From positions 6,260 to 70,259 of the forward strand of contig JAHBTC010000001.1 of assembly GCA_019638835.1 (NCBI GenBank): DNA of 64,000 nucleotides, given 5' to 3'. The stretch is from Fimbriimonadaceae bacterium (GTDB taxonomy: Bacteria; Armatimonadota; Fimbriimonadia; Fimbriimonadales; Fimbriimonadaceae). Within the stretch, counting starts at the first letter, position 1; every line of letters starts with the position of its first letter. A program made the translations under genes and the position numbers. The notes beneath the pieces were generated by a model. That model worked only from the letters and a program-made list of their open reading frames with translations. It searched no databases and was not told where the DNA came from. Of the stretch, positions 1-64,000 are shown piece after piece.

Positions 1-2470
1 GCACCTCAAAAACGAGTTCGTCATGGACTTGCAAGAGCATCCGGACGCCGGTGTTTGCAATCAGTTTTTCCACCTGGAGCATGGCGATCTTCACCAGGTC
101 GGCGGCCGTGCCTTGGATAGGGGCATTCATCGCCTGTCTTTCCGCATACATCCTTGCCACGCGATTCCCTGCGTGGATGTCGGGGAAGTACCGGCGTCTC
201 CCGCATAAGGTGGATGTGAACCCTTTCGATCGGGCTTCTTCAACCACGGAATCCGTGAAGCCCTTTACTTGGGGGAACCTCTCGTTGTACTTACGGATCA
301 GTTCTTTGGCTTCCGATACGCTAAATCCGGCTCCCAACTGCTGAGCCAAACCGAAGTCGGTCACGCCATAAAGTACGGCGTAGTTGAGCATCTTGGCGAG
401 ACCTCTTTGTTCCCGAGTAACCTCGTCGGGCGAGGTGTCGAACATTTGGGCGGCCGTCACTCGATGCACATCCACCCGGTCGCGAAAAGCATCTGTAAGT
501 GCCTCGTCTTGACACATGTGCGCGAGAATCCGTAACTCAATCTGGCTGTAGTCGAAGGAGAGTAACTGGTAACCCGGAGCAGCGACGAATGCCCGACGGA
601 TTCTCCGACCCAGTTCTGTCCGGATCGGAATATTTTGTAAATTTGGCTCGTTACTGCTCAGTCTCCCGGTAGCGGCAACCGCTTGGTTGAATTTTGTGTG
701 AATCCGGCCATCATCCGCCAACATTCGAGGAAGCGCGTCGGCATAGGTGCCTTTGAGTTTGGTGAGTTCACGATAAGTGAGGATGCCTGCCGCAACCGGA
801 TGTTCGGCGGCCAACTCCTCAAGTATCTCAGCGCCTGTGGCCCACCCGGTCTTGGTTTTCTTACCGCCGGGCATCTGCATGCGGTCAAACAGCACCTCAC
901 CGATTTGCTTAGGTGAGCCGATATTGAATTCTTCTCCGGCGGCGTCCCACACCTGCTTTTGAACGGCCTCGATCTCGATTTGCAGGTTGTTGCTGTATTC
1001 CTTTAGGTAGCCCGGATCAAGCTTGATCCCGGTGCACTCCATGTCCGCGAGCACAGGCACGAGGGGCAACTCGATCTCCTCCAGAACCGACGTCTGATTC
1101 TCGGCCTTCAATCTTTCTCGCATCGTGGCCTCTAGCGCGGCGAGAGCCGCGACTCGATCCTCGGGCCTTGAGGGTGGCGACGTATCGAGGTACCCAGCGA
1201 TCAGATCGCCAAGATCGTAAGAAGTCCGGCCCGACTGCAAAACATAGCCGCCGAGCATCGTGTCGAACCGGGGCACGACTGAGGATCGGCACGAATGAAA
1301 AAGAGATTTGATGTCGTGGCCCGTGGCCCGGGATGGATCATCCGCAAAGACCGACAAAATATGCTCCCAAGGTGCCTTTGCAACATCCGTGCCCTTAGCG
1401 ATGAACCCATGCGCTGATTCCGTGTTCTCATCCAAAAGGTTAGTTGGAGTTGCGGGCGGCCCCGGAAGAACAGCATAGTTGGAGTCTCCAAGCCACTTTC
1501 GAATCGAGTCAATGGTTCCGAGTGAAACTTCGGAAGTGGCCTGGACAGGTTCCTCTTTGACGGCCGCGACCGTTGCTGCCCCATCGGTTCGGTAAGGGGC
1601 AAAAACCTCTGGAAGTTTCTTGCGGTACGAGCGGAACTCAAGCGACTGCATCATTTCGTCGGCGATCGCTAACGACTCCGCGTCAACGGCGAACGGGGCA
1701 AAGTCGTATTGAAGAGGCACGTCCCGTACAATGGTCGCAAGCCACTTGCTGTGCCGCATCTGCTCTTCCTGTCCAACGAGCTTCTTCCGGAACTTCTCCG
1801 GAATCTCCTCCATTCTGGAGATGATCTCTTCGATGCCGCCGAACTCTTGAATCAGCAGGGTGGCAGTTTTGTCACCGATGCCGGGAACGCCTTTGATATT
1901 GTCGCTCGTGTCGCCGACCAAAGCTTTGTAATCGGTGATGTGCTCCGGTCCGAATCCGTAGCGCTCAACCACAGCAGCCGGGTCGTAGATAACCGTATCA
2001 GTCACCCCGCGTCGCGTGGTCATGACCTGAACGCATTCATCCACGAGTTGCAGGCTGTCTAGGTCGCCCGTGACAATGGTCGTGAGGTAGCCATTCTCTT
2101 CGGCAAGGCGGCTTATTGTTCCCACGATGTCGTCGGCCTCGTAACCAGTCACTGAGATTACAGGGATTTTGAGGGCCTGAATGAACGCCTCGCTACCGTC
2201 CAATTGTTGCTCGAGTTCGGACGGAGTTTCTCGTCTGGTGCCCTTGTATTCCGCATACTCCGCGTGCCTGAAAGTCTTGCCGGGAGCATCGTGCGCCACG
2301 AGAATAGCGTCCGGTTTCACCTGCTCTAGCAGCGTGAAAACCATCCCAAAAAAGCCAAAGAGGGCGTTCGTGGGACGACCATCGCTCGTGCTCAGATAGC
2401 GTGTTCCGTAAAAGGCTCTAAACAGCAAACTGAAGCCGTCAATGATGACGAGGCGACGGCTAGGAGGCAT
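1..2470 (-). CDS. polA: DNA polymerase I, partial (C-terminal end lies beyond the window start)
   Basis: Absent from the ORF track because there is no stop in the window. My reverse-strand translation from ATG at 2470-2468 gives MPPSRRLVIIDGFSLLFRAFY... (5'-nuclease domain), GDTSDNIKGVPGIGDKTA (HhH), then family-A polymerase motifs RLSSNEPNLQNIP, FDYSQIELRILAH, LAKMLNYAVLYG and QVHDELVFE, with the frame open to position 1. Confidence 0.95.
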   Translation of the reverse strand, partial: MPPSRRLVIIDGFSLLFRAFYGTRYLSTSDGRPTNALFGFFGMVFTLLEQVKPDAILVAHDAPGKTFRHAEYAEYKGTRRETPSELEQQLDGSEAFIQALKIPVISVTGYEADDIVGTISRLAEENGYLTTIVTGDLDSLQLVDECVQVMTTRRGVTDTVIYDPAAVVERYGFGPEHITDYKALVGDTSDNIKGVPGIGDKTATLLIQEFGGIEEIISRMEEIPEKFRKKLVGQEEQMRHSKWLATIVRDVPLQYDFAPFAVDAESLAIADEMMQSLEFRSYRKKLPEVFAPYRTDGAATVAAVKEEPVQATSEVSLGTIDSIRKWLGDSNYAVLPGPPATPTNLLDENTESAHGFIAKGTDVAKAPWEHILSVFADDPSRATGHDIKSLFHSCRSSVVPRFDTMLGGYVLQSGRTSYDLGDLIAGYLDTSPPSRPEDRVAALAALEATMRERLKAENQTSVLEEIELPLVPVLADMECTGIKLDPGYLKEYSNNLQIEIEAVQKQVWDAAGEEFNIGSPKQIGEVLFDRMQMPGGKKTKTGWATGAEILEELAAEHPVAAGILTYRELTKLKGTYADALPRMLADDGRIHTKFNQAVAATGRLSSNEPNLQNIPIRTELGRRIRRAFVAAPGYQLLSFDYSQIELRILAHMCQDEALTDAFRDRVDVHRVTAAQMFDTSPDEVTREQRGLAKMLNYAVLYGVTDFGLAQQLGAGFSVSEAKELIRKYNERFPQVKGFTDSVVEEARSKGFTSTLCGRRRYFPDIHAGNRVARMYAERQAMNAPIQGTAADLVKIAMLQVEKLIANTGVRMLLQVHDELVFEV

Positions 2471-2611
2471 GTTCGAAGCGTACCCATGAACTCCTGAATA
2501 ATCGTGAGAGATGCAACCGGAAACCCGCCAATAGGGTATGATTAGGCGGCTGGGCAACCAGCCCCGGCCCTCTTCGCGGAGGACCGATTTCTTGGGGAAG
2601 GAAGCATTCAT

Positions 2612-2944
2612 ATGGTGTATCGGCCAATTCGCTACGAGCAAATGATGAAGGCGGCGGAAGGTCTCGATGTCCGCGCTCGCCGGATGTTCGATGGCATGGC
2701 GATCTATTCGGGAGAGAAAATGTTCGCGTACCTCGTTGGTGAGGACATCGGGCTCAAACTCTCCCCCTTGGATCGCGAGACCGCCCTCGGAATGGACGGT
2801 GCGGAGTTACTCCGCGCCAATCCGGAAGCAGAACCGATGAAGGAATATGTTCGGATGCCGCGCTTGGTGCTCGATAACTACGACACATTTGCGTCGTGGG
2901 TTCAAAAGAGCGCTGATTACGCAACCGGGCAGACCGTCAACTAA
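2612..2944 (+). CDS. TfoX N-terminal domain-like protein
   Basis: 110 aa. RRMFDGMAIYSGEKMFAYLVGEDIGLKL matches my memory of the TfoX_N pattern (MFGG..ly..gkmFa......l.lK). No search was possible. Confidence 0.55.
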   Translation: MVYRPIRYEQMMKAAEGLDVRARRMFDGMAIYSGEKMFAYLVGEDIGLKLSPLDRETALGMDGAELLRANPEAEPMKEYVRMPRLVLDNYDTFASWVQKSADYATGQTVN

Positions 2945-3054
2945 GTTCTGCATTCGAAACGACAACGAAGTCGGGTCGGGGTCAATTTTCGACTCCGGCC
3001 CGTTTTCTTGACTCAGCAAGCAAAAAACCACCAAGATACGCCAAGGAAACGCGT

Positions 3055-4017
3055 TTGAAGAAGATCGGAGTGATCACAAGCGGGGGCGACTCGCCCGGAA
3101 TGAATGCCGCCGTACGCGGGGTGGTTCGGGCCGCGCTCGGCAGGGGCGCAGAAGTTTTCGGATTCCGCCACGGTTGGCGTGGAGTGATCAGTGGGGACGG
3201 GTTTCCCATGAACTCCGGGTCTGTTTCGGGGATTGTCGATCGAGGGGGTACATCTCTACACACCGCCCGGTGCCCTGAATTCCGAGAGCCAAAAGGGCGC
3301 GAGCAAGCCGTTCAAGTACTTAAGGAGTTCGAAGTGGACGGCTTGGTAGTGATCGGCGGCGACGGATCGCTCACGGGTGCCCGTAGACTCTTCGAGGAGT
3401 TTCGTTTTCCCGTGGTCGGGATTCCAGGATCGATTGATAACGATATTGCCGGTACCGACTATTCCATCGGGTTTGACACGGCCGTCAATACCGCGATGGA
3501 TGCGATCGACAAAATTCGAGATACGGCATACAGTCACGACCGCGTTTTCGTAATAGAGGTGATGGGCCGGGCCAACGGATTCATCGCAGTCGAAGTCGCT
3601 TTGGCAAGCGGTGCTGAAGCCGTATTGGTTCCTGAAGTTCCATTCTCGCTCATGGATGCGTGTAATCGGCTCCGAAAACTCCGCGTTGAAGGAAAGCGAA
3701 GCAGTCTGATCATTGTGGCTGAGGGGGCGGCGCGCGCGACGGACGTTGCCGACTTCATCCATCGCACGACGGGCTTTGAAACCCGCTACCTGGTGCTCGG
3801 CCACATGCAGCGAGGTGGTTCGCCAACCGCATTTGATCGGGTTTTGGCGGTTCGTCTCGGCGCTTACGCAGCAAATCGTTTGCTGAGCGGATTTATGGGT
3901 GAGATGGTCGGCGTAGACGGCGGCAAGCTAGTCGCTCATCCACTCAGTTACGTATTGAGCACCACAAAGAACATTGATCCGGACCGACTGCTTCTGGTTG
4001 AGGCGATGACGGTTTGA
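3055..4017 (+). CDS. pfkA: ATP-dependent 6-phosphofructokinase
   Basis: 320 aa with a TTG start. Motifs KKIGVITSGGDSPGMNAAVRGVVR, VVIGGDGSLTGA, GIPGSIDNDI and GHMQRGGSPT. Confidence 0.9.
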   Translation: MKKIGVITSGGDSPGMNAAVRGVVRAALGRGAEVFGFRHGWRGVISGDGFPMNSGSVSGIVDRGGTSLHTARCPEFREPKGREQAVQVLKEFEVDGLVVIGGDGSLTGARRLFEEFRFPVVGIPGSIDNDIAGTDYSIGFDTAVNTAMDAIDKIRDTAYSHDRVFVIEVMGRANGFIAVEVALASGAEAVLVPEVPFSLMDACNRLRKLRVEGKRSSLIIVAEGAARATDVADFIHRTTGFETRYLVLGHMQRGGSPTAFDRVLAVRLGAYAANRLLSGFMGEMVGVDGGKLVAHPLSYVLSTTKNIDPDRLLLVEAMTV

Positions 4018-4964
4018 TTCTTACTCTAACGCTCAACCCGGCTCTCGACCAAACGCTGTTCGTGGACGGCCTCAAGCCGTACGACACAAACCGAGTCCGC
4101 CATACCGAGACGGATGCGGGCGGAAAAGGGATCAATCTGAGCCGGGTTGCTCATGAGTTAGGAATCGAAACCCTCGCTCTCGGCCCTCTCGGTGGTGCCT
4201 CGGGGGATGCGATTTCGGGGGGCATGAAGGAAATGGGGGTGCCCGCTGCTTTTACTCCGATCGCAGGCCACACCCGCACGAATCTCAGCGTTGAAGACGG
4301 TTCCGGAAATCCACCGACAACGTTCAACGGCTTAGGACCGGTCATCAGCCTCGGCGAATGGGAGGGAATCGTCTCGGCACTCCGGAAAAACCTTTCGGGG
4401 GCCAGTTTTGTGGCGATGGGAGGCTCCTTACCGCCAGGCATTGACGTAACGGCGTTTCATGACTTGGCAGCACTCGTGCGCCGATCTGGAGTTGAGGTGG
4501 TCGTGGACGCCGACGGCGAAGCGATGCAACTGACGATGGAAGTCCCGCCGGATGTCATCAAGCCCAACAAGCGAGAAGCCGAGCGTCTTCTTGGATTTCC
4601 CTTGAACTCCCATGAAGAGATCGGACTCGCGTGCAAAAAACTCTCGTCCGATCTTGCTGAAGCCGGTTCAAAGCGGGCAGTGGCGATCATTTCGATGGGT
4701 GCCGAAGGCGCGTTCATGGCATCCCCTAACGGTATCTGGTTCGGCGAAGCGATCCATGTGAAGCCCAAGAGCACGATTGGCAGTGGTGATTCAATGCTCG
4801 CGGGAGTTCTGACGACTTTTCTTCGCGGGGGGGATGAAGTCGAGGCGCTTGCCCTTGGTCTGGCATGCGGTGCGGCAACTGCCGAAACCGACGGTTCAGA
4901 GATTGGCCGACGCTCGGAAATTGACCGTCTCCTTCCCCATGCCGTCGTGCGCCCCTGGGGTTGA
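4014..4964 (+). CDS. PfkB/ribokinase-family sugar-phosphate kinase (1-phosphofructokinase / tagatose-6-phosphate kinase-like)
   Basis: 316 aa. N-terminus LTLNPALDQT...TDAGGKGINLSRV and C-terminal GSGDSMLAGV...GAATA are typical of the FruK/LacC branch. The start overlaps the pfkA stop by 4 nt. Confidence 0.8.
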   Translation: MILTLTLNPALDQTLFVDGLKPYDTNRVRHTETDAGGKGINLSRVAHELGIETLALGPLGGASGDAISGGMKEMGVPAAFTPIAGHTRTNLSVEDGSGNPPTTFNGLGPVISLGEWEGIVSALRKNLSGASFVAMGGSLPPGIDVTAFHDLAALVRRSGVEVVVDADGEAMQLTMEVPPDVIKPNKREAERLLGFPLNSHEEIGLACKKLSSDLAEAGSKRAVAIISMGAEGAFMASPNGIWFGEAIHVKPKSTIGSGDSMLAGVLTTFLRGGDEVEALALGLACGAATAETDGSEIGRRSEIDRLLPHAVVRPWG

Positions 4965-4995
4965 TTTCTTTCGCTGGTATTATTTTCAATCCGTC

Positions 4996-5081
4996 GCCGG
5001 GGTGGCGGAATGGTAGACGCGGCGGTCTCAAACACCGTTGGCAGCGATGTCGTGCGGGTTCGAGTCCCGCCCCCGGCACCA
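4996..5081 (+). tRNA. tRNA-Leu (anticodon CAA), class II with long variable arm, CCA encoded
   Basis: Hand-folded. Acceptor GCCGGGG/CCCCGGC, anticodon stem GCGGT/ACCGT with loop CTCAAAC, variable arm TGGCAGCGATGTCGTG, T arm GCGGG-TTCGAGT-CCCGC, then A-CCA. Confidence 0.9.
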
Positions 5082-5141
5082 AAGTGCAACTTCATGCCGA
5101 AACGATTGGCGAGTAGAATGCGTCAAACGAGGAGAGGTTCT

Positions 5142-5834
5142 ATGATGACGAAGTTGGTTGCAGTGATCGGCGCGGTAGTCGCCCTGTGCGCGAGCGCAAT
5201 TGCTCAGTACAGCAACGGTTGGTCGAGTTACAACGATCCACTCACTGGTCCGATCCGTTTCAGCACCGTATTCCAGGGCCAAGACTCGGCCCTAAATACG
5301 ATGGGAACTTGGGTGATCGCTGATCAAGGCGCGTGGGATAACTTCTGGTTACGCCATCGCCAACCGATTCGTGGTAACCAAGGAAGTTGGGGGAACGGGA
5401 ATCAGGGCAACTACCGAAACAACGAACGAGCACCCCAACTCTGCAACTTTGAGCGCGAGCAACTCATCATCGTGCATTTGGGTACCCAACACGCAGGTAC
5501 ATCAGTCTACATTGACCGCATTGATCGGCCGGATAGTTGGCATTTTGACGTCTACTTCGCGACCACGCAGATGGTCCTCGGCCGACCTTCCAATGCTGAC
5601 TGCAGTCCTTACGTCATCGTGAAGACGGCGCGTCTCGGAGGAACTCCTCGCTTCTTCCCAGTCCAGAATAATTGGCAGAGTCGCTACGGCAACGTTCAGC
5701 AAGGCGGTTGCGCGACTCACGTTTGCCGGCGGTGCCGCCATAGCGATTGCGGCGGCGGATGCGGGTGCGGTTTTGGTGGCCCTATCGTTTACGGGCCGAG
5801 TGGAGCGATCATTTCGGGAGTCTGCCGGGGCTAA
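5142..5834 (+). CDS. secreted PrcB_C-like domain protein with Cys/Gly-rich C-terminal tail
   Basis: The track ORF 5010-5834 overlaps tRNA-Leu. The credible start is ATG 5142, preceded by GGAGAGG, giving the signal peptide MMTKLVAVIGAVVALCASAIAQ. The core (WVIADQGAWDNFW...EQLIIVHLGTQHAGTSVYIDRI...PYVIVKTAR) resembles the PrcB C-terminal domain as I recall it. The tail is CATHVCRRCRHSDCGGGCGCGFGG. Confidence 0.55.
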   Translation: MMTKLVAVIGAVVALCASAIAQYSNGWSSYNDPLTGPIRFSTVFQGQDSALNTMGTWVIADQGAWDNFWLRHRQPIRGNQGSWGNGNQGNYRNNERAPQLCNFEREQLIIVHLGTQHAGTSVYIDRIDRPDSWHFDVYFATTQMVLGRPSNADCSPYVIVKTARLGGTPRFFPVQNNWQSRYGNVQQGGCATHVCRRCRHSDCGGGCGCGFGGPIVYGPSGAIISGVCRG

Positions 5835-5864
5835 AAGCTCCGACTCGCGGCTAAACTCGTTCCC

Positions 5865-7094
5865 ATGACGGCGGAAGTCGTTTCGGTGGGTACGGAACTG
5901 CTCCTTGGCGACACGGTTGACACCAACGCGGTGGCGTTGGGCCGAGCATTCGCCGCTGCTGGACTTAGCCACTTCCACCGACAAACCGTCGGTGACAATC
6001 CAAAACGATTGCGCGTTGCGCTGGACCTTGCGTTCTCCCGCTCGGATCTCGTAGTCACAATCGGCGGATTGGGCCCCACTTCGGACGATATCACCCGGGA
6101 GTTAGTCTGCGATTCGCTGGGTCTGGAGATGGTTGAAGACGAAGAAATCGTCAACCATCTCAAATCACTTTTCCGTACGCGAGGTCGACCATGGGTCGAA
6201 ACAAATGCGCGTCAGGCGATGCGCCCTGCAGGTTCGACTGTGATCGCGAACGCGAACGGTACGGCTCCTGGGCTCGTCGTCGAATCAGGCGGAAAGATGG
6301 CGATCCTCATGCCCGGCCCGCCGAGTGAGTTCCTGCCCATGTTGACCGATTCCGTGGCTCCGATCCTCGCTCGCATTGGGGGAGGCGAATTGATTCACAG
6401 TCGGGTGCTTCGTGTCGTCGGGCGCGGTGAGAGTCAACTCGAGCAAGATTTATCTGACCTTATGGTGAGCGAGAATCCGTCGTTGGCTCCGTATGCCAAG
6501 ACATGGGAGGTTCACCTGCGTCTTACCGCCCGCGCTAACTCAGTTGAAGAAGCAAAGCGGATGATCGCTCCCTTGGAAGCCTTGGTTAGAGGACGGATTG
6601 GAGAGCATATCTACGGCGCAGACAAAGAAGAGTTGGAGGATGTTGTGCTTTCTCAACTGCGAAGCAGGGCGGAGACCTTGGCTGTCGCCGAGAGTTGCAC
6701 GGGTGGGGGGCTCGGCGAGAGACTCACTAGAGTGGCCGGGGCAAGCGATGTTTTTCAAGGTGGAGTGATCTCCTACGCAAACTCGGCGAAAGTGAATGTT
6801 CTCGGCGTGCTCCCCGAGGACATTGCTGAGCACGGCGCGGTCAGCGAACGAGTTGCGTGCGAGATGGCGAGGGGTGCGCGAGACAGGTTGCACGCCGACT
6901 GGGGGATCTCCATCACCGGTGTCGCAGGGCCAGATGGAGGAACGCTGGATAAACCGGTAGGCACGGTTTGGATCGGCCTCGCCGGGCAGGGTGAAGTGGC
7001 GGCAATCGAACATCGGTTCGGTGGTACTCGAACCACGGTCAGGTCGCGATCTCAGACGGCCGCTCTTACGACGCTTTGGCGACGGCTTCGCTAA
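5865..7094 (+). CDS. cinA: CinA family protein (MoCF-binding domain + NMN deamidase PncC domain)
   Basis: 409 aa. N-terminus AEVVSVGTELLLGDTVDTNA and C-terminal half LAVAESCTGGGL...ISITGVAGPDGG. Confidence 0.9.
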   Translation: MTAEVVSVGTELLLGDTVDTNAVALGRAFAAAGLSHFHRQTVGDNPKRLRVALDLAFSRSDLVVTIGGLGPTSDDITRELVCDSLGLEMVEDEEIVNHLKSLFRTRGRPWVETNARQAMRPAGSTVIANANGTAPGLVVESGGKMAILMPGPPSEFLPMLTDSVAPILARIGGGELIHSRVLRVVGRGESQLEQDLSDLMVSENPSLAPYAKTWEVHLRLTARANSVEEAKRMIAPLEALVRGRIGEHIYGADKEELEDVVLSQLRSRAETLAVAESCTGGGLGERLTRVAGASDVFQGGVISYANSAKVNVLGVLPEDIAEHGAVSERVACEMARGARDRLHADWGISITGVAGPDGGTLDKPVGTVWIGLAGQGEVAAIEHRFGGTRTTVRSRSQTAALTTLWRRLR

Positions 7095-7540
7095 CTCGCG
7101 GTCACCTTTTTCTCAGAGCGCGACACGGCAAATAGCACCGCAAGACAACTAAGAACTGGGCTGGCGTACAAAGCCCACGGCGACTCCAACGCCTTGTTCA
7201 TTGCGTCGGTCATTGACACCACTTCAGGTCGTGGCTCCGAAGAACCAGGAGGCGGATTCCCGATCACTACGAATGCCATCACGAGCCCGAGAACAAGGAT
7301 GATGCCCGCTAACACATGTGCGGAAGTCTTGCCGCCGATTCTGTAGGCGATCAAGCCTCCCACGAATGCTGCAATCGTATCCACGATAAGCTTCCCAATT
7401 CCCCAAGTCGTTGTCGTTTTCCAGGTTCCGGGTTCGAATGAACCGCTGGGCCCAAGAATGAGCCAAGACACCGAAGCCAACGCAAAGATCACTAGTGCCG
7501 TGGCAATGAAGCCGACAATCACTCCCCCGACGACGCGCAT
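7091..7540 (-). CDS. hypothetical integral membrane protein (about 4 TM)
   Basis: 149 aa, strongly hydrophobic segments, no recognisable family. Its stop overlaps the cinA stop convergently. Confidence 0.5.
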   Translation of the reverse strand: MRVVGGVIVGFIATALVIFALASVSWLILGPSGSFEPGTWKTTTTWGIGKLIVDTIAAFVGGLIAYRIGGKTSAHVLAGIILVLGLVMAFVVIGNPPPGSSEPRPEVVSMTDAMNKALESPWALYASPVLSCLAVLFAVSRSEKKVTAS

Positions 7541-7564
7541 ATCACTAATATAACACGGGTTTAT

Positions 7565-8656
7565 CTAATTTGCTTTAGGTTTTGCGTTCGCTTTTCGGCG
7601 ATCACGAACAGCGGCCGCCAATCGCTGCAGAACTGGCACTGTCTCGTGCCAACCCAAACAACCATCGGTAACGCTCGTTCCGTAGAGCAGTTCCTTCCCG
7701 GGCACGAGATTCTGTCGTCCAGGATGAATGTGGCTCTCCAGCATGATTCCCATAAGGCGGTCATCGCCGGCCGCGATCCGTTCGGCAAGATCCGCCGCCA
7801 CCAATGGCTGTCTCCGAAAATCCTTTCCGCTGTTAGCGTGGGAAGCGTCCACCATCACCCGATCATTCAAGCCACGGCTGCGCAAGGCAGAACAAGCGGC
7901 CTCTACCGAATCGGCGTCGTAATTCGGTTGGTGCCCTCCACGCAAAATGACGTGGGTGTCGGGATTTCCTGCCGTGCTGAAAATGGCAGACTGACCTTGC
8001 TTCGTAACCGATAGGAAAGCGTGCGGCACGCTTGCGGCGAGGACTGCGTCGGCCGCAACATCAATGTTGCCATCCGTTCCGTTCTTGAAGCCCACCGGAC
8101 ACGAAAGCCCGCTTGCAAGTTCACGATGAACTTGAGATTCCGTCGTGCGGGCTCCAATAGCACCCCAGCCCACGAGGTCGGCGATGTATTGTGGCGAGAT
8201 GGTGTCCAAGAACTCCGAACCGGTGGGAACGCCAAGTTCGTTGATCTCCAACAAGAGTTGGCGCGCCATGCGAACACCCTTGTTGATGTTGAAGCTTCCG
8301 TCGAGGTCTGGGTCATTAATTAGTCCTTTCCAACCAACGGTGGTACGCGGCTTCTCAAAGTACACCCGCATTACGATTTGAAGATCTTCCGCCAGTTCGT
8401 CTCGCATCCCCTTGAGCAGTCGTGCGAAGTCGAAACCTGCGCGTACATCGTGAATGGAGCAAGGCCCGACTACAACGAGAAGTCGATCATCTTCGCCACT
8501 GATGACGCGGGCAATTGCCTTTCGTTCCTCGCTGACGAACCTCTGAATGTCGGGCGTTGCCTCAAAAACGCGGATGAGGTGCTCGGGGGCAGTCAATTCC
8601 GCTTGCGCAAGGATTCGGGTGTCGTCGGTTTGGTAGCGCATCGCCTGGCTCCGCAT
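7565..8656 (-). CDS. aroG: 3-deoxy-7-phosphoheptulonate (DAHP) synthase, class I
   Basis: 363 aa. Motifs LLVVVGPCSIHD, FEKPRTTVGWKGLINDP, GARTTESQVHRELASG and KNGTDG. Confidence 0.9.
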   Translation of the reverse strand: MRSQAMRYQTDDTRILAQAELTAPEHLIRVFEATPDIQRFVSEERKAIARVISGEDDRLLVVVGPCSIHDVRAGFDFARLLKGMRDELAEDLQIVMRVYFEKPRTTVGWKGLINDPDLDGSFNINKGVRMARQLLLEINELGVPTGSEFLDTISPQYIADLVGWGAIGARTTESQVHRELASGLSCPVGFKNGTDGNIDVAADAVLAASVPHAFLSVTKQGQSAIFSTAGNPDTHVILRGGHQPNYDADSVEAACSALRSRGLNDRVMVDASHANSGKDFRRQPLVAADLAERIAAGDDRLMGIMLESHIHPGRQNLVPGKELLYGTSVTDGCLGWHETVPVLQRLAAAVRDRRKANAKPKAN

Positions 8657-8731
8657 CCTTTCACTGCAAGAAAGGTGCCGTTCCGTCGTCTTTGGCGGCT
8701 CAACGATATGGTACCGGGTTTGAACCTGCCT

Positions 8732-9562
8732 CTAAGCCGAATTGAGGGTGAGGATCGTGACCTCAGGCGGGCAAAACGTCCGGATGTCAGGCCCGCTCGT
8801 CCCTACGCCGCGCGAGACGTAGAGGGGTACTGGTGCGGAAGGGAAGAAACCCTGGATGTATTGTTTTGCACCCCGAGGCAATCGCATCGGGCTCATGTAG
8901 GGTAGCCGTATCTGGCCGCCATGAGAATGTCCGGCAAGCATGAGCGAGGCCCTCACGTCAATCCGGTCCACGAAGTCCGGCTCATGAAAAATGGCAACCA
9001 CGTTCTTGTCGTGTCTTGCTGCGAGACGGTTGTGCTTGTCTCGTCCGGCGATTCCATCATCAATTCCGTGTAACAGCACACCGTCCACTTCCACCGTTTG
9101 GTTGCGAAGAGGACGGATCGTTTTGTCACCGCACAGATATCCAATAACCGTCTGAGTGTCAAACGTCCAGTAATCGTGGTTACCTAGAGTGATGAAAGCG
9201 GGAATCCCAGATTCCTTAACGGCCGCGAAGTAGCGGTCAATGAACCCTTTCGTTTGCCGCGTGTGATTGTCAATCGTGTCTCCTCCGATGACGATTGCAT
9301 GAGGCTTCTCGGTTTGGGCCAGATTGAGCGCCCTTATCGCCCGATCAACTGCCACATCGCTGCTGAGGTGATTGTCAGTCAGAAACGCAATCCGGAATCC
9401 ATCGGCGCTCCAACGCGGCAACGCTAATGTGCTTCGCTCTACGGTAAGACGATGCGCCTCACCCTTTTCCCACCATGCAAGCCCTGCACCGGCCAGCAGT
9501 ACCCCTCCAGCTCCTTGCAGGAACCGGCGACGTGATATCTGCTTACGAGTTGACTTCCTCAC
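8732..9562 (-). CDS. Tat-signal metallophosphoesterase (calcineurin-like)
   Basis: 276 aa. Twin-arginine leader SRRRFLQGAGG, then the phosphoesterase motifs TDNHL, GGDTID, LGNHDYW, HEPD and GHSHGGQ. Confidence 0.8.
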   Translation of the reverse strand: MRKSTRKQISRRRFLQGAGGVLLAGAGLAWWEKGEAHRLTVERSTLALPRWSADGFRIAFLTDNHLSSDVAVDRAIRALNLAQTEKPHAIVIGGDTIDNHTRQTKGFIDRYFAAVKESGIPAFITLGNHDYWTFDTQTVIGYLCGDKTIRPLRNQTVEVDGVLLHGIDDGIAGRDKHNRLAARHDKNVVAIFHEPDFVDRIDVRASLMLAGHSHGGQIRLPYMSPMRLPRGAKQYIQGFFPSAPVPLYVSRGVGTSGPDIRTFCPPEVTILTLNSA

Positions 9563-9624
9563 TATGGGACACTAACCAAGAAATCGGGTTAAAGGTTTCA
9601 TCAAATCCGCCACCCGACCTTTAC

Positions 9625-10734
9625 TCAATGATCGGTTGCGAGGACGCCGGGACGATACTCGGTCACGCTCATATAGGGACTGCCTGGCCGAAGAATGCAG
9701 TCGGGGAATCCTGGCTGGTTAGGTGAATCGGGGAAGTACTGGGTTTCAAGACATAAGCCTCCGAAAGGACCGATCGTTTGTCCAGCCTTTCCCGGCACGG
9801 GAATCGCAAGCATTTGCCCCCCATAGAACTGCAAACCCGGCAAATCGGTAGCGACTTCTAATGTGCGGCCCGACTCCGAGTGAGCAAGTATTGCCGCCCG
9901 CCCTGGTCGCCTCAAAACGAAGTTGTGATCAAATCCCCTCGATAAGGCGAGTTGCGGATGATCCTGGTGTTGTACATCTCTGAGCGTCATTGGCTGCCGG
10001 AAATCAAATGACGTGTCGGCAACGGCCTCCTTATCGCCTGTAGGGATCATCCCTGCATTGATGGGCGTGAAACTGTCGGCGAAGATTTGAAGGGAATGGT
10101 CATCGGTCGTGCCTTGCCCCGCCAGGTTAAAGTAGCCGTGATGGGCCATGGAGAACGGCGTCGGGCGATCAGTTTGCGCTGTCGTCGTGATCCGAAGGGC
10201 TCCCGAAGCGAGTAACTGGAAAGTGACGCGAACCATCACGTTGCCCGGATACTCTTCCTCACCATCCGGTGAAATCCTCCAGAAAGTGATGGCGGGCTCT
10301 TCACCTCCCGTCGTTTGCGCCGACCAGACACGACGATCAAAGCCAATTTCACCTCCATGTAAGTGGCACGGTATGCCGCCCGGGGAGTTGTTCGTCGTAA
10401 GTTGATGCTCGACTCCATCCAACGTGAAATTCCCGCTGGCAATTCGGTTGGCAAACCGGCCAACCATACAGCCGAAGTACGGTGAATGCCGCTCATAGTC
10501 AGCGAGGTTGTCGAATCCGAGCACAATATCCGCGAGACTGCCCCTTCGGTCCGGAGTGAACCACGATTGAACGAGGAGGCCATACTCGGAGATCGTAACT
10601 CTAGTGCCATTCGGCAGAGATAGTTCGAAGAGGTGAACCGCTTCTCCGGTGCCAGTGATTCCCCACGGTCGTCTGCGGATCCCCCGTCCAATCCCACGCC
10701 ATACGGGCATCGCCTCCCTGCTCAAAGCCATCAA
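9625..10734 (-). CDS. galM: aldose 1-epimerase (galactose mutarotase)
   Basis: 369 aa. Motifs VLGFDNLADY, GRFANRIASGNFTLDG, HLHGGEIGFDRRVW, AHHGYFNL and CLETQYFPDSPN. The exact start among several N-terminal Met codons is uncertain. Confidence 0.85.
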   Translation of the reverse strand: MMALSREAMPVWRGIGRGIRRRPWGITGTGEAVHLFELSLPNGTRVTISEYGLLVQSWFTPDRRGSLADIVLGFDNLADYERHSPYFGCMVGRFANRIASGNFTLDGVEHQLTTNNSPGGIPCHLHGGEIGFDRRVWSAQTTGGEEPAITFWRISPDGEEEYPGNVMVRVTFQLLASGALRITTTAQTDRPTPFSMAHHGYFNLAGQGTTDDHSLQIFADSFTPINAGMIPTGDKEAVADTSFDFRQPMTLRDVQHQDHPQLALSRGFDHNFVLRRPGRAAILAHSESGRTLEVATDLPGLQFYGGQMLAIPVPGKAGQTIGPFGGLCLETQYFPDSPNQPGFPDCILRPGSPYMSVTEYRPGVLATDH

Positions 10735-10848
10735 AGTCAGATGAGGATATCCGAGTCTCGAGTCTTAACGGCGACACGGACTCATGGCTTTGACACCCAA
10801 AAGGGGAACCTCGTCGTCGGTTATCCTGTTAGTTCGTAGGGGTTAATA

Positions 10849-11238
10849 ATGAAATCTCAACTGACTTTAATCATTGCCGCTTTGCTTGTCGGCTTCGCCG
10901 CTATCGCTTGCCAACCTGCCGCTGAGCCGACCGGAGACGTCGAGACTCCGGCGGGTACGGACTCGAAGCCCGCTGAGGACGGCGGAGGCACGACTTCCAC
11001 CACGATGGGCGAAGAAGTACCCGCCTTTATGGTGGACGGGAAACTTGTTTGCCCGGTGATGGGTGCGACGGTGGAGTCCGCAGAAAAGGCGGTCGGCTAC
11101 CAAGATTACGAAGGCAAGCGCTACTACTTCTGCTGCGGAATGTGCCCGGAGCAGTTTGAGAAGGATCCGGCCAAGTTCGTGAAAGCGATGGAAGAGAAGG
11201 CAAAGGAAGGCGAGAAGCCCGCCGAATCTCAATCCTAA
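10849..11238 (+). CDS. YHS-domain lipoprotein (putative metal-binding)
   Basis: 129 aa. Lipobox LVGFAAIAC. CPVMGATV...YQDYEGKRYYFCCGMCPEQFEKDP is a YHS/TRASH-type motif. Confidence 0.75.
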   Translation: MKSQLTLIIAALLVGFAAIACQPAAEPTGDVETPAGTDSKPAEDGGGTTSTTMGEEVPAFMVDGKLVCPVMGATVESAEKAVGYQDYEGKRYYFCCGMCPEQFEKDPAKFVKAMEEKAKEGEKPAESQS

Positions 11239-11276
11239 GTTAATCTGTTTCCGAACGGACTACAACAGAATCTTGA

Positions 11277-11786
11277 ATGGGGCAAACTCAGCCAATGGCT
11301 GAGGCCCCATTCGAACTTTCTGCCGGTCACCGCTGGTTCGCTATTGAATCCAACAACGCTGCATGGGATCTCCTGAGCGAGTCTAATCGCGACGAAGATG
11401 GGGATGAAGCGATGATTCACCTCGCTCACGCGGCTCTCTACCACTGGTCGCAAGTGGGGCAGCCAATCAATCGACTTAGAGGCTATTTGTTGCTTGCCAA
11501 AGCCTATGTAGAGACCGACGAAGTGGAAGGTGCTTTACGTTGGGCAGACATGGCAATTCACTCCCTTGAGTCAACCCCCGACGCCAACGCCTTCGACCGC
11601 GTCTGTGCCCTCGCCGTAGCGGCGGAAGCTCTCTCCATGGCAGGAGAAGAGGAAGAAGCAGTTTCGCTTGCGGAAGATGCCGTGGAGGCTTTCACCGGCA
11701 TAGACGATAAGGAGGAACGAGACGTTCTTCTCAAGTTTTACGGAAATGTACTCGCGCCGGAAGATGGCGACGCATCCGAGGAATAA
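11277..11786 (+). CDS. hypothetical acidic helical protein
   Basis: 169 aa ORF with coding-like composition. No family recognised. Confidence 0.4.
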   Translation: MGQTQPMAEAPFELSAGHRWFAIESNNAAWDLLSESNRDEDGDEAMIHLAHAALYHWSQVGQPINRLRGYLLLAKAYVETDEVEGALRWADMAIHSLESTPDANAFDRVCALAVAAEALSMAGEEEEAVSLAEDAVEAFTGIDDKEERDVLLKFYGNVLAPEDGDASEE

Positions 11787-11792
11787 GAGTTG

Positions 11793-11825
11793 CCGGGCCG
11801 AGTTCGGTTTGCTTTCTCGGCCCGG
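11793..11825. terminator. hairpin between convergent genes (possible bidirectional terminator)
   Basis: CCGGGCCGA (11793-11801) pairs perfectly with TCGGCCCGG (11817-11825), with a 15-nt loop. It sits between the stops at 11786 (+) and 11836 (-). Confidence 0.45.
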
Positions 11826-11835
11826 TTGTACCGCC

Positions 11836-13398
11836 CTACGGCGAATGTAGAGTGTCCTTCACGGCAACTTCCCAGATGCTCGCGAAAATCATTCGCGCGA
11901 CCATTTCCATTTGCCCGAAGTCAATCCGACTGACCTCGTCGCTCGCCTGGTGATAGTCCTCGTGAACGCCTGAGAAAAAGAACGCGATCGGTATTCCGGC
12001 GTTTGCGTAATGGACGTGATCGCTACGTTGCCAGAAGCGATTAGGGTCGTTCCGGTCATCGTATCGGGGATCAAGATTCAACCGCATTGTCTGGTCGTTG
12101 ACTCTTCGAATCAACGTATCAAGTTCAGGGGAGAACGCTTTAGGGCCAATCATGTAGATGGAACCTCGAGGTGAGAGATCTGCATTGCGTGGGTTGTCGG
12201 GGGAACCTTCTTTTGACCGCCCAATCATGTCAATGTTTAGCATCGCTTTGACACGGTCGAGAGGGATCGTCGGATGTTGGGTGAAGTATTGACTTCCCCA
12301 GAGTCCCTTCTCCTCGCCGCAATGCCAAATGAATGCGATGCTTCGACGCGGTCGAACGCCAGACCGAGACGCGGCTTCTGCCATAGCCAACAGAGTTACC
12401 GTTCCGCTCCCGTCATCATCCGCACCATTCCAGATTCCATCGGAACCGTCGGTCGTGACCCGCATCCCTACATGATCATAGTGAGCCCCGGTCATGACGT
12501 ATTCGTTCTTCAGCACAGGATCAGAACCAGGGAAAATCGCGATGACATTCTGCGTCACCTGCGTATTTGAGTTGGCTTCGACCCGGAACTTCGCCTTCAT
12601 TGAGGTCAGAGTTCGGGACTTCATGGCGTCTTCGGCCGGAGTCTGCGTCATCACGTTGTTGGCCGCCTCGCCAAGAATCGCACCTGCCACATTGGCTCCG
12701 GCATAGAATACGGGGACCGATGCGGACGCGTCCGGATTTGCGGGAGTCGCTCTACCGTTCTGATACTGCTGGGCCCGACGGTTCCAGAATTGCGAGCCGG
12801 CGTTCCGATCGAGATATATAACGGCTAGGGCTTCGGATTGACGCGCCATATCCGTGGCTGTCCAATAATCGGTGCCGGCACGCCCCTGCAGTCCTCGGGG
12901 GCCTGCGCCGCTCAAGGCGACGATGATTTTGCCTTTCAGATCCATACCCGCATATGGGTCTTCACCATCCTTGACTTTGATGCCGTTGCCGACAAAAACG
13001 AGTTCTCCCTCACCGCTTCCGCTCGTCGGTTCGGCGATCATCTCGTCGCCAAAGTCAAATTCGTTTTCTCCAATGCTGAGAATCGTTCCTTCAGGATTGA
13101 CCGAGCGAGCATCAAGTTGGATTTTCTGGAAGTAAGTGCCGTTATCGCCCCCCGGCTCTAATCCCCAGCGTTCGCACAGGGACGCTATGAAAAGCGCGGT
13201 GACGTCGAGACCACGAGAAGGTGTGTCGCGACCCTCCATCAAGTCGTCGGCGACGAATTTGAGGTAGGCACGTAGTTGATTCTGCGTTATGCCGCCGATC
13301 GGAGCCCCGTTTGGGGCGCGCTCCATCCCGGCTTGAGCGAATGAGGTGACCGCCAGCAGAAGCGAGGCCGCCACCGAAAAAGTGCGAGTACGAAGCAT
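11836..13398 (-). CDS. M28-family aminopeptidase with PA domain, secreted
   Basis: 520 aa. Signal peptide, then the M28 metal-ligand context GAHYDHVG, NGADDDGSG, CGEEKGLWGS and HEDYHQASD. Confidence 0.85.
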   Translation of the reverse strand: MLRTRTFSVAASLLLAVTSFAQAGMERAPNGAPIGGITQNQLRAYLKFVADDLMEGRDTPSRGLDVTALFIASLCERWGLEPGGDNGTYFQKIQLDARSVNPEGTILSIGENEFDFGDEMIAEPTSGSGEGELVFVGNGIKVKDGEDPYAGMDLKGKIIVALSGAGPRGLQGRAGTDYWTATDMARQSEALAVIYLDRNAGSQFWNRRAQQYQNGRATPANPDASASVPVFYAGANVAGAILGEAANNVMTQTPAEDAMKSRTLTSMKAKFRVEANSNTQVTQNVIAIFPGSDPVLKNEYVMTGAHYDHVGMRVTTDGSDGIWNGADDDGSGTVTLLAMAEAASRSGVRPRRSIAFIWHCGEEKGLWGSQYFTQHPTIPLDRVKAMLNIDMIGRSKEGSPDNPRNADLSPRGSIYMIGPKAFSPELDTLIRRVNDQTMRLNLDPRYDDRNDPNRFWQRSDHVHYANAGIPIAFFFSGVHEDYHQASDEVSRIDFGQMEMVARMIFASIWEVAVKDTLHSP

Positions 13399-13467
13399 CG
13401 TCCCGATACGATACAGAAATTCGTTGCCATTTTGCTCCCTCGTGTCTGTGCATAAAGTCCTGCATAG

Positions 13468-13481
13468 TGCATAAATATGCG
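13468..13481. promoter_or_regulatory. candidate ARG box (ArgR operator) upstream of argR
   Basis: TGCATAAATATGCG is a near-palindrome with the TGNAT-wwww-ATNCA architecture of ARG boxes, 21 nt upstream of the argR ATG. A weaker TGCATA-containing copy lies immediately upstream (13449-13466). Confidence 0.35.
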
Positions 13482-13501
13482 TTTCACGTCATAATGAAGC
13501 C

Positions 13502-13945
13502 ATGCCGGTCTCATCTAGCCGCCGCCGAGAGGCGGTACGACGCCTGCTCCTCACGGGAAGAGTTCGATCCCAGGAGGAAGTTGTCTCGTTCCTGCGGGCT
13601 CAAGGGATAGGAGCGACCCAAAGCAGCGTTTCCCGAGATCTCGGTCAGTTAGGTGCGGTCCGGCAGGGAGGGCGCTACGTTCTTCCCAGCCGCGTTCAAT
13701 TGAGTCTAGACGTTGATAATGCGGTTGTTCTCAGTGCAATTCCTGCAGGGCCCAACCTTTTGGTGGTGCGGACACTTATCGGCTGCGCAACTCGGCTCGC
13801 GCTTGAGATTGACCATCAGGAGTGGGAGGAAGTAATCGGCACCGTTGCCGGGGATGACACCATCTTTATCGCCACGGCTGATGCGTCTGACCAAGCGAAA
13901 GTTGCGAAGCGCCTAAACTGGGCGGAAGAGGCTGACCATGCCTAG
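13502..13945 (+). CDS. argR: arginine repressor
   Basis: 147 aa. Winged-helix N-terminus SQEEVVSFLRAQGIGATQSSVSRDLGQLG and C-terminal GDDTIFI arginine-binding motif. Confidence 0.85.
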   Translation: MPVSSSRRREAVRRLLLTGRVRSQEEVVSFLRAQGIGATQSSVSRDLGQLGAVRQGGRYVLPSRVQLSLDVDNAVVLSAIPAGPNLLVVRTLIGCATRLALEIDHQEWEEVIGTVAGDDTIFIATADASDQAKVAKRLNWAEEADHA

Positions 13946-15143
13946 GCACGTTGTACTGGCCTATTCTGGAGGGCTAGATACAAGTTGGTGCATTCCCCAC
14001 CTGATCAATGAAGGCTATGACGTCACGACGGCAACGGTGGACGTCGGTGGGCTGGATGAAGCGGCTCGTTACGACCTCGAAAGTCGGGCGTTGATCTTAG
14101 GGGCCAAGGCACATCACATCGTTGACGCAAGACAGTTGTTCTACGATAAGACGGTCCGATTCTTGATCGCAGGAAATGTTCGTCGAGGCGGTGTCTATCC
14201 CCTCTGCGTGGGTGCCGAACGAACTGTGCAGGCGATGGAGTCTGCGCGGATTTCAGTCGAACTCGGGGCCGATGCCGTAGCCCACGGATGCACCGCCGCC
14301 GGTAATGATCAAGTGCGCTTTGATACGGCGCTAAGGGCGATCAACCCGGATCTTACCGTGATCGCGCCGATCCGTGATCTCATGCCAACACGAACGCAAC
14401 AGGTCGCCGATCTCGAAGCTCTTGGGCTGCCCGTTCCTTCTCACGGTGCCGCCTACTCTGTGAACTCGGGGCTATGGGGAGTAACGATTGGGGGTTCCGA
14501 AACGAAGTCGAGCGATGGTCATCTGCCCGAATCCGCGTGGCAACGAACCAAAGGTGCCTTGCAGGCGGCCAAACCCGATCGGACTCTTGTGATTGGATTT
14601 GAGAAAGGGCACCCCGTGTCAATGGACGGAAAGAACATGGAACCCGTGGACTTAATCGAAGCCCTTGATGTTATCGCAGCCTCATACGGCATTGGTCGCG
14701 GGATTCATTTGGGCGATACCGTGCTTGGTTTGAAAGGACGGGTCGCATTTGAGGCGCCAGCGGCGACGGTCTTAATTGATGCTCACCGTGAACTTGAGAA
14801 GCTAGTTCTGACCGGACGCCAACAGCAAGCGAAAGACTCAGTCGCTCGTCAATACGGCGATTGGCTCCACGAGGGCCACGCCCTTGACCCTGCCGTTCGC
14901 GATCTTGAAGCGTTGCTCCACAGTAGCCAAGCGCGTGTGACGGGTGAAGTGGAACTCACACTTCGCACTGGCGGATTTTTCGTGGAGGGCGTCCGCTCCC
15001 CTTACTCGTTGCTAGCGGCAAGTGGATCGGTATACGGCGAAGAAGCGAAGGACTATTCCGCCAGAGATGCGGCTGGATTTGCCCGAATCGTAGGCATGCC
15101 GAGCGTATTGGCCGCGCGTGCCGGAAAGCACGGGGACGCATGA
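13938..15143 (+). CDS. argG: argininosuccinate synthase
   Basis: 401 aa. Motifs VLAYSGGLDTS, AHGCTAAGNDQVRF and SVNSGLWG. It overlaps argR by 8 nt. Confidence 0.95.
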   Translation: MPRHVVLAYSGGLDTSWCIPHLINEGYDVTTATVDVGGLDEAARYDLESRALILGAKAHHIVDARQLFYDKTVRFLIAGNVRRGGVYPLCVGAERTVQAMESARISVELGADAVAHGCTAAGNDQVRFDTALRAINPDLTVIAPIRDLMPTRTQQVADLEALGLPVPSHGAAYSVNSGLWGVTIGGSETKSSDGHLPESAWQRTKGALQAAKPDRTLVIGFEKGHPVSMDGKNMEPVDLIEALDVIAASYGIGRGIHLGDTVLGLKGRVAFEAPAATVLIDAHRELEKLVLTGRQQQAKDSVARQYGDWLHEGHALDPAVRDLEALLHSSQARVTGEVELTLRTGGFFVEGVRSPYSLLAASGSVYGEEAKDYSARDAAGFARIVGMPSVLAARAGKHGDA

Positions 15144-16192
15144 AGCCTTTGACTCTCGACAAAGTGGCGAGCGTCACTTACAACTGCAATCTTGATCGCG
15201 AAGTTCGCGTCGGAAACGAATTTCCTTGCCAGTCCGGTGATGTCGTTGCGGTCAGAGTGAAGAATAGCAAGAGCACTTATAACGTCTTGGAACTGCCGAC
15301 CGGGCGCTTTAGTAGCCTCAAGCCCGGTGACATCATTGCTGGGGCACTTGGGCATCGGCGGGCTCTACAAGGCTATGCGGGAGTCGTTCCGGATAGCCTG
15401 GCCGTTGGCGATACCGTTCAACTCTTGAACATGGGTGGAGTACTCGGGCACTGCACTTCAGCCAGCGCCGAAGTTGGCCCACCATTTGAATGTGAGGTGC
15501 TTGGTCAAGTTTTGGAGTTTCCGTTTCTCGGCTCCCGTACCGGTATTCCCGCCAACATTGCGCGTCAAGTGGGTCCGCTCGACGAGACGCTTTCACCTAA
15601 TCTCCCGCCCGTGCTCGCGATTGTCGGAACCTGCATGAATAGCGGCAAAACCCAAGCGTGCGCGAATCTCATCCAAGAGTTCACGAGAGAACATCGAAGG
15701 GTCGCCGCTTGCAAAGTGACCGGGGTTAGTCTGCGCCGTGATGTTCTTGGGATGGCCGATGCCGGCGCCCATCCCGTTACGTCATTCACCGACCTGGGAG
15801 TCGTGACTTCGTCGCGTGAGACCGCACCAGCCGTTACAAGAACGCTACTGAATCGTTTGGCGAAAGATCGCCCAGACCTGATCGTGGTTGAGTTGGGGGA
15901 TGGTTTGATGGGTGATTACGGCGTCGATGCAATTTTTCAATGCGCCGATCTCCGTGATGCATTTACTTCCGTAGTCTTGGCGGCGAACGATCCCGTGGGC
16001 GCATGGGGGGGCACAGAACTGCTCCGAAACACATTTGAAGCGCAGATCGCCGCGATCACGGGGCCGTGTACCGATAACGAAGCAGGCTCGGGGGCGGTGA
16101 CGAGGACAACGGGATGTCTCGCGCTCAACGCACGCAGTCAGGCCCGTGAACTCGCCGCGCAACTACTCGCATCGCTAGGGGTGGTCGGTTGA
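15140..16192 (+). CDS. uncharacterised P-loop protein embedded in the arg operon (DTBS/CobQ/DUF1611-like nucleotide-binding C-terminal domain)
   Basis: 350 aa. ATGA overlap with the argG stop and TTGA overlap with the argC start. The P-loop-like LAIVGTCMNSGKTQAC followed by KVTG... and IVVELGDGL resembles the GT....GK(T) / EGQGS pattern I recall for DUF1611/dethiobiotin-synthetase-like folds. The N-terminal 150 aa look beta-rich and I do not recognise them. Confidence 0.7.
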   Translation: MKPLTLDKVASVTYNCNLDREVRVGNEFPCQSGDVVAVRVKNSKSTYNVLELPTGRFSSLKPGDIIAGALGHRRALQGYAGVVPDSLAVGDTVQLLNMGGVLGHCTSASAEVGPPFECEVLGQVLEFPFLGSRTGIPANIARQVGPLDETLSPNLPPVLAIVGTCMNSGKTQACANLIQEFTREHRRVAACKVTGVSLRRDVLGMADAGAHPVTSFTDLGVVTSSRETAPAVTRTLLNRLAKDRPDLIVVELGDGLMGDYGVDAIFQCADLRDAFTSVVLAANDPVGAWGGTELLRNTFEAQIAAITGPCTDNEAGSGAVTRTTGCLALNARSQARELAAQLLASLGVVG

Positions 16193-17244
16193 AACCCATC
16201 TTTGTGTTCGGAGCAACGGGCTACGTTGGCGCAGAACTAATTCGCTGGACAGTCGGTCATCCTGCATTTGAACTGACAAGTGCGGTGTCTTCGTCCCAAG
16301 CGGAAAAGCCCATCTCGGATGTCCTGCCCGCATTTTTGGCAACCTTGCCCGACGCCCGATATGAATCTCTGGATACAGCGATTTCTAAAGTCAGCGAACT
16401 GCCCGAAGCCGGCATTTTCTTAGCCCTACCGCACGGGGAAAGTGCTCGGCTCGCGCAGCGACTGATAACCGACTCGATTCAGGAAGGGCGAAGGCTTCAC
16501 TTAGTAGACCTATCGGCGGACTTCCGATTCGCAGATCCGAACAGCTACGAAGCGTGGCACGGCTCATCGCATCCAGCCTCCGACTTGATATCAACCTTCT
16601 TTTGCGGGCATCCCGAACTTCATCCCGAAGTGAATGCGCAGCCGATTGCCCACCCCGGTTGCTTCACAACTTCAGTCACTTTGCCACTTGCCCCCCTTTG
16701 GCACCACAAGCTGATTGCTCCGAACGTGCAAGTCAGCGGCGTGACAGGAAGCACAGGCAGTGGTCGCGAACCGAAGCCGGGAACTCACCACCCTGACCGA
16801 CATGGCGGGTTATGGGCTTACTCCCCGCTCACCCACCGCCACGCCGAAGAGATGGAGATGCTCGTGGATCGACACGGGGAGTCAGGAATTGACATCGCGT
16901 TTGTCCCCCATTCAGGGCCATTCACTCGAGGCATCCTCTCGACAATCTTTGCCGAAATGGACGAACCCCGGTCGGCCGAAGAAGTTGTGGAATTGATCAA
17001 CGGCTTTTATGTGCCGCGAGGGCCCTTCGTGCGTGCGACCTCGAGCCATCCGAGCGTGAAACATGTTGCGGGGAGTAACTTCTGCCGCATCGGAGTGACG
17101 ACGAACGGAACGCAATTGGTGATGACATCCGCTATTGATAACCTCATCAAAGGCGCAGCGGGAGGGGCGATGCAGTGGATGAACCGATTGGTTGGATTAC
17201 CGGACGAGACGGGATTGATGACTGTTGCACCCGGATGGATGTGA
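16189..17244 (+). CDS. argC: N-acyl-gamma-glutamyl-phosphate reductase
   Basis: 351 aa with a TTG start. Motif FVFGATGYVGAELIRW, active-site Cys context HPGCFTT, C-terminal IDNLIKGAAG. Confidence 0.9.
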   Translation: MKPIFVFGATGYVGAELIRWTVGHPAFELTSAVSSSQAEKPISDVLPAFLATLPDARYESLDTAISKVSELPEAGIFLALPHGESARLAQRLITDSIQEGRRLHLVDLSADFRFADPNSYEAWHGSSHPASDLISTFFCGHPELHPEVNAQPIAHPGCFTTSVTLPLAPLWHHKLIAPNVQVSGVTGSTGSGREPKPGTHHPDRHGGLWAYSPLTHRHAEEMEMLVDRHGESGIDIAFVPHSGPFTRGILSTIFAEMDEPRSAEEVVELINGFYVPRGPFVRATSSHPSVKHVAGSNFCRIGVTTNGTQLVMTSAIDNLIKGAAGGAMQWMNRLVGLPDETGLMTVAPGWM

Positions 17245-17257
17245 AGGAAGGCACACG

Positions 17258-18250
17258 ATGAATCAGAGATTTCTTGACCTCGCGGCTCTGGACGATGATC
17301 GCATTCAAAGCCTGCTACGGCTAGCAAGGGAATTGCAGTCCGCACCGATTTCTAACGCGCTCCGAGGGAAGGTGCTTGGGCTACTCTTTATGAATCCGAG
17401 TCTCCGCACGCTTGCCTCTTTTCAGGCCGGCATGGCGCAACTGGGGGGATCCAGTTTTGTGATCGCCCCTGGGGCAGGAAGTTGGGCGCTAGAGACTCAA
17501 CCGGGAGTGGTGATGGACGGGGACAAACCGGAACATATCCGGGATGCAATCCCGGTATTGAGTGGTTACGCCGATGCGCTCGGAGTTCGGTGCTTCGCGA
17601 ACCAATTGAGCCTGAGTGAAGACTTGAACGAAGTGTTTCTTCGCGAACTCAATACGCTGACCCCAGGGCCCCTCATCAATCTAGAATCGGCAGCAAATCA
17701 CCCCTGCCAAGCGCTTGCCGAGTGGAAGTCACTTGATGATCTTGAGGTGCCCGCGAACGGCCGCTTTGTTCTGAGTTGGACATGGCATCCGAAGGCTTTG
17801 GCGTACGCTGTTCCTGCAGCAACCGGGACGATGGCGGCTCGCCGAGGAATGGACTTAGTCATTCTCCGCCCAGAAGGATACGACTTGCCGGAGCCGATCA
17901 TGCAACGGATCTATTCGGAAGCGTCTCATGGTGGTGGACGAGTAACCGTGACCGACGATCGGGAAGCCGCGATGCAAGGTGCGCATATTCTCTACGCCAA
18001 GAGTTGGGCGAAGGCCGATGCACCAAATGGTTATGGATCTCCTGAGAGTCATTTGCGGCATTGGTGCGCCGACGAGTCCTGGTTTGCAAACGCTGATCCA
18101 AGAGCAAAGTTTTTCCACTGTCTCCCGCTCCGTCGCAATGTGGAGGCGACGGATGCGATCCTCAACGGCCCCAGATCAGAAGTTCAGCGCGTGGCCAATA
18201 ATCGACTCCACGTGCAAAAAGCGGTGCTTATGGAGATGCTCTCAAAATGA
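17258..18250 (+). CDS. argF': N-acetyl/N-succinyl-ornithine carbamoyltransferase-type transcarbamylase (argF' family)
   Basis: The credible start is ATG 17258, 13 nt after the argC stop and preceded by GAAGGAAGG; the track start 17225 overlaps argC. FMNPSLRTLASF occupies the carbamoyl-phosphate motif position, and HCLPLRRNVEATD matches the HCLPxRRN signature I associate with AOTCase/SOTCase rather than classical OTCase (HCLPA). Confidence 0.8.
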   Translation: MNQRFLDLAALDDDRIQSLLRLARELQSAPISNALRGKVLGLLFMNPSLRTLASFQAGMAQLGGSSFVIAPGAGSWALETQPGVVMDGDKPEHIRDAIPVLSGYADALGVRCFANQLSLSEDLNEVFLRELNTLTPGPLINLESAANHPCQALAEWKSLDDLEVPANGRFVLSWTWHPKALAYAVPAATGTMAARRGMDLVILRPEGYDLPEPIMQRIYSEASHGGGRVTVTDDREAAMQGAHILYAKSWAKADAPNGYGSPESHLRHWCADESWFANADPRAKFFHCLPLRRNVEATDAILNGPRSEVQRVANNRLHVQKAVLMEMLSK

Positions 18251-19161
18251 CGGAAAACTCAACCCGGGCCACGGGACTTCGTAGCGATGCGATGGCCGCA
18301 TTGCGCACCGCGTTGCCGTATCTCAGCATGTACCGAGGGAAGACATTCGTTGTCAAGATTGGTGGGGAAGCGTTCGGGAGCGACGATGCGATTGGTCGTG
18401 CTGTGCTGGAGCAGATTGGTGTGCTCACTCACCTTGGAATGCGAGTCGTCGTGGTTCACGGAGCAGGTCCACAGGCAACAACGCTGACCGAAGCGTTGGG
18501 AGGTGAGTCAAAGATCGTTGATGGGCGCCGCGTAACGGACGAGACTGCGCTACGCGCAATCACTCTTTCACTGAACGGCGATGTTGCCACTAAGATCCTG
18601 GCGAATGGCCGTTCTCTAGGGTTGCAGACCGTAGCGGTCTCGGGCGTTGCGGCCCAAACCATCACGGCTCGGCGTCGCCCACCGGTTTCGGTTCGCGACG
18701 GGTCAACGGTGGACTTTGGATTTGTTGGCGACCTCGCTCATCTCGACCTATCTTTGGTTCAAACGCTCCTGGACGACGGTTTCCTCCCCGTGATCAGTCC
18801 ATTGGGGGCTGACGCCAATGGTCAGGTCTTGAACATGAACGCAGATGGAGTTGCGTCTGCGCTTGCAGTGGCACTCGGTGCAAGCAAACTGATATACGTC
18901 ACTGGAGCCCCAGGGATTCTTCGCAACCCGCAGGACACTGGGTCACTCATCTCGGAGACCGATATTGCCGGTCTCGAGGCTCTCGAAAAGGAGGGTGCGA
19001 TTAGCACCGGAATGTTGCCGAAAGCGACGAGTATCCGCGCGGCCTTAGAAGGTGGCGTGGAGCGTGTGCACGTCGTCGGATTCGCGACTCCAGATGGCGT
19101 TCTGCGCGAACTGTTCACCAATGAGGGAAGCGGCACCCTTGTAACAAAGGGTAAGGGATGA
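18247..19161 (+). CDS. argB: acetylglutamate kinase
   Basis: 304 aa. Motifs GKTFVVKIGGEAF, VVVVHGAGPQ and LNMNADGVASALA. ATGA overlap with argF'. Confidence 0.9.
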   Translation: MTENSTRATGLRSDAMAALRTALPYLSMYRGKTFVVKIGGEAFGSDDAIGRAVLEQIGVLTHLGMRVVVVHGAGPQATTLTEALGGESKIVDGRRVTDETALRAITLSLNGDVATKILANGRSLGLQTVAVSGVAAQTITARRRPPVSVRDGSTVDFGFVGDLAHLDLSLVQTLLDDGFLPVISPLGADANGQVLNMNADGVASALAVALGASKLIYVTGAPGILRNPQDTGSLISETDIAGLEALEKEGAISTGMLPKATSIRAALEGGVERVHVVGFATPDGVLRELFTNEGSGTLVTKGKG

Positions 19162-20231
19162 ACAATCAAGAACTCCTCGAGTTTCATCGGAACCTTGTCG
19201 CGACAAAATCCATTAGCCACGAAGAGGGGCCAATCGCGGATTGGGTGACCGACTGCCTGTGCGAACATGGTGTCGATTTTCATCGCTGGGGTGACAATGT
19301 CGTGGCCACTGTCGGAGAAGGACCCCACGTTGTCCTCAACTCTCATTTAGATACAGTCCCTCCTTGCGATGGCTGGACTCGTGATCCGTGGAAAGTTGAA
19401 GTCGAGAATGGCAACGTTTATGGTCTTGGGAGCAATGACGCAAAGGCAAGTGGTGCCGCTCTCACGGCGGCGTTTCTCCGTTTGATGAAAGACCCCCCTT
19501 GTCGCGTGACTCTACTGTTGGTGCCCGAGGAGGAGACGGGAGGTAACGGGGCGGAAATCTCTGTACCGCGGGTGGCGAAAGAAATAGCGGCCATTGATGC
19601 CGGAATTGTCGGGGAGCCAACGGGACTTGACATCGCACTCGCGCAAAAGGGTCTTCTCATCATAGAACTCGAAGCAGAAGGGGACGCCTGCCACGCCGCT
19701 CACGCGAACCGCCTTGGCGCGAGGAACCCTATCTTCACCCTTGCGAAAGATCTCGTCGCATTGGAAAGCACGGAGTGGGGGGAGCCAGACCCCGATCTCG
19801 GGCCAACGACGATGCAGGCCACGGTTGTCCAGGGGGGAGAAGCCCGCAACCAAGTTCCTGGTTCGGCCTCGGTGGCACTGGATTTCCGAACCGCACCTGG
19901 CCTGGGGCACGAGAAGCTCATTCAAATGGTGGAATCAATAGCCGAAAGTAAGGTTGGGGTGCGATCCCGCCGCCTAGAAGCGACTCGCTGCGATGCAGAC
20001 ACCGCCCTCGTTCGCGCGGCGAAGTCTGTCCGACCGGAAGTCACCCTTTTCGGCTCGGCAACGATGAGTGATTTGGCGTACATGCGCGGGTTCCCGGCCG
20101 TGAAATGCGGACCTGGCGATACGTCTCGTTCCCACCGACCGGATGAATTCGTGGAGGAGCAAGCGATCGTTGATGCGGCCGCGTTTTACACGGCCTGGGT
20201 TCGCGCATTCGCCCAGGAGGCAGAATTGTGA
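19158..20231 (+). CDS. argE: M20-family deacylase (acetylornithine / acetylcitrulline deacetylase-like)
   Basis: 357 aa. Motifs LNSHLDTVP, GLGSNDAKAS and VPEEETGGNG. ATGA overlap with argB. Confidence 0.8.
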   Translation: MNNQELLEFHRNLVATKSISHEEGPIADWVTDCLCEHGVDFHRWGDNVVATVGEGPHVVLNSHLDTVPPCDGWTRDPWKVEVENGNVYGLGSNDAKASGAALTAAFLRLMKDPPCRVTLLLVPEEETGGNGAEISVPRVAKEIAAIDAGIVGEPTGLDIALAQKGLLIIELEAEGDACHAAHANRLGARNPIFTLAKDLVALESTEWGEPDPDLGPTTMQATVVQGGEARNQVPGSASVALDFRTAPGLGHEKLIQMVESIAESKVGVRSRRLEATRCDADTALVRAAKSVRPEVTLFGSATMSDLAYMRGFPAVKCGPGDTSRSHRPDEFVEEQAIVDAAAFYTAWVRAFAQEAEL

Positions 20232-21424
20232 GGCTTTGGGACAAAGGCGAGCCGACCGATGATTTGATCCTCCGATTTTGTGTCGGGGATGACTATCTGC
20301 TGGATGCGGCCCTAGTGCCTTACGATATTCGTGCGAGTATCGCCCATGCACGGATGCTTCATGAGTGTGGTTATCTCACGGCCGAAGATGAACATGCCAT
20401 TCGCGATGGGCTATCGAAGATCGGCGAGTCCTTTGCGAACGGAGAGTGGCAAATCACTCCGGCGGATGAAGACTGCCATACGGCCATCGAAAACCGCTTG
20501 GTGGAACAGATCGGTGAGGCCGGCAAGCGGGTTCACCTTGGTCGTAGTCGCAACGATCAAGTATTGACGGCGGTTCGTCTCTGGATCAGGGACGCGCTTG
20601 ACTTTCTTGCGAAAGACACCGAGTCAGTCGCCTCATTGCTGGATGAACTTGCGTCCCGAAGTGCAGACATCCCTCTGCCGGGTTACACGCACCAGCAGCG
20701 GGCAATGCCTAGTTCGGTTGCCCTGTGGGCCCGTGGATTCGCTTCGGAGCTACAGGATGATGCCGACGGTTTGCGACTCGCCAAGCGCAGGGCGCAAAAG
20801 AACCCGTTAGGTTCAGCGGCCGGGTACGGGCCTGCACAACTGGCACTCAATCGTGACATCACGACAAAAGAGTTAGGTTTTGAGGAGACGCAAATGCCGG
20901 TGACGGCGGCGCAACTCAGTCGAGGCAAAGCCGAGGCCGAGGCTGTTTTCGCCGCTTCGCTTCTTGCGCAAGATCTTGGTCGCCTTGCTTCTGACCTGTG
21001 CCTATTCTCCACGGCTGAGTTTGGTTTTGTTCGACTACCCAGTGCATTCACGACAGGGAGCAGCATCATGCCCCAGAAGCGCAACCCTGATGTATTTGAA
21101 CTCGTCCGAGCGAAGTCCGTGGTTCCGCAAACTGATTTGCAAGCCATTCTCGCAATCACCTCCAAGATGACCAGCGGCTACCACCGCGATCTCCAAGAAA
21201 TCAAGCGACCGTTAATGAATGCGATTGCGGTCACCAGAGATTTGGTGACCGTGATGGCTCGTGCGATTCCTGGAATCGAGTTTGACCGGACACGGGCTAC
21301 GGAAGCGATGGATGATTCGCTTTTCGCTACGCAACGCGCTTACCAGTTAGTGGTCGAAAGAGGTATGTCCTTCCGGGATGCCTACCGAATGGTCGCAGAA
21401 GAGTTCCGCGACAGAGGCCGGTAG
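20228..21424 (+). CDS. argH: argininosuccinate lyase (short, Bacteroidetes-like N-terminus)
   Basis: 398 aa with a GTG start overlapping the argE stop. Fumarate-lyase motifs GRSRNDQV, GYTHQQRAMP and GSSIMPQKRNPD. Confidence 0.9.
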   Translation: MRLWDKGEPTDDLILRFCVGDDYLLDAALVPYDIRASIAHARMLHECGYLTAEDEHAIRDGLSKIGESFANGEWQITPADEDCHTAIENRLVEQIGEAGKRVHLGRSRNDQVLTAVRLWIRDALDFLAKDTESVASLLDELASRSADIPLPGYTHQQRAMPSSVALWARGFASELQDDADGLRLAKRRAQKNPLGSAAGYGPAQLALNRDITTKELGFEETQMPVTAAQLSRGKAEAEAVFAASLLAQDLGRLASDLCLFSTAEFGFVRLPSAFTTGSSIMPQKRNPDVFELVRAKSVVPQTDLQAILAITSKMTSGYHRDLQEIKRPLMNAIAVTRDLVTVMARAIPGIEFDRTRATEAMDDSLFATQRAYQLVVERGMSFRDAYRMVAEEFRDRGR

Positions 21425-21439
21425 AATAGTTGCGAAAGC

Positions 21440-22741
21440 ATGGATTGCTCCACGAGCATGGCCTCCCACGCGGTGGTCAGGAACTGGTCTCTTGAGCCGA
21501 CGGAAGCGGCCGAATGTGAGGTTGCGCGGGTTATCGCCTCTCAGTTTGATGTTGGACTGATCCAAGAAGTTGAACGGTTCCGCGAAAGAGGGAACATCAA
21601 TCTTCACACATTCCGCATCAGAAGTGACCAAGGCGACTTCCTGTTGCAGCGCCTCAACACGGAGGTTTTCGCTTTCCCAGACCGTGTGATGTCCGCGATG
21701 GAACAGTGGACGGTGTGCCAACGAACCACGCTCAAAGATCGCCCCGAAATCACGTGGGAACCGATCACTTTGGTTTCAACTGTTGATCGCAAACCGTTCC
21801 TTCGGTTCCGCATTGGTGGTCAGGTGAATGTTTGGCGGCTGATGGTTCAGATCCCAGATGTAGTTACCTTTAAATCACTCTCGGAACTTCCGAATCGCGC
21901 GGCTCAGTTGGCGCTCGCAGAGCAGGTAGGAAGGGGACTTGCACTGAACGCCGATCTGACCGCTGACTTAGACACCGACCGATTGCAGCCATCTCTACTG
22001 GGATACCGCGACACTTTTGGCTACTATGCGCAGTTTGAATCCGTACTCGGAGGGCATCGCGATATGGATTCGGTCGCACACTTACTCCCGGAAAGCGAGG
22101 AGTTGCGTGCGGCAACGGCATCGAACTATGTTCTCTCCCCCGGCATCGGAGATGCCGAAGCAGAATCTCGTCGCATGGACCCCACTCTACGGCCGTTCAT
22201 AGAACTTGCGCAACAAGCGAAAGAGCATGGATTGACATTGGCGGAAGGCGTCCGCACGGGATGGCTTCGACGTACTCCTATCCACGGGGATACAAAGATC
22301 GACAATTTCCTTTTTGATCGGGAAACCCTTGCGGTACGGAGCCTGATTGACCTTGACACAATCATGCCGTATACGTGGCTCGCCGATTGGGGGGACTGCG
22401 TCCGCTCGTTATGCAACGTTGCCGGTGAAAAAGAACGCAATTTGGATTCGGTGCAAGTGGATCGCGAAATCTATCAAGCAGTGGCGTCGGGCTTCCTTGG
22501 CACGACGGAGCGAGCACGAACGGAAGAGATCGCGTTGATGGTGGATGCAGTAGAAGTTATCGCGTTGGAACTTGGGCTGCGGTTCTTGACGGATTACCTG
22601 CGAGGTGACAACTACTTCGCACTTGGCACCGGCGACGCGCCAGACTTGAACAAGGTGCGGGCGATGGTGCAGTTGACGCTGTTCAAACGCCTTCGGGATG
22701 CAAGACCTGCGCTCGAAGCAATCGTGGCTCAGGGCGCGTGA
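21440..22741 (+). CDS. APH/choline-kinase-fold phosphotransferase (sugar-kinase-like)
   Basis: 433 aa. Catalytic loop HGDTKIDNFLFD followed by LIDLDT. The glycosidase neighbours suggest a sugar/hexosamine kinase, but the substrate is not determinable here. Confidence 0.6.
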   Translation: MDCSTSMASHAVVRNWSLEPTEAAECEVARVIASQFDVGLIQEVERFRERGNINLHTFRIRSDQGDFLLQRLNTEVFAFPDRVMSAMEQWTVCQRTTLKDRPEITWEPITLVSTVDRKPFLRFRIGGQVNVWRLMVQIPDVVTFKSLSELPNRAAQLALAEQVGRGLALNADLTADLDTDRLQPSLLGYRDTFGYYAQFESVLGGHRDMDSVAHLLPESEELRAATASNYVLSPGIGDAEAESRRMDPTLRPFIELAQQAKEHGLTLAEGVRTGWLRRTPIHGDTKIDNFLFDRETLAVRSLIDLDTIMPYTWLADWGDCVRSLCNVAGEKERNLDSVQVDREIYQAVASGFLGTTERARTEEIALMVDAVEVIALELGLRFLTDYLRGDNYFALGTGDAPDLNKVRAMVQLTLFKRLRDARPALEAIVAQGA

Positions 22742-22893
22742 TCTTCCCGGGCCCATACATTCGCAAGTCGGTTAGCAGGATCATGATCCCGTCGCCTGCT
22801 GCAGTCGGGCCACACGTTGTCTTGACCCCTCGAAAGTAGTCAAGTCGAGCGCATTCGGTCACGGCAAGATACGGGTCAAGTATTCTCTCGCTC

Positions 22894-24999
22894 GTGACGG
22901 CCCTCTGCGCGATGCTTGCCATCCTCGCGTCGCAGGATGTCCTTCTTCAGGACTTTGAGTCGGTCACATACGGGTCATGGGTCAGCACCGGCACGGCGTT
23001 TGGCAGCGAACCCGCTCAGGGCACGCTTCCTAACCAGATGGAGGTTTCGGGATATCGGGGCAGCCGCCTGGCAAATTCGTTCGTTGGCGGAGATGCTTCT
23101 ACCGGAACACTTAGCTCACCGGCATTCACAATCACTCATTCACATATCACCTTCTTGATTGGTGGTGGCAGCTTTCCGGAAACATCGGTCAACCTGATGG
23201 TTGGAGGTAGGGCTGTCCGGTCATCTTCAGGCTCAAACTCTCACCCAAGCGGCTCCGAAGCCCTTGAACCGGACGGCTGGGACGTCCGGGCGTGGCTTGG
23301 TCAGACCGCTTAGATCGTTATCCGTGACGAAGCCACTGGTGGTTGGGGGCACATTACCGCCGATCATTTCGTTCTCACCGACAATCCATCTGCCATGCCT
23401 ATTCGAGATCCCGTCCTTGAACTCGAAGCGCGCGCGCGCTTCCTTCACTTACCCATCAAAAACGGTGCCCCCAAACGGGATGTCACCCTAGAGATTGGTG
23501 ACAGCCCACCGCAAAATCTGACCATTGAACTGTCGGATAGCGAACCCGACTGGTGGACCTCCGTTGATATTTCAAGCCAAGTAGGGAAGACGATTCGCCT
23601 GACGACGAGCCGATTGCCGGCAGGGTCAACCGCCTTCTCTCAGGTCTTTCAATCCAACGATGTACCGGGCGTCGTCGAAGCGTACGGTGAAGCCAAACGT
23701 GGGCTCTTCCATTTTTCGCCGAGACGGGGCTGGCTTAATGATCCGAATGGGCTTGTTTATTTCCAAGAAGAGTATCACCTCTTCTTTCAGCACAACCCGT
23801 ACGGTTGGGGTTGGGGCAACATGCACTGGGGCCACGCCGTGAGCCGTGATCTCGTTCGCTGGACCGAACTTCCGCCTGCTCTTCTCCCCGATCTGCAAGG
23901 CACGATGTACAGCGGGAGTGCTGTCGTTGATGTCAGGAATGACTCTGGACTAGGGGTAGCGGGCAAACCTCCGCTCCTGTTGTTCTATACCGCGGCGGGC
24001 AATCCGTTCACTCAGGGGATGGCATCAAGCATGGACGGGAGAATCTTTACCAAATGGCCAGGAAACCCAGTCGTCCCACATATCGCAGGCGAAAACCGCG
24101 ATCCCAAGGTGTTTTATCATGCGCAAAGCCACCGCTGGGTGATGGTGCTCTACGTGGAAGAAGGAGGCGAGCACACTCTTCAGTTTTTTAATTCCCAAGA
24201 CCTTCGATCCTGGACACTAACCAGCAAGATCAGCGGATTCTATGAATGCCCTGATTTGGTTGCCCTCCCGCTTGATGGTGAATCAGATCAAATGAAGTGG
24301 GTGCTGTCTGCCGCCAACAGCGACTACATGGTGGGGAGCTTTGAAGGTGAGAGGTTTACGCCCGACACTCCTATCATCAAGGGGCAGAGTGGGCGCGGAT
24401 TCTATGCCGCCCAAACCTTCAACGGCATTCCCGAAAGTGACAATCGCGTGATTCAGATCGGCTGGTTCCAGACCGAGACGCGCGGTGAGCCTTTCAACCA
24501 AGCCATGTCATTTCCCATGGAGCTTGGCCTGATAACCACCCCATCCGGCCCCCGGCTCACATGGACGCCGGTGCGAGAACTTGGCCAACTCGAAGATGTG
24601 GCTCATGATGTCCGAGCGACAACTCTGCGACCCGGATCGGTTGAGCCTTGGGCTGGCTTTTCAGCGGAAGCAGGGCGACTGACACTGGAGTTCCTCGATA
24701 CCGACAGCATCCTTTCTTTGAACTTACGTGGGCTAGCAATCATCTATGACGGTGCGAATCGGGAGATCCGCATCGGAAACCTCAACGTTGCGGTGCCCCC
24801 GTCGAACGGCCGACAGCGATTGGACATCCTTGTGGATCGGATTGGGGTAGAGGTCTTTGCGGGCGGGGGGCAGGTGTTCATCCCGTACCCCCAAGTCTTT
24901 GATCACAGTCGCAAAGATTGGAAGATCGGGGTTGAAAAGGGCGAGTTTCAGTTCACATCGGTACGACTCGCTCGCATAAAATCGGCTTGGACACCGTAG
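22894..24999 (+). pseudogene. glycoside hydrolase family 32 (beta-fructofuranosidase/levanase-like) interrupted by an in-frame TAG at 23311-23313
   Basis: ORFs 22894-23313 and 23395-24999 are in the same frame. The codons right after the TAG read IVIRDEATGGWGHITADHFVLTD, completing the N-terminal accessory domain begun upstream. The catalytic part has HFSPRRGWLNDPNG and the FQHNPYG and RDPKVF motifs. Confidence 0.8.
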
Positions 25000-25019
25000 G
25001 CGGGCGGTATGGTTGATCC

Positions 25020-27806
25020 GTGGTTCTGGCGGCCCTTGCGATGATGACTGGATTGGCGGATCCCTTTGGAGCGGCCCGTTGGCTGACGGTTCCCGAACCG
25101 GTTGCACCACTCTCCAGTTCCCGGTGGATTTGGATAAGGAGTGACGCTTTCCCCGAGCCTGGGCGCCACGCCGATGAGGGAACCGTGGAGTTCCAAGCAG
25201 AGTGGCGCATCGCCGGCGAAGTTGCGAGGGCAATGCTGACCTTTGCCGCCGATAATCGAGCCACCGTCACAATCAACGGACAGCAAGTCGGGGGAAACGA
25301 AAACTGGTCGTCCCCGACGGAACTTGATGTGACGGTGCATCTTCGAGCGGGAAGCAATCTCATCCTGTTCGCCGCGACGAACACGGCCGGAACTAATCAA
25401 AATCCCGCCGGTCTCATCGTTCACGGAATGGCGAAGACCGCTGACGGAAGAGACTATGTCCTTGATTCGAACCGCGAATGGCATTCTGATCAAGGAGAAG
25501 TTACGGAAATCGGTCCGGCGGAAACTCCTCCTTGGAACTTGCGGGACAAAGAGGGGCCGTCCCCGATTTTTCGGCACGAGTTTGATGCTCCTGCACCCGT
25601 CAAGCAGGCGACGGCGTATGTCATAGGGCTCGGTCACTTTGACCTTTTGGTGAATGGGCAGCGGCAAGGCGAGGGCTACTTGAATCAGCCATGGTCTCAG
25701 TTCGACCGACGCATCTATTGGACCGAGTTCGATGTAACCGAGTCGCTCAAGCAGGGCCGAAACGCAGTGCTGGTCACGATGGGAAACGGTTTCTTCCGCG
25801 TAGGTGCGCCAGGAACCGGAAGGTATGTCAAGGCCGATATGATGTGCGATTACAGTGAGGGGCAACCTTATCTGTTACGGGCGGCAATCTCGCTGGAATA
25901 TGCCGATGGAACCCACGAGACAATTTTGAGTGACGAACATTGGCGTTGGAGACTTGGGCCATACCGACTCTCGCACGTATATGCAGGCGAGGATTACGAT
26001 GCGCGGGAATGGGACGACTCTTGGACCCGACCTGGTGCGCAATTGGAAGGTTGGACGAACGCTACTCTTGCCCACCCGCCATCCGCGCAACTTGCCCCAA
26101 TTGATTGGCCGCCCATTCTCGCTACGGACGCATGGACTCCTTCTCAAATAGTGGAACGAGACGGCAACCGAATCTCGTACATTTTTGACCAGAACGCTAT
26201 GGCTGTCGTTCGGTTTCGAGTGCGTGGTCAGCGTGGTCAAACGATTACCGTTACGCCATCAGAAGTGATTTCTCCTGAAGGCGACGTCCAACAACTCAAT
26301 CTTTGGGGTGGTCATGCCGTCGGCAACTATACGCTCCGGGGTAGCGGATCGGAATCGTACGAGTGGCGCTTCTTTTATCACGGCTTTCAGTATGTCGAGG
26401 TGAAAGGCGCGGTACTCCCGAACCAGCCGAATCCAGACCGCCTTCCCGTCATCGAGAACCTGGAGATGGTGCCCATCCGTACGGCAAATCGGACGACGGG
26501 TGAGTTTGTGAGTGGGAACGTCACCTACAACGGGACTCACCGCATCATTGATTGGGCCATCCAGTCGAATATGTCGTACGTCCTCAGCGACTGCCCTCAG
26601 AGGGAGAAAGCGGGATGGCTCGAGGTGGCGCATCTCATGTTCCCGAGCATCGCCTACCGATACGATGTCAAGGATTGGTATCGAAAGATCTGTCGCGACA
26701 TGCGCGATGCGCAGCTTTCCAATGGTCAGGTCTTGACGGTTGCGCCGCGCGTCCTCCTTCTGCCGCCGAGTAGCCCCTATGCGTTCACAACCGAGTGGGG
26801 CGCGGCATCGGTGCTGGTGCCATGGCAGGCATACCAATGGTACGGCGACCGTACGTTCTTGGAGGAGAACTACGCGATGATGGTGCGGTACGTGGACTAC
26901 CTTCGTTCGGTGAGCCCAACCGGCATTGCACCCTCCGGCCTTGGTGACTGGTATGACTACGGCCACGGTCAGCCTCCGGGGCCAAGTCGCTTCACGCCGA
27001 CGCAACTTACGTCAACGGCGACGTACGCCTTGTGTCTCCGCGCAGTTCGTGACGCGGCAGAAGTTCTTGAAGAGAGTGCCGACGTTGTTCGCCTGGAAGC
27101 GGAGATCGAACGAGTGCGCACCGCTTTCATCGCGGCGTATTACGATGCGGAGTCAGCCACGTTTACGAACACCGGCTCTGTCCAATCAGGAAGTGCGATG
27201 GCACTCTGCGCCGGCCTCGCCCCAGAAGCCGATCGCGACCGGATTCTGGCAAACATTGTCCTTGAACTTCGCGATCGCGGATACCAACAAACTCCGGGAG
27301 ACGTAGGGCACGTCTATCTGATTCGTGCCCTTGCCGAAGCCGGTCGCAGTGACATCTTGCACCGGGTCTACCAGCAGACGGGGACCGGCTCTTATGGTGG
27401 AATTCTTGCCAAAGGGCTAACAACTTTGCCTGAGACATGGGATGCGATCACGGTAGGTAGCAACTCGCTCAATCACTGCATGCTCGGTCATGTGATGGAA
27501 TGGTTCTACGGCTACGTCGTCGGCATTCGCGCCACTCCGAATTCTGTCGGCTGGAACGAGTTCATAATTGCCCCTGAACCAGGAAACCTCAGTATGGCGC
27601 GAGGAAAAATTGAGACCCCACGAGGTGTGGTGACGGTGGAGTGGGAAAAGGGCCCTGAAGGATTCGTGATCAAGGGCACGGTACCGGATGGTGTTTCGGC
27701 GACCCTGATCATGCCCGGCACGAGCGACCACGTGACTGTCAACGGAAAGCCAAGTGGTCGCCGGACATCGCTCGCACCAGGGAGTTTCAGGGCCATACAG
27801 CAATGA
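25020..27806 (+). CDS. alpha-L-rhamnosidase-like glycoside hydrolase (GH78-type six-hairpin)
   Basis: 928 aa. DCPQREKAGWLE resembles the GH78 DCPQR(D/E)..GW motif, and the multi-domain length is typical of bacterial rhamnosidases. Confidence 0.75.
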   Translation: MVLAALAMMTGLADPFGAARWLTVPEPVAPLSSSRWIWIRSDAFPEPGRHADEGTVEFQAEWRIAGEVARAMLTFAADNRATVTINGQQVGGNENWSSPTELDVTVHLRAGSNLILFAATNTAGTNQNPAGLIVHGMAKTADGRDYVLDSNREWHSDQGEVTEIGPAETPPWNLRDKEGPSPIFRHEFDAPAPVKQATAYVIGLGHFDLLVNGQRQGEGYLNQPWSQFDRRIYWTEFDVTESLKQGRNAVLVTMGNGFFRVGAPGTGRYVKADMMCDYSEGQPYLLRAAISLEYADGTHETILSDEHWRWRLGPYRLSHVYAGEDYDAREWDDSWTRPGAQLEGWTNATLAHPPSAQLAPIDWPPILATDAWTPSQIVERDGNRISYIFDQNAMAVVRFRVRGQRGQTITVTPSEVISPEGDVQQLNLWGGHAVGNYTLRGSGSESYEWRFFYHGFQYVEVKGAVLPNQPNPDRLPVIENLEMVPIRTANRTTGEFVSGNVTYNGTHRIIDWAIQSNMSYVLSDCPQREKAGWLEVAHLMFPSIAYRYDVKDWYRKICRDMRDAQLSNGQVLTVAPRVLLLPPSSPYAFTTEWGAASVLVPWQAYQWYGDRTFLEENYAMMVRYVDYLRSVSPTGIAPSGLGDWYDYGHGQPPGPSRFTPTQLTSTATYALCLRAVRDAAEVLEESADVVRLEAEIERVRTAFIAAYYDAESATFTNTGSVQSGSAMALCAGLAPEADRDRILANIVLELRDRGYQQTPGDVGHVYLIRALAEAGRSDILHRVYQQTGTGSYGGILAKGLTTLPETWDAITVGSNSLNHCMLGHVMEWFYGYVVGIRATPNSVGWNEFIIAPEPGNLSMARGKIETPRGVVTVEWEKGPEGFVIKGTVPDGVSATLIMPGTSDHVTVNGKPSGRRTSLAPGSFRAIQQ

Positions 27807-27853
27807 TGCCAGACGAGTCAGATGCGAACATTGGTTGAGAGATTGCCGAAGAT

Positions 27854-28219
27854 ATGAAACCGGAACCGATTGATCTTCACGCCAAGCTCGAAATGATTCA
27901 CGAGCATTGGGCACCGAAGGTCGTCGCCGAAATGAACGACTACCAGTTCAAGTTGGTGAAGTTACAAGGCGAGTTTGTGTGGCACCAGCATGAGAATACG
28001 GACGAAGTGTTTTATGTATTGCATGGGTTGCTTGAAGTGAGGTTCCGAGATCGTAGTGTGTTCGTCCGCGAAGGTGAATTGTTCGTTGTGCCAAAAGGGG
28101 TCGAGCATATCACTCGTGCCGAAGACGAGTGTCACGTGCTGATCATCGAGCCAAGGGGAGTCATCAACACGGGCGCGCAGAAAGGCGACTTGACGGCTCC
28201 GAATGATGTTTGGATCTAG
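27854..28219 (+). CDS. cupin domain protein
   Basis: 121 aa. GEFVWHQHENTDEVFYVLHG ... GELFVVPKGVEH are the two cupin motifs. Confidence 0.7.
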   Translation: MKPEPIDLHAKLEMIHEHWAPKVVAEMNDYQFKLVKLQGEFVWHQHENTDEVFYVLHGLLEVRFRDRSVFVREGELFVVPKGVEHITRAEDECHVLIIEPRGVINTGAQKGDLTAPNDVWI

Positions 28220-28243
28220 AGATTCTTGGCCTAGAATCACAAA

Positions 28244-29143
28244 GTGCCGGAACTGCCTGACATCGAACTGTATCTCGCCTGCCTTCGGCCGCGAGTGGTC
28301 GGGCAGCCGTTGCTCTCGGTTCGCACTTTCAATCCGTTTGTGCTTCGCACGGTGAGCCCGACGCTCGAGGAGCTTGTCGGGCACGAGGTCGTCGCCGTCC
28401 GCCGCATCGGCAAGAGAGTCGCGTTCGAGTTTGATGACGGCAAATGCACGGTGATCCACCTCATGGTCAGCGGCCGATTTCGGTGGACGGAGGCTGGTGC
28501 CACGGTGGTGCGTAAGACCACCCATGCTACATGGGGATTCCATGATGGGCAACTGGTGCTCACGGAGATGAGCAGTAAGAAGCGGGCCGGGATTTGGGTT
28601 TTCGCTTCTATTGCCGATGCTGAATCACTCAATGCAGGAGGAATCGACCCACTCGCCGCAACCCTCAAAGAGTTCGCCGTAGCGTTACATGGCGAAAACC
28701 GAACTTTGAAGCGGGCTCTGACGAACCCTCGAACGTTCTCGGGAATCGGTAATGCGTACTCCGACGAGATCCTTCATACTGCCGGACTGTCTCCTCTCCG
28801 GCTAACGCAAAGCCTCACGGAGGAGGAACTTTCCCGCCTGCATGAGGCAACCCAAATCACCTTGACGACATGGCGAGACAGGCTGATTGCCGAATTCAAG
28901 AATGGCGAGAAGTTCCCCGGTGCGGGGCAGGTGACTGCCTTCCGCCCTGAATTCGCTGCCCACGGAAAGTATGGTCAGCCTTGTCCGGTGTGTGGAAAGC
29001 CGATCCAGCGCATCGTATACGCTGAGAACGAGACCAACTATTGTGCGGTTTGTCAGAACGGAGGCAAGATTCTCGCCGACCGGTCACTCTCCCGGTTGCT
29101 CAAAGATGATTGGCCGCGCAGTTTCGCGGAAGAGGAGAATTGA
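28244..29143 (+). CDS. Fpg/Nei-family DNA glycosylase
   Basis: 299 aa. N-terminal MPELPD catalytic Pro, H2TH region GIGNAYSDEILH, and a C-terminal zinc finger CPVCGKPI...YCAVCQ. Confidence 0.85.
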   Translation: MPELPDIELYLACLRPRVVGQPLLSVRTFNPFVLRTVSPTLEELVGHEVVAVRRIGKRVAFEFDDGKCTVIHLMVSGRFRWTEAGATVVRKTTHATWGFHDGQLVLTEMSSKKRAGIWVFASIADAESLNAGGIDPLAATLKEFAVALHGENRTLKRALTNPRTFSGIGNAYSDEILHTAGLSPLRLTQSLTEEELSRLHEATQITLTTWRDRLIAEFKNGEKFPGAGQVTAFRPEFAAHGKYGQPCPVCGKPIQRIVYAENETNYCAVCQNGGKILADRSLSRLLKDDWPRSFAEEEN

Positions 29144-29151
29144 GATCAACC

Positions 29152-29652
29152 CTACTCCGTTCTTGGAGGAAACTCATCGGTGACAACGCCATTCGTATCA
29201 ATAAATCGTAGGCTGCCCGTCCCCTTGTGATAGAGCACGGTCGCGCCCTTTGAATCTTCTCCGTGAAGCGCGACTCCTCCTCCTCCGTGAGCAAACTGGG
29301 CGACGCCGATCCTTGTGGTGCCTTTCGCATCGTTGAGGAACAATCCGGTTGTGTCGGCATCGGTCCAGAGACGCACTCGCTCTTGCCCATCTAAATCCAT
29401 GAGCTTGATCTCAGGCGCACCCTCAACCAGCCCGATTTCGGCTCGGACTCTCCCGCCTTCGTCGACCAACTGAAAAGCTGATCCCTGCACAACACCGGGA
29501 ACTCGAACGAAACCTAGGACAAAGAACAGTACGGATACGATAAGGACGGTTGCAAGCAATCGGTTTTGCAGTTCTAGTTGTTTGAGGCGTGACTCAATAG
29601 TCGCAGTTTCACCAGCCATGATAGCGGTGAAACTACCCTCAATGACCGGCAT
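29152..29652 (-). CDS. hypothetical membrane-anchored protein
   Basis: 166 aa. One TM segment (LLATVLIVSVLFFVLGFV) and a beta-rich ectodomain. No family recognised. Confidence 0.45.
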   Translation of the reverse strand: MPVIEGSFTAIMAGETATIESRLKQLELQNRLLATVLIVSVLFFVLGFVRVPGVVQGSAFQLVDEGGRVRAEIGLVEGAPEIKLMDLDGQERVRLWTDADTTGLFLNDAKGTTRIGVAQFAHGGGGVALHGEDSKGATVLYHKGTGSLRFIDTNGVVTDEFPPRTE

Positions 29653-29846
29653 TCAGAAGAATTCTGCCGCGAGGAATCTGGTGGAGGATAGTTCAGGCTA
29701 TTAGAACGCTCACCTGACTTCTGTCCAATTCCGCATGGCCTTGAAGGCTGCTATAAGGCACCAGGGCAGTCGTAGCTTGTCCAGTTTGCATCCATCCGCC
29801 TCTCCTCGACTCCGGCCGATAGATCGGGCGGAGACTGCGTGAATGA

Positions 29847-30677
29847 CTAGGGTACTTCCTCGGTCCACCGGGCTGTTTGAGGTAAGGCCCCAGTACGAAA
29901 ATATTCTTGTATCAGTTCCACCGCCTGATGCCGAGCAACGGTCTTATCGAGCGGGATTTCCAAGTCGATACCGCACGTGCACTCAAACGAAAGTGTTCGA
30001 TCCGTGGGTGAGGAGTCGGTCTCAATATAGAGGCCAGTATCAGCTTCGTGACGCAGGAACATCACCCATCCGCGGTCACCGCTTAGAAATACTTGCATAG
30101 AGTCTCCGTCCAGTTTTCCTATCGCTACGTGGACTTTCTTGCGTTTGAACAGACTTGCAATATTCTGTAAAAACTCATTTTTCGCTCCGAAGGGAAGGTT
30201 CAGCTCACGATGGTTAACCGTGATCAACCAGCCCTCGGAGCCATGCAAAAACTCCCATTGAGGGAGCGTCAGGCGTTGAATGAACTCGAAGTCTACATGA
30301 ACATTTCCTGGAAATCCGCCTAGGCCCGCAACGGTAGCTCGACCCAGACGTGCGTACGGTTGATCACCGCTCACGCGAACAAATACTTGATGACCAGATT
30401 CTCTTGAGGGCACATCGTAGCCTCCCGCCCTTACTTCATTGGGAAACCAACTTTCCGATTCATGTGGTTCAGCGTCGGGGTCAGGGACGAGCCAAGTTAT
30501 ACGCGCGGGACTACGCACCTCGATTTCGTTCAGATCGAAGAAGCACAGAACTTGGGCGGGCCCAACAATGAATCGCCCTTCTCCGAACTGACGCCAGACA
30601 TCGCCCCCAAGAAGGTGAATCGCTTGGGACTTGTCAACAAAATCCAAGCTCGCGAAATCGCCGCGATTCTTGGCCAT
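29847..30677 (-). CDS. hypothetical protein with Imm1-like (polymorphic-toxin immunity) C-terminal domain
   Basis: The track ORF (to 30998) runs through tRNA-Ala. The first Met downstream of the tRNA is ATG 30677 (MAKNRGDF...). The C-terminus VHVAIGKLDGDSMQVFLSGDRGWVMFLRHE...LSFECTCGIDLEIPLDKTVARHQAVELIQEYFRTGALPQTARW follows the Imm1 pattern as I remember it. Confidence 0.5.
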   Translation of the reverse strand: MAKNRGDFASLDFVDKSQAIHLLGGDVWRQFGEGRFIVGPAQVLCFFDLNEIEVRSPARITWLVPDPDAEPHESESWFPNEVRAGGYDVPSRESGHQVFVRVSGDQPYARLGRATVAGLGGFPGNVHVDFEFIQRLTLPQWEFLHGSEGWLITVNHRELNLPFGAKNEFLQNIASLFKRKKVHVAIGKLDGDSMQVFLSGDRGWVMFLRHEADTGLYIETDSSPTDRTLSFECTCGIDLEIPLDKTVARHQAVELIQEYFRTGALPQTARWTEEVP

Positions 30678-30754
30678 CCGGATGAGGAGGATACCTGTGC
30701 GATCCTGCCCCAAGGTTAAGGAGATGGCTGAGATCAAGCGAGCGTAACGAAGTT

Positions 30755-30829
30755 TGGTGGAGGCTAGGGGATTCGAACCCCTGACCCTCTGCTTGCAAAG
30801 CAGATGCTCTCCCACTGAGCTAAGCCCCC
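30755..30829 (-). tRNA. tRNA-Ala (anticodon UGC), CCA encoded
   Basis: Hand-folded from the reverse complement: GGGGGCT-TA-GCTC-AGTGGGA-GAGC-A-TCTGC-TTTGCAA-GCAGA-GGGTC-AGGGG-TTCGAAT-CCCCT-AGCCTCC-A-CCA. It carries the G3:U70 Ala identity pair. Confidence 0.9.
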
Positions 30830-30917
30830 GTTGGAACCAAATGGTACCTAGATCATCGGTATTCGACGGGTCTAGCCCGAGGCGCAGTCCCACTCCGAGA
30901 TCATTCAAACTGAGCGG

Positions 30918-31214
30918 GTGATCATTGATTGCAGTGGAGAGATCTTCTACTGGCGAGGGCCAGCACCGTTCTACTTCGTCGCGATTCCTGAGACGCATTC
31001 CCGCGAAATCAAGGCGATCTCCCAGCGCGTGACCTACGGTTGGGGCGTGATTCCGGTCACCGTCCTCATCGGTGAAACGGAATGGACTACGTCACTCTTC
31101 CCGAAGGATGGGCTTTATTTGGTGCCACTCAAGGACAAGATTCGCAAAGCCGAGAATCTCGCCGAAGACGAAACTATCAGGTTGCGGGTCGTGATTGACG
31201 AGACGCCGGGGTAG
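30918..31214 (+). CDS. DUF1905-like protein
   Basis: 98 aa. PFYFVAIPE...YGWGVIPVTVLIGETEWTTSLFPKDGLYLVPLKDKIRK matches the DUF1905 pattern from memory. Confidence 0.65.
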   Translation: MIIDCSGEIFYWRGPAPFYFVAIPETHSREIKAISQRVTYGWGVIPVTVLIGETEWTTSLFPKDGLYLVPLKDKIRKAENLAEDETIRLRVVIDETPG

Positions 31215-31226
31215 TAGCATCTCACC

Positions 31227-32144
31227 ATGAACCAGATCGAAATCGGTACTTCAGGTGTTTGCGCATCGGAGGTCAGCCTGGGATGCATGCGCATCGGCGG
31301 CCTAGAGCCATCCGCACTGGACAATCTCCTCACCACCGCCCTTGACGCGGGAATCAACTTCTATGATCACGCTGACATTTACGGCGCCGGGAAGTGCGAG
31401 GAAGTATTCGCTGAATCAACCAAGAGGTTAGGCATCCCTCGTGACCAGTTGATCTTGCAGAGCAAGTGCGGTATTCGGAAGGGTTACTACGACTTCTCCA
31501 AGCAGCACATCCTCACCTCTGTAGACGGAATCCTTGGCCGGCTTCAAACGGATTACATCGATTATCTGCTCCTCCATCGCCCCGATGCTTTGGTCGAGCC
31601 GGAGGAAGTCGCGGATGCATTTGAGCACCTATCGAGCCTCGGTAAGGTTCGGCATTTTGGGGTGAGCAACTTCACCCCTGGTCAGATTGATCTCTTGCGA
31701 TCAGCCCTAGACGTTCCGATCCACGCCAACCAACTCCAACTTAGCATTATGAACACGGGCATGATTGATCGGGGGATATCGGCAAACACTCAGTTCCCCA
31801 ACGCCATAGATCACGACGGAGGAATCTTGGATTACTGCCGACTGAATCGGATTACGATTCAGCCGTGGTCACCATTCCAATTTGGGTTTTTCGAAGGCGT
31901 CTTTGTGGATCACCCAAAGTTTCCGGAACTCAACGAAGTTTTGGGCCGCATCGCGGGTGAGTACGACGTGACGAAGACCGGGCTGGCAATCGCATGGATC
32001 CAGCGCCACCCCGCCAAGATGCAAACCGTCATCGGCACAACCAATCCACAACGGGTCCGGGAAGTTGTTGACGCTTGCCGTATCACGCTTTCTCGTGAGC
32101 ATTGGTACGAGGTGTACCGGGCCGCCGGCAACGTTATTCCTTAG
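31227..32144 (+). CDS. aldo/keto reductase
   Basis: 305 aa. Motifs LGCMRIGG, NFYDHADIYG, LLHRPD and HFGVSNF. Confidence 0.85.
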   Translation: MNQIEIGTSGVCASEVSLGCMRIGGLEPSALDNLLTTALDAGINFYDHADIYGAGKCEEVFAESTKRLGIPRDQLILQSKCGIRKGYYDFSKQHILTSVDGILGRLQTDYIDYLLLHRPDALVEPEEVADAFEHLSSLGKVRHFGVSNFTPGQIDLLRSALDVPIHANQLQLSIMNTGMIDRGISANTQFPNAIDHDGGILDYCRLNRITIQPWSPFQFGFFEGVFVDHPKFPELNEVLGRIAGEYDVTKTGLAIAWIQRHPAKMQTVIGTTNPQRVREVVDACRITLSREHWYEVYRAAGNVIP

Positions 32145-34765
32145 CCCGTGCTTTGCATTCCCGCCGCGACCCCTAACATGCATTGGAGCATGGTCGCGGA
32201 TTCGCCCTCGCCGCGCAAAAGCGACGCCTGCATCATATGCAATGGTGCCACGATCGGGTTGCGGAAGGCGATAGTTCGTCGCACTGTGGATGAAGTCGCC
32301 ATCAGTTCACGCCCCGTGATAGCTTCCACCCATTTGACGGCTAGCGCGTGCTCGTCGCAGATTGTTTGGTGGAATCGCTCGCCGACCTCTTTTGGTGAAA
32401 CCTGTCGCGCATAAAGTGCGGCGATATCTAGTTCCGCGCGGCACAACTCCAACTCGACATTCTCAAGCAAGGTCTGGAACATCGGCCACTTTTGGGCCAT
32501 CTCCTGTAACTCACCGAGGCGGTCAGCGAATGACTCGAACGCCGTACCCAGCCCGTACCACCCCGGCACTCCATAGCGCGACTGCACCCAGGAGAAGTTC
32601 CATGGAATAGCACGGAGCGAGTCAAGAGAGTTGCTCTTCTTTCCGGGTCGCATCACCGGTCGGCTTGCAATGCTGAGTTCGCTCATGAACGAGATCGGCG
32701 TCGCTTGCGAATAGAAAGTCCAAAACTCTGGATCGTGATAAACAAGGTCGCGATACTTCTTCATTGAGGTCTCAGCCAACTCCTCCATCACCTGGTGCCA
32801 CGCCGCTGGATCCGGCGGTGCGTTCTCGGTATGCGCGAGTCCTTTCATTGCCGCCGAGAGAATCTGCTCCAGGTGACGGTGGGCGATCGGTCGCAAGGTA
32901 TAGCGGAAACTGATGACCTCCCCCTGCTCCGTGAATCGTATCTGACCGTCAAACGAGCCGGGTGGTTGCGCTTGGATGGCACGGTGCGCACGTCCGCCGC
33001 CTCGCCCAACCGTGCCGCCACGCCCATGGAACAAACGAAGGGGCACTCCTCGTTCGTGGGATAAAGAACCGAGTTCGGATTGCGTTCGGTATAGCGACCA
33101 AGTGGCAGAAAGATAGCCACCATCTTTGCTGCTATCGCTGTATCCCAGCATCACTTCTTGGCCGTGGCCGAGATTCTTGAGATAGGCCGCGTACGCCGGA
33201 TTCGACCAGAGGCTCTCAAGGAGAGGCTTCGAACCTGCCAGGTCATCAATCGTCTCGAGTAGCGGGGCAACGTCGAGTTCACCATGTGGTTCACCGTTCT
33301 CATAGTGAATGAGCCCGGCATCTTTCATGAGAAGGAGAACTTCAAGAATGTCACTAACGCCATGCGTCATGCTGATGATGGAGCACCGAATACAGGCCGG
33401 ACCGTACGCCTGATGCAATTCGCGGACAACGCGGTAGACCGAGCGAACGCGTTCGGTTGCCTCCGTACCTCGCCATTCGGGCATAACGAGGGGTCGGGGA
33501 TTTAACAGTTCGGTCGTGAGGGCGGCGACCTTGGCATCTTCGTCAAGACTCGTGTATTCGCCGAGTCCGGTTGCGGCAAAGAGCTCGTTGACCGCAAACT
33601 CATGCTTGTCGCTGTGCTCGCGTATGTCTAAAGCGGCGAGGTTGAAGCCAAACACCTGTACCTGCCTCACCAAACGAGCAAGTAACCCAGCGTCCGCTGA
33701 TTTGGCGCAACCTCCGTTGCGAAGAGCCCCCTGCAATGCGCGCAAGTCCTTGAGGAAAGCGAGCGCATTCGGATACATGCTTTTGCTCAGGCGAGTGCGT
33801 AGTTCTCGAACGAATGCGATGTAAGGCTGTGCTTCGTTGGAGTCAAGCGGCTCCGAAACCGAAGTCTTGGGCGACTGCGTGAGTTCAATCTCAAGTTTCG
33901 CCAAGGATTCGTCGTAGACTCGATGGGCCAGCGCCCGGTGTTTGAGCACGGTCTCTCGGGTGAGATCGGCCGTGACGTTGGGATTTCCGTCACGATCGCC
34001 TCCCACCCAACTTCGATAGCCAAAAAAGCGTGGAAGAGGACGTTGCCCCAACGCTTGCTCAAAGTCGCGCACCAACCATGAAGCAACCCTCATGATGCTC
34101 TTCTCAAAGAAGTACAAGGCGTTCTCCACCTCTTGGTCAACTGTAATGCGGTCGAGTTTGACTTCCGGAGTTCGCCACAGCGCGGCGAGGTTCCTTTTCA
34201 GATCATTCAAATGCCAACCCTGATCATCCAAAGGTCGATCAAGGTTTGTGGGGTCATCAATCCCGAGCCGGGAGAGACTCTCTACGATCTCTTCCAATCG
34301 GTTGAGGACTTCGCGGTTACGTGCTTCCGTGGGGTGAGCCGTGAGCGTCGGGCAAACAAACAACTGATCCACCATCGCCCGGAGCTTTTTGTCGTCGAAT
34401 CCTTCATTTCGTAGCTCCTCGAAAGTAGACCGTATGGACTCACGACGGCCTTTTCTTCCCCGGTTCACTCTCACGATTTCCATTTGCTCGGCAAAGTTAA
34501 TGAGTTGAAGAAGGACCGTGTATGCGCGCGCTACGGATGTGGCAACTTCCGCATCCTTGAGAGCCGGAATCTCTTCAAATGGGTTGGCGTGAACATCCGT
34601 TTTGGCAAGTTGATAGAGTGTTCGTACGGTTGCGACGATATTCTCACCTTCCTCTTCAGCGATCAACTCTCCGACCAATTGGTTGAGAAGAAGGATGTCA
34701 TGACTGAGCTGATCGGAGAGCCCGGTGGCTTTCGGATCCAAGTCAAGCAAGCCCGGAGAGTTCAT
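32141..34765 (-). CDS. ppc: phosphoenolpyruvate carboxylase
   Basis: 874 aa. Motifs PTLTAHPTEA, MLGYSDSSKDGG and FHGRGGTVGRGGG; C-terminus ...GMQSTG. Confidence 0.95.
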   Translation of the reverse strand: MNSPGLLDLDPKATGLSDQLSHDILLLNQLVGELIAEEEGENIVATVRTLYQLAKTDVHANPFEEIPALKDAEVATSVARAYTVLLQLINFAEQMEIVRVNRGRKGRRESIRSTFEELRNEGFDDKKLRAMVDQLFVCPTLTAHPTEARNREVLNRLEEIVESLSRLGIDDPTNLDRPLDDQGWHLNDLKRNLAALWRTPEVKLDRITVDQEVENALYFFEKSIMRVASWLVRDFEQALGQRPLPRFFGYRSWVGGDRDGNPNVTADLTRETVLKHRALAHRVYDESLAKLEIELTQSPKTSVSEPLDSNEAQPYIAFVRELRTRLSKSMYPNALAFLKDLRALQGALRNGGCAKSADAGLLARLVRQVQVFGFNLAALDIREHSDKHEFAVNELFAATGLGEYTSLDEDAKVAALTTELLNPRPLVMPEWRGTEATERVRSVYRVVRELHQAYGPACIRCSIISMTHGVSDILEVLLLMKDAGLIHYENGEPHGELDVAPLLETIDDLAGSKPLLESLWSNPAYAAYLKNLGHGQEVMLGYSDSSKDGGYLSATWSLYRTQSELGSLSHERGVPLRLFHGRGGTVGRGGGRAHRAIQAQPPGSFDGQIRFTEQGEVISFRYTLRPIAHRHLEQILSAAMKGLAHTENAPPDPAAWHQVMEELAETSMKKYRDLVYHDPEFWTFYSQATPISFMSELSIASRPVMRPGKKSNSLDSLRAIPWNFSWVQSRYGVPGWYGLGTAFESFADRLGELQEMAQKWPMFQTLLENVELELCRAELDIAALYARQVSPKEVGERFHQTICDEHALAVKWVEAITGRELMATSSTVRRTIAFRNPIVAPLHMMQASLLRGEGESATMLQCMLGVAAGMQSTG

Positions 34766-34993
34766 GCAATTGTTCTACCATCCAAGCCTTTGAGCGATAC
34801 GCTGCCCGGCTCTCCCTACTTCAACTGAATCCGGCAAATGGCGAGAAAGTTCCATGATTCCTGTGAGTCGGGAGTAACATCAAGTTGTCCGTTCCGAATT
34901 TCGATCGATTGCGTTTCTTGAGCGTTGCTGCCCCTGGGCAACCACCGATCCAGTCCCCTCTCCCTCGAACCACGACGCACAAGGAACCAAAAC

Positions 34994-35362
34994 ATGGCTA
35001 CCAAGACCCTATTCGTAGGAAACTTGCCGTACTCCACGACTGAATCAGACCTCATGAAGGCGTTCGAGGCGTATGGCGGAGACAAGGCCCGCATCATCGA
35101 AGGCCGAGGATTTGGCTTCATTGATATTGATGAAGAGAAACTTGCGACCGCAATCGAAGAGATGCACGAGAAGAACCTCGGCGGTCGAAACATTGTTGTG
35201 AACGAAGCCCAACCCCGCACAGATCGCCCCCGAAATTCGGGTGGCGGCGGTAGTGGTTACGGCAACCGGGGCGGCGGTGGCGGCTACGGTAATCGCGGTG
35301 GCGGCGGTGGCTACGGCAATCGTGGCGGCGGCGGCGGACGCGATCGCGGCGAACGCTGGTAA
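34994..35362 (+). CDS. RRM-domain RNA-binding protein with RGG/Gly-rich tail
   Basis: Start at ATG 34994 (MATKTLFVGNLPY = RNP2; RGFGFIDI = RNP1). The tail has three GYGNRGGGG repeats. Confidence 0.85.
   Translation: MATKTLFVGNLPYSTTESDLMKAFEAYGGDKARIIEGRGFGFIDIDEEKLATAIEEMHEKNLGGRNIVVNEAQPRTDRPRNSGGGGSGYGNRGGGGGYGNRGGGGGYGNRGGGGGRDRGERW
35255..35335 (+). repeat. 3 x 27-bp in-frame tandem repeat encoding GYGNRGGGG
   Basis: GGTTACGGCAACCGGGGCGGCGGTGGC / GGCTACGGTAATCGCGGTGGCGGCGGT / GGCTACGGCAATCGTGGCGGCGGCGGC. The copies differ mainly at third codon positions. Confidence 0.9.
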
Positions 35363-35412
35363 AAAAGAGGGGACATCAGGGGGTGCGGCGACGTACTTAC
35401 TGATGTCCCCTG

Positions 35413-36492
35413 GTGATTCTCATGGATGAAACAGCCAACGCCATTCCGCGTTACCGTCAGGTTCTTCGCCAAGCATTGCCCGACCGGCTCTTTCGCCCGG
35501 ATAACCTTCACCTTCTGTGGGCCATCCCCCACATTCTCGTCATTGCCGCCGGCATTGCTAGCCTGACTCTCTACTTCGGCTGGTGGGCGCCTCTGGTATC
35601 GCTCGTTATCGGTCACAGTTTTGGCTGCTTAGGCTTCATGGCCCATGAAGTGGCCCACGGCACGGCGATCAAGAGCAAGTTTTTGAAAAGTCTTGTGGCA
35701 GGGGTCGCGTTTTCCCCATTTGCGATTGGCCCATATCTTTGGAGTCGATGGCATAATGCCGCGCACCACAGCCACACCCAACACGAAGAACTCGATCCCG
35801 ACCGCTTGTTCACCGTTGAGGAGTATAAGAACTCTCCCGTTCTTCGTTTTCTTTACCGGATGCATCCGGCTCTTCGGAACATCGTGATCTTTTCATCGTT
35901 TGGTTACCGGATGTCACAACACAACTTCCTGGTCGCCTCAACGTATCTCAAGAGCGACGACTACACGAAGGCCGAGAAGTTCCGGATCGTTTGGCAGTTC
36001 GTTCTGCCAAAGGTGTTGTGGATCACGGGCACGTTGCTTCTTGGGTGGAAGGTGCTGCTTTTCGGCTACCTCATCCCTCTTATGGTGGCGAACTTTATCG
36101 TGATCGCCTACATTGCAACGAATCACTTCCTGAACCCACTTGCGGACGAAAACGACGTCCTTGCGACTACGCTTTCGGTGACTCTTCCTGGATGGCTCAA
36201 GTGGCTTGACCCCGTACACCTACATTTCGGCGCGCACGTCGCGCACCATCTCTTCCCGCAAGCGCCCACCCGATTTGCGCGACGCATTGAGAAGGAGATT
36301 CGTAAACTCTGGCCCGATCGATACCACGAGATGCCGATGCACAAAGCGTTGAAGGCTCTCTGGGATACGCCATGGGTGTACGCCGAGGACGGTAAAGCCC
36401 TGATTGACCCGCAGGTAGGTCGGTCTGCCCCCACCCTCGGGAACGGATTAGACCGCTGGCTACGGTTGCGGAAGCGCATCCGAAAGTCGTAA
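35413..36492 (+). CDS. membrane fatty-acid desaturase family protein
   Basis: 359 aa. Three His boxes (HEVAHG, HNAAHHSH, HVAHHLF) and multiple TM segments. Confidence 0.8.
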   Translation: MILMDETANAIPRYRQVLRQALPDRLFRPDNLHLLWAIPHILVIAAGIASLTLYFGWWAPLVSLVIGHSFGCLGFMAHEVAHGTAIKSKFLKSLVAGVAFSPFAIGPYLWSRWHNAAHHSHTQHEELDPDRLFTVEEYKNSPVLRFLYRMHPALRNIVIFSSFGYRMSQHNFLVASTYLKSDDYTKAEKFRIVWQFVLPKVLWITGTLLLGWKVLLFGYLIPLMVANFIVIAYIATNHFLNPLADENDVLATTLSVTLPGWLKWLDPVHLHFGAHVAHHLFPQAPTRFARRIEKEIRKLWPDRYHEMPMHKALKALWDTPWVYAEDGKALIDPQVGRSAPTLGNGLDRWLRLRKRIRKS

Positions 36493-36498
36493 GGCTTG

Positions 36499-37170
36499 CT
36501 ATTCGGGCTTCAGGTTGATCCGTACGGACTTGGCTGGCTGATCAAACTGGATAATCAGTTTCATCGGGTCAGTGCCTCGCGTTGCTCCGCCACTATTACC
36601 GAACTCAATGCGGTTCTTGAACGTGCCGCCCGGTTGAATGTCGCTGAGGAAGTCCGCGAAACTGCCGGATGTATTCTCGAACCGGGTGCTTTCGGTGTCA
36701 AGCAGTTGTAGCCCAAGGACGCCGGTGTATCCCATTTGGGCCATGTTTGGGCTGACGTTCATCGCCTCAAAGTCAAGGGCGTAGCCTGAGCCGCCGTTGC
36801 CGAAGGGGTCGGTGATCTTCGCCACGTTGCTCACCCGGAAACGCCAGATGCCGTTGTTCACCCACTCACCGAGGATTGCTTCAACGTACGGTTGTTCGTT
36901 TTGGGCTTTGGGTGGGATGAATTGGATACTGAGCCTTTCTTGGCTTGTGGTGACCTCCGCGCCTGCCGCCCGAAGCGATTTGAGTGGTACGTACACCTCT
37001 CCGTCTTTTTCGATCGGCGCGAGCGTAGACTTCTGCCCGTTGACATATAGGGTCTCGGGAACGGCGACTGTTGCGGCGAGCCCGGTGACGGCGAAAATGG
37101 GAAGCAGTCGCGTGATCACGGTGGGTTGATTGTAGTTCTTTTTGCGAGGGAATTCGGCTGTTTTTTTCAA
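36499..37170 (-). CDS. secreted protein with copper-amine-oxidase-N-like stalk domain
   Basis: 223 aa with an N-terminal anchor/signal. LYVNGQKSTLAPIEKDGEVYVPLKSLRAAGAEV resembles the CuAO N-terminal repeat. The C-terminal beta domain is unassigned. Confidence 0.5.
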   Translation of the reverse strand: MKKTAEFPRKKNYNQPTVITRLLPIFAVTGLAATVAVPETLYVNGQKSTLAPIEKDGEVYVPLKSLRAAGAEVTTSQERLSIQFIPPKAQNEQPYVEAILGEWVNNGIWRFRVSNVAKITDPFGNGGSGYALDFEAMNVSPNMAQMGYTGVLGLQLLDTESTRFENTSGSFADFLSDIQPGGTFKNRIEFGNSGGATRGTDPMKLIIQFDQPAKSVRINLKPE

Positions 37171-37288
37171 CTCATTTTCGGTCGACAGATTGGTCAGGGT
37201 CTTGCATACTCAGCGAAAAAAGTAGACAAGCGTCTGGTAATATCAAAACCTCTCTTCTGCGGGGCAGATGGCTCCGCGAGGTCGGACC

Positions 37289-38431
37289 ATGCCCTACATC
37301 CTCTGGCTCGAATGGCGCAACTTCTATTGCGACGAAGATCTGCTTGACCCCCAAATCGTCGTGCGTGACGAACACGTCCTTGACGCGAACTCTGTCGCAA
37401 GGGGACGCGGCATCCAGCCCGGATTCACCCTAAGCCAAGCCCGGAGCATCCTCCCTGGCATCCTGACGAAACAGTGGGCAGAAGGCGAATACGAGCCCAA
37501 ACAACGCGCCTGGCTTAACGAATGCACTCCCTATACTGGGCGAATCGAGCCGTTGCAGGACCATATCGCCGCACTCGATCTCACCCTCCTGCCGCAGGCC
37601 GAGCAAGCCGCCGAAGACCTCATCGAACACCTTCTCCGGCGGTTCAAATCGCCCATGCGATACGGGGCAGGGCCGTCCAAGTGGGTGGCCTCCATCGCCT
37701 CGCACCACCTCGAACTATATCAAGCCTCGGCCAACCCTCAACGGTTCCTCGCGCCGCTTAGCTTAGACAACCTAGAGGTCATCCCGATCGAACATCGGGA
37801 ACGACTGAACCTGCTGGGTTACTTCCAGATTGGGCAGATTACGACCCTTCCTCCGGCGGTGCTGAAGCGGCAGTTCGGCGAGGGGGGAGACCTCATCCTC
37901 CGGGCGGCACGTGGGCAGGTGAGCGACCCAGTGCGCGCCATCTATCCCCCCGACCGGTTGATGGATGCGTTTCGATTCGAGTCTCCCGTCGCCGAGAGGG
38001 AAGCCCTTGATTTTGCTTTGAAGCACCTTGCGGAGCATCTCGCCCCCCGGCTGAACGGTCGTCAAGCCGCCCGCGCCCGCTTGGTGTTGGAAGACGAAAA
38101 CGAGGACACGCTGACTGCCAAGCGCACGTTCCCTCGCCCGATTCATGACTATGCCGGGTTGCGTTCGGCGCTACGCATTCTGTGCGAGCAGATCGTAGCG
38201 CGCATCCAAGATCCGCTAGTAGGAGTGCGGGTGATGCTGACCGAACTGGAACCCTATCGTCCGCTTCAGAGTGATCTGTTCATGCCGATGAAGCGGCTGA
38301 CCCCCGAACCCGCGATGGCGGCGCTTGAGCAAGTTTTCGGGCAGGGGGCGGTGATGACGGGTGCGGCGATGCCCGTCCCACGTCGTCGTCGTGTTTTGAA
38401 GGAGTGGAAGGATGCCACCGGATGGTCCTGA
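37289..38431 (+). CDS. imuB: ImuB-like inactive Y-family DNA polymerase
   Basis: Y-family fold directly upstream of dnaE2. The N-terminus MPYILWLEWRNFYCDED lacks the catalytic DMDAFFASVE-type carboxylates, as expected for ImuB. ATG 37289 is preferred over ATG 37268. Confidence 0.7.
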   Translation: MPYILWLEWRNFYCDEDLLDPQIVVRDEHVLDANSVARGRGIQPGFTLSQARSILPGILTKQWAEGEYEPKQRAWLNECTPYTGRIEPLQDHIAALDLTLLPQAEQAAEDLIEHLLRRFKSPMRYGAGPSKWVASIASHHLELYQASANPQRFLAPLSLDNLEVIPIEHRERLNLLGYFQIGQITTLPPAVLKRQFGEGGDLILRAARGQVSDPVRAIYPPDRLMDAFRFESPVAEREALDFALKHLAEHLAPRLNGRQAARARLVLEDENEDTLTAKRTFPRPIHDYAGLRSALRILCEQIVARIQDPLVGVRVMLTELEPYRPLQSDLFMPMKRLTPEPAMAALEQVFGQGAVMTGAAMPVPRRRRVLKEWKDATGWS

Positions 38432-41400
38432 GATCACCGCCCGATGGCGAGAAGCCGGCGAATGGTGGCGTAACGAACCGGCCTTAGAGTTCGTGCAGTA
38501 CCGGGACAAGAAAGGGATTCGGCGCGAGAAAAGCCGCCCCTTCGTCTATCCCGAGCCAGGGCAAGAAAGCGAAGTCCGGATCCGTCGCCTCCGAGACGAG
38601 AAGGTGCGTCTGGCAACTGGGGCATTTATTCCTCCCGAATATGGGAACGCTGTCGCCCCGAAAGAGGGAGTTCTCCTCCACGCGATGAGTGGTTTCTCCT
38701 TCTGCCGTAGCACCTTGCACGCAGCCGAGATCCCCGCTTTCGCCGCCGAAAAGGGGTACCGAGCGGCTCTTCTTGCCGACTCATTTTCACTCAGCGGCGC
38801 ATACGAATTCCAACGGACGTGCGACAAGGTGGGCGTCCATCCTCTCATCGGCGCGACCCTTGAAATGGAGAGTGGCGGCGAGATCGTTTTGGTGGCGCGG
38901 AACGCGACGGGATACCGTTCGCTCTCACGGCTCATCACCGACTGTCACCTGAACGAGCCGAGACTCTTCCCGCTTTGTACTTGGGAACGACTGGCCCACC
39001 ACGCCGAGGGACTACTTTGTTTGACGGGCGGCAGCAATGGCCCTCTTGACCGGTGCCTCATGCGCCGGGAAATGGCAGAATCCGCAACTCTTCTTGACCG
39101 TTTGGTGGATTTATATGGTAGGGGCCATGTTTTTGTCCAGATTGAGCGAGCAGCCCTCCCTTGGTCAATGGAAGTTGAGAGGCGGTTGCGAACGCTTGCG
39201 ACGGAGAAAGGAGTGACGCAGGTCGCGGGAGGCCCGACACTGTTCCTGCGTCCTGATCACTTCCCGGCACAAGACGTGATTGTATGCGTGGATTCGCTCT
39301 GCCTGATTGAAGAGGTGGACGGACGCAAACCTCGCCGTGACCCGGCTCAGCCGCAAATCACATTGCCTCCCCGGCGAGAGATCAACGCGGAGCGGTTCCT
39401 CCACGAGTGGCCCAAGGCCGTAGAGAAGTATCGCGACGCACCCGATCTCCTTGCTAACCTTGACCGAGTGGTGGAACTCTGCGATAAGCGAGTTCTGCCC
39501 GGTCGGGTTGACCTCCCACGGGTCTGTCGGAACGAGGTGGGTGTCTTCCAAGACCTTGTTGAACTTGGAGCACGGCGGCACTACGGGGCACTCACCGTAC
39601 GCCACAAACGACGGCTTCACTACGAAATGAAGCGTATTCTTCGGTTGGGTTACGAACGGCATTTCCTCATGGCTTGGGATATGTGCAACTGGGCGGATGG
39701 GGAAGGGATCGTCCACAGTGGCCGCGGATCCGTCGTGGATTCGGTGGTTGCCTACTGCCTTGGTCTGTCGCGGATTGACGCGCTGGAGTTCAACCTGCAC
39801 TTTGATCGCTTCCTCCCCGATGACGGCAGTAAGCGGCCCGACATTGACATTGACTTTGAGGCGAACCGTAGGGAAGATGTACGGCAGTACCTCGTTCGCA
39901 AGTACGGGGGTCGCCACGTCGCTACGGTCGCCGCGTTCGGCACCTTCGGTTCAAGAGGCATCGTCCGCGAGGTGGGCAAGGTGATGGGGATCGCCCCGCA
40001 AAGCATGGCGTACCTGGCCAAGCGTCTTCACGGAGGAGTGACCCCCGAGAGGCTCGAAAAGGCCCTTGATGCTCGTCCCGAACTCCGCGAGAGCAACATC
40101 CCCCGCGAGCACTTTCATTGGGTGTTCCGGTTGGCAACGCATCTCATGGATCTGCCGCGCAATGCCCGCGCCCACTCTTCGGGCGTGGTCGTCTCGGCCT
40201 TACCGATCGCCGATATCGTTCCCGTCACGGAATCCGGAGCCGACGGCGTGCGGATCATGCAGTGGGACAAACGGAGCGCGAAGTTCTGCTTTGATAAGTT
40301 CGATGTGCTGTGCTTGCGTGGCAACGATGTGCTCAGCGGAACTGCCGCGCGGGTCGGGGACGAAGTCAACGTGGATCAACTCCCGATCCACGATCCGGAG
40401 GTGTACCGAACCATGCGCGCGGGTCATCTCATCGGCATTCCGCAGTCCGCATCCCCCGCCATGCGACAGGCGCACATGCGCATCAAAACCCAGAACCTGA
40501 TGGACGCGGGGATTGTGCAAGCGGGGATTCGACCGGGAGTGGGGGGCGCAGTGAAACTGAACGAATACATCGCTCGGCGCAACGGAAAGCCGTTTCGACT
40601 ATCTCACGAAGATTTGGACGAGATTCTGATGCCGACTCTGGGGATTGTCGTGTTCCAAGAGCAGATTGATATGCTCCTCACGAAGTTCGCGGGGTTCTCT
40701 GGGGGCGAAGCAGAGGAGATACGCGAACGCATCCACAAGGACAAGCGTGATTACGCCTCGACCATCAAGGAAGAGGTACTTGCTCGAATTGAGAGTCGCG
40801 GCTATCCCACCCACGTTGCCGAGGATGTTTATCAATTGGTGGCCGGTTTCAAGGGATATGGATTTGCCGAGGGGCATGCGTTAGCGTTCGCCGAGATCAC
40901 AGTGCGCTCTATCTATCTGCAACAAAGATTCCCAGCGCCGTACTTCGCCGCGCTCCTCGATGCCCAACCGGCAGGTTACTACGGCCCCGCAACGATTGGC
41001 AACGAAGCCCGCAATCGGGGTGTTCGGGTGCTACCGCCAGGAGTGAACACCAGTGAACTGGGATTCTTGGTGGAAGATGTGCGCTCGGACCAAGACCCAA
41101 AAATCATGTTTCCCGACGGTGGAATCAGAATCGCTCTTCGTCAAATCATGGGGGTAAGCGATGCCCTAAGGGAACGTATTGTTGATCGTCGCCCTTACCG
41201 CTCCTTTTATGATTTTGTGGCACGCGCCGAACCCGATCGCGATGAGTTAGAAAACCTGATCCTCTGCGGAGCACTGGACGAGATGCATACCAATCGGAGG
41301 GCGATGATGTGGGCGATCCCGCCTGCCTATGAGTATGCGGCGCAGGTAAGGGGACAAGCGGGCAGGCTCCCCTTCGAGATCGTCTCCCCGGACCTGCCCA

Positions 41401-41864
41401 GTGGAGTAGAGGACTTTGACGCCTTCGACCGGGCGGTGCATGAGCGACGCATCCTGGGGATGGATGTTGCTCACCATATGGTTGCCTTTGAGCGTGAACG
41501 AATTCGAGCCAAAGGGGGAGTGACGGCCGCCGAGGCCTCTAACCATCGCCCCGGCAAAGAGTTGCTGGTGGTGGGGAACCCGATACGCCTCCGCTTCCCG
41601 CCGACCCAAAGCGGGCGAAGGGTGCTTTTCTTTGATCTGGAGGACGAAACCGGGCTCCTCAACGTGACTTGTTTCGATGACACCTACCAACGCTATGGCC
41701 ACCATGTGGTCTGCAACCCTTATGTGGCTTTGCGGGGGCAAACCGAAGACCGTGACGGTCATCTGTCCTTCATCTGTGACCGGATATGGACGTATCGCCC
41801 CGCTTGCTATTCCTCAGCGGTGCCGGTGCTTCCCCTAGTGACGGCGGACTTCCTGATGTCCTAG
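38412..41864 (+). CDS. dnaE2: error-prone DNA polymerase III alpha-like subunit
   Basis: 1150 aa. The PHP domain starts around residue 88 (LLHAMSGFSFCRS), followed by the polymerase core (DIDIDFE, GRGSVVDS) and OB fold. Pairing with imuB supports the assignment. An alternative in-frame GTG start lies at 38604. Confidence 0.9.
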   Translation: MPPDGPEITARWREAGEWWRNEPALEFVQYRDKKGIRREKSRPFVYPEPGQESEVRIRRLRDEKVRLATGAFIPPEYGNAVAPKEGVLLHAMSGFSFCRSTLHAAEIPAFAAEKGYRAALLADSFSLSGAYEFQRTCDKVGVHPLIGATLEMESGGEIVLVARNATGYRSLSRLITDCHLNEPRLFPLCTWERLAHHAEGLLCLTGGSNGPLDRCLMRREMAESATLLDRLVDLYGRGHVFVQIERAALPWSMEVERRLRTLATEKGVTQVAGGPTLFLRPDHFPAQDVIVCVDSLCLIEEVDGRKPRRDPAQPQITLPPRREINAERFLHEWPKAVEKYRDAPDLLANLDRVVELCDKRVLPGRVDLPRVCRNEVGVFQDLVELGARRHYGALTVRHKRRLHYEMKRILRLGYERHFLMAWDMCNWADGEGIVHSGRGSVVDSVVAYCLGLSRIDALEFNLHFDRFLPDDGSKRPDIDIDFEANRREDVRQYLVRKYGGRHVATVAAFGTFGSRGIVREVGKVMGIAPQSMAYLAKRLHGGVTPERLEKALDARPELRESNIPREHFHWVFRLATHLMDLPRNARAHSSGVVVSALPIADIVPVTESGADGVRIMQWDKRSAKFCFDKFDVLCLRGNDVLSGTAARVGDEVNVDQLPIHDPEVYRTMRAGHLIGIPQSASPAMRQAHMRIKTQNLMDAGIVQAGIRPGVGGAVKLNEYIARRNGKPFRLSHEDLDEILMPTLGIVVFQEQIDMLLTKFAGFSGGEAEEIRERIHKDKRDYASTIKEEVLARIESRGYPTHVAEDVYQLVAGFKGYGFAEGHALAFAEITVRSIYLQQRFPAPYFAALLDAQPAGYYGPATIGNEARNRGVRVLPPGVNTSELGFLVEDVRSDQDPKIMFPDGGIRIALRQIMGVSDALRERIVDRRPYRSFYDFVARAEPDRDELENLILCGALDEMHTNRRAMMWAIPPAYEYAAQVRGQAGRLPFEIVSPDLPSGVEDFDAFDRAVHERRILGMDVAHHMVAFERERIRAKGGVTAAEASNHRPGKELLVVGNPIRLRFPPTQSGRRVLFFDLEDETGLLNVTCFDDTYQRYGHHVVCNPYVALRGQTEDRDGHLSFICDRIWTYRPACYSSAVPVLPLVTADFLMS

Positions 41865-42478
41865 CTCTCAGGGATTCCGTAAGTCGGCGGAACGACCTCG
41901 CTTGGAGTATACGGATCAGGGGCGAACGGGTTTGCTGTGAGCACCCAAAGGTAGAAGATTGTAAAGAGAACGCCCGCGATCAGGCCGAACCACGCCCGCC
42001 CAATTCCAGTCTTACTCGGGTTAGCCTGACAATCCCGGATAGCCAAGTAACCGACAATAATCGCAAACGGAGCGGCAATTCCAATCATTGAGAAGATGCC
42101 GAGGTAGCCCGCCGCGATCGCGAGGCCGCTGGGGTTTACCGGAATCACAAACCGAAGCGGGTCTTGCTTCGGATCCGGCGGCGCATAGTGACGATGCGTT
42201 TGAGGCGGTTGATAGTAGCCTTGCGGCACTTGGAGGGTGGGTTGTGGGTGCGACGCGGCAACGGGACTGACAACCGGAGGCGGAGCAGTGGGTTGCACTG
42301 ATCGCGGGTTCAGGACCGCCTGAAGTTCGGACGCCGACAACTCTCTGCCGCTGGCGGCCTCCTTGACGACACACGCTGCATCAAGCTTGCCGTGGTTATG
42401 CATATACCGCAGGTTGTCGGTGTCGAACGGCCCCATCTGTTGGTCGTCCTTGATCACGTACCACATCCGGTAATCCAC
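41861..42478 (-). CDS. GYF_2 (DUF4339)-like N-terminal domain + Pro-rich linker + DUF4190-like membrane domain protein
   Basis: 205 aa. N-terminus WYVIKDDQQMGPFDTDNLRYM and a C-terminal pair of TM helices. Confidence 0.55.
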   Translation of the reverse strand: MDYRMWYVIKDDQQMGPFDTDNLRYMHNHGKLDAACVVKEAASGRELSASELQAVLNPRSVQPTAPPPVVSPVAASHPQPTLQVPQGYYQPPQTHRHYAPPDPKQDPLRFVIPVNPSGLAIAAGYLGIFSMIGIAAPFAIIVGYLAIRDCQANPSKTGIGRAWFGLIAGVLFTIFYLWVLTANPFAPDPYTPSEVVPPTYGIPES

Positions 42479-42699
42479 GTCCGATTACGCACGAATCCAA
42501 GGCGAATTGTCAAGCCTTGTCGCGGAAATGACACCGAAGCACCCCGAAGACGCCAAGCACGTGGCTCACAGTAGAGCCAAGTTGACATTAGAACTGCCCA
42601 CGCAGAATTACTAGTTCTATTGAGTGCTCGGAAGAGGGTTACTGTTAATAAGTTACAATGAAATTCTGTGGCACATTTCGTGTGCAGAGAGGATTTCAA

Positions 42700-43218
42700 A
42701 TGAAACAGATTCTTACCTTAGCGATGGTCTGCTCGCTCGCCGCGAGTGTCATGGCTCAATCCCGAAGTTCGTTCTCGACGGCATTGATTAGTGGTGTCAT
42801 GACGACGCAGACCGGCAACCAGATTGATCTTGCCGTGGCGGCAAATCCAACCCTTACGGTTGCAGGCAATACATACAACATCACCGAAGTCTTCGCCGTC
42901 TACGCTTTGGACAACAACGACGACTTCAGTGCTACGGGCACGAGCCAAAATGGCTGGTCATTCAACAGCAACTACGCGGGTTCTGGCGGCATTGCAGGTT
43001 GGAAAACCAACCCAAACAACGGTATCACGGACCAGAGTCTGACGTTCAACTTCACCTCAACGGTTGGTAGCGCGGAAACGTTCGGTTACCACTTGCGGGT
43101 GGATGGCAACCTCCCTGGCGGCGGGAACACTGGCTACTTCTCCGCTGTTCCAGAACCGGCTTCAATGATCGCTTTCGGAGCTTTCGCGTTAGCCGCTCTT
43201 CGCCGCAAGCGAAAATAA
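42700..43218 (+). CDS. PEP-CTERM sorting-signal protein (paralog 1)
   Basis: Start at ATG 42700 after AGAGAGGA. Signal peptide MKQILTLAMVCSLAASVMAQ and C-terminus VPEPASMIAFGAFALAALRRKRK. Confidence 0.8.
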   Translation: MKQILTLAMVCSLAASVMAQSRSSFSTALISGVMTTQTGNQIDLAVAANPTLTVAGNTYNITEVFAVYALDNNDDFSATGTSQNGWSFNSNYAGSGGIAGWKTNPNNGITDQSLTFNFTSTVGSAETFGYHLRVDGNLPGGGNTGYFSAVPEPASMIAFGAFALAALRRKRK

Positions 43219-43243
43219 GAATCGGCAATCTATCCCGATATGA

Positions 43244-43277
43244 ATACAACCTCCAAATAGGAGGTTGTATTTCTTTA
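43244..43277 (+). terminator. Rho-independent terminator
   Basis: Perfect 11-bp stem ATACAACCTCC / GGAGGTTGTAT, loop AAATA, followed by TTCTTTA. Confidence 0.85.
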
Positions 43278-43429
43278 TCTGAACGATAAATGAATGCCAA
43301 ATGAACGGCAGTTCACGCATTGTGCAAACGGCCCTGTCAAGAATACTGTAGTTGCCCGTTAAGGAACAAAGCAACCGCATTGTATGGTCACAATGGGTGC
43401 GTTGCGTTCGCTTTTGAACGGAGAGAAAG

Positions 43430-43957
43430 ATGAATCGTATCCTTGTTTCACTTGCATTGGTGTCGGTGGAGGCCCTTGGCTTTTCCCAGTCCCGTAGTTC
43501 GTTTCAGATGGCGAACATTTCTGGCGTCAGCGTCATCCCAGCCGGAAACTCATTGGAACTCGTCGTTTCGGCCAACCCGACTTTGACCTTTGATAATGTG
43601 ACCTACAACGTCACCGAAGTGTTTGGTGTCTGGTCGCTCGATAATAACGACGATATGGTTGCTTCTGGCGTGGGCCAGAACGGCTGGTCGTATCACGACA
43701 ACTACTCGGGTAGCGGCGGCATTGCCGGCTGGAAGACCAACCCAAATAACGGCATTCTTGACCAATCGCTCACGTTCAACTATTCGTCACTGGGCGGCGT
43801 TGTCGAGACATACGGCTATCACATCCGTGTGAGTGGCAACCTTCCCGGAGGCGGCAACACGGCGTACTTTACGCAGGCCGTACCGGAACCGGCTTCGATC
43901 GCAGTGCTGGGGATCGGTTTGCTGGGCTTGTCTCGGCGTCGTGCGCGAAAAGCGTAG
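43430..43957 (+). CDS. PEP-CTERM sorting-signal protein (paralog 2)
   Basis: 175 aa, collinear with paralog 1 (QSRSSF, ANPTLT, YN.TEVF, LDNNDD, QNGWS, GSGGIAGWKTNPNNGI.DQSLTFN, GYH.RV.GNLPGGGNT). C-terminus VPEPASIAVLGIGLLGLSRRRARKA. Confidence 0.8.
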   Translation: MNRILVSLALVSVEALGFSQSRSSFQMANISGVSVIPAGNSLELVVSANPTLTFDNVTYNVTEVFGVWSLDNNDDMVASGVGQNGWSYHDNYSGSGGIAGWKTNPNNGILDQSLTFNYSSLGGVVETYGYHIRVSGNLPGGGNTAYFTQAVPEPASIAVLGIGLLGLSRRRARKA

Positions 43958-43974
43958 TCTGACTCGCTAAGAAA

Positions 43975-44001
43975 GCCCCACCCCGACGGGGTGGGGCTTT
44001 T
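43975..44001 (+). terminator. Rho-independent terminator
   Basis: GCCCCACCCC / GGGGTGGGGC, a 10-bp GC-rich stem with a short loop, followed by TTTT. Confidence 0.85.
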
Positions 44002-44097
44002 CCAATTGTGTCCTTGAATAGCCTGAAAAGCTAATAATCAAAGTCGGTGGGCACTCTCGATACGCCACAAAACTAACGATCTGCCATAATCTGCCCC

Positions 44098-45255
44098 ATG
44101 CGCTTCGCGACCCGTGCCCTCCGCGTAGGCCAAGACCCTGACTCCACCTATCGCGCCGTTGTCCCACCGCTCTATCAGTCCACCACGTTCGCGTGGGAGA
44201 GCCTCAACGACATCCCGCCCATTGACTACACCCGTTGCCAGAACCCCAATCGGCAGATGCTGGAGGAAGTCATCGCCTCACTGGAAGGGGGCACCCATTG
44301 CACCGTTTTCAGCAGCGGAATGGCGGCCATCGCGTCCTGTTTCTCCTTGCTCGAGCAGGGCGACCACGTGCTGATGGCGAGTGACATCTACGGCGGCACT
44401 TTCCGGATGGTTGAGCAATACCTGCCGAAGCAGGGCATCACGCACAGCGTCTTCGATGCGCATGATTTTTCGAGCATTGCCAAGGCAGTCACACCGCAGT
44501 CGAAGATGTTGATTTTCGAGACGCCTACCAACCCCACTTTGCGAGTTTCAGACATCGCGGCGGTTTGCGCGGAAGCAAAGCGTCACGGTCTCCTTGTGGT
44601 GTTCGATAATACATTCGCGTCGCCGGCCCTGCAGAATCCGCTTGCCCTCGGGGCGGACATCGTGGTGCATAGCACCACCAAGTACATCAGCGGGCACAGC
44701 GATGTCTTGGGTGGATGCACCGTCACGAGCAACTCCGAACTCGGTTACGCGATTTACGAGTGGAACAAAGCGTACGGAGCGACGCCATCGCCGTTCGATT
44801 GCTGGCTCTCGCTTCGCGGATTGCGGAGCCTTGGGTGCCGCATGGATCGTCATTGCGAAAACGCTCAACGTGTTGCCGAGGCATTCCAAAAACACCCCGC
44901 CGTGAATTCGGTTTCGTATCCAGGACTGCCCGACCACCCTGACCACGCGGTGGCGAAGAAGCAGATGTCCGGTTTCGGCGGGATGCTCGCGATTGAGTTC
45001 CATGAGGAGGCAGTAGCGCGACACGTCGCCGAAAATTGCCAGATCTTCCTTCTCGCCGAATCGCTCGGCGGAGTGGAAAGCCTTATCGCTTACCCACCGC
45101 TGATGAGCCACGCGACGATGAACGAAAGTCAGCGGTTAGAACGTGGAATTCTGCCGACGCTCCTGCGCTTAAGCGTTGGAATCGAGGACGCCGAGGACCT
45201 GATCGAAGACATCGGGCAGGCGATCGCGAGTGCCCCGGTTATGACTCGGGTTTAG
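44098..45255 (+). CDS. PLP-dependent Cys/Met-metabolism enzyme (cystathionine gamma-synthase / beta-lyase family)
   Basis: 385 aa. N-terminus TRALRVGQDPD...PLYQSTTF and the PLP-lysine context HSTTKYISGHSDVLGG. Confidence 0.85.
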   Translation: MRFATRALRVGQDPDSTYRAVVPPLYQSTTFAWESLNDIPPIDYTRCQNPNRQMLEEVIASLEGGTHCTVFSSGMAAIASCFSLLEQGDHVLMASDIYGGTFRMVEQYLPKQGITHSVFDAHDFSSIAKAVTPQSKMLIFETPTNPTLRVSDIAAVCAEAKRHGLLVVFDNTFASPALQNPLALGADIVVHSTTKYISGHSDVLGGCTVTSNSELGYAIYEWNKAYGATPSPFDCWLSLRGLRSLGCRMDRHCENAQRVAEAFQKHPAVNSVSYPGLPDHPDHAVAKKQMSGFGGMLAIEFHEEAVARHVAENCQIFLLAESLGGVESLIAYPPLMSHATMNESQRLERGILPTLLRLSVGIEDAEDLIEDIGQAIASAPVMTRV

Positions 45256-45303
45256 GGACCGAGTTTTGCCACACTGAATGATCGGCGTTCATTTATCTTA
45301 GAA

Positions 45304-46266
45304 GTGACCGATAGTGCCGCCGAGGTATTCGTTGGCAAGGTTGGCATCGCGGGGCCGGGGCACGCTGCCGATTTGGATATTCTTCGCCAGTCGCCCGCTC
45401 CTAATGAGATTGTTTGGGCGACATTGCTTGTGCGTGATGCCCATCAGGTTGAACAATTCGTCTGCGACGAACTTGGATTTCCGCGGGCCACTATGGCAAA
45501 CCTCCGAGGATCGCGCCTTCGGTCGGGTCTCGTTTCAACGGAAAGCCGGTTTGGATTTATGTTTGCTGCGTTGGACATGAACGACCGTTTGGAAACCGTC
45601 GCCGTGTTCTTCGATGGCCAGCGACTCATCACTGTAGTACGAGAGAGGGTAACGCTCCTCGAAGAAAGTTTCAAAGTGTGGCTATCGGATCCGGACGGAT
45701 TAGGCCGAGACATCGGTACATTGTTGGCGCGCCTCCTTTCGGAGATGGCGAATGATTTGGAACCAGTCTTCGAAGCGTTCCACGAGAGGATCGAAGACTT
45801 CGAAGAAGAGTCGCTTAAGCTTGGTGGCGACAACCCCGGTAAAGCGCTGAAAGAGCGGCGTACATTACTATTGCTGCGCCGCAAGATCGCTCCTATGCGA
45901 GATAATGTTCGCGCGCTTGCTCGCCGCAAAGAGATGCTCGGAGCGCAGGTGATAGAGCAATTGAGAGACCTCGGAGATCGAATGAACCACTTGGTGGATG
46001 AGATAGATATTGGGCGGGAGATGGTGCGAGAAGTGGTTGATGCGGAGATGAGTATGACGAGCAACCGCCTGAATCAAATCATGCGAAAAATGACGGTAAT
46101 CACATCTGTACTGGCGGTGGCGACTTTGGTGGCAAGCAACTACGGAATGAATTTTGAGGTGATGCCAGAACTCGCCTGGATCGCCGGATATCCTTTCGCG
46201 ATTACGCTGATGCTCGGACTCTCAGGTTTAACATTGTGGCTGTTCAAGCGTAACGGCTACTTCTGA
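45304..46266 (+). CDS. corA: CorA-family magnesium/cobalt transporter
   Basis: 320 aa. C-terminal TM pair with the YGMNFEVMPEL (GMN) motif. Confidence 0.85.
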   Translation: MTDSAAEVFVGKVGIAGPGHAADLDILRQSPAPNEIVWATLLVRDAHQVEQFVCDELGFPRATMANLRGSRLRSGLVSTESRFGFMFAALDMNDRLETVAVFFDGQRLITVVRERVTLLEESFKVWLSDPDGLGRDIGTLLARLLSEMANDLEPVFEAFHERIEDFEEESLKLGGDNPGKALKERRTLLLLRRKIAPMRDNVRALARRKEMLGAQVIEQLRDLGDRMNHLVDEIDIGREMVREVVDAEMSMTSNRLNQIMRKMTVITSVLAVATLVASNYGMNFEVMPELAWIAGYPFAITLMLGLSGLTLWLFKRNGYF

Positions 46267-46534
46267 TTCTTGGGCGAACTTGGAAGCAGAGTCGTGCAAT
46301 CGGCATCGCGAACAGAATACAAAGGGTCGCCAAAATGATTGACGTGAAAATTTCAATGTCTGTCACAAAATAGCCGATCTTGTAATAGAACTCTCTCACT
46401 TCTTCTGCCAAAAGGTAAGAGTACGGATAAAGAAGGAGGTCCATGACGAGGATCCATATGCTTGCGACACGGATGAGCAATGCGAGAATGCTCACCCCTG
46501 TCACTCTCGATGGAGTAATGCTAGGGAGTTTCAT
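46244..46534 (-). CDS. small hypothetical membrane protein (paralog B, start uncertain)
   Basis: About 96 aa from ATG 46534, two or three hydrophobic segments, C-terminal ...PIARLCFQ. Local GC is low. The 3' end overlaps the corA 3' end by 23 nt, which lowers confidence. Confidence 0.3.
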   Translation of the reverse strand: MKLPSITPSRVTGVSILALLIRVASIWILVMDLLLYPYSYLLAEEVREFYYKIGYFVTDIEIFTSIILATLCILFAMPIARLCFQVRPRIRSSRYA

Positions 46535-46817
46535 CGGCCTCAAGTTCGCCATCTCCCCACAAGTCAATCCTTTTCCAGGCAACTTGCCCGAAGCAAAGTC
46601 GAGCAAAGAAGTCGGCAAAGACAATTCCAGTGAGTCCGATGAGCACTTGGAACAACCCGTAGGAATGGAAGCGAAGTATTTCAGTCAGAGGAGTCGGAGC
46701 CCCATAAGGGCTGACTGGAAGCGAGATAAGGCTGAAGACGAAAACTTTGATTCCGTCCACGCAGGACATAAACCCTATTGCCCGAATAGCAACGCTGAGG
46801 AGCCGCATCGCATCCAT
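46521..46817 (-). CDS. small hypothetical membrane protein (paralog A)
   Basis: 98 aa, hydrophobic. It shares the C-proximal motif F(A)RLCFGQ with the downstream ORF. Confidence 0.35.
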   Translation of the reverse strand: MDAMRLLSVAIRAIGFMSCVDGIKVFVFSLISLPVSPYGAPTPLTEILRFHSYGLFQVLIGLTGIVFADFFARLCFGQVAWKRIDLWGDGELEADETP

Positions 46818-46869
46818 GCCTCATCCTACCGTGTGTGAGTCCAGGCCATTTGTTAGGTTCAAATCAGTA

Positions 46870-47830
46870 AAGCTATGACCACCTTTCGGGACCGTGGAAC
46901 ACGATTCCAACCGGGCACGTCTCACCCCTCACCAAAGCCATCCAGCCCAACTCTTTCGGGATACGGGTCAGATGGGGGCGGCGCGGGGGCTTGGCCCCGC
47001 TATCGGATAAACCGTGGCAACACGGCCAAAGGGTTGGGTGCCTTCCCAATCGCTCCGTGAGGAGACCGCCAAGCAATCCGAGGCTCTGCAATCTTCGTCC
47101 CCTGGGCGGAGCAGAACCGGAAGACCGAAACGAGGATCAACGGCGAGTGCTGCGATCCATGTGGTGGATCGCCCCACCACGAAGTTTCACGCGAAAGGTC
47201 GAAGGGTGAGAGTCAAAGAGGAGGAGACATCGTGTGACCGGTCCGTCGGTAACGCGTTGCTCCAGTCGCTACGGCGTCGGGCTCCTGTCAGGAGTACGCC
47301 GTCTTGGATGACCGTCTGGTACCCGCGGAACGGGGAAGGGCAGGGGGGCGTGGCGCATTTGCTCGCTAACAAGCGAGGAAACGCCTGACCACGCACGTCT
47401 TCTGGGCAATCAAAAAAGAATGGCTCAATAGTAGAGCGCCGAAATGATAATTCGGAAGGTCCGGGTGCGATTCCTGGTTCTTTTGCCAAACGCGAAAGAG
47501 TGGTCCGTGCTGTGACGAAAGCAGCCTGTTTCCTCCGGCTTCGGCCAGGGAGGAGCGAGATGGATGTCGCAACGTCCATCGCGTACTGTCGTGGAGACAG
47601 GGTAGAGAACTTAGCGGTTCTCGAACGGAGGTGTCGAGCCTTCGGCCCGGGGAAGCGGCATAACAGTCCGGCGCGAAAGAGGGTGTCAAACCTCTGAAAA
47701 AAGATGGCGGCTGAGGCGCTTGTCATGCTACGGAGCAATCCGGGTATGGCGGATAAACTCGCTAACCGATACGGCGAGCAGAGAGCGACCAAGAGATCGT
47801 GGAAATCTAGAGCGATTTCATTTAAAAGTT
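46870..47830 (+). ncRNA. candidate large structured non-coding RNA (class unknown; boundaries approximate)
   Basis: About 1 kb with no credible ORF but genome-typical GC. There are at least 14 hand-verified helices, several capped by GCAA, GUGA or cUUCGg loops that read correctly only on the + strand, plus an embedded tRNA-like cloverleaf and a terminator-like hairpin at the 3' side. See findings. Confidence 0.3.
47414..47488 (+). tRNA. non-canonical tRNA-like cloverleaf (anticodon GAU, Ile-like), CCA encoded
   Basis: AAAAGAA-TG-GCTC-AATAGTA-GAGC-G-CCGAA-ATGATAA-TTCGG-AAGGT-CCGGG-TGCGATT-CCTGG-TTCTTTT-G-CCA. All four stems pair. The acceptor stem is almost all A-U, the D loop lacks GG, and the T loop reads TGCGATT rather than TTCRANN. 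Confidence 0.45.
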
Positions 47831-47831
47831 T

Positions 47832-47858
47832 GGCCGGTGGTGTTCTGCACCTCCGGCC
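47832..47858. terminator. terminator-like hairpin, possibly bidirectional
   Basis: GGCCGGTGGTG / CACCTCCGGCC forms 11 bp with one mismatch and loop TTCTG. It is preceded by AAAAGTT and followed by TTTCT, so it could end both the + strand RNA candidate and the minus-strand sulfatase transcript. Confidence 0.5.
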
Positions 47859-47998
47859 TTTCTACATTTACAAACAGTTTCCAAGAAGAACTCAGCAACA
47901 TCTTAGTCGCGAGGCACCCGTAAGTCCATTTCTGAACTAGCAATGGTCAGGAGTGGCTGATAGAGAATCGAGAGCCTATGAGACCGATCTCGCTTGGC

Positions 47999-49459
47999 TT
48001 ATTCATACATTGGCAATATTTCTCTTCCGGTTTCCCGCTCCGTGGGAAACTGAGCCCCTAGCCGATACAACTCCGCCAGAAGATCTGTGGCCAACTCCTT
48101 CATCCGCTCTGGCTGATTACGCTTGACATCACGGGTTTCGCCGAGATCCGCCTGCAAGTTGTACAGTTCCCACCGCCGATCGCCATAGAAGAAGATGGCC
48201 TTGAAGTTGCCTTTTCGGATTGCCGAAAAGGGTTCAAGCCCCGGCCCGCCAAACCCACGGTGGTGCGGGTAGTGCCAAACGTTAGGCGAAACCCGACCCA
48301 CATCTGTGCCGGATCGCACCGCCCCTGCGAAAGACTCCGCGTCAGGGCCGTCAAACGAAACCCCCGCGAGATCGGCAATCGTATCGGCGAGGTCAGAGCC
48401 AACTATCCAGGTCTTGTCGAGGGTCGCCCCGCGAGCCACCCCCGCTCCCGAAAACACAAGCGGCACCCGGTATCCCCCTTCGTAGGCCGAACCTTTCCCG
48501 CTTCGCAGGGGCAAGTTATGCAGATTGGGAAAGCCACCTCGCGCCGTCTGCGAGAGTCCGCCGTTGTCGCTCGTGAACACGAAGATCGTATTATCCAATT
48601 GGTTGGCCTCGCGAAGAGTGTTTATGAGCGTGCCGATTGCGGCATCGCAGGTTTCCACCATCGTGGCGTACGCCGCCTCGGTCTCGTTCATCCCGGTGTA
48701 ATTCGCAAGGAACCGAGCGTTCGCCGTTATTGGTGTGTGAACGCTGTACGGCGAGAACCACACGAACACGGGCTTGTTTGATTGCAACGAAATCTTGATG
48801 TCCTTGGCGGCCTCGATTGCAAGTGCATCGTCAAGAAACACATCTTTGCCGTGGTACGCGGCAAGATCGGGGACATCGTTGTGTGCGGGTGGCGCCCCAG
48901 GTTCAGATGTGGCGGCGGCAAAATTCCGGGTTCCGAGGTAACTGCTGGGGTGACCCGCCGCCGATCCCCCAATTGAGCGTTCAAATCCGAGATTCTCGGG
49001 ATCAGCGCCCGCCGTTCCGCCTGCACCGAAGTGAGCTTTTCCGACCTGCAAAGTGTGGTAGCCCGCTTTGCGGAATGCCTCTGCTAACGTGGGTGCGTCC
49101 CCCGGTTGGAACCCGATCTTTCTCCAATCGGGGAGGTCGATCTCGGGGTGCGGTCCGTCGGTTTCTTGGCCACTATGCACCCAACTCGTCACATGATTAC
49201 GGGCCGGATTCTCACCGGTGAGTAACGCTACTCGCGAGGGGGTACATACCGGACAAGAGGCGTAAGCCTGATTAACCTGAACACCGTTGCGGGCGAGTCC
49301 GTCGAGAACAGGAGTCCGAAAATGCCTGCCGACCAACTTCTCGTCCAGCCCGAACGCCAGAGAAGTATCTTGCCAACCCAAATCGTCAATGAGGATGAGA
49401 ACGACGTTGGGCGGAGTAGCCGTAACCAAGCTTGCCGAAAGCAGGAGAGAGGCGAACAT
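47999..49459 (-). CDS. formylglycine-dependent sulfatase (arylsulfatase family)
   Basis: 486 aa. Signal peptide, then LILIDDLGWQD, CPVCTPSRVALLTGE (C-x-P-x-R) and GKAHFG. Confidence 0.9.
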   Translation of the reverse strand: MFASLLLSASLVTATPPNVVLILIDDLGWQDTSLAFGLDEKLVGRHFRTPVLDGLARNGVQVNQAYASCPVCTPSRVALLTGENPARNHVTSWVHSGQETDGPHPEIDLPDWRKIGFQPGDAPTLAEAFRKAGYHTLQVGKAHFGAGGTAGADPENLGFERSIGGSAAGHPSSYLGTRNFAAATSEPGAPPAHNDVPDLAAYHGKDVFLDDALAIEAAKDIKISLQSNKPVFVWFSPYSVHTPITANARFLANYTGMNETEAAYATMVETCDAAIGTLINTLREANQLDNTIFVFTSDNGGLSQTARGGFPNLHNLPLRSGKGSAYEGGYRVPLVFSGAGVARGATLDKTWIVGSDLADTIADLAGVSFDGPDAESFAGAVRSGTDVGRVSPNVWHYPHHRGFGGPGLEPFSAIRKGNFKAIFFYGDRRWELYNLQADLGETRDVKRNQPERMKELATDLLAELYRLGAQFPTERETGREILPMYE

Positions 49460-49523
49460 GGGGCCAATATAGCCCGAGTCAAGTGGCGAGGAGAAGTTTC
49501 GTCCGAGTTTGACAAGGACGGGG

Positions 49524-49604
<81 letters not shown>

Positions 49605-49746
49605 ACGCAAAGATACCCGAACCCACTGCCCGCCAAGGGACCACGAAGATGTAACGAACTTATCCTTCAACCGTCCACAACCTAGACTTGCAGGCGGTGA
49701 CCCCGGTATTCTAATCGGGCGTTCGCCCTGCGGACCAATTGGCACC

Positions 49747-51375
49747 ATGATGCGACTTACCTCTTTGATGATCGCCCTGCTGGCTGCGGCCACCGCTTGG
49801 GCCGACTTCGATGGCCCGGCGCCCCTCGCGTGGCGATGGGCAGGCTCGACGAGCGTGGTACCTGGCGGCGCACCCGTAGTAGAAGACGACGTCCTCTACG
49901 TTGCGGTCGGCCCCCGGATCTACGGAATCGATCGCGCCACCGGCAACCAAGTGTGGCGATACCCGGCAGGAGTGCCGATTGAAGCGAACTTCCGGCTCGG
50001 CTGCGTTGTCTCGGGCGACAACATTTACGCCGTCGCCGACAACCGAATCCTTTATGCCGTGAACAAAGTGACAGGGCAGTTGGCATGGCAAGGCAACCTG
50101 ATGGACCAAGCCACCGGCAACCCGGCCCTTCTCGATAACAAGGTGATCGTCCCGGTTGTTGGCAACAAGGTACAGGGATTCAACAAGGCAGATGGAGCGA
50201 ACCTGTGGGCTGACCCTATGACGATGGCAGGCGGAATTCCCGGTCAAATCGTCGGTCACCGTAACTCCATCATATACATCAACGATGCGGGTGATCTCAA
50301 GTCCGTCGACATGACGTCGATGCGCGAAGACTTCTCCGTTCGGTTACAGTCGTTCAGCCGTTCGGTCGCGCCCGTGCTCGTGGATGACAACATTTTCATC
50401 AACTCAGGCACCTACGTCATCGCAATTCGTGCCGCGTCAGGTCGTCCGGCTTGGCAGTTCAATACGAACACGCGTCTCGCCTTCGCTCCGGCAGTCAACG
50501 ACGAATATGTTGCTTCTGTCGGTCTCAACGGCGAAGTCTTCGTCATCAATCGCCGCAACGGTACGCAGGTGAGCGGGAAGTCGTTCGTGCTGAACAAGCA
50601 ACCGGCAACTTCCCCTGCTTTCGTCGGTACCACGCTGGTTGTAAACACCGCTGACGGCAATATCAACGTCGTCGATCCGGTGATCAAGGAAGTCCTCTTC
50701 AGCTACCGCGCGGTGAGCCTCGTTGGTCGCACGCGGACCGAGGAAGGCACGGGCCCCGGTGGCGGTGCTGGGCCGGGACGTGGTTCCGGCGGTGGATCAG
50801 GTCAGGCGGGCGAAGGTGGAAGCGGTGGTCGAACGGGTGGAGCCCAAGACCCCGCCGAAGATACAGGTCCGGATTGGATCGCGGCCGCTGGACCAGCGGT
50901 CGGTGCGGGCGACTCGCTGATCGTTCAGGTTCGGGATGGCAGCATCCTCAGTTTCGATAAGAACTACGGTGTGGACCTTACGGCTCCAAGCGTGAAGATG
51001 GATTGGCCCGGAAGCGGCGAACTCATCTGGGGACGCCCGCCGCTCAACTTCAAGTGGACGTTGGAAGATTTCGGTTCGGGCATCAACCCTGACACGGTTG
51101 GCGTGACGATCAACGGCAAGCAAATGGAAGTCATCTTCCAGCCGAATGGCGAATTGTTCGTTGTGATTTCGACCACCGGCAATAATCGGCCGCTGCAGAA
51201 TGGTCGCCAAGAAATTGTGGTCACGGCGAAGGACTGGCTTGGCAACGAAGCCAAAAAGACGTTTGTGGTCGTGGTGGACAATAACATCGCACCTCCGTCT
51301 GGAAGTTCGACCACGGGCGCAGGCGGCCCTGGCAGCGGTGCGGGCGGCGGTCCGGGCCGAGGCAGCGGCGGTTGA
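49747..51375 (+). CDS. secreted PQQ-like beta-propeller repeat protein with Gly-rich linker and C-terminal Ig-like region
   Basis: 542 aa. Signal peptide MMRLTSLMIALLAAATAWA and repeated ...G..(V/L)W... propeller blades (GNQVWRYP, GQLAWQGN, GANLWADP, GRPAWQFN). Gly-rich tracts lie near residues 330-370 and at the C-terminus. Confidence 0.7.
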   Translation: MMRLTSLMIALLAAATAWADFDGPAPLAWRWAGSTSVVPGGAPVVEDDVLYVAVGPRIYGIDRATGNQVWRYPAGVPIEANFRLGCVVSGDNIYAVADNRILYAVNKVTGQLAWQGNLMDQATGNPALLDNKVIVPVVGNKVQGFNKADGANLWADPMTMAGGIPGQIVGHRNSIIYINDAGDLKSVDMTSMREDFSVRLQSFSRSVAPVLVDDNIFINSGTYVIAIRAASGRPAWQFNTNTRLAFAPAVNDEYVASVGLNGEVFVINRRNGTQVSGKSFVLNKQPATSPAFVGTTLVVNTADGNINVVDPVIKEVLFSYRAVSLVGRTRTEEGTGPGGGAGPGRGSGGGSGQAGEGGSGGRTGGAQDPAEDTGPDWIAAAGPAVGAGDSLIVQVRDGSILSFDKNYGVDLTAPSVKMDWPGSGELIWGRPPLNFKWTLEDFGSGINPDTVGVTINGKQMEVIFQPNGELFVVISTTGNNRPLQNGRQEIVVTAKDWLGNEAKKTFVVVVDNNIAPPSGSSTTGAGGPGSGAGGGPGRGSGG

Positions 51376-52418
51376 GAACGCTTCCGCCGATTTTCTGGCA
51401 CGCACTGCTAGCGGCGGAGTTACCCTACGAAACATCCCGGGCGATCGTTGAATCGCTCGGGATGTCTTCTTTGGAGCCCCTCTCGGCCCTGCGAAGTTGG
51501 CCCGGCCTCTCGACGGCAGTTCGCAGTCGGCTGGACCGAGTGGATGCCCGGCGGGTGCAAGACCTGCTCGCCAAGGGATATTGGTGGCGAGAAGGAACCA
51601 CCATCGAATCTCTCGCCGAAGTGCCGGCTGCCCCTTGGGGCTTGTTTGGTCGCGGTCAATCTTCGGTGCTTGACCGTCCATCCGTTGCGATCGTCGGTAC
51701 GCGGCAAGCATCTCCGTACGGTAAAGCGTGCGCCCGAAAGTTCGCTGAGCACCTCGCCGAAGCCGGTTGGGTCGTGCTCAGCGGCGGTGCATTGGGGATT
51801 GACGCTCAAGCGCACGAAGGTGCCCTCGCGGTGGGCGGCTCAACTGTGGCCGTCCTCGGCACGGGAGCCGACATTGTCTATCCCGCCGCTCACGGCCCAC
51901 TTTACGAACGGATGTGCGTAGACGGCGCGGTGGTGAGCCAGTTTGCGCTCGGAACGGCATCGTTCCCCGGGAACTTCCTTCACCGTAACGACGTGATTGC
52001 GGCGCTCGCCCATGTCGTTTTAGTGATCGAAGCCCCAAGCGGATCGGGAGCCCTCCGCACCGCTCAAACGGCAGTGGACCTCAGCAAACCGATCTACGTC
52101 GTGCCGGGTCCGCTCTCCACGGGCAGATTCAAGGGGAGCCACGGACTGATCCGCGACGGGGCGACACTGGTGGATCATCCGGGACAGATCACCGAGGAGA
52201 TTGGATTTATTGACGAGTTCATCCGTTCTCCCGAAACTGAAGAAAGAGTTGAAGGTGATGAGGCGATCCTCCAGTTCCTTGACGAGACTCCGAAACTCAT
52301 AGAAGAACTGGTGGGAGCGACAGGTCGGGACGCATCTGATCTTTCGGCGGCGATGACGTTGTTAGAAATGGATGGCCTCGTGACGCGCACCCCGTCCGGC
52401 TATATCATCACCCCATGA
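51372..52418 (+). CDS. dprA: DNA-processing protein DprA/Smf
   Basis: 348 aa. Motif VAIVGTRQASPYGKACARKFAEHLAEAGWVVLSGGALGIDAQAHEGAL. It overlaps the upstream stop by 4 nt. Confidence 0.85.
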   Translation: MRTLPPIFWHALLAAELPYETSRAIVESLGMSSLEPLSALRSWPGLSTAVRSRLDRVDARRVQDLLAKGYWWREGTTIESLAEVPAAPWGLFGRGQSSVLDRPSVAIVGTRQASPYGKACARKFAEHLAEAGWVVLSGGALGIDAQAHEGALAVGGSTVAVLGTGADIVYPAAHGPLYERMCVDGAVVSQFALGTASFPGNFLHRNDVIAALAHVVLVIEAPSGSGALRTAQTAVDLSKPIYVVPGPLSTGRFKGSHGLIRDGATLVDHPGQITEEIGFIDEFIRSPETEERVEGDEAILQFLDETPKLIEELVGATGRDASDLSAAMTLLEMDGLVTRTPSGYIITP

Positions 52419-53473
52419 AACCGGTCTATGACGCCCTCGGCCCGGAAGGGTTCGGTACCTACGAAGTCAGTTGGACCGAAAACGGCCCCGGATTCCGGCG
52501 GGTGAGCCGTCCCCCACAAGGGTTAATTGTTCCCGGATTCGTTGACGTTCACATTCACGGCGCATTTGGCATCGACTTCATGTCCGCGACGCTCATGGAA
52601 ATGCGAGAACTCGCAGGGAAGTTAGCCGAGGTTGGATACGAGGCGTTCTTGCCCACCACTATCACGGCCCCGGCGAACGAAGTTCTTCGCGCGATTGATC
52701 ATCTCCCCGCTCACGAGATGATCCCCGGATTTCACTTAGAGGGCCCGTTCATCAGCCCCGAGTTTCCTGGAGCCCAACCCATAGAAGCAATTGCGAGTCC
52801 GGCCTCGCCTGAATCCGCATGGGATTTGATTCTTGATGACCCGCGCATGCGGCTCATTACACTTGCTCCCGAGGTAGTCGGTGGCCTGCAACTGATCACT
52901 CGGCTCAGGCGGCCGGGATTGACGGTGAGCATGGGACACACGAACGCGACCTACGATGAGGCCCGAATGGGATTTGAGTTTGGGGCGAGTCATGTGACGC
53001 ACACCTTCAACGCGATGCGACCCTTCCACCACCGCGAAGCCGGGATCCTCGGCTACTTGCTCAAGAACGAGAGTCTCACCACCGAACTGATTTACGACCG
53101 ACACCACGTCGCATTTGAGGCGGCATCCGTACTTGTGGGGTGTCGGCCCACCGACCGAATGATCGCGGTGAGCGACAGCACCGCCGCTACTGGGTTGAAG
53201 GAGGGGAAGGAGTTCACGATGTGGGGCCACGAGGTTGTTTTGGGCGAAAAGTGCGTGCGCATGAAGTCGAACGGAGCACTCGCCGGGAGCGCAGTGACTT
53301 TGCTAGATTGCTTCCGCAATCTGGTGGAGGACTTTGATGTCGAGACGGCCATCCGATGCTGCTGCGTCAATCCTCGACAATTGCTCGGCAACAAGACGCC
53401 GAAGATTTATCTTGAATTTGATCGCGAGTTTAATCTAGTTTCGCGGTTTACTGCGCTTGGTGAGCAGCTTTAA
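52415..53473 (+). CDS. nagA: N-acetylglucosamine-6-phosphate deacetylase
   Basis: 352 aa. Motifs GFVDVHIHGAFGIDFM, HLEGPFIS and HTFNAM. It overlaps dprA by 4 nt. Confidence 0.85.
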   Translation: MKPVYDALGPEGFGTYEVSWTENGPGFRRVSRPPQGLIVPGFVDVHIHGAFGIDFMSATLMEMRELAGKLAEVGYEAFLPTTITAPANEVLRAIDHLPAHEMIPGFHLEGPFISPEFPGAQPIEAIASPASPESAWDLILDDPRMRLITLAPEVVGGLQLITRLRRPGLTVSMGHTNATYDEARMGFEFGASHVTHTFNAMRPFHHREAGILGYLLKNESLTTELIYDRHHVAFEAASVLVGCRPTDRMIAVSDSTAATGLKEGKEFTMWGHEVVLGEKCVRMKSNGALAGSAVTLLDCFRNLVEDFDVETAIRCCCVNPRQLLGNKTPKIYLEFDREFNLVSRFTALGEQL

Positions 53474-53550
53474 CTAGCTTCTTTCGGAAAAAGGATGAGG
53501 CACTTCTGACTTCAAAATAGGTCTTCGGTAGGTACTGGTACTTTTCGCGA

Positions 53551-54885
53551 ATGTACCTGAGATCAGTTCTTGTGCTCGTCCTGGTGGCGACATGGACGCA
53601 CGCGATTGGCGCACTCGGTTGGAACGTGCCTAACGATCCAGTCATGGGAGTTGGCACGAATGCCATCCCCGAGTATTTCAGCGGGTGCAACTCAAGGGCA
53701 TTTATATCAGCCTATACTCTGTCGGAGGGTGAAGGGGAGACTCAAACCCTCACACCGTCCATCGTGAAGTCGCAACTCTTCATCAACGATGAGCTCATTG
53801 AAGAACAGAACTGTCCGGTACATCCCACATTAGGCATCCCATTACCCCTCTTCTCTATGGGGCACTCAATAATGTTTGATGCTGCTCATTATGGTGGGGC
53901 AGGTGTCGGGACCATCGTGATCAAGCAAAAAGTATGGGAATATGGTAGCACAAGCCCGGCTGAGAATTCTTACTCGGTAAGCTCGAAGAGTGACGCAATT
54001 CTCGCAGGCTATCATAGCGTTGACGCCAATGGATATGCATGGTACTCTTACGTAGACATTTGGAGTACGACCCAGTGGGCTTGGACTCCCTACTCGGCGG
54101 AATACAAGATTTCCAATGCCCTCACGTCGAAATTCGCACAAATGGATTATGACCCTGATGTTCTTAACTCCATGAATTGGGCGGCAAGTACTTTCCTTTC
54201 TGGATGGTCAGGTAAGAACAATATCTTTGTAGCTTTACATGGAGCACCGGCAGAAGGTGGATTACCCCCATTGTTGTTTGGCGCATCAGAAGACCCTTGG
54301 AGTGCCTACCCGGGATTTCCTTCCGCGTGGCCGCCTCCCACGGCATCCTTTCCACTGGAACTTATAATCGGAACATACCCAGAGCCTGCAACCACCCCCA
54401 GCGCGACTATTGCCAGCAATGTATCACTATGGAGGATACGGTACTATCGAATCGCACAAATCGGAACCGGTCTGCCTCCCTTCAACACTTCGGCAGAACC
54501 TCCAATCAACTTGGCGTTCATTTACAGTTGTGAAGTAGCTAGCGGCGGTGGGAACTCAGATCCAGGAATTGCCGGAGATAGTTTGTATCCGAATGGGAAT
54601 GTTTATACTGCGGTTAGCGAGTTCCCGGAAAATCAATCCGCGGTCATGTTTGAAGAATCAGTGCAGATTGCCGCTGCAACTGCGTTGCGAGATCACTGTT
54701 ACTACTGGATGCAAATTGGATATAGCGTCCGGCGAGCCATGGACAAATGGGAGGACTACATGGCAGATAGCGACACGGTGTTTGGCGACTCAGCGGATGT
54801 TTATGGAGATCATGCAACCAGAATATCACGCGTATACTTGCCGTCGTATCTAAGCCAAAGTACTACTTACGTGAGGAGTCTATGA
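53551..54885 (+). CDS. hypothetical secreted protein (low-GC islet gene 1)
   Basis: 444 aa with a signal-like N-terminus. Local GC is about 40-52% against about 58% in the flanks. NIFVALHGAP ... LAFIYSCEVASGG ... DVYGD is weakly reminiscent of clan-CD (C13/C25-like) cysteine peptidase motifs. No family is firmly recognised. Confidence 0.5.
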   Translation: MYLRSVLVLVLVATWTHAIGALGWNVPNDPVMGVGTNAIPEYFSGCNSRAFISAYTLSEGEGETQTLTPSIVKSQLFINDELIEEQNCPVHPTLGIPLPLFSMGHSIMFDAAHYGGAGVGTIVIKQKVWEYGSTSPAENSYSVSSKSDAILAGYHSVDANGYAWYSYVDIWSTTQWAWTPYSAEYKISNALTSKFAQMDYDPDVLNSMNWAASTFLSGWSGKNNIFVALHGAPAEGGLPPLLFGASEDPWSAYPGFPSAWPPPTASFPLELIIGTYPEPATTPSATIASNVSLWRIRYYRIAQIGTGLPPFNTSAEPPINLAFIYSCEVASGGGNSDPGIAGDSLYPNGNVYTAVSEFPENQSAVMFEESVQIAAATALRDHCYYWMQIGYSVRRAMDKWEDYMADSDTVFGDSADVYGDHATRISRVYLPSYLSQSTTYVRSL

Positions 54886-55754
54886 AGGGAATCTATATAA
54901 CATTGATCTGCGCCGCAGTTGGAGGCAGTGCAGCTCTCGTTCTCCATCGCAACCTGACAGGTGAGCGAATCAATAGTGCGACAAATGAGAGCTCATCAAT
55001 CCTCGATGACAATTTATGCGAAACTTCAATCGAAGTGCTCCGTCGTCTGGATCCAAATGTCGAATATGACCGATGCCAGTTGACCGATCAACGTGGTGCG
55101 TACATTACAGTCCCGTCCGGCGACGAGATGCAAGCCGTTGGGATCATAGGAGGTACTGACTATCTCCGGATAATCTGGGAGCGGGGCGGCCAGACCTCCA
55201 TGGGCCGCTCAAAAGACATTGGGCAAAGACTATCTGAAAGTGTCTTGAAAGATAAGGCAATGGCCATCGCGGAAACTTTGCCTGGGTGGGGGCGCGAACA
55301 TGAGAAAGTTGAGATGGCGTTTACGACTTATCCTGGCGAAGTGCGCGGCCTGCGATTGTCCTTTGATCAACTACGAGGCGGCTACCGGTTCCTTGACCGC
55401 AGTGTCCGAAGCGAAGTGGAGATTCGGGAAGATGGGAAACCACTAAGAGTTGGATTTATCTATGACCTACCTCAAACCGGAGAGAGTTCACCTCGTCTCT
55501 CAGTATCGCAAGCGCAAGGCGTGGTTGCATCATTGGAGCGAAAGCCTGCGATAGAGCCGTTGCCAATACTTGGCTGGTATGAGACAAGTGAAGGCTCAGT
55601 CAGTCTCGGCTATTATTTCTCCGGGAAGGGTAGCGTTTCTCGCTCAACGAAAGGGGGTGGTGTGTTAGTGGACGCCATCGGTGGTCAAGCAACTCTTATC
55701 GGTTTGTCTGAATGGCCTTACCAGGTACGGCGTCGCAAATACATGCAACGCTGA
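54882..55754 (+). CDS. hypothetical membrane-anchored protein (low-GC islet gene 2)
   Basis: 290 aa. ATGA overlap with gene 1 and an N-terminal TM segment (IYITLICAAVGGSAALVL). No family recognised. Confidence 0.5.
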   Translation: MKGIYITLICAAVGGSAALVLHRNLTGERINSATNESSSILDDNLCETSIEVLRRLDPNVEYDRCQLTDQRGAYITVPSGDEMQAVGIIGGTDYLRIIWERGGQTSMGRSKDIGQRLSESVLKDKAMAIAETLPGWGREHEKVEMAFTTYPGEVRGLRLSFDQLRGGYRFLDRSVRSEVEIREDGKPLRVGFIYDLPQTGESSPRLSVSQAQGVVASLERKPAIEPLPILGWYETSEGSVSLGYYFSGKGSVSRSTKGGGVLVDAIGGQATLIGLSEWPYQVRRRKYMQR

Positions 55755-55770
55755 CGTGCCGGGGTTACAC

Positions 55771-57483
55771 CTAGTCAACCATCCGGTTGAGGCGATCGCG
55801 GACCGCTCGCCAGTCCTCGGTGTCGGGGGGCATTTCGATCCAAACGTCGCTCTCCCCCAAGTTGTCGTATTCGTGGAGCCAACCGTACAGTTGCCGAGCG
55901 AAGAGTTGAGGCGTATGGGTGCCGATGGTGATGGAAGGAGTCTGCAACTCGCCGTTTGCAACGAGGTGAACCCGCGCCTTTGGCGAATAGTGGCGGGTCA
56001 AGTGCCCGGGCGATGACTCAGATTCCTTTCCCTCCGCATAGCGAACAGGGAGCCCCGTCGCTTGCCGCAACTGCTCTGCTGTGATGAACCCGGGCCGTAG
56101 GATGACCAGGTCATCGTCATAGACGCGAACCACCGTACTCTCAATGCCAATCTGGCTCGCTTCGCCGTCGAGCACCGCCCAGACTTGCTCGCGGATCACC
56201 GGGTTGAGATGTTCGATCCGAGTCGGGGAGAGTTCGCCACTCAGGTTAGCGCTCGGGGCGGCGAGGGGGCGGGCACAATCCGCAAGAAAGCGCAATGCAA
56301 CCGGATGGTTCGGAACGCGGAGCGCGACCGTATCAAGCCCGCCAGTCGTAACATCGGGCACCTTAGGCTGCTTGGGTAGCACCAGGGTAAGCGGCCCGGG
56401 CCAGAACTTCTCGGCAAGTACTGAAGCCACTTCGGGCCACTCGCTTGTCAGTCCTTGGGCTTGCGCGGCGTTTTGGACATGGACGATGAGGGGGTTGGTG
56501 GCGGGTCGCCCCTTGATCGTGAAGATCTTGGCGACTGCCTCGGTGCTGAGCGCATCGGCGGCGAGCCCAAGGACGGTTTCGGTGGGGAGGACGACGACTT
56601 CGCCGCGCTTTAAGCCCTTGACGGCGGCCCTCCAGGCATATTTCTTGTCTGAAACTGGCCGGACCGCGCAGAACATGCTTCCCGAAATCGTGGGGACGTC
56701 CTGTAAGACGTTCAATGGTGGTTCATCAAGAAACCACACTCTACGAGAATGTGCAGCTTGCATGATCAACATTCCAAGCCCGTCACGGACTCGCCAATCA
56801 GCTTGCTTAGCTTCCGAGAGGAAAGGAATCGAAGCGTCGCCATAGTTGACGTCGTAGGCAAGCCCTCGTCGTTTTGCCGCGATCCAGATCACGGGAGGTG
56901 CCTCACCAGAGTGTCCCGCACTGGTCGTGTTTACGATCACACCGTAGTCGGAAGATCGCTGGACTTCTGTGGTGGTTTGGTACCCCGCTGCTCTCGCCCA
57001 CTCTAACGATTCATCGCGGCGCGCCCAGATCGTGAATGGCCGGGAACGATGAAAGGACTTCGCAACAATTCGGGCGGTCCCTCCCGACCCCAGAATCAAT
57101 ACGGGCCTCGTTCCTGGATTCTGTTCGTAGAGGTCATAGGAGAATCCATAAAGATCGGTGTTGTAGCCGAAAAGGGAAGGCAAGATGAGAGTGTTGACTG
57201 CACCTAGTTCTGCCAGTTCAGCTGACATCCCACGCGCAAGCGAACACGCCTCCTCTTTCAGCGGAACCGTGCAGTTCACGCCCCGATATCCAAGCGAAAT
57301 GAGTCGTTCCAGCGCCTCGGCCAACTCCCCCTTCGGTACCCGAATCGCGCGATAAATCTCCTCCAATCCGGCCGCCCGCGCCGCCCACGCATGCAACCGA
57401 GGCGACAGAGAATGCGCAATCGGGTCACCCAGCACCGCGTAGTCGCCGGGCGGAGCGTCGCGCCACTCAAACCACTCCGTCAT
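55771..57483 (-). CDS. fusion protein: shikimate dehydrogenase (AroE) + L-threonylcarbamoyladenylate synthase (Sua5/YwlC type)
   Basis: Start at ATG 57483 (ATGA overlap with the upstream stop). The N-terminal half has AVLGDPIAHSLSPRLH, NCTVPLK, NTD and ILGSGGTAR (AroE). The C-terminal half has GEVVVLPTETVLGLAADA, KGRPATNPLIVHV, APSANLSG and the Sua5-domain GHLTRHYSP. Confidence 0.85.
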   Translation of the reverse strand: MTEWFEWRDAPPGDYAVLGDPIAHSLSPRLHAWAARAAGLEEIYRAIRVPKGELAEALERLISLGYRGVNCTVPLKEEACSLARGMSAELAELGAVNTLILPSLFGYNTDLYGFSYDLYEQNPGTRPVLILGSGGTARIVAKSFHRSRPFTIWARRDESLEWARAAGYQTTTEVQRSSDYGVIVNTTSAGHSGEAPPVIWIAAKRRGLAYDVNYGDASIPFLSEAKQADWRVRDGLGMLIMQAAHSRRVWFLDEPPLNVLQDVPTISGSMFCAVRPVSDKKYAWRAAVKGLKRGEVVVLPTETVLGLAADALSTEAVAKIFTIKGRPATNPLIVHVQNAAQAQGLTSEWPEVASVLAEKFWPGPLTLVLPKQPKVPDVTTGGLDTVALRVPNHPVALRFLADCARPLAAPSANLSGELSPTRIEHLNPVIREQVWAVLDGEASQIGIESTVVRVYDDDLVILRPGFITAEQLRQATGLPVRYAEGKESESSPGHLTRHYSPKARVHLVANGELQTPSITIGTHTPQLFARQLYGWLHEYDNLGESDVWIEMPPDTEDWRAVRDRLNRMVD

Positions 57484-58574
57484 GAGCGCTTTTGTACGCC
57501 GTGGAAAGTCCATTGCCGCTGACCGATGAAATTCACAAGCGCAGCCACGACGAGGCCACAGAAACTCGCGATCGCGAAGTCACGTTTCTCTCCGATATGA
57601 ACCATATGCATGACCGTCGTACTGACGCCTAGATTGACGAGCATCGCCGTCAACGCCACGACATAGAATTTGGCAACAAGATTGAACTGAATCTTGCGCT
57701 CCGCTACGCGGAAGGTCCAGCGGCTGTTCCAAAAGTAACCGTTGAATATGGCTAGCAGTACCGGAAGGATCTTGAGAGGAGCGTACGCTGCATCTGTAAT
57801 CGCCTTTTCGGTCATAGGTGAACCGGGATTGAAGATTCCAAGTACGGATTGCCCCACGTGCTCGCGGAGCGAAGTCTCCCCGTACGGCGCTATGTACATC
57901 AAGTAGAAGTGGATGCCGATGTCAATGATGGTGCTCGTGACGCCAATCACGGCGAACTTGAGGAACTCGGTCACCACTTGGTGTTTGAAGAGCCCCGGCT
58001 TGTCGGCAGGTACTCCGTAAGGGACCGAAGGCTGGAAGTATCGGAACAAGAACCGTCCGATCACGGCCTCAATGACTCGGTTGATTCTGGTTCCCGCAAA
58101 TTCAACATTGCTCATGGGGGTCACCCAGATGGCGTCAATCCCCGCCCGGTTCGCGCCCAAGACATCGGTCAGCAACTGGTCGCCGATCATGACGGTCTCC
58201 GTCGGCCCCGCCTTGTGGCGGCTCATCGCCTTCACAAACATCTGCCGGCTTGGCTTCATCCGCGCCAAAACAAAGTCAATGCCCAGCGATTCGCATAGTG
58301 CCTTCAATCGCTCGGGGTGACGCGTGTTACTGATCACGCACAGTGCGAATCCCTTTTCTTCGGCATGCTTCACCCAGTCAAGCGTCTCTTGAGGCAAGTC
58401 CATGGATCGCCAGGGCAAAAGCGTATTGTCAACGTCAAGCAAGATGAGCCGCTTTCCTCGTGCCCACAACTCGTCTACGTTCACCTCGTGAAGTCGGTGA
58501 ATGTTAGCGTGAGGCGCGAAGTGCCGCAAGAAGTAAGGGATCTTATCCTTGCTATAAGCACCCGGAATCCGCAT
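57480..58574 (-). CDS. fusion protein: YqeG-type HAD-IIIA phosphatase + GtrA-like 4-TM domain
   Basis: 364 aa. The N-terminal half has LILLDVDNTLLPW and MIGDQLLTDVLGANRAGIDAIWVTP. The C-terminal half has FLKFAVIGVTSTIIDIGIHF, NGYFWNSRWTF and NFIGQRQWTF (GtrA family pattern). Confidence 0.75.
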   Translation of the reverse strand: MRIPGAYSKDKIPYFLRHFAPHANIHRLHEVNVDELWARGKRLILLDVDNTLLPWRSMDLPQETLDWVKHAEEKGFALCVISNTRHPERLKALCESLGIDFVLARMKPSRQMFVKAMSRHKAGPTETVMIGDQLLTDVLGANRAGIDAIWVTPMSNVEFAGTRINRVIEAVIGRFLFRYFQPSVPYGVPADKPGLFKHQVVTEFLKFAVIGVTSTIIDIGIHFYLMYIAPYGETSLREHVGQSVLGIFNPGSPMTEKAITDAAYAPLKILPVLLAIFNGYFWNSRWTFRVAERKIQFNLVAKFYVVALTAMLVNLGVSTTVMHMVHIGEKRDFAIASFCGLVVAALVNFIGQRQWTFHGVQKRS

Positions 58575-59575
58575 TAGTTCGCCTCCGCCGCTTCTCGTTC
58601 GAGCCGGGCTCTCCGGATGTTTGCCTGGTGTTCCGGGTAGGTGACAGAGAAAAAATGCGAGCGATTCGGCCTCGCCACATAGTAAAGGAAGTTATGTTTC
58701 GCGGGGTTCAAAACACCCTCAATACTGGCGAGCCCCGGCGATCCGATCGGCCCCGGCGGCAGACCCCGGCTGAGATATGTGTTGTATGGCCCCTTGATCG
58801 TGCGAACTTCGCCGGGGCCGAGCACTTTCCACTCGCCAAGCTGATAAAGCACCGTTGCATCGATCTGTAGTTGCATACCCTTCACCAAACGGTTGTCTAT
58901 AACTCCCGCCACCATCGGTCGTTCTTCATCAAGGGCGGCCTCCAGTTCAACCATGCTGGCTTTCGTCAAGACCTTGTTGGGATCCTGATGATCCTTCAAG
59001 ACGGGCCAGACCTTGGATTCGAAGGCACGTAACTGACGAAGGATGGTTTCCTTCGCGCCAATCATCGGCGGCAGGTCGTAGGTGTCGGGGAAGAGATAGC
59101 CCTCAAGCGATCCCGACGGCACTGGGAACGACACTTCGTCTTTGAACTTCTCGCCATCCTCTGCGAGCGAAATGTACTCGCTTGCCGAACACACTTCCTT
59201 TTCTTCGAGTCGCTTGGCCACGCGGGAAATCCACCAACCTTCCGGGATTCGGACAGATTGCCGCACTGGGTGCTGCAACGAACGGAAAACTTGATCGAGC
59301 GTCATCCCTGGCCGAAGTTGATAAGTCCCGGAGTCAATGATGCCGGGGGTTCGCTTCCACTTTGCGTACAGCCGGGCAGATTGGGCGTCGCGGATGATGC
59401 CTTGACCTTCCAGTTCAATCAGTGCTTGATTGAGCGACATCTGGCGCGCAAGCCGCACATACCTTTCGGGCCCTGGAGTCACTGGCTTCCACGCGGCGGA
59501 AAGCATTGCAAATGCCCCGCTTGCGACGAGCAAAAGCACAACCCCCAGCACTAAAACGATTCGCAGGCGCTTCAT
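58574..59575 (-). CDS. mltG: endolytic murein transglycosylase MltG (YceG-like)
   Basis: 333 aa. N-terminal TM anchor, IPEGWWISRVAKRL, ASMVELEA and NTYLSRGLPPGPIGSPG. Confidence 0.9.
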   Translation of the reverse strand: MKRLRIVLVLGVVLLLVASGAFAMLSAAWKPVTPGPERYVRLARQMSLNQALIELEGQGIIRDAQSARLYAKWKRTPGIIDSGTYQLRPGMTLDQVFRSLQHPVRQSVRIPEGWWISRVAKRLEEKEVCSASEYISLAEDGEKFKDEVSFPVPSGSLEGYLFPDTYDLPPMIGAKETILRQLRAFESKVWPVLKDHQDPNKVLTKASMVELEAALDEERPMVAGVIDNRLVKGMQLQIDATVLYQLGEWKVLGPGEVRTIKGPYNTYLSRGLPPGPIGSPGLASIEGVLNPAKHNFLYYVARPNRSHFFSVTYPEHQANIRRARLEREAAEAN

Positions 59576-60003
59576 TGCCCCTCCGCCACAAACCGTTCTA
59601 GGATTCGGAGGGCGGCTTCGCTATCAATTGACCGTTTGATTTGGGACGCTTTCAGGCCCGCCGCCAAAAGCTCTGACTCGGCACCCACGCTCGTGAGTGA
59701 TTCATCGCAGTAGTGAACCGCCCAGCCAAGATCCTTCAATTCGTCTCCAAGCATGCGGCAAATCCGACTCATCTTTGTTTCTGCGCCTTCAATGAGAGGA
59801 ACGCCAATGACGACTTCATTTGCTCCCTCCGCCTTCGCAATAGCGTGGATCGCGGCGGCGTCCTTCGCGAGGGTTCCAGTTGCCGGCAAGAATGGCAATG
59901 TGCGCCCGACGGCAAACTCCGACTCCATTGTGGCCAAGCCGATTCTTGCTCCACCAAAATCAACGCCAACCAACCTCATGGTTGAAAGGCCTCCCGGACC
60001 CAT
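59572..60003 (-). CDS. ruvX: Holliday-junction resolvase-like nuclease RuvX/YqgF
   Basis: 143 aa. Motifs RLVGVDFGGARIGLA and DESLTSV. It overlaps mltG by 4 nt. Confidence 0.85.
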   Translation of the reverse strand: MGPGGLSTMRLVGVDFGGARIGLATMESEFAVGRTLPFLPATGTLAKDAAAIHAIAKAEGANEVVIGVPLIEGAETKMSRICRMLGDELKDLGWAVHYCDESLTSVGAESELLAAGLKASQIKRSIDSEAALRILERFVAEGQ

Positions 60004-60725
60004 TGTTCGAAGGCCGGGGTGACACTGATTGCCTCATCGGAGAGTTGAGGCTGGCCAGCGAAGTCGGTGAAAACGCCACCGGCCTCACGAACGATCAAAG
60101 ATACGGAACTGATATCCCAACGACTTACCGTAGGGTCAATCATTGCATCAATTTGTCCGCCCGCTACCAAACAATGGCCGTAAGCATCACCCCAAGTTCT
60201 CGTGGCAAGGGCCGATTCGGATAAGCGTAAAACGCCTTGCATGCGGCCTCGCTTGACAAGACTGCTATGCCCGCCGCACGCAATCAATGCCCGCGCGGGT
60301 ACAGATTCATCTCGTACGCGGCATGCCTTTCCGTCCATGAACGCCCCCTTACCGCGCTCCGCCCAAAACGCCATGTTCAGTGCGGGAAAAATGGCAATTC
60401 CCAGTTCAGGCTCGCCCGCGACTTCATAAGAAAGGAGTGTCGAATAGAGCGGGACGCCCGCAACAAACGACTTGGTTCCGTCAATCGGGTCAATCACCCA
60501 GCGGTCATCATTTGCGCCAATAAGGCCCTGCTCTTCACCAAGCACGGTCTCACCCGGATATCTCTTTTCAATCGCGGCCCGAATTAGCTCTTCGGCGCGC
60601 CGATCTGCTTCGGTCACGGGAGTAGCGTCGTTCTTTAGTTCGACATTCACCCCGGCCCGGAAAAGTTCGAGCGTGGAACGAGCCGCCTCCCAGGCGGCAT
60701 CGAGGGCAAATTCGAGTCGCGACAT
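59976..60725 (-). CDS. inositol monophosphatase family protein (possibly histidinol-phosphatase HisN-like)
   Basis: 249 aa. Motifs VLGEEQG, WVIDPIDGTKSF and WDISS. Confidence 0.85.
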   Translation of the reverse strand: MSRLEFALDAAWEAARSTLELFRAGVNVELKNDATPVTEADRRAEELIRAAIEKRYPGETVLGEEQGLIGANDDRWVIDPIDGTKSFVAGVPLYSTLLSYEVAGEPELGIAIFPALNMAFWAERGKGAFMDGKACRVRDESVPARALIACGGHSSLVKRGRMQGVLRLSESALATRTWGDAYGHCLVAGGQIDAMIDPTVSRWDISSVSLIVREAGGVFTDFAGQPQLSDEAISVTPAFEQWVREAFQP

Positions 60726-60813
60726 CCTCTCTCAGTTTGGCCGATTCAGTCTAAACGTAAGGCGGCCCTCCGACCAGCAAATGATTGGAGGGCCGCCCGA
60801 TGTTCCGCCTTGA

Positions 60814-61371
60814 TTACGGCATCAAGACGGTATCAATCTCGTGGATCACGCCGTTCGTGGCTTTGATGTCCGTGGCTACAACCGTTGCGTTGCCGATCAT
60901 GACCTTGTCTCCCTCCACCTTGACCGGGAAGTTTCCGTTCAAAGGGGTGACTTCGGTCATCTTCACAACGTCTGCCGCCATCGCGCTTCCGCTGATCACG
61001 TGAGCGGTGAGTACAGCTTTCAACTTCTCCTTGTCGGCCTTGAGCGCTTCAATGTCCGCTTCCGGAATCTTTGCAAATGCGTCGTTGTTGGGTGCGAGCA
61101 CGGTGAACGGGCCCTCACCTTTCAGCGTGTCGACGAGCCCGGCTTCTTGAATAAGCGATACCAGAGTCGTAAATTGCGGCGCATCCATGGCCGTAATGAC
61201 GATGTCCTTATCCATCATCGGCTCTTCCATGGTCGTCGCTGAAGCGGACTCATTCATTGCGCCCGTCGTGGCGGTCGCCTCAGTACTATCTGCGGGGGCT
61301 TCAGCGGGCTGACATCCGACAAGTCCGATGGTCATCGCGGCCGCGACGAGCAAATACCAGTTCGATTTCAT
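60814..61371 (-). CDS. fasciclin (FAS1) domain lipoprotein
   Basis: Start at ATG 61371 after AAGGAA. Lipobox TIGLVGC, then FTVLAPNNDAF and ATNGVIHEIDTVLMP. Confidence 0.8.
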   Translation of the reverse strand: MKSNWYLLVAAAMTIGLVGCQPAEAPADSTEATATTGAMNESASATTMEEPMMDKDIVITAMDAPQFTTLVSLIQEAGLVDTLKGEGPFTVLAPNNDAFAKIPEADIEALKADKEKLKAVLTAHVISGSAMAADVVKMTEVTPLNGNFPVKVEGDKVMIGNATVVATDIKATNGVIHEIDTVLMP

Positions 61372-61481
61372 CTTTCGGTTCCTTTGCGTGCAGGTGGGCA
61401 CGCGCTACCGATTCAACGGAATCGAAGACCGCATGTCAGCATCTTTGGGTTTCGGCCCGACTTTCGACGTGGGACATCGGT

Positions 61482-61519
61482 GAAAAAAAGCCCGCCTCCC
61501 CAAAAAAGGGAAGCGGGCT
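61482..61519 (-). terminator. Rho-independent terminator after the secretin gene
   Basis: On the minus strand, AGCCCGCTTCCC / GGGAGGCGGGCT forms a stem with one mismatch and an A/T-rich loop, followed by CTTTTTTTCA. Confidence 0.8.
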
Positions 61520-61541
61520 AAGTGTTATCTAAGTCAAAGAC

Positions 61542-63959
61542 TTAGGGGTTCGTGCCGCCAGTGTTTCCACCGGTCTCGCGGTAGGTGCGCATCGGGTCGG
61601 GCATATTGCCCTCAGCGATTCGCGGGCTAGCCGCATCGCTCCGGTTCGTCTCATCCACAACCTTTGCCGTGAGGAAGAACACGATTTCCGTGCGCTCGCG
61701 GCTGGTATTGGTTCGGCTGAACAAGAGTCGTCCGATGATTGGGAGGTCCTTCAAGATCGGGATACCCGACACCGAACTTCGATCTTGTTCGAGGATCAAA
61801 CCGCCGATGGCGATCGTCTCGCCGCTCTTCATGTTTACGAACATATTCGTCCGTCGGTCGCTGGTCTGCGGAAGTGATCCGCCGCCGGGAACCGGAAGGA
61901 ATGACGTCAAGATGCTGAAGTTCTGCTCCAGATCAAGTGCGATGTTGCCTTCGGAACCGATGCGAGCCTTGATATCGAAGAGTGCTCCGACTTCGAGCTC
62001 ATCGGTGATGACCGTTGTTCCGCTTTGACTGGCTTGGATCTGCTTAATGTAGCGGATCGTGTCGCCAACGAAGAGTCGGGTGCCACGGCCGTCACTCACA
62101 AGAGCGTTCGGACGAGCGATCAAGTGATTTCGGTCGTTCAACTGGTCGAGGGCGCCGAGGAAGGAGCCCACACCTTGATAGGAGCCACTGATGGCACCGG
62201 GGGTGTCGGTAGCGACGCCCGGATTCATGTTGATGCGGCTACTAATCAGTCGTCCGCCGGTGAGCAGACCCCAGTCAAGACCCAACTTGAGAGCGTCTTC
62301 TTTGCTCAGTTCCAGAACCCGAAGTTCCAGAGCAACCTGTCGCGGGGCTACGTCTACGAGTGAGAGGTAGTTCCGCGCCTGCTGGATCTGGTCCGGCGTT
62401 CCGCGCACGATGAGTCGCATCGGTTCATGACCGATCTGTCGGGTGAGGTCGGACGTTCGGTTCGTCGTCGTACCGCCACCGCCGTTTCCGGCAGCACCGC
62501 CGCCTTGATTCTGCGCCGTTGCCGGGTCATCCGCCTTCTGACCGTCGTCTTCGCCCGTGATGCCGGGGGTAACCGGGTCTGGCACGATCGTGACGTGCAG
62601 GCCCCGAATTCGGTTCTTCAGGTCAAACTCGGCGACCATCGGTTCGAGGTAGCGGAGTTCAAGGATCGCGTACTCGCGTCCGAGACCATTTGCGTCAGCG
62701 GTATAAGCGATGCCGACGGCTTCGCACAATTGCTGATCAAGTGCCATGGCGAACGTTTTCAACCGGCCGAGTTCCGTCTTTGGTCCAACCATAAGGAGGA
62801 CTTGTGAGGGTGCGTCGGAGCCAACAAGTTCACTGATCGCCGTCTGCTGAATCGAGTAGTCGCCACTGCGCGGACTTTCCGCGATCAGTCGCTGAATCAT
62901 CGCTTGAATCTTGCTCGGATCGCCGCTCTGCACGGGGATCGCGACCGTTCCAATGTCTTCGGTTCGGCTGAGCGAGAACGAGTTTGAGATGTTCTGGTCG
63001 AGTCCGCGAACGTAGGTCTCAATCGCATTGAGCCGGTCGGCGTCACCTACGATCATGAGATAGTAGATGCGTCCGTTCGCCGGCGCGGCTTGCGGCATCG
63101 TCGGGTTCGTCGGAGGCGTTTGTGGCGCGGCTTGACCTTCCACCGGAGGGATCAGGTTCTGCGGCATCGCTGTCATGTTCGTCGCCGATGCATTTTCCGG
63201 GACGATGATTTCGTAATAGCCTTCGCGCCCATCTTGCGGATTCGCTTTGAGCGTCGCGTCGCGAATCTGTTTAGCCTCGCCACTGACGAGGTTCACGACT
63301 CGCGTTTGATAGTTGTTATTGCGCTCAAGGATCTGGCGCATCGTGTCGCTCAGTTTGTCGGCCGGGGTGACCACGAAGGTCGACGCGACTCGGGCAAACC
63401 GAAGGCCAGACATGGCCGTGATGAAACTCAGCGAATCTTCAAGCGTGACATTGGTCAGGCTCAACGTAAGCAACATTGGCTTGTCGCTGGGGCTCACCTC
63501 GGGCGACGTGATGATATTGACGTTGGCCTGCATGGCGAGGGCCTTCAAGATCTGCACAACATCGGTGTCCACGAAGTCAAGCGAAACCTTGCGCATCAAC
63601 GCGGCATCCTGGACGAGCGAAGCCGTCGTGTTGGTTGTCGTCGTGTTTGTCGGTGTCGTTCTTGGAGTTCGAACGGGAGCGCTTCGAACCGGAGGAGTGC
63701 TGGCAGGAGGCGTCACCTCTTCCTTCTTTTCCTCCACCGGAGGCGTACTCACAGGAGGAAGGGTAGGAAGGGTTTCTTCCTTCTTTTCCTCGGTTGGCGG
63801 GGTTGTTACCGGAGGAGTAGCTTCCTCTTTCTTTTCCTCAACCGGAGGCGTGCTCACCGGGGGAGCGGTTTCCTCATTTTTCTCTTCCACCGGAGGCGTG
63901 CTAACAGGCGGAGTCGAAGAAGGAATGACCGCAGGGTCGGTGATCACGGGGTTGCGCAA
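61542..63959 (-). CDS. secretin (PilQ/GspD family) with Pro/Glu/Lys-rich repeat N-terminus
   Basis: 805 aa. The C-terminal secretin domain has TIAIGGLILEQDRSSVSGIPILKDLPIIGRLLFSRTNTSRERTEIVFFLTAKVV, with N0/N1-like repeats upstream. TTG 63959 is the first start after an in-frame stop at 63966-63968. Confidence 0.85.
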   Translation of the reverse strand: MRNPVITDPAVIPSSTPPVSTPPVEEKNEETAPPVSTPPVEEKKEEATPPVTTPPTEEKKEETLPTLPPVSTPPVEEKKEEVTPPASTPPVRSAPVRTPRTTPTNTTTTNTTASLVQDAALMRKVSLDFVDTDVVQILKALAMQANVNIITSPEVSPSDKPMLLTLSLTNVTLEDSLSFITAMSGLRFARVASTFVVTPADKLSDTMRQILERNNNYQTRVVNLVSGEAKQIRDATLKANPQDGREGYYEIIVPENASATNMTAMPQNLIPPVEGQAAPQTPPTNPTMPQAAPANGRIYYLMIVGDADRLNAIETYVRGLDQNISNSFSLSRTEDIGTVAIPVQSGDPSKIQAMIQRLIAESPRSGDYSIQQTAISELVGSDAPSQVLLMVGPKTELGRLKTFAMALDQQLCEAVGIAYTADANGLGREYAILELRYLEPMVAEFDLKNRIRGLHVTIVPDPVTPGITGEDDGQKADDPATAQNQGGGAAGNGGGGTTTNRTSDLTRQIGHEPMRLIVRGTPDQIQQARNYLSLVDVAPRQVALELRVLELSKEDALKLGLDWGLLTGGRLISSRINMNPGVATDTPGAISGSYQGVGSFLGALDQLNDRNHLIARPNALVSDGRGTRLFVGDTIRYIKQIQASQSGTTVITDELEVGALFDIKARIGSEGNIALDLEQNFSILTSFLPVPGGGSLPQTSDRRTNMFVNMKSGETIAIGGLILEQDRSSVSGIPILKDLPIIGRLLFSRTNTSRERTEIVFFLTAKVVDETNRSDAASPRIAEGNMPDPMRTYRETGGNTGGTNP
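63675..63915 (-). repeat. about 5 imperfect tandem repeats encoding PPVSTPPVEEKKEE(x)T
   Basis: The protein N-terminus reads STPPVSTPPVEEKNEETAPPVSTPPVEEKKEEATPPVTTPPTEEKKEETLPTLPPVSTPPVEEKKEEVTPPASTPPV. The matching DNA periodicity is visible in 63700-63910. Confidence 0.85.
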
Positions 63960-64000
63960 GTCGGTTACGAGATTGCGGAACGGTTGTCGGTCGTCGCCAG

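Follow-up and report, generated by a model that had tools for sequence, protein, structure and literature searches.

A divergent GOLLD RNA is very probably encoded on the + strand of a 64,000-nucleotide stretch of DNA (the window) from a Fimbriimonadaceae MAG. The gene extends from about 46981 to 47815 and is probably transcribed through 47832-47858, which would give one ncRNA of approximately 835-880 nt. GOLLD RNAs are among the very few natural RNAs known to form protein-free cages and, to our knowledge, almost all of the described copies are found in phages, prophages or mobile tRNA arrays. An earlier note on this DNA had placed a candidate large ornate + strand ncRNA of the GOLLD or ROOL kind, with a tRNA, at 46862-47990, and had allowed for a new class. 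The RNA does lie within that interval but covers only about 46981-47858, and the suggestion of a new class gives way to a known family, since the full RF02032 model matches (on the + strand only) and the 5′ domain is homologous to those of other GOLLDs. The features of the locus are as follows.

46838..46980, + strand: upstream spacer, between a divergent small ORF (start codon 46817, − strand) and the GOLLD RNA
46981..47342, + strand: GOLLD 5′ domain, ~362 nt (HMM and covariance models from other GOLLDs)
46983..47000, + strand: P1 hairpin, stem GCGGGG/CCCCGC, loop GCUUGG
46989..46994, + strand: P1 loop GCUUGG, 5′ strand of a long-range loop pairing (pseudoknot)
47012..47025, + strand: conserved GNRA-capped hairpin CCGUG-GCAA-CACGG, 5/5 pairs formed
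47053..47064, + strand: second GNRA hairpin CUCC-GUGA-GGAG, aligning to a covarying GNRA/GAAA-type hairpin of covariance model R1
47069..47074, + strand: CCAAGC, 3′ strand of the P1-loop pairing, inside the conserved CCAnGCAAGCC motif
47343..47815, + strand: GOLLD 3′ domain, ~470 nt (RF02032 positions 1-416 of 416, 84.6 bits, E 6.4e-22)
47343..47403, + strand: first hairpin of the 3′ domain, with conserved GGCGUG...AUU...AACAAG...GCACGUCU motifs
47404..47505, + strand: variable linker, aligning to the unpaired A/U-rich Rfam stretch between hairpin 1 and the pseudoknot
47414..47488, + strand: embedded tRNA-Ile(GAU)-like element (ARAGORN; Rfam tRNA 60.2 bits)
47506..47516, + strand: pseudoknot 5′ strand (Rfam GOLLD consensus), CGUGCUGuGAC, then conserved GACGAAAG
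47605..47622, + strand: hairpin GAGAAC-UUAGCG-GUUCUC with CUUAGCGG loop motif (sequence and Rfam alignment)
47666..47675, + strand: pseudoknot 3′ strand (Rfam GOLLD consensus), GUCCGGCGCG
47832..47858, + strand: GC-rich hairpin followed by UUUCU (from sequence)

Family assignment and the 3′ domain

The match to RF02032 is significant, spans the whole model and is confined to the + strand, with the consensus helices formed: 93 of the 98 consensus pairs of the 3′ domain are standard, and all 10 pairs of the pseudoknot between 47506-47516 and 47666-47675 are present, several of them changed relative to the consensus. Both sides of the pair differ from the Rfam consensus, with pairing kept, in 44 of these 93. 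The extent of the gene, 835 nt at 46981-47815 (~878 nt with the hairpin at 47832-47858 included), agrees with the length of around 800 nt or more that characterizes the family. The highly conserved unpaired nucleotides of the consensus are kept at 61 of 100 positions, so tertiary and quaternary contacts may differ in this copy. The stems drawn by hand in the earlier note have mostly proved to be helices of the GOLLD consensus or of relatives; in the 3′ domain, the stem at 47347-47385 lies within the first hairpin, and those at 47531-47554, 47555-47584, 47605-47622 and 47758-47778 agree with GOLLD helices.

The curated gathering cut-off of RF02032 is 150 bits, which is an operational annotation threshold and not a structural feature. 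At 84.6 bits the present copy falls below it, and routine annotation therefore misses this GOLLD: a search at Rfam gathering thresholds returned only four tRNAs, GOLLD being visible only in E-value mode. Of the 14 complete GOLLD matches that were scored, none scores lower, and the other 13 lie at 136-219 bits. Three of those 13 are also under 150 bits (Erythrobacter phage vB_EliS-L02, 141.9; metagenomic L169, 144.6; metagenomic L194, 136.1). The vB_EliS-L02 GOLLD is a published one.

Short motifs of the 3′ domain are shared with other GOLLDs. Searching with the motif pattern of the first hairpin, GGCGUG...AUU...AACAAG...GCACGUCU, retrieved 68 viral and 118 metagenomic stretches, which were mostly GOLLD loci with a few chance matches; another DNA pattern, GACGAAAG...CCTCNGGC, gave two chance matches, neither of them a GOLLD. 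The CUUAGCGG loop motif of the hairpin at 47605..47622 is common to the GOLLDs of Erythrobacter, Roseobacter and Vibrio phages and, by analogy, this loop may form the symmetric kissing contact between chains that is seen in cryo-EM structures.

The promoter presumably lies in the spacer 46838..46980, in which no sigma-70-like site was found and which lacks conservation in relatives; the small ORFs upstream matched nothing in Pfam or PHROGs, nor, by tblastn, in any of the fetched loci. The hairpin at 47832..47858 is a possible terminator and 3′ end of the RNA. It had been described as terminator-like, and whilst the hairpin is present, its T tract is weak and a terminator scan made no call.

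The 5′ domain

In GOLLD family members the 3′ domain is immediately preceded by a structured 5′ domain (~400 nt), and such a domain is found in the same position here. It is less conserved than the 3′ domain across the family and falls into several types. Folding energies are uninformative: the + strand of 46980-47342 has an MFE z-score of −1.83 and the − strand one of −0.98, and helix density alone is within chance, which makes homology and covariation the decisive evidence. A profile HMM of 25 other GOLLD 5′ domains has its sole match in the window at 46984-47083 (E 4.6e-5). Two covariance models from which this copy was excluded each give a single match in the window, R1 at 46981-47082 (43.4 bits, E 6.5e-10) and R2 at 47192-47346 (48.5 bits, E 1.3e-11); these matches rank top by a wide margin and flank the middle of the domain, 47083-47191, which is variable. 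When the shared 5′ helices were scored over 23 sequences, 88.9% of cells were paired, as against 36-41% with the partners slid, and the covariation score was 0.60 compared with 0.08-0.14 in the slid controls. The present copy forms 29 of the 43 shared pairs in a MAFFT alignment, a shortfall for which alignment error probably accounts in part.

The hand-drawn stem at 46983-47000 corresponds to P1, the first GOLLD hairpin, which aligns with its counterpart in relatives and in the env-38 cryo-EM construct; its four counted stem pairs (46985-46988/46995-46998) are all formed. The P1 loop pairs at six of six positions with 47069-47074 (5′ strand 46989-46994), and in relatives all six of these pairs are changed on both sides, with 90.4% of cells paired. 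Two further stems of the earlier note, 47012-47025 and 47053-47064, are recognizable as GNRA hairpins of the GOLLD 5′ domain. In the first of these, 5/5 pairs covary in relatives and, again as in relatives, GAUAAA stands before the hairpin and CAAAGGG after it. A long-range helix proposed between 46945-46953 and 47031-47039 can be drawn, but its 5′ arm lies outside the RNA, upstream of 46981, the position at which the leave-one-out model starts, as does the published env-38 construct, and the helix is consequently not counted.

The variable linker and its tRNA-like element

The cloverleaf that had been noticed at 47414-47488 is called as tRNA-Ile(GAU) by ARAGORN and belongs to the Rfam tRNA family RF00005, with 60.2 bits where the family's gathering score is 29. 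In this element the acceptor stem (7 bp) is A/U, G73 is present and CCA is encoded. Its T-loop reads UGCGAUU (with G for U55) and its D-loop AAUAGUA (no GG); the elbow nucleotides of elongator tRNAs (G18-G19; U54-U55-C56) are thus incomplete, and the element is perhaps a tRNA-like module rather than a tRNA that decodes. It sits inside the variable linker that comes after hairpin 1 of the 3′ domain. A tRNA occupies this site in 73 of the 157 other non-redundant GOLLD loci collected; the GOLLDs of phiCbK and of a Mesorhizobium phage carry one, and a linker tRNA is a trait of the GOLLD family. Ile(GAU) is found in five of these 73 (e.g. L185 and L202), and the T-loop is canonical TTCRA in 68 of them; L208 has UGCGAUU, as here.

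The cage architecture of GOLLD, its interior linker and its embedded tRNAs are known from published structures (PMC12286853). GOLLD env-38 was found by cryo-EM to be a 14-mer (PDB 9MEE) and the Streptococcus agalactiae GOLLD a 12-mer, both being protein-free closed dihedral homo-oligomers, of the 10-14 chains expected in the family; in env-38 the variable linker is disordered and faces the interior of the cage (PMC12286853, PMC12990946). Both share with the present copy the two-domain layout and a variable linker after the first 3′-domain hairpin, and the env-38 construct starts with the equivalent of P1. The env-38 linker, however, is 42 nt long and has no tRNA, and in sequence these GOLLDs resemble the Fimbriimonadaceae copy only in motifs.

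By analogy with the cryo-EM structures of these relatives, the RNA would fold without protein and self-assemble: 12-14 chains, joined by kissing loops and A-minor contacts, would make up a closed dihedral homo-oligomer, in which the 5′ domains would form the caps and the 3′ domains the rings of the cage. The linker would point into the cavity, and the tRNA-like element would therefore be located inside it. More speculatively, the cage might keep this element from RNase P, RNase Z or the translation apparatus, or might show it to a partner, and opening or processing of the cage could release it. An ‘inhibited storage’ of the tRNAs has been put forward for GOLLD (PMC12990946).

Relatives, genomic setting and alternative readings

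The closest known GOLLDs are those of the alphaproteobacterial phages Caulobacter phiCbK, Mesorhizobium Cp1R7A-A1 and Roseobacter DSS3P8, together with the metagenomic loci L194, L185, L169 and L229. They share P1, the P1-loop pairing, the GNRA hairpins, CCAnGCAAGCC, the 3′ helices and the pseudoknot, and several have a tRNA at the same linker site (tRNA-Gly in phiCbK, tRNA-Leu in Cp1R7A-A1, tRNA-Ile(GAU) in L185). The Fimbriimonadaceae copy differs in being far diverged, with a 5′ domain only 39-49% identical to theirs and 84.6 bits against Rfam where they reach 136-194 bits, and in standing alone among housekeeping genes, whereas they are found in phage genomes, phage-like contigs or tRNA arrays. 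The GOLLD of Mycobacterium/Mycolicibacterium is likewise a copy in a bacterial genome with an embedded tRNA or pseudo-tRNA, but it resides in horizontally transferred arrays of ~30 tRNA genes with an HNH endonuclease, and there is no such array here. Low-level expression has been reported for the M. aubagnense GOLLD (PMC6582537, PMC12990946).

Annotation of the 64-kb window gives housekeeping or ordinary cellular functions throughout; neither phage genes nor a tRNA array are present, and the local ORFs around the GOLLD have no PHROG match. The only nearby tRNA is the canonical host tRNA-Ile(GAU) at 49524-49600, on the opposite strand to the GOLLD. The usual setting of a GOLLD (phage, prophage or tRNA island) is therefore lacking; such a location is an association of the family and not part of its definition. 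BLASTN of the 1.1-kb region against phage records gave no match, a single-sequence nhmmer search found no close relative among the 68 viral stretches, and a 5′-domain motif scan of viral contigs turned up nine of jumbo-phage size, none of them close. Armatimonadota are not named in the searched part of the published GOLLD alignment. Against species-representative genomes, the CorA neighbour has only relatives of ≤41% identity; the sulfatase has orthologues of 62-66% identity at five loci, where the neighbours are different and GOLLD is absent, and no flanking direct repeats that would suggest an insertion site were found. Since the GOLLD stands alone among housekeeping genes, horizontal acquisition from a phage-type tRNA/GOLLD cassette is probable, the copy having been kept intact since then.

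The same observations could describe a GOLLD by descent that is now a non-functional fossil, left behind when a prophage or tRNA island was lost and by now neither expressed nor assembled. The absence of phage genes and of a tRNA array in 64 kb, an Rfam score below those of the other 13 complete matches, the change of 39 of the 100 conserved unpaired nucleotides, an embedded tRNA without canonical U55 and G18-G19, and the lack of a GOLLD beside the orthologous sulfatase in the five related loci would all fit. Neutral decay, however, is expected to break pairs, and 95% of the 3′-domain pairs and the whole pseudoknot are intact here, although in 44 pairs neither side is that of the consensus; structure models built from relatives still match the two ends of the 5′ domain at E 1e-9 to 1e-11, and the GC content matches that of the host (0.587 for 46980-47858 and 0.566 for the whole window, genome-like as had been noted), which argues for long residence under constraint. 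A fossil thus seems unlikely.

The confident tRNA call and the weak MFE z-scores of the flanks might instead point to an ordinary tRNA-Ile gene whose long GC-rich flanks fold by chance, but the flanks match three independent GOLLD models, the host already has its canonical tRNA-Ile(GAU) and the embedded tRNA is atypical; this reading is refuted by the GOLLD matches and has very little left in its favour. Equally improbable is a new class of large ornate RNA, or ROOL, OLE or another known large RNA, even though only the tRNA reached an Rfam gathering score at the locus. The search with Rfam models that the earlier note had proposed matched GOLLD RF02032 as the sole large family in E-value mode, with no match at E≤10 for ROOL, OLE, raiA, HEARO, RNase P, tmRNA or introns (46300-48500), and this match and the homologous 5′ domain refute the idea. 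ROOL resembles GOLLD in being large, ornate, phage-associated, near tRNAs and cage-forming (PMC12286853), but is unrelated to it in sequence and fold. A decayed protein-coding gene, for which a 201-aa ORF on the − strand might speak, is the most implausible explanation: as the earlier note had held, there is no credible CDS, every ORF in 46838-47999 being ≤201 aa and overlapping others, none with a Pfam or PHROGs match, and the changes of relatives at paired positions are compensatory base-pair changes.

Within the GOLLD assignment, it is conceivable, though only tentatively proposed, that the RNA has been domesticated by the host as an intact stand-alone chromosomal gene, its tRNA having drifted to a non-decoding cargo with a co-varied elbow and its cage having a phage-independent function. 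The GOLLD family was already known, and knowledge of the family is unchanged by this copy; what is newly added is the divergent Armatimonadota member itself, intact yet strongly diverged and in a plain chromosomal setting. It indicates that the family extends beyond what the Rfam threshold shows, contributes distant variation to covariation analyses of intra- and inter-chain contacts, and could be used to test whether the cage is of use to the cell or to phages only. If the domestication reading is true, the cage would have a function in the cell that is independent of phage infection, and the locus would be a clean system in which to find it.

The GOLLD match and the extent of the RNA

The RNA belongs to the known GOLLD family as a new, divergent member whose host and context are unusual, and our copy has a two-domain layout, a pseudoknot and a linker tRNA. 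The earlier note had read 46862-47990 as a gene-free stretch of genome-like GC content holding a candidate large ornate non-coding RNA reminiscent of the GOLLD/ROOL kind; the feature is real and this interpretation is supported. No credible gene lies between the end of the small ORFs on the - strand (46817/46838) and the stop codon of the sulfatase (47999): the ORFs there are all of 201 aa or less and overlap one another, those of 46838-47999 gave no match in Pfam and PHROGs searches, and the GC content is 0.587 (46980-47858) vs 0.566 for the whole window.

Parts of the RNA
46981-47342, + strand: 5' domain
46983-47000, + strand: P1, first hairpin of the 5' domain
47343-47815, + strand: 3' domain
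47404-47505, + strand: variable linker
47414-47488, + strand: embedded tRNA-Ile(GAU)
47506-47516 with 47666-47675, + strand: pseudoknot
47832-47858, + strand: GC-rich hairpin followed by UUUCU, which may be a terminator

At gathering thresholds, Rfam reported only four tRNAs in the whole window. In E-value mode, the covariance search that the earlier note had proposed matched the 3' domain to GOLLD (RF02032) over all 416 model positions (84.6 bits, E 6.4e-22), with no other large-RNA family at E up to 10. Consensus pairs were counted from the transcribed printed alignment of this match: standard pairs are present in our copy at 93 of 98 positions, of which 44 are changed on both sides relative to the consensus, nine on one side and 40 identical, whilst 10/10 pairs of the pseudoknot are formed and 61 of the 100 strongly conserved unpaired nucleotides are kept. 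The low bit score is thus a matter of divergent sequence and the 75-nt insertion, not of a broken fold. The main rival explanation, that our copy is a fossil, is made less likely by this preservation of pairing with many two-sided changes. The score of this divergent GOLLD was calibrated in the same mode against 13 other complete matches in 12 loci (six metagenomic loci, one with two copies, and six phage records that the published alignment includes), which scored 136-219 bits, three of the 13 also falling under the 150-bit cut-off.

At the 5' end, the match of R1 (a covariance model of the first ~100 nt) starts at 46981, and the cryo-EM construct of GOLLD env-38 starts at the hairpin equivalent to P1; at the 3' end, the Rfam match stops at 47815 and is followed by the GC-rich hairpin. 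The RNA is therefore placed at about 46981-47858, and fills only this part of the region first proposed. The hairpin had been described as terminator-like and may be the terminator, but a terminator scan made no call there; a promoter scan identified none for the RNA. A long-range helix drawn earlier (46945-46953/47031-47039) was not adopted, its 5' arm falling outside the RNA.

Structure and conservation of the 5' domain

In published work, GOLLD has two domains, a variable 5' one of ~420 nt and a conserved 3' one, and a variable linker that is disordered (PMC12286853). Relatives were gathered by matching the first hairpin of the 3' domain as a degenerate pattern, giving 68 viral and 118 metagenomic stretches. 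Using nhmmer with our sequence, four metagenomic loci (L194, L185, L169 and L229) were found to align from ~46982 on, and a profile built from these recovered ~30 more 5' domains, including those of Mesorhizobium phage Cp1R7A-A1 and Roseobacter phage DSS3P8. Models from which our sequence was excluded served as independent tests.

Matches of 5'-domain models (our sequence excluded)
46984-47083, + strand: profile HMM of 25 5' domains; 16.7 bits, E 4.6e-5; next best, none reported
46981-47082, + strand: covariance model R1, 21 sequences, first ~100 nt; 43.4 bits, E 6.5e-10; next best 14.7 bits
47192-47346, + strand: covariance model R2, 20 sequences, last ~150 nt; 48.5 bits, E 1.3e-11; next best, none at E <= 1

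The intervening segment 47083-47191 varies among relatives and lies outside the hits of R1 and R2. Covariation, which the earlier note had proposed to test on collected homologues, was assessed on an alignment of 23 sequences (43 pairs, 11 helices): 88.9% of cells are in standard pairs vs 36-41% with partners slid, and the covariation score is 0.60 vs 0.08-0.14 in slid controls, both contrasts being somewhat inflated as the structure comes partly from the same alignment. Two-sided changes were seen at 40 of the 43 pairs. A long-range pairing joins the P1 loop to a conserved CCAnGCAAGCC motif, and in our copy GCUUGG (46989-46994) pairs with CCAAGC (47069-47074) at 6/6 positions. In MAFFT columns our sequence forms 29/43 pairs, with P1, the P1-loop pairing and the GNRA hairpin all perfect and poorer pairing downstream; in the alignment that R2 itself gives for the distal part, 2/25 modelled pairs are flagged as non-standard. 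Region 46980-47342 is not set apart by folding energy alone (z-score -1.83 on the + strand, -0.98 on the - strand), and the many hand-drawn stems are therefore no evidence in themselves. Most of the stems of the earlier note coincide with GOLLD family helices.

The tRNA in the linker

The cloverleaf recognized earlier was called tRNA-Ile(GAU) by both ARAGORN and Rfam, and sits within the GOLLD match, in the A/U-rich unpaired segment that separates the first hairpin from the pseudoknot. A tRNA at this position is a family trait: the same site holds tRNA-Gly in phiCbK and tRNA-Leu in the Mesorhizobium phage, an ARAGORN-detectable linker tRNA occurs in 73 of 157 non-redundant pattern-matched loci (Ile(GAU) in five of the 73), and linker tRNAs have also been described in the literature (PMC12286853). 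Ours has G73, an encoded CCA and a perfect 7-bp acceptor stem (all A/U or G/C). The elbow departs from the canonical form (D-loop AAUAGUA, T-loop UGCGAUU), TTCRA being kept in 68/73 linker tRNAs and our T-loop variant found in one locus, L208, and the host has a canonical tRNA-Ile(GAU) at 49524-49600 (- strand); thus the embedded element may be tRNA-like, not a decoder.

The linker tRNA-Lys(UUU) of L208 has the same T-loop and a D-loop, AGUAGUU, also without GG, and this elbow may be a co-varied variant recurring in GOLLD linkers. Unusual features are common in the linker tRNAs of pattern-matched loci (among L089-L278): some have anticodons with A34 (ACA, ATG, ATA, ATC, ACC), some are labelled '???' by ARAGORN because the anticodon loop is of odd size, and CCA is encoded at or near the 3' end in only 22/73, which suggests that many are tRNA-like modules, not decoders.

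Genomic context and possible role

All annotated genes of the 64-kb window have housekeeping or otherwise ordinary roles in the cell. They include genes for central and amino-acid metabolism (PFK, PEP carboxylase, DAHP synthase, arginine biosynthesis, a Cys/Met PLP enzyme), for competence and DNA metabolism (CinA, DprA, an ImuB/DnaE2-type pair) and for other cellular functions (CorA, sulfatase, Sua5, YceG, secretin). No phage genes, integrase or tRNA array were found within this window, and no flanking direct repeats around the RNA. Whereas relatives of the RNA lie in tRNA arrays or phage-like contigs, our copy lies among cellular genes. The sulfatase next to it matches a protein of a Fimbriimonadaceae MAG (Armatimonadota) at 100% identity. 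GOLLD is absent, and the neighbours differ, at five loci with an orthologous sulfatase (62-66% identity); no Armatimonadota names occur in the searched part of the published GOLLD alignment.

Just upstream of the RNA, ~600 bp (46244-46838) of lower GC content (0.49 vs 0.57) hold two ORFs on the - strand, 126 and 98 aa long, that overlap each other and have no Pfam or PHROG match and no tblastn match in any fetched locus; the stretch may represent a gene that is frameshifted, or a foreign one, that came in with GOLLD. The host tRNA-Ile(GAU) and a tRNA-Ala(UGC) (30755-30829, - strand) stand alone ~19 kb apart, and the searches detected no rRNA anywhere in the window, so they are not the usual rRNA-spacer pair. 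An apparent ImuB-DnaE2 mutagenesis cassette at 37268-41864 (+ strand) consists of a Y-family polymerase-like gene (IMS domains) and, directly after it, a DnaE-type gene for polymerase III alpha.

At other loci, tandem GOLLD 3' domains on one strand (-), with tRNAs between, were seen in two metagenomic contigs (L236, 703-1185 and 2255-2704; L202, 1024-1479 and 1-209). The phage-like contig L169 encodes, ~1-3 kb from GOLLD, a possibly Ro60-like 560-aa protein matching PHROG 850 'RNA-binding protein' (2816-4498, - strand), beside a sub-threshold YrlA (Y RNA-like) match (4756-4868, - strand; 45.4 bits). Genes for tmRNA lie within ~1 kb of phage GOLLDs (L083, 1384-1702; L086, 2094-2301; L087, 275-677; all + strand), the tmRNA being of the permuted type in phiCbK and DSS3P8 and of the standard type in PegLeg.

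Cryo-EM has shown env-38 to be a 14-mer and Streptococcus agalactiae GOLLD a 12-mer, both protein-free, with caps from 5' domains, rings from 3' domains and the linker facing inward (PMC12286853; PMC12990946), and it has been proposed that the tRNA is stored inhibited inside the cage (PMC12990946). By analogy with these structures, our RNA would self-assemble without protein, and its tRNA-like element might, speculatively, be sequestered or released under control. Equally speculatively, GOLLD may have a cellular role here that is independent of phage.

Follow-up and report, generated by a model that had tools for sequence, protein, structure and literature searches.

GOLLD RNAs, which typically occur in phages, prophages and tRNA arrays, form RNA cages whose structures have been solved (the env-38 14-mer and the Streptococcus agalactiae 12-mer; PMC12286853, PMC12990946), but the function of these cages is not known. 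[quoted passage not shown] A tRNA-Phe lies in the linker of a GOLLD in a Mycolicibacterium tRNA array (PMC12990946), and for a mycobacterial GOLLD pseudo-tRNA no separate RNA was detected (PMC6582537). A review has put forward "inhibited storage" of the linker tRNA (PMC12990946), and what the literature says on the role of these tRNAs is pure speculation. Here we have analyzed a 64,000-nt stretch of Fimbriimonadaceae DNA (the window), in which an earlier note had described a non-canonical tRNA-Ile(GAU)-like cloverleaf 2 kb from the canonical gene.

The cloverleaf lies in the linker of a divergent GOLLD RNA

ARAGORN called four tRNAs in the 64-kb window, among them a tRNA-Ile(GAU) exactly at 47414-47488 on the forward strand and the canonical one at 49524-49600 on the reverse strand. 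In a permissive Rfam search GOLLD (RF02032) matched at 47343-47815 with 84.6 bits (E 5.2e-22), complete over model positions 1-416, and the cloverleaf falls within the unpaired linker of this model. The GOLLD model gave no match in 14 control genomes. The window copy scores below the Rfam gathering threshold for GOLLD (150 bits), as do its relatives (64-109 bits), and its score is lowered by the inserted tRNA and the high GC. We class the window RNA as a divergent variant of GOLLD and not as a standard member. Its parts are:

46983-47819, forward strand: conserved body of the GOLLD RNA, 837 nt (upstream limit set by homologues; 46980-47822 folds with z -5.05)
46983-47405, forward strand: 5' domain, whose last hairpin (47343-47405) corresponds to the one with which the Rfam GOLLD model begins
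47406-47491, forward strand: variable linker, almost all cloverleaf (78-89 nt in homologues)
47414-47488, forward strand: tRNA-like cloverleaf occupying the linker (ARAGORN, Rfam, fold of the 75-mer)
47492-47819, forward strand: 3' domain, the conserved GOLLD core (RF02032), with terminal hairpin at 47793-47819
47522-47526, forward strand: CAGCC, candidate J13/15-L20 long-range strand, with its complement GGCUG at 47709-47713
49524-49600, reverse strand: canonical tRNA-Ile(GAU), outside the element and used for comparison only

The window RNA resembles known GOLLD RNAs in its length (about 840 nt), its division into a 5' and a 3' domain and the place of its variable linker, and it also has the terminal hairpin, the GGAUA...AUAAU region and candidate long-range strands, complementary to each other, at the places expected from RF02032. 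For the 5' domain (16 homologues) RNAalifold predicted 125 pairs, of which 71 are changed on both sides, and for the 3' domain (15 homologues) 91 pairs, of which 54 are; this covariation in both domains supports the two-domain GOLLD architecture. CAGCC and GGCUG are complementary in 16 of 16 homologues but invariant within the branch; at the aligned places the Rfam consensus reads GUGAC/GUCAC, so that neither strand agrees with it. We regard this pair as a candidate for the J13/15-L20 bridge. All 19 viral loci checked were true GOLLDs with 206-332 bits, compared with 64-109 bits in the branch. At the sequence level the 5' domain matched none of the 121 viral loci sampled (nhmmer), although the 3' domain barely matched them too and variability of the 5' region is a known feature of GOLLD.

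We read the element as a tRNA-shaped part of a GOLLD RNA rather than as a tRNA gene in its own right. This agrees with one suggestion of the earlier note, a tRNA mimic embedded in a larger RNA: the larger RNA is GOLLD, and each homologue has the cloverleaf in this position. Linker tRNAs in GOLLD are already published, and the window element alone is an example of that kind; taken by itself it would wrongly be annotated as another tRNA-Ile gene.

Distribution and genomic context of the branch

The branch was present in 15 of the 175 genomes of Fimbriimonadaceae and in none of the 53 genomes from other families of the order; named records that carry it are mostly Fimbriimonadaceae as well. A phylum-wide search outside the family gave tRNA matches only and no branch homologue. 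No copy was found in phage records or in the plasmid and viral collections, the pattern matches in viral contigs being due to chance. The contig pattern matches L019 and L023 were also rejected as chance. Two record titles look like mislabels, since L016 ("Chthonomonas sp.") is identical to the locus of genome G025 and L028 ("Methanoregulaceae archaeon") to that of G020, both genomes being placed in Fimbriimonadaceae.

In each genome examined the copies are solitary, without a tRNA array, and surrounded by ordinary genes that vary between genomes: corA/metB and a sulfatase gene in the window, and aldolase, sulfate permease, antiporter, typA or peptidase genes elsewhere. In contrast to the typical GOLLD context of phage, prophage or tRNA array, the branch consists of solitary chromosomal genes among housekeeping genes, with an ECF-type promoter motif at most loci. 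No phage genes, tRNA array or HNH gene were seen beside the window GOLLD, and the sole match to the one terminase family searched for is on a different contig. Synteny is uninformative, because congeners have the flanking genes at scattered places. In a recA tree, unresolved at depth, the pairs G064/G160 and G020/G210 agree with descent and G142 does not. The GC content of the branch is about 56-63%.

Some features of the neighbourhoods were also recorded. Upstream of the window RNA (46244-46817, reverse strand) are two small hydrophobic ORFs with a common ARLCF motif, which had no PHROG match and did not appear next to homologous RNAs. Over 42658-49459 of the window, two PEP-CTERM genes that directly adjoin the sulfatase gene in congeners are separated from it by metB and corA, the two small ORFs and the GOLLD gene. 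The only defence-like neighbour seen was a weak Abi_2 (Abi-like) match (L073:5791-6576, reverse strand), which lies some 800 nt from the G064 copy on its upstream side. A 23S rRNA fragment (L030:1-497) lies directly upstream of one copy and overlaps the GOLLD start, on a 1.2-kb metagenome contig that is possibly an assembly chimera. Genome G026 has two branch copies, L005 (contig C297) and L008 (C291), with scaffolds 87% alike.

Structure of the cloverleaf

The four tRNA stems and the encoded CCA reported earlier were confirmed by ARAGORN, by an Rfam RF00005 score of 60.2 bits (cut-off 29; canonical tRNA-Ile 77.1 bits) and by complete pairing of the stems (7+4+5+5). ARAGORN made no call in 50 Markov-1 copies of the window, so the cloverleaf is not a product of chance. 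The minimum-energy fold of the isolated 75-mer is the cloverleaf, albeit a weak one, and its folding energy (-18.7 kcal/mol) is not significant (z -0.62).

Also as previously described are the AU-rich acceptor stem AAAAGAA/TTCTTTT, with A1-U72 as its terminal pair, the T loop TGCGATT with G at the place of U55, and the discriminator G73, which precedes the CCA (GCCA). The statement that the D loop AATAGTA lacks the G18G19 pair was correct in that there is no GG; G19 is retained, however, and G18 alone is changed (to A). We noted A32 and G9 as further deviations. The G18-U55 contact is altered on its two sides together (A18, G55), and U8, A14, A15-U48, G19-C56, U54-A58, U33 and A37 are retained. 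GG and GTTC were present in 35 of 35 short-arm host tRNAs examined, which makes these deviations unusual in the host genome.

The loop triplet GAU is at 47446-47448. Of the Ile identity set the anticodon, A37 and U12-A23 are retained, and G73, A4-U69 and G29-C41 stand instead of A73, C4-G69 and C29-G41, which are Ile determinants by E. coli rules (PMC9976931), from which those of the host may differ. With a canonical bacterial tRNA-Ile(GAU) the module has in common the cloverleaf, GAU, A37, A38, U12-A23 and CCA, whereas it differs by A1-U72, the AU-rich acceptor, A18, A32, G55, G73, the lack of C4-G69 and C29-G41, and its embedding in a long RNA. In being non-canonical, at the same position and doubtful as a mature tRNA, it is similar to the mycobacterial linker tRNAs and pseudo-tRNAs.

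Possibly, the cage stores a precursor, that is, a real tRNA freed on demand by RNase P and 3' nucleases, either as an extra tRNA-Ile or as a cut site by which the cage is opened or turned over. The window copy has the fully paired acceptor, GCCA, U8, A14, G19, C56, A58 and Ile-type loop (GAU, A37, A38) for this, and the published storage proposal and the CCA of 7 out of 17 homologues point the same way. On the other hand, it is without A73, C4-G69, C29-G41, G18 and U55 in a host that already has a canonical tRNA-Ile(GAU), and among the homologues CCA is missing in 10 of 17 and pair 1:72 in 10 of 16, two have 8-nt anticodon loops and three a remodelled T loop. We therefore consider a stored precursor unlikely.

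Relation to the neighbouring tRNA-Ile

The earlier note suggested derivation from the adjacent tRNA-Ile, possibly as a decaying duplicate, and the identical anticodon and D stem at a distance of 2 kb would fit with such an event. However, the cloverleaf and the canonical tRNA-Ile are identical at 41 of 75 positions, fewer than unrelated host tRNAs share on average (45.5, sd 5.4); the corresponding values are 47 for host tRNA-Asp and 45 for tRNA-Trp. By its anticodon arm the window copy is not Ile-like (Ile is only rank 9 among the amino acids), and the D stem is generic, as it occurs in 16 of 17 homologous modules irrespective of anticodon. Moreover, the homologous loci of relatives have different triplets in this place and no tRNA-Ile close by, and five congeners keep the tRNA-Ile/PQQ-repeat/dprA/nagA block with the RNA missing. 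The proposed derivation is not supported, and duplication and decay of the neighbouring gene is highly improbable. Neither a flanking direct repeat of at least 10 nt nor an att-like repeat was found around the element, and a search for a further copy of the 3' end of tRNA-Ile gave none; thus, we see no sign of a tRNA-Ile-integrated island. The designation as a phage-type tRNA holds for the likely ancestry only, given the lack of phage genes, tRNA array and flanking or att-like repeats at this locus.

Conservation of the module among homologues

When the homologous loci were compared, all 18 distinct branch copies proved to have a cloverleaf at this place in the linker, with at least seven triplet values overall, in contrast to the occasional linker tRNAs described so far. 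Among distinct viral GOLLD loci from a GOLLD-motif scan, a motif-biased sample, 2 of 79 had a linker tRNA. Two viral GOLLDs located in tRNA arrays, L253 and L255, carry degenerate linker tRNAs (Gln UUG-like, and Lys-like with an 8-nt loop), and a tmRNA gene was seen near several viral loci (L219, L231, L234 and L242).

In the branch the triplets of the 7-nt loops are GAU (four copies), AAU (three), CAU, AAG, UGG and GCA (two each) and AUC (one); two further copies have 8-nt anticodon loops, and A34 occurs in 5 of 17 parsed modules. The inner four anticodon-stem pairs are formed in 67 of 68 cases (shuffle mean 40.7, maximum 54) and those of the T stem likewise in 67 of 68 (shuffle mean 48.4, maximum 59), with the reservation that the shuffle tests are inflated by relatedness, as 18 related sequences represent a limited number of independent events. 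Acceptor pairs 3-6 are present in 16 of 16 modules, 2:71 in 10 and 1:72 in 6, G1 is found in 1 of 17, and CCA, at 7 of 17, is far above chance. Between copies L010 and L018 three anticodon-stem pairs are changed on both sides, and between L004 and L022 pair 29:41 is. The most remodelled module, in genome G208 (L203, about 1765-1833, reverse strand), keeps the four stems but has a GCAA tetraloop for the T loop and a 5-nt D loop; its triplet AUC is the reverse complement of the window's GAU. Hence, the stems and most elbow bases are maintained, and the anticodon, the acceptor end and CCA vary.

Identity between G064 and G160 is 96% in the scaffold, 76% in the module and 40% at fourfold-degenerate recA sites, so the module is constrained, although more loosely than the scaffold. 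Across homologues the mean is 59% for the module and 74% for the scaffold. Similarities are mosaic, with L008/L022 at 83% in the module and 79% in the scaffold and L010/L031 at 61% and 91%, respectively, and a relative from a soil library with a scaffold about 90% identical carries a different 86-nt linker. This indicates that exchange or rapid remodelling of the module occurs. The fast divergence, the mosaic similarities and the soil linker, together with the lack of a linker tRNA in most viral GOLLD loci sampled, would all be expected if the module were a relic without a role of its own, which an ancestral phage GOLLD captured and which now decays or is replaced through recombination with tRNAs of the host. 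Against this, the cloverleaf has been lost in none of the 18 copies, compensatory stem changes are found even between close relatives (the pairs L010/L018 and L004/L022), and module identity exceeds the neutral benchmark. We find a relic rather improbable.

Promoter motif and possible transcript ends

Two sequences outside the conserved body may mark the limits of the gene:

46896-46924, forward strand: putative ECF-sigma-type promoter motif, GGAAC-N17-CGTC-TCA (motif type PMC3397946)
47832-47869, forward strand: GC-rich hairpin with T-rich tail, possible intrinsic terminator (-21.8 kcal/mol; missed by a strict scan)

A GGAAC -35 and a CGTC -10 element, 16-17 nt apart, have been described for ECF sigma promoters (PMC3397946). 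The motif implies a transcript start near 46930, which would be followed by a variable leader to 46982. A GAAC-N16/17-CGTC motif is found 58-103 nt before the first conserved hairpin in 11 of the 16 loci with usable 5' flank (11 of 15 with a located 5' end, the sixteenth being without the motif), compared with a background of 0.7% of random 130-nt windows. No sigma-70 promoter was found for the GOLLD gene. The host has 17 sigma region-4 matches; the motif was upstream of none of the 15 host sigma genes checked, so no autoregulation was seen, and it is hardly enriched across the host genome. The possible terminator faces the convergent sulfatase gene.

Near-identical contigs were recovered from two wastewater RNA libraries of one study (309 nt with one difference and 337 nt with two), which shows presence, not transcription, and a third RNA library held a relative with the same module, again as presence only. 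No contig in four RNA libraries spanned the flanking genes. Since the runs were chosen by the GOLLD gene and contigs drop sequence, library contigs were not counted as evidence for transcription or for transcript ends.

A tethered tRNA mimic as the favored reading

As the cloverleaf is present in every copy found while the anticodon varies freely, its shape, rather than decoding, probably matters in the branch. The reading we lean towards, with some confidence, is that the module is a tRNA mimic which stays tethered and does not mature to a tRNA used in decoding, because pair 1:72, CCA and the triplet are free while the anticodon and T stems compensate. What speaks against it is that the window copy is among the few with seven of seven acceptor pairs and GCCA and could therefore be excised and matured, that CCA is well above chance level in the branch, and that the GOLLD score is below the Rfam cut-off. 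Supply of Ile-tRNA by the module is unlikely.

By analogy with the solved GOLLD structures, a transcript of about 840-890 nt would form an RNA cage, its linker and cloverleaf turned to the interior. The gene, now chromosomal and outside a phage, may be driven by a host ECF sigma factor under stress. The mimic would then be bound by its shape, and not by anticodon or aminoacyl identity, by putative host machinery with specificity for the elbow and arms of tRNAs. The ribosome and tRNA-processing or tRNA-cleaving enzymes are candidate partners, for which the module might serve as a docking site or decoy.

In the literature searched we did not find the divergent chromosomal branch, its promoter motif or an always-present module with a free anticodon. 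The 18 modules form a natural series in which the shape is kept and the anticodon, acceptor end and loops are changed, which argues against simple tRNA supply and indicates which features to mutate. In addition, a phage-free chromosomal gene with a stress-type promoter motif would allow GOLLD to be studied apart from infection.

Loop triplets and host tRNAs

A different kind of role would follow if the module were an "anti-tRNA", i.e. a host-type tRNA with its anticodon swapped for the matching codon, so that loop-loop pairing could bring the host tRNA to the cage or inside it. When the triplet is masked, the body of L010 matches host tRNA-Trp at 48 of 53 positions and the loop shows UGG. The best match of L021 is tRNA-Asp and it shows GAU, that of L022 is tRNA-Ala(UGC) (49 of 57) with GCA in an 8-nt loop, and the arm common to L005 and L008 best matches tRNA-Lys(CUU) and shows AAG. 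In a permutation test P was 0.04 for the triplet as codon versus 0.79 for the triplet as anticodon; the P is optimistic, as the idea was drawn from the same data, and three AAU copies were left out because tRNA-Asn is missing from the host assembly. Furthermore, the loop of tRNA-Ala has a GCA of its own, the pattern could arise without function through small inversions of the loop, most lineages do not fit, and the window copy, with Asp and Ile both at rank 9, agrees with neither the codon nor the anticodon reading. Codon display is thus a doubtful explanation.

The most far-reaching version would be a phage-derived RNA nanocage domesticated as a Fimbriimonadaceae ECF-sigma stress gene, whose obligatory module is an exchangeable bait, showing the codon of its parent tRNA in several lineages, that could capture host tRNAs. 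We put this forward as a speculative proposal of low probability.

Among the host ARAGORN calls listed, tRNA-Asn and tRNA-Lys(UUU) are missing, and the assembly may be incomplete; the tRNA-Arg with anticodon GCG is at G000 C140:8939-9014, with no ACG gene among these calls. In the genome with two branch copies, L005 and L008 have identical anticodon arms (AAG) and different acceptor stems, that of L005 resembling the acceptor of the window copy and that of L008 being the same as in L032.
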